From assembly GCA_045863335.1 (NCBI GenBank), contig BTVY01000062.1:1-30010 (forward strand): a stretch of DNA of 30,010 nt. The letters are read 5' to 3'. Positions 1 through 30,010 of this stretch are shown in pieces. The notes below the pieces were generated by a model. That model saw only the letters and a list, made by a program, of their open reading frames with translations, did no database searches and was not told the origin of the DNA. A program made the position numbers and the translations under genes. How positions within the stretch are numbered: the stretch's first letter is position 1; each line of letters starts with the position of its first letter. This DNA is from Candidatus Hydrogenedentota bacterium. GTDB lineage: Bacteria; Hydrogenedentota; Hydrogenedentia; Hydrogenedentales; SLHB01.

Positions 1-97
1 GAGGGGCGGAGGATTGTAGCCCAGGGTGGAGCGAGGCACGAGCGGAACCCTGGGTTATGGGGTTTCAAATTAATCAAGCCCTGGAAGGGCGGTAGAA
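1..97 (+). repeat. GTAG-REP repeat family A, copy 1 (cut by window edge), downstream of transposase
   Basis: Core GTAGCCCAGGGTGGAGCGAGGCACGAGCGGAACCCTGGG at 16-54 (GTAG then CCCAGGG...CCCTGGG stem), followed by a GCCCTGGAAGGGC hairpin at 78-90. The identical core recurs at 616-654 (-) and 904-942 (+). Confidence 0.9.
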
Positions 98-108
98 ATG
101 GTCACTGG

Positions 109-561
109 TTAATCCCAGATGTATCGTTCGTCGTATTCAATGTCGTGGGCAATCAGGAGGCGGAGGAACTCGGTTTTGAAGTCCTCCTTCCGATGGTGTT
201 CCTCCTGGGTTTCGATGTATGCCTTGACGCGGCTGATCTGTGACGCGCTCACGGTGAACGCACCGTATCCGCCTTGCCATGCGAAGTCCCGCAGTTCGGG
301 GAAGGTGTCGTGCACCCATTTGGAACTGCCGGCCTTCACTTCGCGCAACAGATCGGCGACGGCCACGGTCTGGTGAATCCGCGCGAGGATGTGAATATGG
401 TCCTCCGTGCCGCCGATCGACAACGCGACGCCGTTTTGGGTTCGGACGATGCCGCCGAGGTACGGGTAGAGGCGGTCGCGGATGTCGTTGGTCAACCACG
501 GGCGACGATCCTTGGTCGAGAAGACGAGATGGTAGAGCAGACACGTGAAGGATTGAGGCAT
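109..561 (-). CDS. tnpA: IS200/IS605-family Y1 HUH transposase (REP-associated tyrosine transposase-like), 150 aa
   Basis: MPQSFTCLLYHLVFSTKDRRP, HUH motif DHIH, FAWQGGYGAFTVS, catalytic Tyr helix AYIETQEEHH. Start placed at ATG 561; the track ORF extension to 927 runs through repeats. No tnpB adjacent. Confidence 0.9.
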   Translation of the reverse strand: MPQSFTCLLYHLVFSTKDRRPWLTNDIRDRLYPYLGGIVRTQNGVALSIGGTEDHIHILARIHQTVAVADLLREVKAGSSKWVHDTFPELRDFAWQGGYGAFTVSASQISRVKAYIETQEEHHRKEDFKTEFLRLLIAHDIEYDERYIWD

Positions 562-575
562 GGCGTTTCTCTCTC

Positions 576-676
576 TTCCGCCCCGTCCGGGGCTCGATGA
601 TTGGTGGGCGGCTGACCCAGGGTTCCGCTCGTGCCTCGCTCCACCCTGGGCTACAGTCCTCCGCCCCTCCGGGGCT
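576..676 (-). repeat. GTAG-REP repeat family A, copy 2 (inverted), upstream of transposase
   Basis: 616-654 is the exact reverse complement of the 39-bp core, with GCCCC-NNNN-GGGGC-type hairpins on both sides. Confidence 0.9.
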
Positions 677-882
677 AATACGGAGGAGTGTAAGCGGTCA
701 TATCTTGACAATGCAAATCCTTCCATTTCTCCGGGGTTACGTAGCATGAGGACATGCAGTGTTTGAGATGCAAGGTAGGAGTCGGTCCAGCGGTGTGAAA
801 TGAAAACACGCGGCAGCGGAGGGAGGGGCACCGCACCGGCGTTGCGACACCGGTTCAGTGCAAGAAATTTCGCGTGTTCATT

Positions 883-984
883 GCCCGGGAGGGGCAAAAG
901 ACTGTAGCCCAGGGTGGAGCGAGGCACGAGCGGAACCCTGGGTTGCGGGGGGGGGTCCCACGAAGCCCTGGAAGGGCGGCAGAA
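883..984 (+). repeat. GTAG-REP repeat family A, copy 3
   Basis: Core at 904-942 is identical to 16-54, followed by AGCCCTGGAAGGGCGG as in copy 1. Confidence 0.9.
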
Positions 985-994
985 TAGTCAATCC

Positions 995-1147
995 TCAATC
1001 CCAGATATATCGTTCGTCGTATTTGATGTCGTGGGCGTTCAGGAGGCGGAGGAATTCGATTTTGAAATCCTCCTTGCGATGGTGCTCTTCCTGGCTTTCG
1101 ATATACGTCTTGACGCGGTTGAGCTGCGACGCGCTCACGGAGAACGC
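995..1147 (-). pseudogene. 3' fragment (50 aa) of a second IS200/RAYT-like transposase
   Basis: AFSVSASQLNRVKTYIESQEEHHRKEDFKIEFLRLLNAHDIKYDERYIWD aligns without gaps to the C-terminus of 109..561. Similarity stops at about 1147 and the HUH motif is missing. Confidence 0.85.
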
Positions 1148-1152
1148 GTGAC

Positions 1153-1179
1153 TTCGTGGTATTCTTGTCGTTCGTGGTT
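1153..1179. repeat. Three imperfect 9-mer tandem repeats (TTCGTGGTA/TTCTTGTCG/TTCGTGGTT)
   Basis: Read directly; lies 5 bp from the truncation point of the transposase fragment. Confidence 0.55.
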
Positions 1180-1287
1180 GACATGGAGCTGACGCTGGCC
1201 ACTGCCTGACGAGGAATTCGGGGGACATGACATGGTTGGGGCAGACAACTCAAGCACCGTACACACGTTCACTCGGGCCAGAAGCAC

Positions 1288-1857
1288 ATGCGTATGAGGA
1301 ATCCACTGGCTGCCTTTCGCAAGTTCGATTTGTTCTGGATACTGGCATGCCCGTTGTATCTGGTGCTTGGCATTATCAGGCACGAGGGTAGCCATGTCCT
1401 GGCGGCCGTGGGCGAGGGCGCGACGATAACTGAATTCAATTTCATTCCATCGGTACGTCCTGACGGTGGCTTCGTCTGGGGGTATGTCTTAGTGGATGGC
1501 GACGTTTCCTGGCTTACCGGCGCCGCACCCTACTTCTGCGACTTGCTCACGTTTCTCGCGGTATTCCCACTCTGCCATTTCGTCGTATTCAAGAGACGAT
1601 GGGTATGGCTCAATCTCGTGATCCTGGGAATCCTCTCGCCTCTCGTCAACAGTCTCAACAACTACTTTATAGGCTATACGCGCGGGGGCGATGTGGGGTA
1701 CCTTCGTCAGGTGATAGGTTCAATTGCCGTAGATGCCTATTTCTCAGCAACGATCGGCGCTTACCTGATCGGGTTATTTGTGGTCTTGTGCTATTCAAAA
1801 TCCGCCACGCTGGGTTCGCCGAGCCAGACCCAGCAAAGGGACACTAAACAAATGTAG
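1288..1857 (+). CDS. Membrane protein with HExxH motif, putative M50-like zinc metallopeptidase
   Basis: Several hydrophobic helices; IIRHEGSH next to a transmembrane segment; downstream GAAPY and GGD motifs resemble small M50-like peptidases. Start could be 1294. Confidence 0.6.
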   Translation: MRMRNPLAAFRKFDLFWILACPLYLVLGIIRHEGSHVLAAVGEGATITEFNFIPSVRPDGGFVWGYVLVDGDVSWLTGAAPYFCDLLTFLAVFPLCHFVVFKRRWVWLNLVILGILSPLVNSLNNYFIGYTRGGDVGYLRQVIGSIAVDAYFSATIGAYLIGLFVVLCYSKSATLGSPSQTQQRDTKQM

Positions 1858-1872
1858 CGCATTCGCCAACGC

Positions 1873-2610
1873 TTACCCCCGCTGCTCCAATAACCACTCG
1901 ACAACTTCGTTCGGCTCTGCGATCCACACCTCATCCCCGCCGATCTTGCGGATGGTGGCGAAGCGTTGTTCGAGTTCCTGTGTGGTGCAATCCTTGGCGG
2001 GGTGGATAGGTTTGTCGGGCATGGGGCAGTGGCAGTAGTCGATGATCCAGCCTTCGAGATCGATGGCTTGATGGATGCGTTTGTAGGGGTCGTAGACGGA
2101 GAAAAAGGGCGCCGGGTACTCCGTGTGGAGCGGGACGCGGCCGAGGTGGAGCAGGTCGGTGTCGCGGGTGTTGACGCGGTCGTAGATGGTGAGGATGGAC
2201 GTGAACCCGGCGAGTTCGGCGTATTTCAGCGCGCCGGGATGGCCGTTGTTGTCGCCGGGCACGCAGAACATGTGGACCTCCATGTCGAGCGCTTCTTCAA
2301 TGACGCGCCGCGCCTGGACGACTTCGGTGTCCGCGTTGTTCAGCGTGACGCCGCAATGGGTCATGCTGTGGCACGACACGCCCCAGCCTTCCTTGACGAG
2401 ATCGTGGATCTGTTCCTTGGAGAGGATCATCATCTTGTCGTAACTGCTGCCGGGCAGGTTGCGCGGTACGCCGATCTGGCTCGACACCAGCGCGAGGTGG
2501 CCGGGGATGCCGTACTTGCGATGAATCGGCAACGCGTATTTCAGCAGGTCTTCACAGCCTTCGTCGTAAGTGATCGAGTACACCCATTTCTTGCCGTCTT
2601 TCCAAGGCAT
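1873..2610 (-). CDS. Polysaccharide deacetylase (NodB/CE4-like) family protein
   Basis: SITYDEG (TFDDG-like motif 1) and CHSMTH (H-S-x-x-H motif 2); GAGGAG RBS upstream. Confidence 0.8.
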   Translation of the reverse strand: MPWKDGKKWVYSITYDEGCEDLLKYALPIHRKYGIPGHLALVSSQIGVPRNLPGSSYDKMMILSKEQIHDLVKEGWGVSCHSMTHCGVTLNNADTEVVQARRVIEEALDMEVHMFCVPGDNNGHPGALKYAELAGFTSILTIYDRVNTRDTDLLHLGRVPLHTEYPAPFFSVYDPYKRIHQAIDLEGWIIDYCHCPMPDKPIHPAKDCTTQELEQRFATIRKIGGDEVWIAEPNEVVEWLLEQRG

Positions 2611-2664
2611 GGTCAGTTGGTCTCCTCAACGCTGCGGTGAAGTTTGGGGTTTCGCCGAAGACGG

Positions 2665-2825
2665 AAGAACATCCCCCTTGATCCCCCTTCAAAGGGGGAA
2701 TTTGCGCACACCGTTGGTGTGCGAAGTGGGTGATGAGACGAACCGCGACTCAGCAGCGAAGTCTCAATCAGCTCACAAACTGTATTCCACCCATTCCCCC
2801 TTTGAAGGGGGATCAAGGGGGATGT
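2665..2825. repeat. REPIN/MITE-like element family B, copy 1
   Basis: Left arm AAGAACATCCCCCTTGATCCCCCTTCAAAGGGGGAAT (2665-2701); inverted arm at 2793-2825. Confidence 0.9.
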
Positions 2826-2838
2826 ATCTTGCTTCCAT

Positions 2839-3699
2839 TCAATCATCTTCCACGTCGCGTTCGATGTCGCGGGGTTGGGTCAGGTCGCCGTAGAGGTCGG
2901 GGCGGCGGATGACGTCGAACATGAAGCGCATGTTGCCTTCGTACCCTTCGCCCCAGAATTCCATGCGCCATTTCGGGTCGAACTCCGCAATCGCGATACC
3001 CGCGCGGTGCGCCGTGGAACAGATGATGCGCCCGTCCGGCGCGATGACTTTCGCGTAGCCCATGTTCTTCCCCGCGAGGAAGGGCCGCGTTATGTAACGC
3101 GACACGGCAAGATACATCTGACTGTCAATGGCGCGCGCTTTCTCGATGGACTCGAGCATGTCCCCAGTGTAGTCGAGGTACATGGTCGGCACGCAGACGA
3201 GGTCCGCGCCCTTCAATCCGTAGATGCGGAACATCTCCGGGAAATGAATGTCCATGCACGTGGCGATGCCGAGCGCCACGCCTTCAAACTCGAATACGGG
3301 AAAGGGCTCGCCGGGGATCACGGGCTCCGTCAGGATCATCTCCTCGCTCGGCGCGGGATGTTTCTTGCGGTACAGGCCGACGACTTTGCCCTTCCGGTCC
3401 AGCAGAAAGGCCGTGTTGGCATGCCGGTCTTCGACCTTCACCGAGAGCGTGGCGATCACGCCGACCTTCGACTTGGCGGCCTGATCGCGGAACCGGACGA
3501 ACGCGGGGTGATCCTCCAGGGGATATACGCCGTAGGTGCCGCCCGCGATGATGTCCGGCTCTTCCGGCAACAGCACGAGATCGGCGCCGCGCTTTCCCGC
3601 TTCCGCGATGGCTTTCACGCAGCGATCGATGACTTCGGACCGGTCCTCCACGTCGGGGTTGTCAATGGACGTCACCGCCAGCCGGAAGAGCTTCGCCAT
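2839..3699 (-). CDS. Carbon-nitrogen hydrolase (nitrilase superfamily), 286 aa
   Basis: E-K-C triad motifs LLPEE, YRKKHP and ATCMDIHFPE; start MAKLFRLAV at 3699 with a purine-rich RBS. Confidence 0.88.
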   Translation of the reverse strand: MAKLFRLAVTSIDNPDVEDRSEVIDRCVKAIAEAGKRGADLVLLPEEPDIIAGGTYGVYPLEDHPAFVRFRDQAAKSKVGVIATLSVKVEDRHANTAFLLDRKGKVVGLYRKKHPAPSEEMILTEPVIPGEPFPVFEFEGVALGIATCMDIHFPEMFRIYGLKGADLVCVPTMYLDYTGDMLESIEKARAIDSQMYLAVSRYITRPFLAGKNMGYAKVIAPDGRIICSTAHRAGIAIAEFDPKWRMEFWGEGYEGNMRFMFDVIRRPDLYGDLTQPRDIERDVEDD

Positions 3700-3716
3700 T
3701 CCGTTCCTTTCCGTCC

Positions 3717-4700
3717 TCAGATCTGACTGTGGTAGATGCGATCCACCAGTTCCATCGTCTTGACCGTGTCGGCCAGATTGCTCACGGGTTTCTTGCCGGA
3801 CTTTACGCAATCGATGAAGTGCCGATTCTCCGCGAAGAATCCCCAGCGGTGCCAGTCCGCGTCGTTGCCCGCGCACTCGGCCGGGTCGAACACCTTGCCT
3901 TCGAGATTCCCGTCTTTGTAAATCACGCCGCAGTCATCCGGGTCCGCGTACGCCGAAATGCCTTGCGCATGCAGTTCCAGTTTGAAGAACCGGCGGCCGG
4001 TGGCCCAGTTCGTTTGCAGCACGCCCGTCGCGCCCGTTGAAAACGTGATTAGCGCATAGAACGCGTTATTATCCTCCGCGCCCAAGTTCCGCACGTCGCT
4101 TGCGACACTCACCACGTCGCCGCCGCAGTAGTGCCGCAACGTGTCGACTGCGTGCACCGCATCGCAGGACAGAATATCGATGGCGCCATTGTAATACGAA
4201 GCGGCCGGGTAACTGCATTTCACGAAGGTAACCACGACGGTATGGATCGGGCCGCGTTTCTCCACCTTCTTTTGCAGCGTCTTGAAGAGCGGGATGTAAC
4301 GCCGCTGAAACCCGCACATGGCGACCACTTTATTTCGGTTTGCGCACTCCGCCATGCGGCGGTTTTGAAACGTGTTGAGGCCGGGCGGCTTCTCGATGAA
4401 GATGTGGTGGCCGCGTTCCATCACGTCCATGGCCACGTCGAACACATGATGCGGCGGCATGAGCGCGTAGACCGCGTCCGGTCTCTCCGTCTCCAGCATA
4501 TGGCGGTAGTCCGAGTAGGTATTGCGAATGCCGAAGCGTTCCGCGGTAGCATGCGCTTTCTCCGGCACGAGGTCGCAGATGGCCGCGAGGTCTACATCGT
4601 CCATTTCGCTCAGGGAAGGATAGTGGTACCCGTTCGCCATGCCGCCCGCGCCAATCAGCGCCACGCGAACCCGCTTCGATTTCTTCTTGGACGCACCCAT
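3717..4700 (-). CDS. Gfo/Idh/MocA family NAD(P)-dependent oxidoreductase, 327 aa
   Basis: VALIGAGGMA Rossmann motif, HIFIEKP, GFQRRY, D-x-x-H-x-x-D (CDAVHAVD); start ATG 4700 with GGAG RBS. Confidence 0.9.
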   Translation of the reverse strand: MGASKKKSKRVRVALIGAGGMANGYHYPSLSEMDDVDLAAICDLVPEKAHATAERFGIRNTYSDYRHMLETERPDAVYALMPPHHVFDVAMDVMERGHHIFIEKPPGLNTFQNRRMAECANRNKVVAMCGFQRRYIPLFKTLQKKVEKRGPIHTVVVTFVKCSYPAASYYNGAIDILSCDAVHAVDTLRHYCGGDVVSVASDVRNLGAEDNNAFYALITFSTGATGVLQTNWATGRRFFKLELHAQGISAYADPDDCGVIYKDGNLEGKVFDPAECAGNDADWHRWGFFAENRHFIDCVKSGKKPVSNLADTVKTMELVDRIYHSQI

Positions 4701-4854
4701 CGCATGTACTCCAGGACCTGACGCTCCACGGTATCCCAGTCGCCCATGGCCGGGCAAATGCATTGCCCGCGCCGCGTTGGACTCGGCTCGAAACCACCGG
4801 CCATGCCGTTTCACCGTCAACAGCGCGGTTCGACTCGCAATTCGAGTTTGCAGA

Positions 4855-5018
4855 AAGAACATCCCCCTTGATCCCCCTTCGAAGGGGGAATTTCGCAACA
4901 CTTCGTGTTGCGCACGTTGAGAGCTACGCCTCAGTCTTGACGCACCGGTTAAGGAAATTGCAATCTACTTCATTCGGCACAATTCCCCCTTTGAAGGGGG
5001 ACTAAGGGGGATGTTCTT
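4855..5018. repeat. REPIN/MITE-like element family B, copy 2
   Basis: Arms at 4855-4893 and 4981-5018 (inverted), in the divergent intergenic gap. Confidence 0.9.
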
Positions 5019-5125
5019 ATACGTTTCGGTCCGCGTTTTTCCGTCCTCAAACCGAAAGTCCCTCTTGGTGGCCGGTGACTTTTCAGGTAGCGGAACGGCG
5101 GTCGAATTGCGTAGACTCGCACGTG

Positions 5126-6103
5126 ATGAATACGTTCTTGCAAACAAGATTGCTTCCCGCGTATGGCCTGGCGCCGATTACGTCACTGGCGATTGTCAGC
5201 GGAACCCGGAACGACAACTACCGTCTCGAAACGGAGACGGCCACCTGGTTTCTGCGCCGCCGTTTTGAGGGGTATTCCGCTCCGGAGCGCATCGCCTTCG
5301 ATCACGCGGCGATCCGGCATCTTGCCGAGCATTCCGCGTCGGTGGTGCTGCCCCATGAGACGACCGATGGCGCAACGTGGATCGCGGACGGTCCGCGCGC
5401 CTGGGAGGTGTTCCCGTTTCAGGGCGGCACCCATCCGGCGGAGGGCAATACGGCACACGCCGCAGCGGTCGGAGACGCTCTCGGCAAGTTTCACGCGGCC
5501 GGTTTGGATTTCGCGCCGCGCTACGACAAGTTGGGTCCGCGCGGGGAGACCGATCCCCTGCAGATGCTCGACCTCGCGGCGCGCATCGACCGCGAATCAC
5601 CGGGTTGCACGCCCGTGCTGCGGTCGTACCGGCGCTGGGTCGTGGAAGCAGCGGAAGACCTGCCCCTGCGCCGCTACGAGTCCTTGCCGCACACGCTCGT
5701 GCACGGCGACATTCAGCCCGCGAACATTCTCATGCGCGACGGCGCGGTGGCGGCCTTCGTTGACATGGACTGGTGCGCGTGGCGTCCACGCATTTACGAC
5801 CTCGCCTTCGCATTCTTGTTTTGTTGTTCCACGCACGAGTCGTCCATCGACGGCGGCGACATCTGGTCTCTGACCCAGCCGCTCGCCTTGCAGGAGACGC
5901 TCGTGCGCGCGCTGCTGCAATCCTACGAGCGGCGGGTGGAACCGTTAAGCAACACCGAGCGCGACGCGGCGGTCAGCCAGTCCATCCTGGGCTGGTGCCA
6001 TTGCCGTCTCGCGGGTGCGTTGAAAGTGCCGCCGGACCAGCGCCGGGAGTTCCTGGTCCGTCCGCCGGACGATCCAAGCGCGCTGGTGCCGAGCTTCGAC
6101 TGA
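5126..6103 (+). CDS. APH/homoserine-kinase-type II-like phosphotransferase
   Basis: Brenner motif VHGDIQPANIL and FVDMD; start ATG 5126 is tentative. Confidence 0.82.
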   Translation: MNTFLQTRLLPAYGLAPITSLAIVSGTRNDNYRLETETATWFLRRRFEGYSAPERIAFDHAAIRHLAEHSASVVLPHETTDGATWIADGPRAWEVFPFQGGTHPAEGNTAHAAAVGDALGKFHAAGLDFAPRYDKLGPRGETDPLQMLDLAARIDRESPGCTPVLRSYRRWVVEAAEDLPLRRYESLPHTLVHGDIQPANILMRDGAVAAFVDMDWCAWRPRIYDLAFAFLFCCSTHESSIDGGDIWSLTQPLALQETLVRALLQSYERRVEPLSNTERDAAVSQSILGWCHCRLAGALKVPPDQRREFLVRPPDDPSALVPSFD

Positions 6104-6138
6104 ACGGCTCGCCGCCGCAGCCAACAGGGGAGAGGGGA

Positions 6139-7125
6139 TTGGTCTACCCGCTCTGGTATCTCGTAGCACTCGTCGCCTTTTGGGCTATCGTGCCCGGCGC
6201 GGTGCTGGTTGCGACCGATCTGGCGCGGCAGCGGCGGAAGCGCGTGGCCATGCGCCACCAGCAATGGTTCTGGGCTTACGTGTTCCTCGCGGCCGCGCTC
6301 GCCTGGTCGACCCTGTTCCTGTTCTATCCTCTCGCGAAGGCCGCCTCCCAAAGCTTCACCGACTTTAGTCTGACCAGCGCATCGGCCACGCACTGGGTAG
6401 GGCTCGCGAACTACCAGCGCATCCTCACCGATCCGTTCTGGTGGCGCACGCTATGGGTAACACTGATTTTCGTCGCCGCGACCTTGCCAGTGAGCATTCT
6501 CATCAGCATGTTTCTCGCGATCCAGATTCTGAAACAGCCGCGTCACTTGCAGACCTTCTTCAAGGCCGCGCTGTACCTGCCCGGCGTGATCAGTCCCGTC
6601 GTGAGCGCGGCCATCATGAAATGGATTTTTCACAGCGGGGACGGATTCGCGAACGCCGCGCTGAATACCGCCGGGATGCCGTCGCAAAACTGGTTCGGCG
6701 ATCCCGCGCTGGCCATGCCCGTGCTCATCGTCATGACGTGGCTCACCGCGAACGGCATCGGCGTCATTGTGTATGCGGCGGCCATCGGCAACATCCCCAA
6801 GACCTTCTACGAAGTGGCGCTCATCGACGGCGCCTCGTCGTGGCGGACGTTTACGGCGGTCACGTGGCCCCTGGTGAAACCCACGACGGTCTTCGTCACG
6901 GTGACCGGACTCATCATGGGATTCCAGGTCTTCGCGCCGGCATTGCTCATCACCGGCGGCGGTCCGCTGCAATCGACCTATTTCGTGAACTACCACGTGT
7001 ACCGCACGTTCTACTATCAAAACGAATTCGGCGTCGCGTCCGCCATGGCGATTCTGTTGATGCTCGTCATCGTGACCGTGTCCATCGTCAACTACCGATG
7101 GCTCGCAACCGACGTGGAGTACTGA
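6139..7125 (+). CDS. Carbohydrate ABC transporter permease (CUT1, MalF-like)
   Basis: WVGLANY, EAA-loop YEVALIDGASSWRTF, FGVASAMA; TTG start at 6139 behind GGAGAGG. Confidence 0.88.
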   Translation: MVYPLWYLVALVAFWAIVPGAVLVATDLARQRRKRVAMRHQQWFWAYVFLAAALAWSTLFLFYPLAKAASQSFTDFSLTSASATHWVGLANYQRILTDPFWWRTLWVTLIFVAATLPVSILISMFLAIQILKQPRHLQTFFKAALYLPGVISPVVSAAIMKWIFHSGDGFANAALNTAGMPSQNWFGDPALAMPVLIVMTWLTANGIGVIVYAAAIGNIPKTFYEVALIDGASSWRTFTAVTWPLVKPTTVFVTVTGLIMGFQVFAPALLITGGGPLQSTYFVNYHVYRTFYYQNEFGVASAMAILLMLVIVTVSIVNYRWLATDVEY

Positions 7126-7180
7126 CGCATGGCCGCGTGGATTCTCTTGAATGACGACGCAGTCTATCGCGATTTGCGTT

Positions 7181-7337
7181 ACATCCCCCTTGATCCCCCT
7201 TCAAAGGGGGAATCTCGCAACGCTTCGCGTTGCGCGTGCTTAGCACTACGACTCAGTGTTTGCACAAGCCGAACAACTCTCCAGCGATCGGATTCGGCAC
7301 ATTCCCCCTTCGAAGGGGGATCAAGGGGGATGTTCTT
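7181..7337. repeat. REPIN/MITE-like element family B, copy 3
   Basis: Arms at 7181-7213 and 7301-7337, between the two permease genes. Confidence 0.9.
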
Positions 7338-7371
7338 CGGCCTTGCGTTAAGCGTGGGGGCGGGCTGAGCC

Positions 7372-8238
7372 ATGGCGACGTACAAGGGTGACCGCGTATC
7401 CACGGCCGGGCGAGGCGCGGCGCTTGCCATTCTGCTCTTCTATACCGCGTTGTCGCTGGCGTCGTTGTACCTCATGCTGTCCAGCAGTCTCACGCACCTC
7501 GGCGCGAAGTTCGACCTCGCCGATCTCGACTGGGTTCCGCGCGACTGGGCCTGGGAGAATTTCTCCGGCTTCTTCGCGCTCACTCACGACGCCGCGTGGA
7601 CGTGGCTTTGGAACAGCCTTCTCATCGCGCTCGTGCCGACCTGCATCAACCTTGTGTTCAGCGCCATGGCGGGCTACGCGCTCGCGAAGATCGATTTCCC
7701 CGGTCGCTTGCTGATCTTCTGGCTCATCATCGCGGTCATGGCCGTGCCCGCCTTCGTCACGCTCATCCCGCTGTATCAGATGATGTTTGCCTTCGGCTGG
7801 TTCGACACGTTTTTCGCGCTCTTGGTGCCACGCATGGCCGGGCTGGGCAGCGTGTTCCTGTTCAAACAGTTCATGACGACCCTGCCGAAGGAGCTGATGC
7901 AAGCGGCCCGCGTGGACGGCGCTTCGGAATGGACCATTTTCTGGCGCATCGTTATGCCCATGGCGCGGCCCGTGCTCGCGGTCATGTTCCTCCTCGATTT
8001 CGTCGCCGCTTGGAACGACTACTTCTGGCCCTACCTCGTCACGAACTCGAAAGAGATGATGACCGTGCAGGTGGGACTGATATCGCTCATCGGCGTGGAC
8101 CAGGGATTCGTCTGGCAGATCGACTACGGCGTCATCATGGCGGGAGCGGTGCTGGCCAGCGTGCCGATCATCATCCTCTTCCTCGCCCTGCAGCGCTTCT
8201 TCATCCAGGGCCTCACCATCGGCGCGGTGAAGGGATAA
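7372..8238 (+). CDS. Carbohydrate ABC transporter permease (CUT1, MalG-like)
   Basis: AGYALAK, ELMQAARVDGASEWTIF, WNDYFWP, LQRFFIQGLTIGAVKG. Confidence 0.93.
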   Translation: MATYKGDRVSTAGRGAALAILLFYTALSLASLYLMLSSSLTHLGAKFDLADLDWVPRDWAWENFSGFFALTHDAAWTWLWNSLLIALVPTCINLVFSAMAGYALAKIDFPGRLLIFWLIIAVMAVPAFVTLIPLYQMMFAFGWFDTFFALLVPRMAGLGSVFLFKQFMTTLPKELMQAARVDGASEWTIFWRIVMPMARPVLAVMFLLDFVAAWNDYFWPYLVTNSKEMMTVQVGLISLIGVDQGFVWQIDYGVIMAGAVLASVPIIILFLALQRFFIQGLTIGAVKG

Positions 8239-8240
8239 TG

Positions 8241-8297
8241 GCCACAAAAGAACGCAAAAAGTGCTCCTTTTTGGTGTTCTTTGCGTTCTTTCGCGGC
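8241..8297. repeat. Imperfect inverted repeat built of 9-mer-like units (AAAGAACGC)
   Basis: GCCACAAAAGAACGCAAAAAG pairs with CTTTGCGTTCTTTCGCGGC; intergenic. Confidence 0.65.
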
Positions 8298-8325
8298 AAA
8301 AAGATGAAGAGGGTATGATGCATCC

Positions 8326-9837
8326 GTGAAACAGGCACTCATCATTGCGTTGATCGTCGCCCTTGCGTTGAGCTGGCTCTGGTTTTGGACTGTGCTGGAA
8401 TCGCCGGAGCGCGCCGGCTCGTTAAGCGAAGCGGTTCTCGTCGATGACACCATCACGGTCTGGATAAACGAACTCATCGGTTCGCCGGACGAGGCGCACT
8501 ACTATCAACTCGCCGATCTCTGGAACGAATCGCATCCGCACGTGAAGGTGAAGCTCGCCGTCATGAGTCATGCGGGCTACCAGAGCAAGCTCCGCGTCGC
8601 GTTGGCGACCGGCCAGCCGCCGGACGTCTACATGGCAGGCTACCCGGAACTCGAGGCCTTTCAATACAGCGGCAAATCCGAGGATCTCGCCGTGCCCATC
8701 CCGGAGGAGTTCTTTCCCGACGCCGAGTTGAACGCTATGGGTCCGCTCGTGGGGCGCGCGTTGACGCGGGACGGCCGGCCCACCATGTTCCCGATACTGC
8801 GCTACGCCTACGGCGGTTTCCTGCTTGCGAACCGTCCCATGCTTACCGCCGCCGGGTTTGACGACTCCTCCATCCGGGAGCAGGGCTGGACCATCGACGC
8901 GTTTCGCGATGCCTGCAAGGCGATGACGCGCGACACCGATGGCGACGGTGTGAACGACACCTGGGGATTCGGCGCGGCGCTGGTTCATTTGCAGCACCTG
9001 TTCATCGACGAGTTCGGTCCCGGCATCTGGGGAAGCGATGTCTCGCGGCGACGGTTCCTGTACCAGGATCCGGAGACGAAGGCGTGGGGGCTCCACCCCG
9101 GCTTGATCGAGGAGGCCGTCGCGGAGGTCCTGACGCTTTTCGATCAGCTTGTGAACGTGGACAAGACCTGGAATCCTGCGACCTTCGGCATGAACTGGAA
9201 CGACATCAACGCGGAATTGTATGTGTACAACCGCCTCGGCATGACCTTCGGCGAGACGCCATGGTCCGCCAAGCTCTGGCGCGACATGTGGGAGGCCGAC
9301 TTCGCCGCGGGCGCGGTGACTGGCGACCCGCCTGACCTCTGCGTGATCTGGATGCCCACGCGCGAATCCGGCATGCGGCCCGCGCCACGCGCCGGCGTCA
9401 TGGGCTTTTCCGTGCTCAAGCAGACGCCCTACAAAGGCGACGCCCACACGGAGAACGCCTTGCGCGTAGCGAACTACTTTGCCGATCCCGCGCATCTCGC
9501 GCGCTCGCAGTTGCGTCGCTTCCACCATCTCCCGCCGGACACAGAAGCCTTCGCGCGCCTCTTTCCCGAACTCATGCAGACCGACGACCCCTGGGTCCGC
9601 TTCTACAACAAAGTCATGGAAAGCGACATCCCCATCGTCGAAGAACCCCTCTCGCCCAGCGACCCCCACACCCAACAGTACGCCGCCCTCCGCACCGCGG
9701 TAGACCAATGGCTCGAAAAGTCAGGACGAGACTATATCGAACAAGTGGTGTATCAGCGGCTGACGCCGCAAGAAGCGGCGCGGAGGTTTATGGAGGGGTT
9801 GGTGCTGACCGTAGACGGCGCACGCACCACCCCGTGA
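8326..9837 (+). CDS. ABC transporter extracellular solute-binding protein (sugar type), 503 aa
   Basis: N-terminal hydrophobic anchor, LATGQPPDV, WTIDAF, DTDGDGVNDTWG; operonic with the two permeases; GTG start. Confidence 0.85.
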   Translation: MKQALIIALIVALALSWLWFWTVLESPERAGSLSEAVLVDDTITVWINELIGSPDEAHYYQLADLWNESHPHVKVKLAVMSHAGYQSKLRVALATGQPPDVYMAGYPELEAFQYSGKSEDLAVPIPEEFFPDAELNAMGPLVGRALTRDGRPTMFPILRYAYGGFLLANRPMLTAAGFDDSSIREQGWTIDAFRDACKAMTRDTDGDGVNDTWGFGAALVHLQHLFIDEFGPGIWGSDVSRRRFLYQDPETKAWGLHPGLIEEAVAEVLTLFDQLVNVDKTWNPATFGMNWNDINAELYVYNRLGMTFGETPWSAKLWRDMWEADFAAGAVTGDPPDLCVIWMPTRESGMRPAPRAGVMGFSVLKQTPYKGDAHTENALRVANYFADPAHLARSQLRRFHHLPPDTEAFARLFPELMQTDDPWVRFYNKVMESDIPIVEEPLSPSDPHTQQYAALRTAVDQWLEKSGRDYIEQVVYQRLTPQEAARRFMEGLVLTVDGARTTP

Positions 9838-9902
9838 CGCATTCAAGGAGCACGGCCGTCCCGCCCGTGTAGCTACGCAGGCGGGACGCCTACGCTCCTT
9901 GG
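9833..9902 (+). repeat. Palindromic repeat family C, copy 1 (left direct repeat of TA cassette)
   Basis: CAAGGAGCACGGCCGTCCCGCCCGTGTAG/CTACGCAGGCGGGACGCCTACGCTCCTTG is a long imperfect hairpin, repeated at 11025-11094. Confidence 0.88.
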
Positions 9903-9944
9903 GGGCCCATTTTTCGGCTCGGGGAAGTCCTCGAATCCATCGGC

Positions 9945-9973
9945 TTTCCAACGAACCGGATCGGCAGTATACT
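9945..9973 (+). promoter_or_regulatory. Putative sigma70 promoter of the TA cassette
   Basis: TTTCCA-17 bp-TATACT, upstream of the AGGAGG RBS at 9989-9994. Confidence 0.4.
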
Positions 9974-10003
9974 GAATGCGGACGATTCAGGAGGCAGTTG
10001 CAG

Positions 10004-10183
10004 ATGCCAAATACGTATACGGCGGTCACAAAGCGCGACGGTGATTGGTGGATCGGCTGGATCCAGGAGGTCCCCGGCGTGAATTGTCAGGAGCGCACGC
10101 GGGAAGAGCTGCTGGATAGCCTTCGCGAAGTTCTGCTGGAGGCTCTTGCGTTTATTCCGACTGGCGATTGGAGCACGACGTGA
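10004..10183 (+). CDS. hicB: HicB-like antitoxin, 59 aa, possibly C-terminally truncated, no hicA
   Basis: YTAVTKRDGDWWIGWIQEVPGVNCQERTREELLDSLRE matches the HicB N-terminal fold pattern; AGGAGG RBS. Confidence 0.72.
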   Translation: MPNTYTAVTKRDGDWWIGWIQEVPGVNCQERTREELLDSLREVLLEALAFIPTGDWSTT

Positions 10184-10377
10184 ATACAAAAGAAAAAGTG
10201 GTGGCGATTCTCGACAAGTTGCCTGCGGACTGCACCGTCGATGATGTTCTATATCATCTCTACGTCGTGCAGGCCGTGGAGCGTGGACAGGCTGACGTTG
10301 CGGCGGGCCGCACCATCCCTCACGAGGAGGTCGAAGAGAGACTGCGCAAGAAATGGCTCCGCACGAGCGACGAGTAG
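10180..10377 (+). CDS. Putative antitoxin of RelE/ParE module, 65 aa
   Basis: LDKLPADCTVDDVLYHLYV...ERGQADVAAGRTIPHEEV; GTG start overlaps the hicB stop (GTGA); overlaps the toxin start. Confidence 0.75.
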   Translation: MNTKEKVVAILDKLPADCTVDDVLYHLYVVQAVERGQADVAAGRTIPHEEVEERLRKKWLRTSDE

Positions 10378-10649
10378 TTTGGACCCCGCGAGCTGAGCGT
10401 ATGCTTGACGACGCGGTGGCATACGTTGCCCAGGATTCGTATGACGCGGCCATACAAATTATTAGACTCGCACTCGAAAAAGCTGCCTCGCTCAATGTCT
10501 TGAGCGAACGGGGACGCGTAGTACCCGAGTTTGGCACGACGAATCTTCGTGAACTAATAGTGGAACGGTATCGGCTAATTTATGAGGTTGATCTTCACGA
10601 AGTTCGAATCGTGGCGTTCGTACATTGCGCCAGAGAGATGAACCGGTAG
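10353..10649 (+). CDS. RelE/ParE family toxin, 98 aa
   Basis: VVWTPRA, GRVVPEF, LRELIVERYRLIYEV, IVAFVH. Confidence 0.88.
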   Translation: MAPHERRVVWTPRAERMLDDAVAYVAQDSYDAAIQIIRLALEKAASLNVLSERGRVVPEFGTTNLRELIVERYRLIYEVDLHEVRIVAFVHCAREMNR

Positions 10650-10682
10650 CTCTCAATCCTTTATTCACGGGAGACCCAGCCC

Positions 10683-11000
10683 ATGCCCACCTGTCCCTGC
10701 GGTTTCGATTACGTCAAAGCCTAGCCGGAAGGCCGCGAACTCGATACGTACGCCGTCATCCACGACAAGGACTACCGCCGGGTGTTGAAGAAGGAACTCG
10801 CCCATCTCACCGAAACCGACAAGGAGAAGAAAGGCAAACGCCTTGCCGATGTTTCGCGGTGGGTGGGTAGTCTGATGCATTGTCCCGAATGTGGCGCATG
10901 GATGTTCTTACCGCCGGAGAAGCGTTGCGAGGACCACGAGTTCGTTGTGCTGAATCCGGCTTCTCAAGATCCCGCTTGTTGCACGCGCGGCGCGGATTGA
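10683..11000 (+). pseudogene. Small zinc-ribbon-like protein interrupted by an in-frame TAG at 10722-10724
   Basis: GGGAGA RBS then ATG 10683: MPTCPCGFDYVKA*PEGRELDTYAVIHDKDYRRVLKKE...HCPECGAW, in frame with track ORF 10782..11000. Confidence 0.65.
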
Positions 11001-11024
11001 ATTCAACGATGTCCGATCGCTCGG

Positions 11025-11094
11025 CGTGACGCAACCTAGGAGCACGGGCGTCCCGCCCGTGTAGGTGCGCAGGCGGGACGCCTACGCTCCTTGG
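11025..11094 (+). repeat. Palindromic repeat family C, copy 2 (right direct repeat of TA cassette)
   Basis: About 6 mismatches in 70 bp versus 9833-9902 by manual alignment. Confidence 0.88.
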
Positions 11095-11157
11095 AGGCGC
11101 TCTCCTGTCGTGAGAGTGCGGATGTCGTACGCGCGCAGGTCATGACCTTTCCCCTTG

Positions 11158-11185
11158 AAGATGGCCCCCTTCGCGGGGGTGACGG
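11158..11185 (-). repeat. REP-like palindrome CCGTCACCCCCGCGAAGGGGGCCATCT (single copy)
   Basis: CCCCC-GCGAA-GGGGG stem; resembles the GTCATCCCCGCGAAGGCGGGG type of REP (recalled, not searched). Confidence 0.45.
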
Positions 11186-11212
11186 GTTGGGGACCACACG
11201 ACATTCGACGGG

Positions 11213-11267
11213 TTGTGGTGCAGACTTACAGCCTGCCAGCGTTGCAGGCTGGAAGCCCGCACCACAA
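11213..11267. repeat. REP doublet TTGTGGTGCGGGCTTCCAGCCTGC (inverted pair)
   Basis: 24-bp arms with 3 mismatches and a 7-nt loop. Confidence 0.75.
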
Positions 11268-11393
11268 TAGGCGGCCGCTTTGATTTCGCGTACCCCGCTC
11301 CTGTCGAAATATAGTTTACTCTATATGTACTGGTTCGGGGTCTCCGAAGGCCACGGGCGCCCGCACCGCCATCGCAACCACCAAGTGCCGCTA

Positions 11394-11431
11394 CTCCCTC
11401 CCCGTCCACGGGGAGGGCTGGGGAGGGGGTC
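11394..11431 (-). repeat. REP-like palindrome CCCCTCCCCAGCCCTCCCCGTGGACGGGGAGGG
   Basis: CCCTCCCCGT-CC-ACGGGGAGGG perfect stem plus a duplicated GGGGAGGG arm, the same architecture as a family B arm. Confidence 0.65.
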
Positions 11432-11536
11432 TTTCCCTGGTTTGGGCGACAAGGGTTTACGCCCGCCCAAGTGGCATATGCGAAGTGATTTACGCGAATT
11501 GGGCCGGTGAATATCGTGAATAGTTCAAAAATCCTA

Positions 11537-11565
11537 TTGACAAAACGGCAGACTTGGACTAATTT
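11537..11565 (+). promoter_or_regulatory. Putative sigma70 promoter for the TetR/prepilin-like operon
   Basis: Perfect TTGACA (11537-11542), 17 bp, TAATTT; GTCGAC-N5-GTCGAC palindrome at 11586-11602 is a candidate operator. Confidence 0.5.
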
Positions 11566-11638
11566 GGACCCTAGGTGAACGAAAGGTCGACGGTTTGTCG
11601 ACAAATGAACCTCGGGGTTGCAGGTTCAGGAGTCTTCC

Positions 11639-12406
11639 GTGGCGGTCAATCGCATGCGTGCACTTTCCCCCAAGCAGCAGGAACTGCTCGAGCGGGACGC
11701 CAAAGTGCTCAGCGCGGCGCGAGGCCTTATCCTCGAGCGCGGCTATTACGGCGTCACCATGGACCACATCGCCCGCGCCAGCGGCTGCCGCAAGGGCACC
11801 CTATATCACCGCTTTGCTTCCAAGGAAGACGTCTTCGTCGCGCTCGCCGCCGATTCGCTCGAACGGCGTTCCGCCATGATGGAACGGGCGGCCGCCTTCA
11901 AGGGCCGGAGCCGCGAGCGGGTCCTCGCCCTGGGCGAAGCCGTCACCTTATTCACCCGCTTGCACACCGACGACTCCCGCATCCTGCACACCACCATGGG
12001 ACCCATTCGGGAGAAGGCCTCTCCCGAACGCTTCTTGGCCCTCGTGGAGCAGGAGAAGCGCAACATACAGTTCGTTAACGGAATTCTCCGCGACGCCGTC
12101 GACGAAGGCGATCTGGTCGTGGAATCCGAAGACACGCTCCACGAAATTGCCCTGGGAACCTGGGGCCTGGTGGACGGCTGCTTCACGCTGGTCGAAAGCG
12201 GCATTCCCCAACTCGTCCTTGGAATCAACAATCCATTCTATAGAGTGTGGCGCTCGTTCAACCGTTTGGCGGACGCCTATGGCTGGAAGCCCCTGTTCGA
12301 TGAATGGGATTACGAGGAGAGTTTGAAGCAAGTCCGTTTGCAGATCTTTCCCGAAGAGTCGGTACAGCTCTACGGGGAAGACAATTGGTATGGCGATCAC
12401 GGCTGA
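11639..12406 (+). CDS. TetR/AcrR family transcriptional regulator
   Basis: HTH: [41 protein letters not shown]; GTG start 6 nt after AGGAG (alternative ATG 11654). Confidence 0.9.
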
Positions 12407-12494
12407 GCCGCGTGTGTGGCGGGGTTTGGCCTTTGTTCGAGATGTGTCGCTAAACGCAACTGGTTGGTGCACTTTTACCTGGGGGAGACTGAAC

Positions 12495-13513
12495 ATGAGA
12501 CAGAAGAAAGGTTTTACGCTGATCGAACTGTTGGTGGTCATCGCCATCATCGGCATCCTGGCCGCCATCCTGCTGCCCGCCCTGGCCCGGGAGGCCGCCC
12601 GCCGCGCAAGCTGCCAGAACAACCTGAAACAATGGGGCCTGGTTTTCAAGATGTACTCCGGCGAATCGCCCGGCGCCAAGTTCCCGCCGTTGATGCACCA
12701 GGGATCGGAACATCCAAATCCTTTGGTGTTGGCGACGGGGCTTTGGACCCCATGGTGTTCATCGGTCTATCCCGAGTATTTGACGGACCCGAATCTCCAT
12801 ATTTGTCCGTCGAACTCCGACATGTCTTCCGAGGACATGTACGTAGATGGTTACTGCGTCTTGAGTAGCGACCCTGACCAAGACGGTGAACTCGGCGTTG
12901 CTTCGGATGCCGGTTTCGCGGTTTGGTGGAAAGCTGCCCGATCTTACAATTACAACTCTTTTGCGTACAATTACGCTGACAACGATGCACCGTACCAAAA
13001 CACCGCCGAGGACATGGTTGCCTGGTTCGGTATGTCCCTGCCTGCAACGGTGGACCCGAATGTACTACTGCCAAACCAGCCTGCGATGGCGTTTGTAACG
13101 CTGACCGTAGATCTCCTCACCGGTACGAACAGTGCGGCTCCCCAATTGAACAGAGCAACCTGTCAAACATCTTCGCGGTAATGGATGCGGACCGGGAGGT
13201 TGAGGGTCCTCTGGTATTCGGTCAAGCTGCTGGGACTACATCACCCGAGCAAACCATCTTCCGGCTTCGGGAAGGGATTGAACGATTCTACATTACCGAC
13301 ATCAACAACCCTGCCGGCAGTGCGACGGCGCAGAGCGAATTGCCCGTCATGTGGGACGCCGTGTCCATCGTCGTGCAAGATTTCAACCACGTCCCTGGCG
13401 GCGCGAATGTGTTGTTCATGGACGGGCATGTCGCGTTCGACAGGTACCCGAGCGAAAAATTCCCGGCGAACGTATTGGGTGGACTCACGGGCTGGATGAA
13501 CCGCGGCTCATGA
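12495..13513 (+). pseudogene. Prepilin-type N-terminal cleavage/methylation, DUF1559/H-X9-DG protein, split by a -1 frameshift near 13140
   Basis: [27 protein letters not shown]...SCQNNLKQ in frame 12495..13181. RLREGIERF...FNHVPGGANVLFMDGHV (H-X9-DG) is in the -1 frame ending 13513. Confidence 0.85.
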
Positions 13514-13565
13514 TCTGCGGAGTTCGAATCTATAACAACTACGTAGAGTAAATCGAAATTGACGT

Positions 13566-13614
13566 CGTCGGCGGTTCTCCCGCGGGCCTCAGGTCCGCCC
13601 GAGAACCGCCGACG
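13566..13614. terminator. Strong hairpin, probable terminator between convergent genes
   Basis: 14-bp perfect stem CGTCGGCGGTTCTC/GAGAACCGCCGACG with an inner stem; only a weak T tract follows. Confidence 0.55.
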
Positions 13615-13639
13615 CGTTTATCCACTCCAGGCGCCCTGG

Positions 13640-13732
13640 AGAAAAATAGGGACAGCTCCCTTTTTCCTTCTCAGTCTCTGGACCATTTTCTCAGCGATCG
13701 AAAAGGAAAAAGGGAACTGTCCCTATTTTTCT
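13640..13732. repeat. REP doublet AGAAAAATAGGGACAGYTCCCTTTTTCCTT (inverted pair); degenerate third arm at 13751-13774
   Basis: 30-bp arms (13640-13669 and 13703-13732) with 1 mismatch; each arm is itself palindromic. Confidence 0.85.
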
Positions 13733-13816
13733 ACTCCGCGATCGCGTATGAAAGTGGGAGCTGCCCCGATTCTTCCCACACGTCGTGTCCCTTTCAGTGG
13801 GATTTGCGGCAGCCAT

Positions 13817-13839
13817 GTAGGTCGGGATTGAATCCCGAC
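13817..13839 (+). repeat. GTAG-type REP GTAGGTCGGGATTGAATCCCGAC
   Basis: GTAG followed by the perfect stem GTCGGGATT/AATCCCGAC. Confidence 0.65.
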
Positions 13840-13966
13840 CAGTCCCTTTCTCGACGAGTCCGCACATACCAAACGCCACGTGATGGGATTCGACCCCCGG
13901 CACCCACCACACACGGAAAGAAGCGCCGCGAACCGCGTTCCAAGCCCACAGAAGATAAGTGGGCCA

Positions 13967-14130
13967 TGTGGAGTGCGGTCACGCCCTGGCGTGACTGCTT
14001 TCACTAAGCAGGCTTGCCTGCGGCCTAAGTGGATGAGTCCCGTCCATTTTTCCAAAGCGGATTGAATCGATGTTCCTAGGGCTTGGGGGTTAGCCCAAAC
14101 AAAAGCAGCCCCAAGGGGCCGCACTCCACA
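13967..14130. repeat. REP doublet TGTGGAGTGCGG-(stem)-CTGCTTT (inverted pair)
   Basis: Arms at 13967-14001 and 14101-14130 share TGTGGAGTGCGG...CTGCTTT but have different inner stems. Confidence 0.75.
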
Positions 14131-14228
14131 CGGCGCTTGGAGTGGGTTATCTGCAACCTCACGAAGGTCGGTGAGCGCTCAGCGCAAGAGAACTTCCGGG
14201 ACGGAAATCATTTCCGTCCTACAGGGGG

Positions 14229-15683
14229 CTACGCGATGATGTCGCGTACGATGTTGCCGTGGACGTCGGTGAGGCGGAAGTCGCGGCCCTGGTACGGAAA
14301 GGTGAGCCGTTCGTGATCGATCCCCATGAGATGGAGGATGGTCGCGTTGAGGTCGTGGATGTGGACGGGGTTCTCGACGATGTTGTAGCCGAACTCGTCC
14401 GTCTTGCCGTAGGTGAATCCGGATTTCAATCCCGCTCCGGCCATGAACACCGTGAAGCAGCGGCCGTGATGGTCGCGGCCGTAGTTCTCCGCGGTCAGCT
14501 TGCCCTGGCAGTACACGGTGCGCCCAAACTCGCCGCCCCAGATGACCAGCGTGTCGTCCAGCATGCCGCGCTGCTTCAGGTCCATGATCAAGGCCGCGGT
14601 CGCCTGGTCCGTGTCGGCGCACTGTTCGGTCAGGTCGTTGGGCAGGTTGTTGTGCTGGTCCCAATCGCGGTGGAAAAGCTGAATGAACCGCACGCCGCGC
14701 TCGGCCAGGCGCCGCGCGAGCAGACAGTTGGACGCGTAGGTCCCCGGTTGGCGCGCCTTGTCACCGTAGAGGTCGAAGATGTAATCGGGCTCGTCGGACG
14801 TGTCCGCGAGGTCCGGCACGGAAGTCTGCATGCGATAGGCCATTTCGTACTGGGCGATGCGCGTGTTGATCTCCGGGTCGCTGTAGTCCTCGAACTGCAT
14901 GGAGTTCAGTTTTGCCAGACTGTCCAGCATGCGCCGTCGCGTCATGTCGTCGACCCCCGGCGGGTTGGACAGGTACAACACGGGATCACCGCCGGACCGG
15001 AACTTCACACCCTGGTACTCCGACGGCAGGAATCCCGATCCCCAGAGCCGGTCGAACAAGGCCTGCGCCGGACGCTTCATATCCGTGCGCGACAGCATGA
15101 CGATGAAGGACGGCAAATCCTGGTTCTCGGTGCCAAGCCCGTAGGTTAGCCACGCGCCGACGCTGGGACGTCCGGGCTGTTGGCTGCCGGTCTGGATGTA
15201 GGTGATCGCCGGATCGTGATTGATGGCTTCCGTATTGACGGTCTTAACGAAACACAACTCGTCCGCGATGGACGCGATGTGGGGGAGACGATCGCTCACC
15301 CAGGCGCCGGACTGGCCGCGCTGATCGAATTTGAACATGGACGACACGAGGGGGAAGCTGTCTTGCCCGGAAGTCATTCCCGTGAGCCGCTGGCCCATGC
15401 GGACGGAATCCGGCAGCTCGCTTCCGTGGAGTCCCTGCAGGTCGGGTTTGTAATCGAAGAGATCGAGCTGCGAAGGTCCGCCGGATTGGAACAGGTAAAT
15501 GATGCGCTTAGCCTTCGGCGCGAAATGAGGCCCGGCGAGTCCGCCCGCCGTCGGGTCCGTGAGCGCCGCCAAGGCCCTGGGGTTCAATAACGAACCCAGC
15601 GCGGCAACGCCTATACCTGCACTGCAGCGCCCAAAGAAATGGCGGCGGGTCCACAGCAACTCATTCTCGCGAATCGGATCCAT
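14229..15683 (-). CDS. DUF1501 domain protein (sulfatase-like, Tat-type RRxFF N-terminus), paralog 2
   Basis: [61 protein letters not shown]. Confidence 0.92.
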
Positions 15684-15773
15684 CGGAACGACCTTTCACA
15701 TCCAAATCCGGGCAGATTTGCCTGCCTTTGCAGCCTTTCCAGAATATAGGAATCGTTCGGAAATGTAAAGTTA

Positions 15774-15892
15774 TTGCGGATTGCGGATTGCGGACTGCGG
15801 ACTGCGGACTGCGGATTGCGGATTGCGGATTGCGGATTGCGGACTGCGGACTGCGGACTGCGGACTGCGGACTGCGGACTGCGGACTGCGGA
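15774..15892 (+). repeat. Heptamer tandem array (YTGCGGA)x17, with degenerate units to about 15917
   Basis: Counted directly: T3 C3 T4 C7 at the first position; 119 bp. Confidence 0.97.
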
Positions 15893-15923
15893 CTGCTGGG
15901 ATTGGGGGATTAAGAATCGGCAC

Positions 15924-16277
15924 CTACTTGCGCGCGCGGGCCGTCTTAATGGAAGCGACGACCATGGAGAGAATCTCATTCGCTTCGGTTCGGAGTTCAG
16001 TAAGTCGCTCCTGCTTCATCAGTCCAGCGTCGATGAGGATTTCCATCCAATAGAGCGCCTCGTCACATTCCTCCTCAACGATTCCCATCTTGGAAATGAA
16101 ATCCGGTCGAGACTTGGCCCGGCACGCGGCCCGATAATTCGCCCCCACGGAAGTTCCACATCGGATCAATTGCCGCCCAATGACATCTGCAGTCCGTGAT
16201 TTCGGTAACGCTTCACACAGCCGAATTGTCCGCAGCGCGAAGGCCCTCGTCCGCTCCCGAAACTCGTTGGTTTCCAA
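15924..16277 (-). CDS. Four helix bundle protein (TIGR02436 / 23S rRNA IVS-protein-like), 117 aa
   Basis: RTRAFALRTIRL...QLIRCGTSVGANYRAACRAKSRPDFISKMGIVEEECDEALYWMEIL...EANEILSM; TTG start. Confidence 0.92.
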   Translation of the reverse strand: METNEFRERTRAFALRTIRLCEALPKSRTADVIGRQLIRCGTSVGANYRAACRAKSRPDFISKMGIVEEECDEALYWMEILIDAGLMKQERLTELRTEANEILSMVVASIKTARARK

Positions 16278-16336
16278 TCCTCAATCCCTATTTCACATAA
16301 CCCGGCAGAACCTGTGCCACCTCGGGCCCACATCGT

Positions 16337-16365
16337 ATAATAGTGCAGATCCCCCGCGCTCGCAA
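16337..16365 (-). promoter_or_regulatory. Putative sigma70 promoter of the four-helix-bundle gene
   Basis: On the minus strand TTGCGA-17 bp-TATTAT; the -35 box is the innermost degenerate heptamer unit. Confidence 0.45.
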
Positions 16366-16407
16366 TCCCCAATCTTTAATCCGCAATCCGCAATCCGCAG
16401 TCCGCAA
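16360..16407 (-). repeat. Inverted heptamer array: 4 perfect TCCGCAR units (16380-16407) plus 3 degenerate units
   Basis: TCGCAA TCCCCAA TCTTTAA TCCGCAA TCCGCAA TCCGCAG TCCGCAA; reverse complement of the 15774 array unit. Confidence 0.92.
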
Positions 16408-16417
16408 TTCCTCCCGC

Positions 16418-17860
16418 CTATCCCAGAATGGGATGAACCACATTTCCGTGGACGTCGGTGAGGCGGAAATCGCGGCCCTGGTAGCGGAACGTGAGGCGCT
16501 CGTGGTCGATGCCCATGAGGTGGAGGACGGTTGCGTTGAAGTCGTGGACGTGGACAGGGTCTTTCACGACATTGAAACTGAACTCGTCGGTTTCGCCGTA
16601 GGTGATCCCCGGTTTGATGCCGCCGCCGGCCATCCAGATGGAGAAGCAGCGGCCGTGATGATCGCGGCCGTAGTTGTCGGCTTCGAGCTTGCCCTGGCTG
16701 TAGACCGAACGGCCGAACTCGCCGCCCCAGATGACGAGCGTATCGTCCAGCATGCCCCGGGTCTTCAGGTCGGTAATGAGGGCGGCGCTAGCCTGATCCA
16801 CGTCTTTGCATTGGGATTGAATGTCGCGGGGAAGATTGTCGTGCTGGTCCCAACCCCGATGATAGAGCTGCACAAAGCGCACGCCGCGTTCCGCCAGCCG
16901 CCGCGCCAACAGGCAGTTGGCCGCGAAGGAGCCGGGCTTGCGGACGTCCTCGCCGTAGAGGTTCATGACCGATTCCGGCTCCGACGAAAAGTCCACTAGT
17001 TCCGGCACGGACATCTGCATCTTGTAGGCCATCTCGTACTGGGAAATGCGCGTCATGATTTCGGGATCGGCGACTTCCTCGTGGAGCGAGCGGTTTAGTT
17101 TGGAAAGGCCATCCAGCATCCGGCGGCGCGTTTCGCGATCCACGCCGGGAGGATTCTTGAGATACAGCACCGGTTCGCCGGACGATCGCAGGTTGATACC
17201 CTGATGCTCCGAGGGCAGGAAGCCCGCGCCCCAGATGCGGGGGTATAACGGCTGCATGTTCACGAAGGGGCTACCCTTCGAGATTAGTACGCAGAAGGCC
17301 GGCAGATCCTGATTCTCGCTGCCGAGCCCGTAGCTCAGCCAGGATCCCATGCTGGGCCGCCCCGCCTGCTGCGCGCCAGTCGTAACGTAGGTGGTCGCGG
17401 GATCGTGGTTGATGGCTTCCGTGTTCATGGTTCGCACGATGCACAGGTCGTCCGCGACGCCGGCGGTGTGCGGCAGCAATTCGCTCATCCATGCTCCGCT
17501 CTGGCCGTGCTGCTGGAATCGGAAGCGCGACGACACGACCGGGAAAGCGTCCTGGCCGGAAGTCATGGTGGTGAGCCGCTGCCCTCCCCGCACCGAATCC
17601 GGCAACTCCGTCCCGTGAAGGGATTGGAGGCTGGACTTGTAGTCGAAGAGGTCTACCTGCGACGGGCCGCCGGACATGAAGAGGTAGATGATGCGTTTGG
17701 CCTTCGGCGCAAAGTGCGGCGCCCGCGGCAACTGCGACGAACCGAAGGCCGCTGCGGGGTTCAGCAGTCCCGCCAGCGCCGCCACGCCAATCCCCGTGGT
17801 GGACCGGCCGAAGAACTGCCGCCGGGTCAACAGCAACTCGTTTTCGCGTACCGGGTCCAT
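16418..17860 (-). CDS. DUF1501 domain protein, paralog 1
   Basis: Same motifs as 14229..15683; ATG 17860 with AAGGA RBS. Confidence 0.92.
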
Positions 17861-17931
17861 GAGCAATCCTTGGCTTGCGCGTTTCGAGGGGTCTCAGCCT
17901 GTAACGATCGTCAAAACAACGCGAGTGCTAC

Positions 17932-18217
17932 TAAGAACATCCCCCTTGATCCCCCTTCAAAGGGGGAGTAGCGTGGGGCATGCTAACGGTTTTAAATGCG
18001 GTATTCTGCTTCGGGCCGAGTATTTCGCTACGCTCATTCGCGCCGTAAAGTGGCCGCGCTTCGTTCCCCCCTTTGACGGAGGCGTTTTATGGAGCTACGG
18101 CTACGGTCGCGAACGCGGTATTCTGCTTCGGACCGAGTATTTCGCTACGCTCATTCGCGCCGTAAAGCGGCCGCGTTTCATTCCCCCTTTGAAGGGGGAT
18201 CAAGGGGGATGTTCTTA
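17932..18217. repeat. REPIN/MITE-like element family B, copy 4, with internal direct duplication
   Basis: Arms at 17932-17967 and 18180-18217; 17998-18076 is duplicated at 18115-18192. Confidence 0.9.
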
Positions 18218-18267
18218 AGAGCATGTGCCGTGCCCGACATCCCCGATGGGTTACGGATTCGTCATGT

Positions 18268-21200
18268 TCAACTTTTCGTGACGGTTTCGTCCAGGTTCAG
18301 AATGATGCTGGCGATGGTGCTCCACGCGGCCAGTTCCGGCACATCCAGCGATTCGTCGCGCGGATGCTCGCCCACAGCGAGCAAAGCCGAGGCCGCTTCC
18401 TGATCCTGCCGGTAGGCTTCGACTTGCGCGTTGAACGTTTCCACGAGAACCAAACACTCTTCCGGTTTCGGCTCGCGCGCCGTGGCCAGTTCGAAGGCAT
18501 ACATGACGCGATCCATCGGCTCGGGCCCCGCTTCCTTCATCATGCGTTCGGCCAGCACACGCGCCGCTTCGACGTACTGCGTGTCGTTCATCAGTGCGAG
18601 CGCCTGCAACGGCGTGTTCGTGCGCGCGCGGCGTACGGTGCACACCTCGCGGTTTGGCGCGTCGAAGATCAGCATACCCGGAGGCGGCGACTGCCGTTTC
18701 CAGAAGGTGTACATGCTGCGGCGGTAGAGCGCCTCGCCGGTGTCCTGCTCGAATATCTGACCGGTGAATTCCGTGCCGCCGTAGGACACCTCTTTCCAGA
18801 GGCCTTCCGGCTGGTACGGCTTCACGCTCGGGCCGCCAATGTCTTCCACTAACAGGCCGCTGATGGCGAGCGCATTGTCGCGCACCATTTCCGCGTCCAT
18901 GCGGAAACGGGGACCTTTCGCCAGCAATCGATTCTCCGGATCGCGCTCGAGCAACTCGTCGCGGTACTTCGATGCCTGGCGATACGTTGCCGACAGGACG
19001 ATCTTCTTCTGCATGGCCTTGATGTCCCAGCCCGACGCGACAAACTCGGTCGCCAGCCAGTCGAGCAGCTCGGGATGGGTCGGCCATTCGCCCTGAATGC
19101 CGAAGTCTTCCGCGGTGCGGACGAGGCCCAATCCGAAGTAGTGCATCCAGTAGCGATTGACCACCACGCGCGACGTCAACGGATGCGAGGGGTCCACGAG
19201 CCACTGGGCGAAACCGAGCCGGTTGTTGGGCGCGCCTTCCGGAAGGGGTGGCAGCGCAGCCGGCACGGCCGCGGTTACCTTATCCGTGGGCTGATCGTAC
19301 TGGCCACGCGCGAGGATGAAGGTTTCGCGCGGCTCTTCCATTTCCGCCATGACCATCGTCGTGGGGATTTCCGCTTCCAGCTTCTTCCGCTCTGCTTCGA
19401 GGGCGGCGAGATCCGTGCTCAGCGGTTCCCAGTCCGGCCAGTTCCGGCTCCGGTAATACTCGCGGAGACTTGCGACCTGCGTCTCGTTCCGGGTGTCCGC
19501 CGGGATAGACAAGGCCCGCTCCACTTCCATCGGCACATCGCCCACGACCTCGTCCGCACGCCGGAAGTAGTAGGCGTAGGCGTTGCCGTAGTTCACAACC
19601 TTCATGAGGAGCTGGTTTTCGCCTGATTTCAGCTTGACCGTGACCATGTCCTGGTCCGCAGCAACACCGCGCTGCACGTCGTTGTCGTGGACGACTTCGC
19701 CGTTCAGCCAGAGCTTGTTGGCATCGTTGCTGCCCAAGGCGAGCGTGATCTCGCGTTCCGAAGGCGAGGTAATCGTCCGGTAGAAATAGGTCGCGCAGAT
19801 TTCGCCGGTGAGTTCCTGGATTGCGCCGTCCGTCAGGTGAGGTTGAAGCACCCACTTGGCGCGATGATCTTCATAGGTTGCCGCGAGATCGACGCCCTCT
19901 TCGGGGCCGTACGCGGTTGTGTAAGCCTGCTTGCCGTCCTCGGCGATGTAGGGACCGTTCACGTACCAGGGTCCGAATTCGGCGGGGGCCATGGCGGGAT
20001 CCGCCGTGGCCGAAACCTTGAAACTGCCCATGGCATGGTTCGCGAACTTCGACTCGTGGCGAATCACGATACGAATGCGCGTGCCCACATCAAAACCGAA
20101 GGGCCGCTCCGCCACAAACACAATGGCGCGGTCCTCGCTGCTGCCGCCGTCTACCGCCCAACCTGTCTCCGCGTTGCCATCAATCGTGAGGGCGGCATTG
20201 AAGTCCTTCTGCGCATAGTCTGCCACCGCCGTGACGAACTTCACGGGCTGCTTCAGTTCCGCGTTGTCGGCCGGAGAGATTTCCGCCTCGAAGGAGGTAA
20301 GCACAAAATTGCCGTTGTTCGAGCGGCCGAGCTTGCCGTCGATCATGGATGCGTCCGTTAGGGCGTCCAAGCGGATCGCCGTCATGCCGGTCAGGTTCGT
20401 ATGCGCGACGATCTCATATACGTCCGTCGCCGGGTTTTCGCCTTCCACGAGGATGGAACGGTCGACGCGCTTCTTCAGCGTCGCCCCGCCCGAAGACGTG
20501 GCGGTTTCCGCTTCCAGCGCGGTCCAACGCGACTCCAGCTTTGACAGAGTTTCCGTTTCCCACGCGGCCTGGGCCGCGTCGACCTCGGCAATCGGCGCGC
20601 TCATCTTCGCGAGCACGGCGTCGATGTCCGTCTTCAGTACCGCCATCTTCTCCCGCTGTTCGGGGAGCGGCGCGGGGATGCGCGGCACGGCGTTGCCATC
20701 GTTTCCGTCCGAACCCTTCTCGGGCACCGAATTGAAGAAGGCGAACATCTGGTAAAACTCTTCCATGGACACGGGATCGAACTTGTGATCGTGACATTGG
20801 GCACAGCCGACCGTCAGCCCGAGCCAGGTGGAACCGGTCGTGTTCAGTCGATCGATGACGTACTGGACGCGATACTCTTCCGGAATGATCCCGCCTTCGA
20901 ACGTGATCATGTGGTTGCGATTGAAGCCCGTAGCGATGAGCTGGTCAAGGCTGGGATCGGGCAAGAGGTCGCCCGCGAGCTGTTCGATGGTGAACTGGTC
21001 GAAGGGCAGATTCTTGTTGTACGCGTCGATGACCCAGTCGCGCCAGCGCCACATGTACCGCACATTGTCGATGTGATAGCCGTTCGTGTCGGCGTAGCGC
21101 GCCACGTCGAGCCAGCGCCGCGCCATCTGCTCGCCGTAATGCGGCGATTCGAGCAGGCGGTCGACCAGCTTCTCGTACGCGTCCGGACTTTCATCAGCGA

Positions 21201-22263
21201 CAAACGCCTCCACCTCTTCCGGCGTCGGCGGCAGGCCTGTCAGATCGAGGGATGCACGCCGAATCAGGGTGCGGCGATCGGCTTCGGGGGACGGCTCCAG
21301 CCCTTCGCGCTCGAGTTTCGCGAGGATGAAATAGTCGATCTCGTTCTTTGCCCAATCCTTGTGAGTGACATCAGGAAGCGCCGGTTGCGTGGGCGTTACG
21401 AAGGCCCAATGCTTCTCATACTTGCCGCCCTGATCGATCCATTCGCCGATGAGCGCGATCTGTTCTTCCGAAAGGGTCTTCTCAAAATCTGCCGGCGGCA
21501 TCTTGTCCATCGGGTCGGACGTAGTGATGCGCTTGAACACTTCGCTCGTGGCGCTGTCGCCGGGCACGATGGGCGCGCCGCCGTTTGCGAAGGCCGCCGT
21601 CGCGCCTTCTTCCGTGTCGAGACGAAAGCCCGCTTTTCTGGTCTGCTCGTCAGGCCCGTGGCACGCGAAACAGTTGTTGGCGAGGATGGGACGGATGTCC
21701 TTGTTGAAGTCAACGCGATCCGCGGGATCGATGGCGGGCGTGGCTTTCGGGGCGGCCGTTGGCGTTTCCGCCGGTTTCTCGGCCGGAGCGCCGCCGGTTT
21801 CGAGGAGATTCAGCAATTCCAGCGAACGCTCGTAGACCGACAGCTTCTCATCGATGCCGGCCTTCTGCTGCTGGGCCGCTTCGAGTTGCTTGGTCAATTC
21901 CGGGATCGACGCTTGAATCTTCTCGAGCTCCGCTTTCGCGGCATTGATCTGCGTCGTCAGTTCGTTGATTTGTGCGTCGAGTTCGCTCTTGCGCGTTTCC
22001 GCCGCCGATACTTCCTGCGTCACCGCGTCGATCTCGGGCGCGACTTTGGTCGCTTCTTCCTTCGCTCCTTCGAGACGCTGTCGAACGACTTCTTCGACGG
22101 CCGCGCGTGACTCAGGATCGTCCTGCAAGTCTTCAAGGAGCTTCAGGAACTCCTCGACGCTCGGTTGATTCGCTTCAGGCGGCGCGGCCTGATCTTCTGC
22201 TATCGCAGAGAACAAACTCGCCGAAAACGCACAGATCACCACCAGGATAAAACGCATACGCAT
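18268..22263 (-). CDS. PSD1 and planctomycete cytochrome c domain protein (PSCyt1/DUF1549/DUF1553), 1331 aa
   Basis: Signal peptide, VDFNKDIRPILANNCFACHGPD, HWAF, WLDVARYADT, CAQCHDHKFDP, PTHPELLDWLA, YRRSMYTFWKR, TNTPLQAL. Confidence 0.93.
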   Translation of the reverse strand: MRMRFILVVICAFSASLFSAIAEDQAAPPEANQPSVEEFLKLLEDLQDDPESRAAVEEVVRQRLEGAKEEATKVAPEIDAVTQEVSAAETRKSELDAQINELTTQINAAKAELEKIQASIPELTKQLEAAQQQKAGIDEKLSVYERSLELLNLLETGGAPAEKPAETPTAAPKATPAIDPADRVDFNKDIRPILANNCFACHGPDEQTRKAGFRLDTEEGATAAFANGGAPIVPGDSATSEVFKRITTSDPMDKMPPADFEKTLSEEQIALIGEWIDQGGKYEKHWAFVTPTQPALPDVTHKDWAKNEIDYFILAKLEREGLEPSPEADRRTLIRRASLDLTGLPPTPEEVEAFVADESPDAYEKLVDRLLESPHYGEQMARRWLDVARYADTNGYHIDNVRYMWRWRDWVIDAYNKNLPFDQFTIEQLAGDLLPDPSLDQLIATGFNRNHMITFEGGIIPEEYRVQYVIDRLNTTGSTWLGLTVGCAQCHDHKFDPVSMEEFYQMFAFFNSVPEKGSDGNDGNAVPRIPAPLPEQREKMAVLKTDIDAVLAKMSAPIAEVDAAQAAWETETLSKLESRWTALEAETATSSGGATLKKRVDRSILVEGENPATDVYEIVAHTNLTGMTAIRLDALTDASMIDGKLGRSNNGNFVLTSFEAEISPADNAELKQPVKFVTAVADYAQKDFNAALTIDGNAETGWAVDGGSSEDRAIVFVAERPFGFDVGTRIRIVIRHESKFANHAMGSFKVSATADPAMAPAEFGPWYVNGPYIAEDGKQAYTTAYGPEEGVDLAATYEDHRAKWVLQPHLTDGAIQELTGEICATYFYRTITSPSEREITLALGSNDANKLWLNGEVVHDNDVQRGVAADQDMVTVKLKSGENQLLMKVVNYGNAYAYYFRRADEVVGDVPMEVERALSIPADTRNETQVASLREYYRSRNWPDWEPLSTDLAALEAERKKLEAEIPTTMVMAEMEEPRETFILARGQYDQPTDKVTAAVPAALPPLPEGAPNNRLGFAQWLVDPSHPLTSRVVVNRYWMHYFGLGLVRTAEDFGIQGEWPTHPELLDWLATEFVASGWDIKAMQKKIVLSATYRQASKYRDELLERDPENRLLAKGPRFRMDAEMVRDNALAISGLLVEDIGGPSVKPYQPEGLWKEVSYGGTEFTGQIFEQDTGEALYRRSMYTFWKRQSPPPGMLIFDAPNREVCTVRRARTNTPLQALALMNDTQYVEAARVLAERMMKEAGPEPMDRVMYAFELATAREPKPEECLVLVETFNAQVEAYRQDQEAASALLAVGEHPRDESLDVPELAAWSTIASIILNLDETVTKS

Positions 22264-22481
22264 AAGACCGATTGCCTCCTACCCTCCATGATTCCAGAGG
22301 AGACCCCATAACGTCAAGATTCTCCGGGGTTTTCCTGGCCTTCGCCATCAAGATCCTGGCGGCCGGGCGGGAGACGGGATTTTGCTGTTAACGCGTTGCC
22401 CCGTCGACGTTTGTCTAGACGGTGGCGTCTCAAGGTATACTGGCCGACGCATTTCAAGGCTGTCCAGAAGAGGAGGTTCTA

Positions 22482-23345
22482 GTGGGCCAATCCGCGGCGC
22501 CGATGCAAGGAAAGGTCTCCGTTGTTACCGGAGCGACGTCGGGTATCGGAGCGGCAACTGCGCTGGGTCTGGCGCAGTTGGGCTCGGATGTCGTGCTTAT
22601 CGGCCGCGACCGCACGCGAGGGGAGCGGGTCCTTCGAGAAGTGCAGCGCGTCGCCCCGGGCGCTACCGCCACGTTTCTCGCGGCGGACTTTCGATTGCAA
22701 CAATCCGTCCGCGATGTCGCATCCGACGTGTTGGCGCGCTGCGATCGGCTGGACGTGTTGATCAACAACGCGGGGATCATAGCAACGCAGCGGCGGCTGA
22801 CAGTCGATGGTATCGAGGAACAGTTCGCGGTCAATCATCTCGCTCCGTTTCTGCTCACCAACCTGCTGTTGGACAGGATGAAGGAAAGCGCGCCCGCGCG
22901 GATTATCAATGTGTCGTCGGATATGCATTCGGGACGATGCATTGATTTCGACGACCTTAACCGGGACAAAGCATATAAGCCCTACCGCGTGTACGGAGAA
23001 ACAAAGCTCGCAAACGTGCTATTTACCTACGAACTGGCGCGCCGCTTGGAAGGCACTGGGGTAACTGCGAACTGTCTGCATCCCGGCGTTGTGCGAACGG
23101 CTATCGTGCGCGATATGATTCTTCCGGTACGATTGCTGATGCGCATCTTCGGGTTTCTTTTGAAGAGCCCCGCCAACGGTGCGAAGACGTCCATCTTTCT
23201 GGCATCGGACGCAGCGCTCGAGGCGGTAAGTGCGAAATTCTTCATGCGCTGCGCAGAGCATGCGTCGTCACCAGAGTCGTATGATGGCGAGGCGGCACGA
23301 CGCCTCTGGGAAATCAGCGCAAAGATGACGGGTCTCGCGACGTGA
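22482..23345 (+). CDS. Short-chain dehydrogenase/reductase (retinol-DH-like)
   Basis: TGATSGIG, NNAG, NVSS, YGETK (YxxxK), HPGVV; GTG start after AGGAGG. Confidence 0.92.
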   Translation: MGQSAAPMQGKVSVVTGATSGIGAATALGLAQLGSDVVLIGRDRTRGERVLREVQRVAPGATATFLAADFRLQQSVRDVASDVLARCDRLDVLINNAGIIATQRRLTVDGIEEQFAVNHLAPFLLTNLLLDRMKESAPARIINVSSDMHSGRCIDFDDLNRDKAYKPYRVYGETKLANVLFTYELARRLEGTGVTANCLHPGVVRTAIVRDMILPVRLLMRIFGFLLKSPANGAKTSIFLASDAALEAVSAKFFMRCAEHASSPESYDGEAARRLWEISAKMTGLAT

Positions 23346-23384
23346 ATACGGAAATCGGCGATCCGATACGGGAACGGAGGCACC

Positions 23385-24785
23385 ATGGCACGTGAAGAGC
23401 ACAGCAAACTAACAAGGCGCGGGTTTCTTGGTGCCGCGGCGGGAGCCGGCGCGTTGGCCGCACAAGGTTGCGCGGGGCTCGATCGCAAAGCGTCGTCGCG
23501 CCGTCCGAACGTGATCTATGTATTCAGCGACGAACACCGGTGGCAATCCATGTCGTTCACTGAACTGCCGGAGGTTCATACGCCAAACATGGCGAGGCTC
23601 GCTTCACAAGGCACGGAGTTCGTCAATTGCATCAGCAACTATCCTGTGTGCTCGCCCCATCGCGCCATGCTGCTGACGGGACGCTGGCCCTATGAGCAGG
23701 GCGTCATCGATAACAACATTCCTTTGTCGCCGGATCGCATGACCATCGGGAAAGCCTTTCAACAATCGGGCTATCACACGGCGTATATCGGGAAATGGCA
23801 CCTCGGGGGAACCCGCGCGGAACCCTTCGGCTTCGACCAATCGCTTATCTGGGGACGGACGAATACCCATTGGGATGAATCGGTCTACTATCCCGAAGGC
23901 GACATCCCCGTGCAGCCGAAAGGCTACAACGCCACGCTGATGACCGACCAGGCAATTGACTACATGCGGGCGCATACCACGGAACCGTTTTTCCTCATGC
24001 TCTCGCTCAATCCGCCCCATGCGAATTTCCTCGACGCCCCGGAATCGGAACTCGCCAGGTACGCCGATGGATCGCTCCCGCGCCGGCCCAACACCTCCGG
24101 TCTCGAACCGGGTTCGGGAGAACAGGAGGACGTGCTGAAATCCAACGATTGGAACCACTACCGCGGATACCACGCCCACATCAGCGCGATCGATGCCGAA
24201 CTCGGCCGCGTGATGCAGACGCTCGACGAACTCGGGATCGCGGACGACACGATCCTGATCTACACATCGGACCACGGTTCCATGTTCGGGTCTCACGGCG
24301 TGGGCAGCAAACGCCAGCCCTATGAGGAGTCGATACGGGTGCCATTCCTCGTGCGTTGGCCCGATCGGATTCCGGAGGGACGGCGGATTGATCCGCTGTT
24401 TGGAACGATCGATATTTGCCCGACCCTCTGTTCGCTCGCAGGAGCCGTAATCCCGGAAGAATTCCAGGGGCAGGATTTCGCCGGCCATCTGCTGGGACGC
24501 CGCGGCCCCGAGCCGGAGTCGCAGTTTATCATGCACATTTCCAAGGAGAACGCTTCGCGCGGTAACGATCATCCCGCGCCCATTTTCAGGGGCGTTCGAA
24601 CCGCGCGGTACACGTATGCGCGGCTCGCGGACGGCTCAGGCATGTTGTTTGACAACGAAACGGATCCCTATCAGATGAACAACCGGTTCCACGATGCCGC
24701 GTTATCGGATGTGCGGGACACGCACCAGGGGATGCTGCGCCAATGGCTAGCCGCGGCCTCCGATCCATTTTCGCCAGGCGCATGA
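23385..24785 (+). CDS. Tat-exported Cys-type (formylglycine) sulfatase
   Basis: TRRGFL twin-arginine signal, RPNVIYVFSDEHR, CSPHR (CxPxR), LLTGR, GKWHL, YTSDHG. Confidence 0.93.
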   Translation: MAREEHSKLTRRGFLGAAAGAGALAAQGCAGLDRKASSRRPNVIYVFSDEHRWQSMSFTELPEVHTPNMARLASQGTEFVNCISNYPVCSPHRAMLLTGRWPYEQGVIDNNIPLSPDRMTIGKAFQQSGYHTAYIGKWHLGGTRAEPFGFDQSLIWGRTNTHWDESVYYPEGDIPVQPKGYNATLMTDQAIDYMRAHTTEPFFLMLSLNPPHANFLDAPESELARYADGSLPRRPNTSGLEPGSGEQEDVLKSNDWNHYRGYHAHISAIDAELGRVMQTLDELGIADDTILIYTSDHGSMFGSHGVGSKRQPYEESIRVPFLVRWPDRIPEGRRIDPLFGTIDICPTLCSLAGAVIPEEFQGQDFAGHLLGRRGPEPESQFIMHISKENASRGNDHPAPIFRGVRTARYTYARLADGSGMLFDNETDPYQMNNRFHDAALSDVRDTHQGMLRQWLAAASDPFSPGA

Positions 24786-24813
24786 CCCGGGCCCGATAGC
24801 ATTCGGAGATTCC

Positions 24814-26139
24814 ATGTACCGCGACGACTCCAATCAAGAACGCATAGCCCAGTTGATCGAAATGTTCAAGACGATCAACACGGATCCCGATCCGGTTCGA
24901 TCCATCAGCCATTACGCGGGGCGTATGCGCCAACTTTACGGTGAGCAGGGGTTGATTTCCGTTTCGTTGCGAAACGTCCCGCCGGGTCACTACCGCGTCA
25001 TGCGATTCCTGAATCAGAAAAGCAGCGGAATCGACGGCTCTCACGACATCGTGTTTGCTGGACCCGACGCGCCGGCCGTTAAGGGTGGGATTATTGGCGA
25101 TCTGGTCCAGAACGAGTTCCCGGTCGTAATCCGCGAATTGTCCATTCCGGATGACCCGGTGTTGGGGAACCGGTTAGCGCCGTACCGCATGCTCGTCGCA
25201 GTTCCCGTCTATGACGGAGATGCCGCGCTGAACTGGGTGATCTTTCTCACGGTGGACCCCGAGGGTTTTACTCCTTTCGACATCGAGACCCGCATCCTCC
25301 AGTCCAATCTGATGTCGGGCATCACCAATATCAAGCGGACCAATCAGGAACTGGTCCTCGCGACCGAGTGGATTCACCGCGAGGTCGATGAAATCGCGCT
25401 GATTCAAAAAGACTTGCTCCCTGGCTCCATGCCCCATATCCCCGGGCTGCGGCTCGCGGCATCGTATCGCTACTTCGACCGCGCCGGCGGAGACCTCTAC
25501 GACGTGTTCCCTATGGGGGAGCGCCCGGAAGACGCGTCGGCGGCATCCGGTACCTGGGGGATTTTGATTGCCGACGTCTCCGGCCACGGCGTGGCATCGG
25601 CCGTCATTGTGGCCATGCTGTCGACGCTCGTGGCGGCACTGGCCGAACGCACCACGGATCCCGGCGAGCTACTCACCCGGCTTAATCGATTCATCGCCGC
25701 CAAGGCGATCAATGGAAACTTCGTCACGGCGTTTCTCATGACCTACGACACGGCGAACGGAAGCGCGGCCTATGCGTGCGCGGGGCATAACGTGCCGTTG
25801 CGGCGTTCCACGGACGGGGTCGTCAATCCGCTGCCCGGCACCGGAGGCATCCCGCTCGGAATTACCGGCGCCGCGCGGTACGAGACCGTTCCCCTGGACT
25901 ATCGTCGTGGAGATACCGTTCTGCTCTATACGGACGGCGTGACGGAGTCGCACGCGCCGTCCAACGATCTGTTCGGGGAAGCCCGGCTCGAAGCGGTGCT
26001 GGCGGAAGCCCCCGGCGATCCCGAAGAGGTGATCCGGGCAGTCTCGCGAGCGCTGGAGCAACATCAGGCCGGCTCCACGCAGTCGGACGATCAAGCCTTG
26101 CTCGCCATCACCTTCGACGGCGTTCCCGGCTTGGATTAG
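24814..26139 (+). CDS. SpoIIE/PP2C-type phosphatase with N-terminal GAF-like region
   Basis: IQKDLLP, GGDLYD, IADVSGHG, FVTA, AGH, LYTDGVTE, DDQ. Confidence 0.9.
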   Translation: MYRDDSNQERIAQLIEMFKTINTDPDPVRSISHYAGRMRQLYGEQGLISVSLRNVPPGHYRVMRFLNQKSSGIDGSHDIVFAGPDAPAVKGGIIGDLVQNEFPVVIRELSIPDDPVLGNRLAPYRMLVAVPVYDGDAALNWVIFLTVDPEGFTPFDIETRILQSNLMSGITNIKRTNQELVLATEWIHREVDEIALIQKDLLPGSMPHIPGLRLAASYRYFDRAGGDLYDVFPMGERPEDASAASGTWGILIADVSGHGVASAVIVAMLSTLVAALAERTTDPGELLTRLNRFIAAKAINGNFVTAFLMTYDTANGSAAYACAGHNVPLRRSTDGVVNPLPGTGGIPLGITGAARYETVPLDYRRGDTVLLYTDGVTESHAPSNDLFGEARLEAVLAEAPGDPEEVIRAVSRALEQHQAGSTQSDDQALLAITFDGVPGLD

Positions 26140-26153
26140 AGGCCATAAGCCCT

Positions 26154-26179
26154 GTAGCGCCCGGCTTCCATGCCGGGCG
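26154..26179 (+). repeat. GTAG-type REP-like hairpin between convergent genes
   Basis: GTAG + CGCCCGGC-TTCCAT-GCCGGGCG; may also act as a terminator. Confidence 0.55.
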
Positions 26180-26195
26180 AGATGCAAAGCCGCCG

Positions 26196-26774
26196 CTAAC
26201 TTCGGAAGAGGTTTGCAACCGAGTGGTAGATGAACCACGCCCACTGGAAGACCCACACGCGGAATGACGGCCAGAGTACGAGCATGAGAAATAGAATCGA
26301 AGCGATCGCCAACTTGCTGGTCAGTAAGCGGCGGACAAGGTCGTACAACCACGTGAACAGGTTTCGTACCGCGCGGGCCGTCGCGCGGCCCGCCGTCTGA
26401 ATGGCCCACCCGAAATCGCTTTCATAGACGATGCCCCGGCTGCGGCGCGCGAGCCCGTCGGGTGAGCAATCCACCGCCAACAGTGTGTTCCCCACCTGGA
26501 TGGTGCCGCCGTGTCGCACGATACGCGACAAAAGGGATCCCGTGCGTTTGCCGTTGACAAACACCGGATTGCGGCTGGTCCGCCGTACGCGGTACCCATC
26601 GGAAACCACGGTTACCAGCGCATGCAGATCGTCCACGTTCATGTCGAGCCGGATCTGAACGGGACAAGCCGATTCGCTGCCGATATGAAAGGGCGCGCGC
26701 ACCACGGGGAATTCGGTCCCGTCCTCCGGTCCGTTGATGATGACAAAGCTGTCCGCCTGACCGGCTGCCCTCAT
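26196..26774 (-). CDS. FHA-domain membrane protein
   Basis: GPEDGTEF..FHIGS..DDLHA..NPVFVNG..GGTIQVGNT FHA-like pattern, C-terminal hydrophobic helix; ATGA overlap with the Clp gene. Confidence 0.75.
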   Translation of the reverse strand: MRAAGQADSFVIINGPEDGTEFPVVRAPFHIGSESACPVQIRLDMNVDDLHALVTVVSDGYRVRRTSRNPVFVNGKRTGSLLSRIVRHGGTIQVGNTLLAVDCSPDGLARRSRGIVYESDFGWAIQTAGRATARAVRNLFTWLYDLVRRLLTSKLAIASILFLMLVLWPSFRVWVFQWAWFIYHSVANLFRS

Positions 26775-29140
26775 GTGGATAGCGCCTCCTGCTCGAGTGG
26801 CGCTTCCCCGCGCCGAAACACGAGACTTCCGTCTTCTTGCAACACATCCACCGTGTCTCCGGCCTGGAACTTACCTTCCAACAGCAGGGCGCTAAGCGGA
26901 TTCATGATCCTGCGGTCGACCGTGCGGCGCAGTTCCCGCGCGCCCAGCTCGGGGTGATAGCCTTCCTTCGCGAGATACTCGTATGCGCCCTGGTAGACGT
27001 GCAACTTCATCTGCTTTTCCCGGAGGCGATCGTTTACTTCCTTCAGGCACAGGCGAAGCATTGTGCGGATGTCTTCAAACACCAGCGGATAGAACGGCAC
27101 GATTTCATCGATGCGGTTGATGAACTCCGGCCGGAACTTGCGGCGCAACTCCTCCATGAGCTTGTCATCCTCCGCGGGGCGCCCGGTACGGTGCAGATAG
27201 CCGGCGCCGATGTTCGACGTGAAGATGATGATGCTGTTCCGAAAACTGACTTCCCGGCCGCGCGAATCCCGCATGCGCCCCTCGTCGAGAATCGGCAGAA
27301 AGATGTCGAAGATCCGTGGATGTGCTTTTTCGATCTCATCGAAGAGCAGTATCGAGAAGGGATGGCTGCGAATGGCCTGGGCAAGACGGCCTTCCTCGTC
27401 GCTTCCCTTATACCCCGGCGGCGCGCCCAACAAGCGCGACACCGAATGCTCCTCGATATACTCCGCCATGTCGAATGTAACGAGATGGTCCTTCGATCCG
27501 AATAAGTAGTTTGCGAGGATCTTAGCTAGTTGCGTCTTGCCGACCCCGGTCGGTCCCAGAAACATCATGACAGCATCCGGCCGGTTGGGATCGCCAAGTC
27601 CGGCCCGGGCCCGCTTCACCGCGGCGACCGCGCGGACGACGGCATCGTCCTGTCCGATGATGCGCTTCTTGATCTTGCGTTCAAGATCGCCGAGCCGGAT
27701 GCGTTCCTCGGCGGTGATTTCCTCAATGGGGATCCCGGTCATTCGACTCACGACTTTGCGCACGTCGTGGGGCGTTACCCGGTCTGAGGCAGGCGTGTCG
27801 CTGTCGAAGGCCATGCCCCTGCCTTGAGTCGAAATCGTCTTGAGCCGGTACCGCGCGCAAGCTTGATCGAGCGCGTCGATCGCCTTATCCGGTAGTTGCC
27901 GGTTCGGCATGTAGCGCTGCGTAAGGGAAATGGCCGCGTGCATGGCTTTGCGGCTGATATGTACGCGGTGGTGTTGCTCGAACGCCGGCTTCAAATGCGC
28001 CAGCACTTCCCAGCAGGCGGACGGGCTAAGCTCTTCGATCCGGAGCATCTGAAACCGCCGCTCCAAAGCCGGGTCTCGCTCGACGAATTTCCGGTACTCC
28101 TGGATCGTCGTAGCGCCGATGCACCGAATTTCCCCGCGCGACAGCGCCGGCTTCAGCAGGTTCGCCATGTCGACCGATCCGCCTTCCGTGGAGCCGGCGC
28201 CCATGACCAGATGCATCTCGTCGATAAAGAGGACCGTGTTCGGTGAGGTGCGAAGCTGCTCCAACAGTCCCATCAGCTTCTCTTCAAAGGCGCCGCGATA
28301 CTGTGTTCCCGCCATCAGCGCCGCCATATTCAATTCCAGGATGCGGAGATCCCGAAGCACTCCGGCCATCCGCTTGTTCACGGAGGCCCACGCCAGACCT
28401 TCTATCACGTGGGTCTTACCGACACCGGCCTCCCCGACGAGAATTACGTTGTTTTTCGTCTTGCGCGACAGGATCTCCACGATGGTGAGGATATCCTGGT
28501 CGCGGCCGATGGCCGGTTCCAGATTGCCGCGCCGCGCCAATTCGGTGAGGTCCCGCGTCAAACTTTCCGGAGGTCTCGTAACGGCGGGCTCTCCGTCGAA
28601 CTGGGGTGATTCGATGACCTGCGGCCCGCTGCGGCGAACCTCCGGTTCGGGGGCGGTTTCGGGAGACGGGGGCTTCGCTTGCGTCTTGCGACGGGACGGC
28701 GCGCCCTTACTGAGTTCGAGGCGAAGGTCTTGGATCATCGCGCCCCGCGGGTGCCCCAACCGGTCCATCGCGCGGCTCGGCACGGCGTGCGAATCCGCGA
28801 GGATGGCCAGAAGCAGATGGCCGGCGGAAGGGCTGGACTTGCTGATGCGTTGCGCGAGCCGGGCCGCTTCGCTCGTTACGCCCGCGCATCGCGGCGTGTA
28901 GAAGACTTCGGAACCGTAAGTCGGCGTTCTACCGCGCCAGGACTCCCGCGTCATTTCCTGGCACGACCCGCGCAGCGCGTCCAGGTACTGCTTGTGAAAC
29001 GCGCGAGGAAGCAGATCTGCCTTGACCAGGATCGCTTCGAAAAGATGATCGACACCGACAAAAAACTGCCCCCGGCGCACGCTAAGTTGGGTTGCGTCGT
29101 CTAGGAGTTCGTTGATCTCGGGAGAAACCGGAACCTGCAC
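26771..29140 (-). CDS. Clp/Hsp100 family AAA+ ATPase (two NBDs), 789 aa
   Basis: Clp-N region, GEAGVGKT, LFIDEMH, IGATT, LERRFQ, LPDKAID, GPTGVGKT, GAPPGYKG, LFDEIEKAH, FRPEFINRID, GARELRR. Confidence 0.92.
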   Translation of the reverse strand: MQVPVSPEINELLDDATQLSVRRGQFFVGVDHLFEAILVKADLLPRAFHKQYLDALRGSCQEMTRESWRGRTPTYGSEVFYTPRCAGVTSEAARLAQRISKSSPSAGHLLLAILADSHAVPSRAMDRLGHPRGAMIQDLRLELSKGAPSRRKTQAKPPSPETAPEPEVRRSGPQVIESPQFDGEPAVTRPPESLTRDLTELARRGNLEPAIGRDQDILTIVEILSRKTKNNVILVGEAGVGKTHVIEGLAWASVNKRMAGVLRDLRILELNMAALMAGTQYRGAFEEKLMGLLEQLRTSPNTVLFIDEMHLVMGAGSTEGGSVDMANLLKPALSRGEIRCIGATTIQEYRKFVERDPALERRFQMLRIEELSPSACWEVLAHLKPAFEQHHRVHISRKAMHAAISLTQRYMPNRQLPDKAIDALDQACARYRLKTISTQGRGMAFDSDTPASDRVTPHDVRKVVSRMTGIPIEEITAEERIRLGDLERKIKKRIIGQDDAVVRAVAAVKRARAGLGDPNRPDAVMMFLGPTGVGKTQLAKILANYLFGSKDHLVTFDMAEYIEEHSVSRLLGAPPGYKGSDEEGRLAQAIRSHPFSILLFDEIEKAHPRIFDIFLPILDEGRMRDSRGREVSFRNSIIIFTSNIGAGYLHRTGRPAEDDKLMEELRRKFRPEFINRIDEIVPFYPLVFEDIRTMLRLCLKEVNDRLREKQMKLHVYQGAYEYLAKEGYHPELGARELRRTVDRRIMNPLSALLLEGKFQAGDTVDVLQEDGSLVFRRGEAPLEQEALST

Positions 29141-29300
29141 CTCGTATTCTTCCCCTATTGCCAGTCTGGTTCATCTTCGATGGTGTCGGAGACTACGAAT
29201 TCAGTGTACAGGTTTGATCCGAAATCTAAAAGCAGCGCATGAGAAGGGGAAGGACCGAAATCGGCCGGGGTGTTCGCATCCAATCAGGAGGGGGGAAAGC

Positions 29301-29621
29301 TTACTGGGAAGTATCGAAACACTCTTGTTCGTACCAGCGGCGCCAGGCTTCGGCGTTGTTCGAGATCCAGTCCATCACAGCCTCGCGGCCCAAATCCCGG
29401 CCGGCCTTCTCGGACTCTATCCACTTGTGCCGGTTGATCTCGTCACGCTGCCTGGCCATGCAGGCCCGCTGCCGTTCTTCGCGCCACGCCTTTGCTTCTT
29501 CGGCAAGCCAGAGTTCCAGAGCCTCGTCGAAGTCCACCTCTTCGCCCCGGTCGCGCTCAAGACGTGCCCGGTACATATCGATGGCGTAGCGTTCAGCCTT
29601 TGTCAGTTGACATTCCATCAT
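29301..29621 (-). CDS. Small DUF4032-like protein
   Basis: EINRHKWIESEKAGRDLGREAVMDW motif, preceded by a diverged similar repeat (RLERDRGEEVDFDEALELW); start 29621 or 29618. Confidence 0.65.
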   Translation of the reverse strand: MMECQLTKAERYAIDMYRARLERDRGEEVDFDEALELWLAEEAKAWREERQRACMARQRDEINRHKWIESEKAGRDLGREAVMDWISNNAEAWRRWYEQECFDTSQ

Positions 29622-29850
29622 GGAACTGTTCCATGCCCATCCACTGCCCCGCGCAGTATCAAGCATTCCGAGCTAACTAAATGTGCCGGCAAGAGCCGTC
29701 ACGAATATAGACGAATGCAAGTCCGAAATCTACAAATTTCTTTGGGCATATTTTCCATTATATGTCTACAATGAATTATACCCTCTTCGAGCCCATTCGT
29801 TGCAACTATTTACGGGCTAATCCGGAATTTTTCTGATTCGCATTATCCGC

Positions 29851-29877
29851 GCGGCGGGGGAAGTATTCCCCCGCCGC
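29851..29877. terminator. GC-rich hairpin downstream of the edge gene
   Basis: 12-bp perfect stem GCGGCGGGGGAA-GTA-TTCCCCCGCCGC; no clear U tract on the minus strand. Confidence 0.45.
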
Positions 29878-29927
29878 ACTTCTCAAGTCTATTCAATTCA
29901 AGCTCTTGGCTACGCCAAGGATCCCCG

Positions 29928-30010
29928 TTAGTTCAGCGGAGCCGAGGTTGCGCCAACCGCGGTACCGTCTGCGGTGAAGCGAATCACGCCGGACTCGTCA
30001 ACGAAGTACT
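29928..30010 (-). CDS. C-terminal end of a probable pilin-like protein (partial, not in ORF track)
   Basis: Reads YFVDESGVIRFTADGTAVGATSAPLN*; the F-V-D-E-S-G-V-I-R ending is recalled from type IV pilin-like proteins. Confidence 0.5.
   Translation of the reverse strand, partial: YFVDESGVIRFTADGTAVGATSAPLN

Follow-up and report, generated by a model that had tools for sequence, protein, structure and literature searches.

What kind of element is the 634-bp block found at 15774–16407 of the 30,010-nt stretch of DNA analysed here (hereafter, the window)? It consists of a small gene enclosed by two inverted arrays of a heptameric repeat, placed between two genes of a single family, and the initial annotation of the locus left open whether it is a selfish mobile unit, an intervening sequence of messenger RNA or a regulatory device acting on its neighbours. 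Our analysis suggests, with moderate confidence, that this feature is one copy of a widespread and apparently undescribed class of small insertion cassettes and a non-ribosomal relative of the ORF-bearing 23S rRNA intervening sequences (IVSs). The class is characterized by a PF05635/TIGR02436 (Avd-like) gene between two inverted short-repeat arrays, usually of 7 nt; a literature search found no paper describing it.

Organization of the cassette

The cassette has very unequal arms (7 versus 20 heptamer units). The features of the locus, in the direction of the enclosed gene, are as follows.

16418..17866, minus strand: upstream DUF1501 gene (Pfam PF07394, E value 3.8e-163); the left junction of the cassette falls at its last codon and stop
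16380..16407, minus strand: 5′ arm, four perfect units (in gene sense TTGCGGA, CTGCGGA, TTGCGGA and TTGCGGA)
16359..16379, minus strand: 5′ arm, three inner degenerate units (in gene sense TTAAAGA, TTGGGGA and TTGCGAG; TRF array 16361–16408)
16337..16365, minus strand: promoter-like site within the cassette, TTGCGA-17-TATTAT (9/12 consensus matches)
15924..16277, minus strand: gene for a TIGR02436/PF05635 four-helix-bundle protein of 117 aa, assigned by profile scores
15893..15913, minus strand: 3′ arm, three inner degenerate units (in gene sense TTAATCC, CCCAATC and CCAGCAG)
15774..15892, minus strand: 3′ arm, 17 perfect units (TCCGCAR in gene sense); its outer end is the right junction
15741..15769, minus strand: promoter-like site of the downstream DUF1501 gene, TTTACA-17-TATTCT, directly outside the cassette
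14229..15683, minus strand: downstream DUF1501 gene (Pfam PF07394, E value 1.6e-161)

Direct counting and TRF confirmed the composition originally read from this locus, namely 17 perfect, uninterrupted YTGCGGA units on the plus strand (TRF: 17.4 copies, 97 % matches, score 202) facing four perfect reverse-complement units (TCCGCAR on the plus strand) and three degenerate ones. Both arrays decay towards the gene, as had been noted, with three degenerate inner units in each arm. The short array does end 10 bp from the stop codon of the upstream gene (16418–16420), and the Pfam matches establish that both neighbours are DUF1501 paralogs on the same strand.

The cassette gene has a putative promoter-like site of its own, recognized as a consensus match, the first hexamer of which is supplied by the last degenerate unit of the 5′ arm; both hexamers are kept in G003, a species of the same genus. 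The downstream DUF1501 gene also has a promoter-like site, making the proposed placement of the cassette inside an operon doubtful. This second promoter-like stretch is kept in two further species of the genus (G005 and G004), while a similar TTTACA motif is present in another two (G001 and G002).

The enclosed gene encodes an Avd-like four-helix bundle

The ORF at 15924–16277 begins with a TTG start codon and its product scores above the curated cut-offs for both TIGR02436 (93.8 bits, cut-off 24) and PF05635 (69.7 bits, cut-off 33.8), in agreement with the family assignment first made for it. The AF2 model (pLDDT 95.6) contains four helices (3–22, 28–52, 57–83 and 89–115), and Foldseek matched it to 2rld (TM 0.85–0.88, 34 % identity), with phmmer returning an E value of 2.5e-19 against 2rld_A; the predicted fold is a four-helix bundle similar to that of BT_0352 (2rld). 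Other fold matches were 2gsc and Avd, the accessory protein of diversity-generating retroelements (DGRs), both alone (4dwl, TM 0.75) and in DGR ribonucleoprotein structures such as 8ub7 (TM 0.75–0.80 over the Avd matches), bearing out the suspected likeness to Avd. The relative 2gsc comes from Xanthomonas campestris.

Five chains are listed for 2rld and five for 2gsc, and by analogy with these fold relatives the cassette protein is probably pentameric. It is basic (pI 9.07). Judged from the coding sequence, the gene is under purifying selection (pN/pS 0.17 versus the G003 ortholog).

Inverted arrays flank the gene family across phyla

We looked for inverted arrays around TIGR02436 genes in this genome and its relatives, as the initial annotation had proposed, and found them. 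Of the eight family loci of this genome, seven lie between inverted short-repeat arrays, each with a different unit. In the same order, 24 of 29 evaluable loci scored above the maximum of 45 displaced-flank controls, and in a set drawn from about a dozen phyla the proportion was 63/74, relative to the maximum of 68 controls. The unit changes between loci while the arms stay complementary, amounting to covariation of whole arrays. The surroundings of homologous cassettes are unrelated, one example being a position next to genes that look, by eye, like those for ATPase subunits. In the cassettes' neighbouring genes, a first heuristic left orientation ambiguous at 113 of 199 scorable flanks and a second one mis-called the known control locus, and no orientation trend is claimed here.

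The arrays have a recurrent format. Period 7 gives the longest array in 132 of 178 array-bearing flanks, and these 132 arrays have a median length of 32 nt, with 68 of them being four whole units long; the mode of arm length is likewise close to 32 nt. GATT is the commonest periodic 4-mer (43/104 loci). In 57 of the 63 loci of the multi-phylum set, and in 54 of the 71 pairs of this genome, the 5′ arm is the G-rich one.

Two candidate functions for the arrays were considered and rejected. The C-poor 5′ arm does not appear to serve as a supplier of stop codons in all frames, as the mean number of frames with a stop was 1.31, below the 1.67 of composition-matched shuffles, and stops were missing altogether from 26 of the 87 arms (one locus is counted twice in these figures). 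The arrays cannot generally be read as rows of −35 boxes either: inward sense-strand promoter-like sites were detected at 11 of 97 loci against 6.9 expected, similar to the other three directions (11, 11 and 7 against 6.6–7.4), and only 6/47 loci had a −10-like hexamer 6 nt upstream of the ATG. This explanation fails as a general rule. The promoter-like site of the present cassette is a local feature that G003 has in common with it.

Comparison of the insertion site within the genus

The genus offers an unusually clean natural experiment, with the cassette present here and in one relative (G003), and a DUF488 gene without arrays occupying the same slot in three of five same-genus species compared (G005, G002 and G001). 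The flanks in G005 are 92–93 % identical to those of this genome. Relative to the DUF488-bearing species, the right junction corresponds exactly to the outer end of the 17-unit array, while the left junction falls within the final two codons of the upstream gene, which ends in CTGG/GATAG here and in G003 and in CTGG/TATAA in G005, G002 and G001. The lineage of this genome and G003 gained the block in one piece, in place of a DUF488 gene, and the outer array ends delimit it. The array-free, DUF488-bearing slots of the same-genus species uphold the idea of gene plus arrays as one distinct unit that entered this slot. Between the orthologous DUF1501 pairs, where a search for empty sites had been proposed, the slot is free of arrays and filled by DUF488. 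DUF488 could have been replaced through homologous exchange of the entire region and not by transposition.

A second cassette of this genome, on contig C24, has empty sites of 36–38 bp in G001 and G002, and in G004 the corresponding site carries a different, cargo-less array hairpin; intergenic slots have alternative contents among species of the same genus. No target duplication is visible at the junctions on C62 (the present locus) or C24, in a comparison in which the genomes are 75–93 % identical and one of the two sites reflects replacement instead of plain insertion.

The sister cassettes have already switched their dominant repeat unit. In G003 the outer array is built of a different unit, TCCCCAA, so that its arms differ in dominant unit (TTGCGGA versus TCCCCAA) and pairing is therefore not always kept; the arm score of 9.0 for G003 lies inside the control range, though its contig stops within the array. 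Unit number and dominant unit of the arrays change rapidly, with arms that are still complementary in most relatives.

Arrays without genes elsewhere in the genome

Arrays scattered genome-wide without association to the gene family had been named in advance as an observation that would count against a gene–array unit, and the outcome was divided: arrays without a gene do occur throughout the genome, yet the association seen from the side of the gene is nearly complete. TRF returned 316 period-7 arrays, most of them without a gene, and there are 71 inverted array pairs, most with geneless loops of 20–220 bp. Runs of at least three YTGCGGA-type units number 37 (with none for the unit read backwards). 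Only two of these 37 modules belong to the cassette, and the four-unit module of its 5′ arm is the standard form, present at 19 of the 37 sites. The idea that the cargo-less TTGCGGA modules are decayed copies of this cassette was rejected, as blastn and tblastn detected no other copy or remnant of its interior in the genome.

This abundance of geneless arrays, together with the hairpin of G004 at the C24 site and the alternative slot contents within the genus, favours a passive association, in which short-repeat hairpins are autonomous genome-wide elements, like REP sequences or simple-sequence repeats, that mark permissive or recombination-prone intergenic slots, the gene being mere surviving loop cargo and its protein unrelated to the arrays. 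We consider this unlikely, on account of three observations. In the census of loops of at least 370 bp, the genes identified are TIGR02436 members (C24, C6, C62, C79, C29 and C30), the three other large loops (C22, C36 and C48) containing no convincing gene by eye; the gene-to-array association spans about a dozen phyla even though the unit varies; and arrays are nearly missing where genomes of the order have no family member, with GATT-phased arrays in 2 of 24 such genomes versus 41 of 109 with the family, although these genome-level co-occurrence figures are inflated by relatedness and by the cassettes' own arrays.

Predicted structure of a read-through transcript

The suggestion that the arrays can pair in many registers and loop out the ORF is supported by the computed fold of the 661-nt sense RNA (minimum free energy −292.4 kcal/mol, z = −7.3; 0/20 shuffles fold as well). 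The short array pairs with the outermost units of the long array, and the minimum free energy and centroid structures alike pair both arrays around the ORF, producing the ORF-enclosing stem typical of an IVS. Any read-through transcript from the upstream gene would carry both arms and hence a stem of roughly 45 bp, a putative substrate of the cell's RNase III, as in the rRNA IVSs, that would separate the cassette from host messages. With a long predicted stem and an RNase III gene present in the genome, RNA excision as in 23S rRNA IVSs is physically plausible. Among sequencing runs, one RNA run was identified that has 56 % of the sampled words in common.

Signs of strand-specific constraint were not detected in the arms, with 27 G-U pairs in the sense RNA versus 25 in the antisense and 69 other mismatches. 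The cargo-less TTGCGGA modules likewise display no strand preference relative to the upstream gene (16 in the same direction, 15 opposite), and whole-flank duplex energies, sense versus antisense, did not discriminate, with real flanks and displaced-flank controls scoring equally well.

Relationship to known systems

The closest parallel is with the 23S rRNA IVSs, and the TIGR02436 family was first described in those of Leptospira. ORF-bearing IVSs are reported from Coxiella burnetii and, by citation, from Leptospira; an IVS, like the cassette, has a long stem of terminal inverted repeats with a PF05635-family ORF in its loop, the Coxiella burnetii IVS (428–444 nt, with a 28-bp stem) is of comparable size to the cassette (634 bp; stem roughly 45 bp), and both types of element are described as selfish and horizontally moved (PMC4990558). 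RNase III cleavage has been shown for the IVS (PMC4990558), whereas in the cassette it would act on a predicted stem. The cassette further differs from an IVS in lying between protein-coding genes, the two DUF1501 genes, and not in rRNA (Rfam returned no rRNA in the window), in having unequal arms composed of tandem heptamer arrays, and in possessing its own promoter-like site.

The arrays themselves are reminiscent of bacterial heptameric simple-sequence repeats, of which the cyanobacterial STRR repeats are a comparable example. Heptameric repeats of Xanthomonas (GGGAATC, with 70–75 convergent inverted pairs) and Nostoc (GGGGAYT) are treated in one report as G-quadruplex-forming simple-sequence repeats (PMC4692102). 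Like these, the arrays described here are intergenic tandem 7-nt units with a GAAT or GAYT core, occur as convergent inverted pairs and vary in length between relatives (PMC4692102). A term search of that text returned no mention of S23, four helix or intervening, and the report therefore describes no gene-family link, unlike the situation here (PMC4692102).

According to a review, PF05635 is the commonest Pfam family beside DGR reverse transcriptases (PMC10053308). Beyond the fold shared with Avd, however, this locus does not resemble a DGR: the genome (99.39 % completeness) has no PF00078 match for a reverse transcriptase, none was found among the window ORFs scanned (22 + 4), and no template or variable repeats were seen.

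Integron cassettes are similar in being small single-gene units with an imperfect inverted-repeat element and in providing alternative contents of one slot. An integron attC site, however, lies on one side only and requires an integrase and an attI platform, neither of which was noticed here, whereas here arrays lie on both sides. No recombinase is linked to the cassette. REPINs with their RAYT genes, and MITEs, comprise dispersed cargo-less hairpins and a few gene-bearing copies, a pattern also seen here along with the lack of visible target duplication; they differ in that the arms here are tandem arrays with a copy-specific unit, the linked gene is no transposase and Y1 genes are not array-flanked.

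Alternative explanations involving transposases and neighbouring genes

Cassette and cargo-less hairpins might, like REPINs, be non-autonomous elements moved in trans by the genome's IS200-like Y1 (HUH) transposases, which act on single-stranded DNA hairpins. The genome has 11 Y1_Tnp matches, one of them in the window at 109–927, the elements and the known targets of these transposases are both hairpins, and no target duplication is visible at the junctions, as is typical of the IS200-like Y1 family. We nonetheless regard this route as quite improbable, given that a period-7 array lies within 1.2 kb of only one of the 11 Y1 genes, that the window copy is flanked by a different palindromic repeat (matching Rfam Acido-Lenti-1) and that the cassettes are spread over many phyla. 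A RAYT link, for which a Y1 gene flanked by the dispersed repeat would be expected, was rejected on the same 1/11 count. The earlier statement that no transposase or reverse transcriptase is linked to the cassette needs qualification in one respect: the window does contain a Y1 gene, but it is 15 kb away and without heptamer arrays, and the reverse transcriptase is indeed missing.

A role in controlling the DUF1501 genes is less probable still. The initial annotation envisaged an RNA-processing switch for an operon, with the cassette protein setting the ratio of the two DUF1501 products, and the position between co-oriented paralogs and the many pairing registers open to the arms would suit such a device; we think it very improbable, as the slot was ancestrally held by DUF488, an unrelated gene, the downstream gene retains its own promoter-like site and cassettes of the same type lie in unrelated contexts. 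A contingency locus, in which slippage in the 17-unit array would vary expression of the downstream DUF1501 gene, gains from the array ending 5 bp from the first hexamer of that promoter-like site and from differences in array length and unit between sister species, but is just as remote, as changes in array length would leave the spacing between the two hexamers unaltered and arrays flank the gene family wherever it is located.

A possible role for the protein and its implications

Within the insertion-cassette interpretation, the arrays would be the cis-acting ends of the element, and fold analogy and unit counting suggest that the basic encoded protein may be the factor that recognizes them. 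Each module, at about 4.5 units, would present five cores at 7-nt spacing, and the targets of the protein would be the arms of its own cassette as well as roughly 35 cargo-less modules in the rest of the genome. By extension, the Avd-like proteins of this family may be sequence-specific readers of heptamer-spaced cores, each subunit of a pentamer reading one unit and each 32-nt module offering five cores; together, protein and arrays would then be self-propagating, each cassette being a reader gene between two of its own sites that seeds cargo-less modules. We offer this as a speculative proposal that is rather unlikely to hold.

PF05635/TIGR02436 is a very large family without a known function outside DGRs, and this locus and its relatives join the family, intergenic 7-nt tandem repeats and 23S rRNA IVSs in one physical unit, providing a testable link between the three. 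If the proteins are indeed readers of the arrays, this would explain both the long-noted excess of intergenic 7-nt repeats in bacteria and the origin of the ORF-bearing rRNA IVSs.

The cassette and its arrays

Between two full-length DUF1501 genes, and on the same strand as both, lies a TIGR02436/PF05635 gene enclosed by two inverted arrays of short repeats. The sequence matches the initial annotation in its description of the arrays (17 perfect units on one side of the gene, four perfect and three degenerate complementary units on the other). The features are as follows:

15774–15892, read on the + strand: long array of 17 perfect, uninterrupted YTGCGGA units (seen in the sequence and by the tandem-repeat caller TRF)
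15924–16277, minus strand: TIGR02436/PF05635 ORF, 117 aa, TTG start (TIGR02436, 93.8 bits, cut-off 24; PF05635, 69.7 bits)
16380–16407, read on the + strand: short array of four perfect units, the reverse complement of YTGCGGA

Each array continues towards the gene as three degenerate units. The end of the short array lies 10 bp from the stop codon of the upstream DUF1501 gene, beyond which a PSCyt/DUF1549/DUF1553 gene is found further upstream. When the sense RNA was folded, the short array paired with the long array's outermost units, enclosing the ORF (minimum free energy −292.4 kcal/mol, z = −7.3). A promoter-like site (consensus match) is positioned within the cassette, 3′ of its 5′ arm (the upstream array of the hairpin), so a transcript from there would be without the 5′ arm.

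The cassette replaced a DUF488 gene

We searched 30 related genomes with a 3.6-kb query; five of these (G001–G005) are species of the same genus. In G003 (92 % identical), the cassette is present at the same site with the same promoter-like hexamers and three TTGCGGA units in its upstream array, while its downstream array consists of TCCCCAA units extending to the contig end. In G005 (flanks 92–93 % identical), G002 and G001 (76–80 %), the slot between the DUF1501 genes is occupied by a DUF488 gene (Pfam E value 1.4e-18 for the G005 copy) and contains no arrays; in G004, the upstream neighbour differs from that of the cassette locus. The distribution of DUF488 and cassette among these species indicates that the cassette replaced DUF488 in the lineage of G003 and the genome of the window (G000), which bears out the earlier idea that gene and arrays form one unit.

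The 17-unit array has its outer end at the right junction; beyond it, a promoter-like TTTACA-17-TATTCT (consensus match) lies in a stretch kept in G005 and G004. G001 and G002 have a comparable TTTACA motif. On the left, the junction falls in the upstream DUF1501 gene, within its two final codons, and the gene's new stop codon is supplied by the outermost degenerate unit.

Two other cassettes of G000, named by contig, were compared similarly. The C24 site is empty in G001 and G002 (36–38 bp between the same convergent genes), carries a different, cargo-less array hairpin (one without a TIGR02436 gene) in G004 and holds the cassette in G005 with much longer arrays of mixed units, which break the assembly. 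At the C6 site, G003 has the cassette with altered arrays and G005 has approximately 1 kb of unrelated sequence instead. The genome comparisons show the cassette block as a unit, inserted or exchanged whole, with the arrays as its ends; they also show arrays that change fast yet remain paired in most lineages, while the gene is conserved. The G003 ortholog differs from the cassette gene by four non-synonymous and eight synonymous changes, and this pN/pS of 0.17 is compatible with a working gene, though the change counts are small.

Family loci and arrays elsewhere in the genome

TIGR02436 matches occur at nine places in G000, representing eight loci. Inverted short-repeat arrays bracket seven of these (six from the automated census, C66 by eye), with a different unit at each. 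Besides the locus under study (C62), the bracketed loci are:

C24: unit GGGGTAT and its complement
C6: unit of GAATTAA type
C66: unit of AGTCTKK type, seen by eye; gene frameshifted
C79: hexamer unit ATCGGT
C29 and C30: nonamer units TATGGAC.. or ATAGGACCT

At the eighth locus, C25, the inverted array hairpin lies within the ORF rather than around it. C30:83872–84457 (locus L047), C25:54200–54950 and C29:54175–55057 form a subfamily with a TIGR04258 'four helix bundle suffix domain'. The downstream nonamer array of C30 is an in-frame translated linker from the bundle to this suffix domain, and the C25 hairpin, a complete one, sits at the corresponding linker position.

The census of G000 (TRF arrays, period 5–9, at least 2.9 copies) returned 695 arrays, with 73 inverted same-period pairs at most 1.5 kb apart against 13 direct-only pairs; most inverted pairs have a loop of 20–220 bp and no gene. 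Runs of three or more TTGCGGA-type units number 37 in the 6.75-Mb genome (exactly four units in 19), against 0 for the unit read backwards. With 316 period-7 arrays and these 37 modules, arrays far outnumber TIGR02436 genes.

Several further repeat elements were observed. Hexamer arrays ATCGGT/ACCGAT form 31 inverted pairs in G000 with loops of approximately 20–40 bp (e.g. C33:65963–66192, C25:101948–102119); one pair (C79:17847–18395) surrounds a TIGR02436 gene, and several such arrays extend to contig ends, so that the assembly breaks inside them. Composite elements place a four-unit TTGCGGA module between CTGGAGR/CCTCCAG-type heptamer arrays (C3:204729–204967, C37:70607–70712, C1:295472–295540). 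Another element, dispersed in G000, combines conserved arms of approximately 50 bp, made up of AAATCCG/AAATTCG-like units, with unrelated loops of 115–220 bp (e.g. C23:50061–50336, C3:161437–161715, C54:25810–25986); its polarity is the reverse of that of the cassettes (C-rich, A-rich arm first), and there is no gene in any copy seen. Within the window, a second hairpin family (2671–2823, 7183–7331, 17939–18210; half copy 4861–4879) has variable loops but conserved arms, in which a small internal hairpin CCCCCTTCAAAGGGGG comes after a direct 10-mer repeat ATCCCCCTTG; one copy separates the DUF1553-family gene from the upstream DUF1501 gene.

Distribution across the order and phyla

TIGR02436 was found in 109/133 genomes of the order, and relatives of the cassette protein (E value ≤1e-10) in 50/133. 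We sampled 30 order loci, 29 with usable flanks, and scored 220 nt upstream against 220 nt downstream for complementary arms. The association raised by the initial annotation, inverted arrays at the TIGR02436 genes of this genome and its relatives, extends well beyond the seven bracketed loci of G000: arms were detected at 24/29 order loci (scores of at least 18.5, against a maximum of 11.0 among 45 displaced-flank controls) and at 63 of the 74 evaluable loci of a wider scan (68 controls, maximum 13.5). The wider scan took one genome per species and covered 80 loci at 40–70 % protein identity in about a dozen phyla (labels assigned from record titles; one locus is the same record as an order-sample locus). 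The order loci not above controls were L014 (G003; unlike arms, contig cut), L030, L033, L035 and L037.

The unit varies from locus to locus (e.g. TTGCGGA, GATTGAC, AATGCGG, GATTTTG, GAATTGA, ATCGGGTG), and although units differ, the arms of one cassette usually match, which is whole-array covariation.

A pattern of four GATT cores in 7-nt phase was found in 43 genomes of the order (backwards-read control mostly zero), in 41/109 genomes with TIGR02436 against 2/24 without; the two-by-two counts against close relatives of the cassette protein are 32/11/18/72. We treat this genome-level co-occurrence as a lead, inflated by relatedness, genome size and the cassettes' own arrays.

The nearest relatives of the cassette protein outside the order (L064–L142; 55–65 % identity) are scattered over Acidobacteriota, Verrucomicrobiota, Chloroflexota, Planctomycetota and other phyla, suggesting that cassettes are often transferred horizontally. 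Three loci from two genera (L027, L028 and L035 in G114, G012 and G109) apparently share one slot, between genes resembling ATPase subunits by eye; the arrays of L035 have nearly decayed, while those of the other two are intact. Some insertions are thus probably old and vertically inherited.

Properties of the arms

TRF detected an array in 178/199 flanks, with a longest-array period of 7 in 132, 14 or 21 in 29 and 8 in 9. Four whole units made up 68 of the 132 period-7 flank arrays (median 32 nt), and 92/316 period-7 arrays of G000 are 31–33 nt long. So sharp a length mode is not expected from free slippage, with the caveat that the TRF score threshold disfavours short imperfect arrays. Of the 4-mers present in three copies spaced 7 nt apart, GATT is the commonest (43/104 loci), followed by ATTT (27/104); GA[T/A/G]T at this spacing occurs at 56/104.

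The 5′ arm contains more G than C in 57/63 cassettes, less in two and an equal amount in four, and is the richer in G in 54/71 inverted pairs of G000. As an inverted repeat is the same from either strand, this polarity is independent of gene direction: the G-rich 5′ arm belongs to the hairpin as such.

Protein and possible mechanism

The AlphaFold2 model of the protein (12-sequence alignment; pLDDT 95.6) has four helices. Foldseek matched BT_0352 (2rld, TM 0.85–0.88), Xcc0516 of Xanthomonas campestris (2gsc, TM 0.79–0.85), the Bordetella phage retroelement Avd (4dwl, TM 0.75) and Avd in the ribonucleoprotein of a diversity-generating retroelement (DGR; 8ub7, TM 0.78), so the modelled fold supports the kinship with Avd that had been proposed. 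Avd is a pentamer, and five chains are listed for 2rld and likewise for 2gsc. The 117-aa protein is basic (pI 9.07). No PF00078 reverse transcriptase was found in the whole G000 genome (99.39 % complete), indicating that the protein does not act as a DGR accessory protein.

In a read-through transcript, roughly 45 bp of duplex are predicted, and an RNase III gene is present in the genome. In the Coxiella 23S rRNA intervening sequence (IVS) with a homologous ORF, RNase III cuts inside a 28-bp stem (PMC4990558). Given the modelled fold, the arms would probably cause read-through RNA to be cleaved, whether or not such cleavage is what selection has favoured. Strand-specific constraint was seen neither in wobble-pair counts in the arms (27 vs 25) nor in the direction in which cargo-less modules face relative to the upstream gene (16 same, 15 opposite). 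These negative results fit at least as well with a DNA-level role, in which the arms would serve as binding sites or as the ends of the element.

We propose that the Avd-like protein may recognise the arrays and that the arms may define the unit by pairing, as DNA or RNA. The main alternative is that the arrays are autonomous and the TIGR02436 gene a passenger. Against this, the identified gene is a family member in six of nine large loops (the other three have none by eye), the gene–array association recurs in about a dozen phyla, and arrays are almost absent from genomes without the family. It is also possible that the 11 IS200-like Y1 transposases of G000 (Y1_Tnp matches) mobilise cassettes in trans, but a period-7 array lies near only 1/11 of their genes. 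One of them is in the window:

109–927, minus strand: IS200-like Y1 transposase gene (PF01797, E value 4.3e-26)

This gene is flanked by a palindromic repeat of roughly 40 nt (repeats near 10–60, 615–660 and 905–950), one copy of which matches Rfam Acido-Lenti-1 (616–676), and a truncated second copy of its 3′ end lies at approximately 1000–1250. Finally, the suggestion in the initial annotation that the cassette is a switch between two DUF1501 products conflicts with two observations: the slot formerly held DUF488, and the downstream gene has a promoter-like site (consensus match) of its own.

Relation to known elements

The cassette shares its gene family and stem-loop logic with ORF-bearing rRNA IVSs but differs in host site and kind of arm; it belongs with IVS-like elements, as a variant of them. 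A near system is the heptameric repeats described in Xanthomonas and Nostoc, with 70–75 convergent pairs in Xanthomonas; a term search of that report (PMC4692102) for S23, four helix and intervening gave 0 mentions. Full-text searching, judged mostly from abstract openings, found no literature linking the TIGR02436/PF05635 family to flanking repeat arrays. What the C62 locus adds is the replacement of DUF488 by the cassette with exact junctions and a repeat unit that has changed between sister species; its analysis further yielded several negative tests, a strand-independent polarity rule and a GATT-cored module with a modal length of 32 nt.
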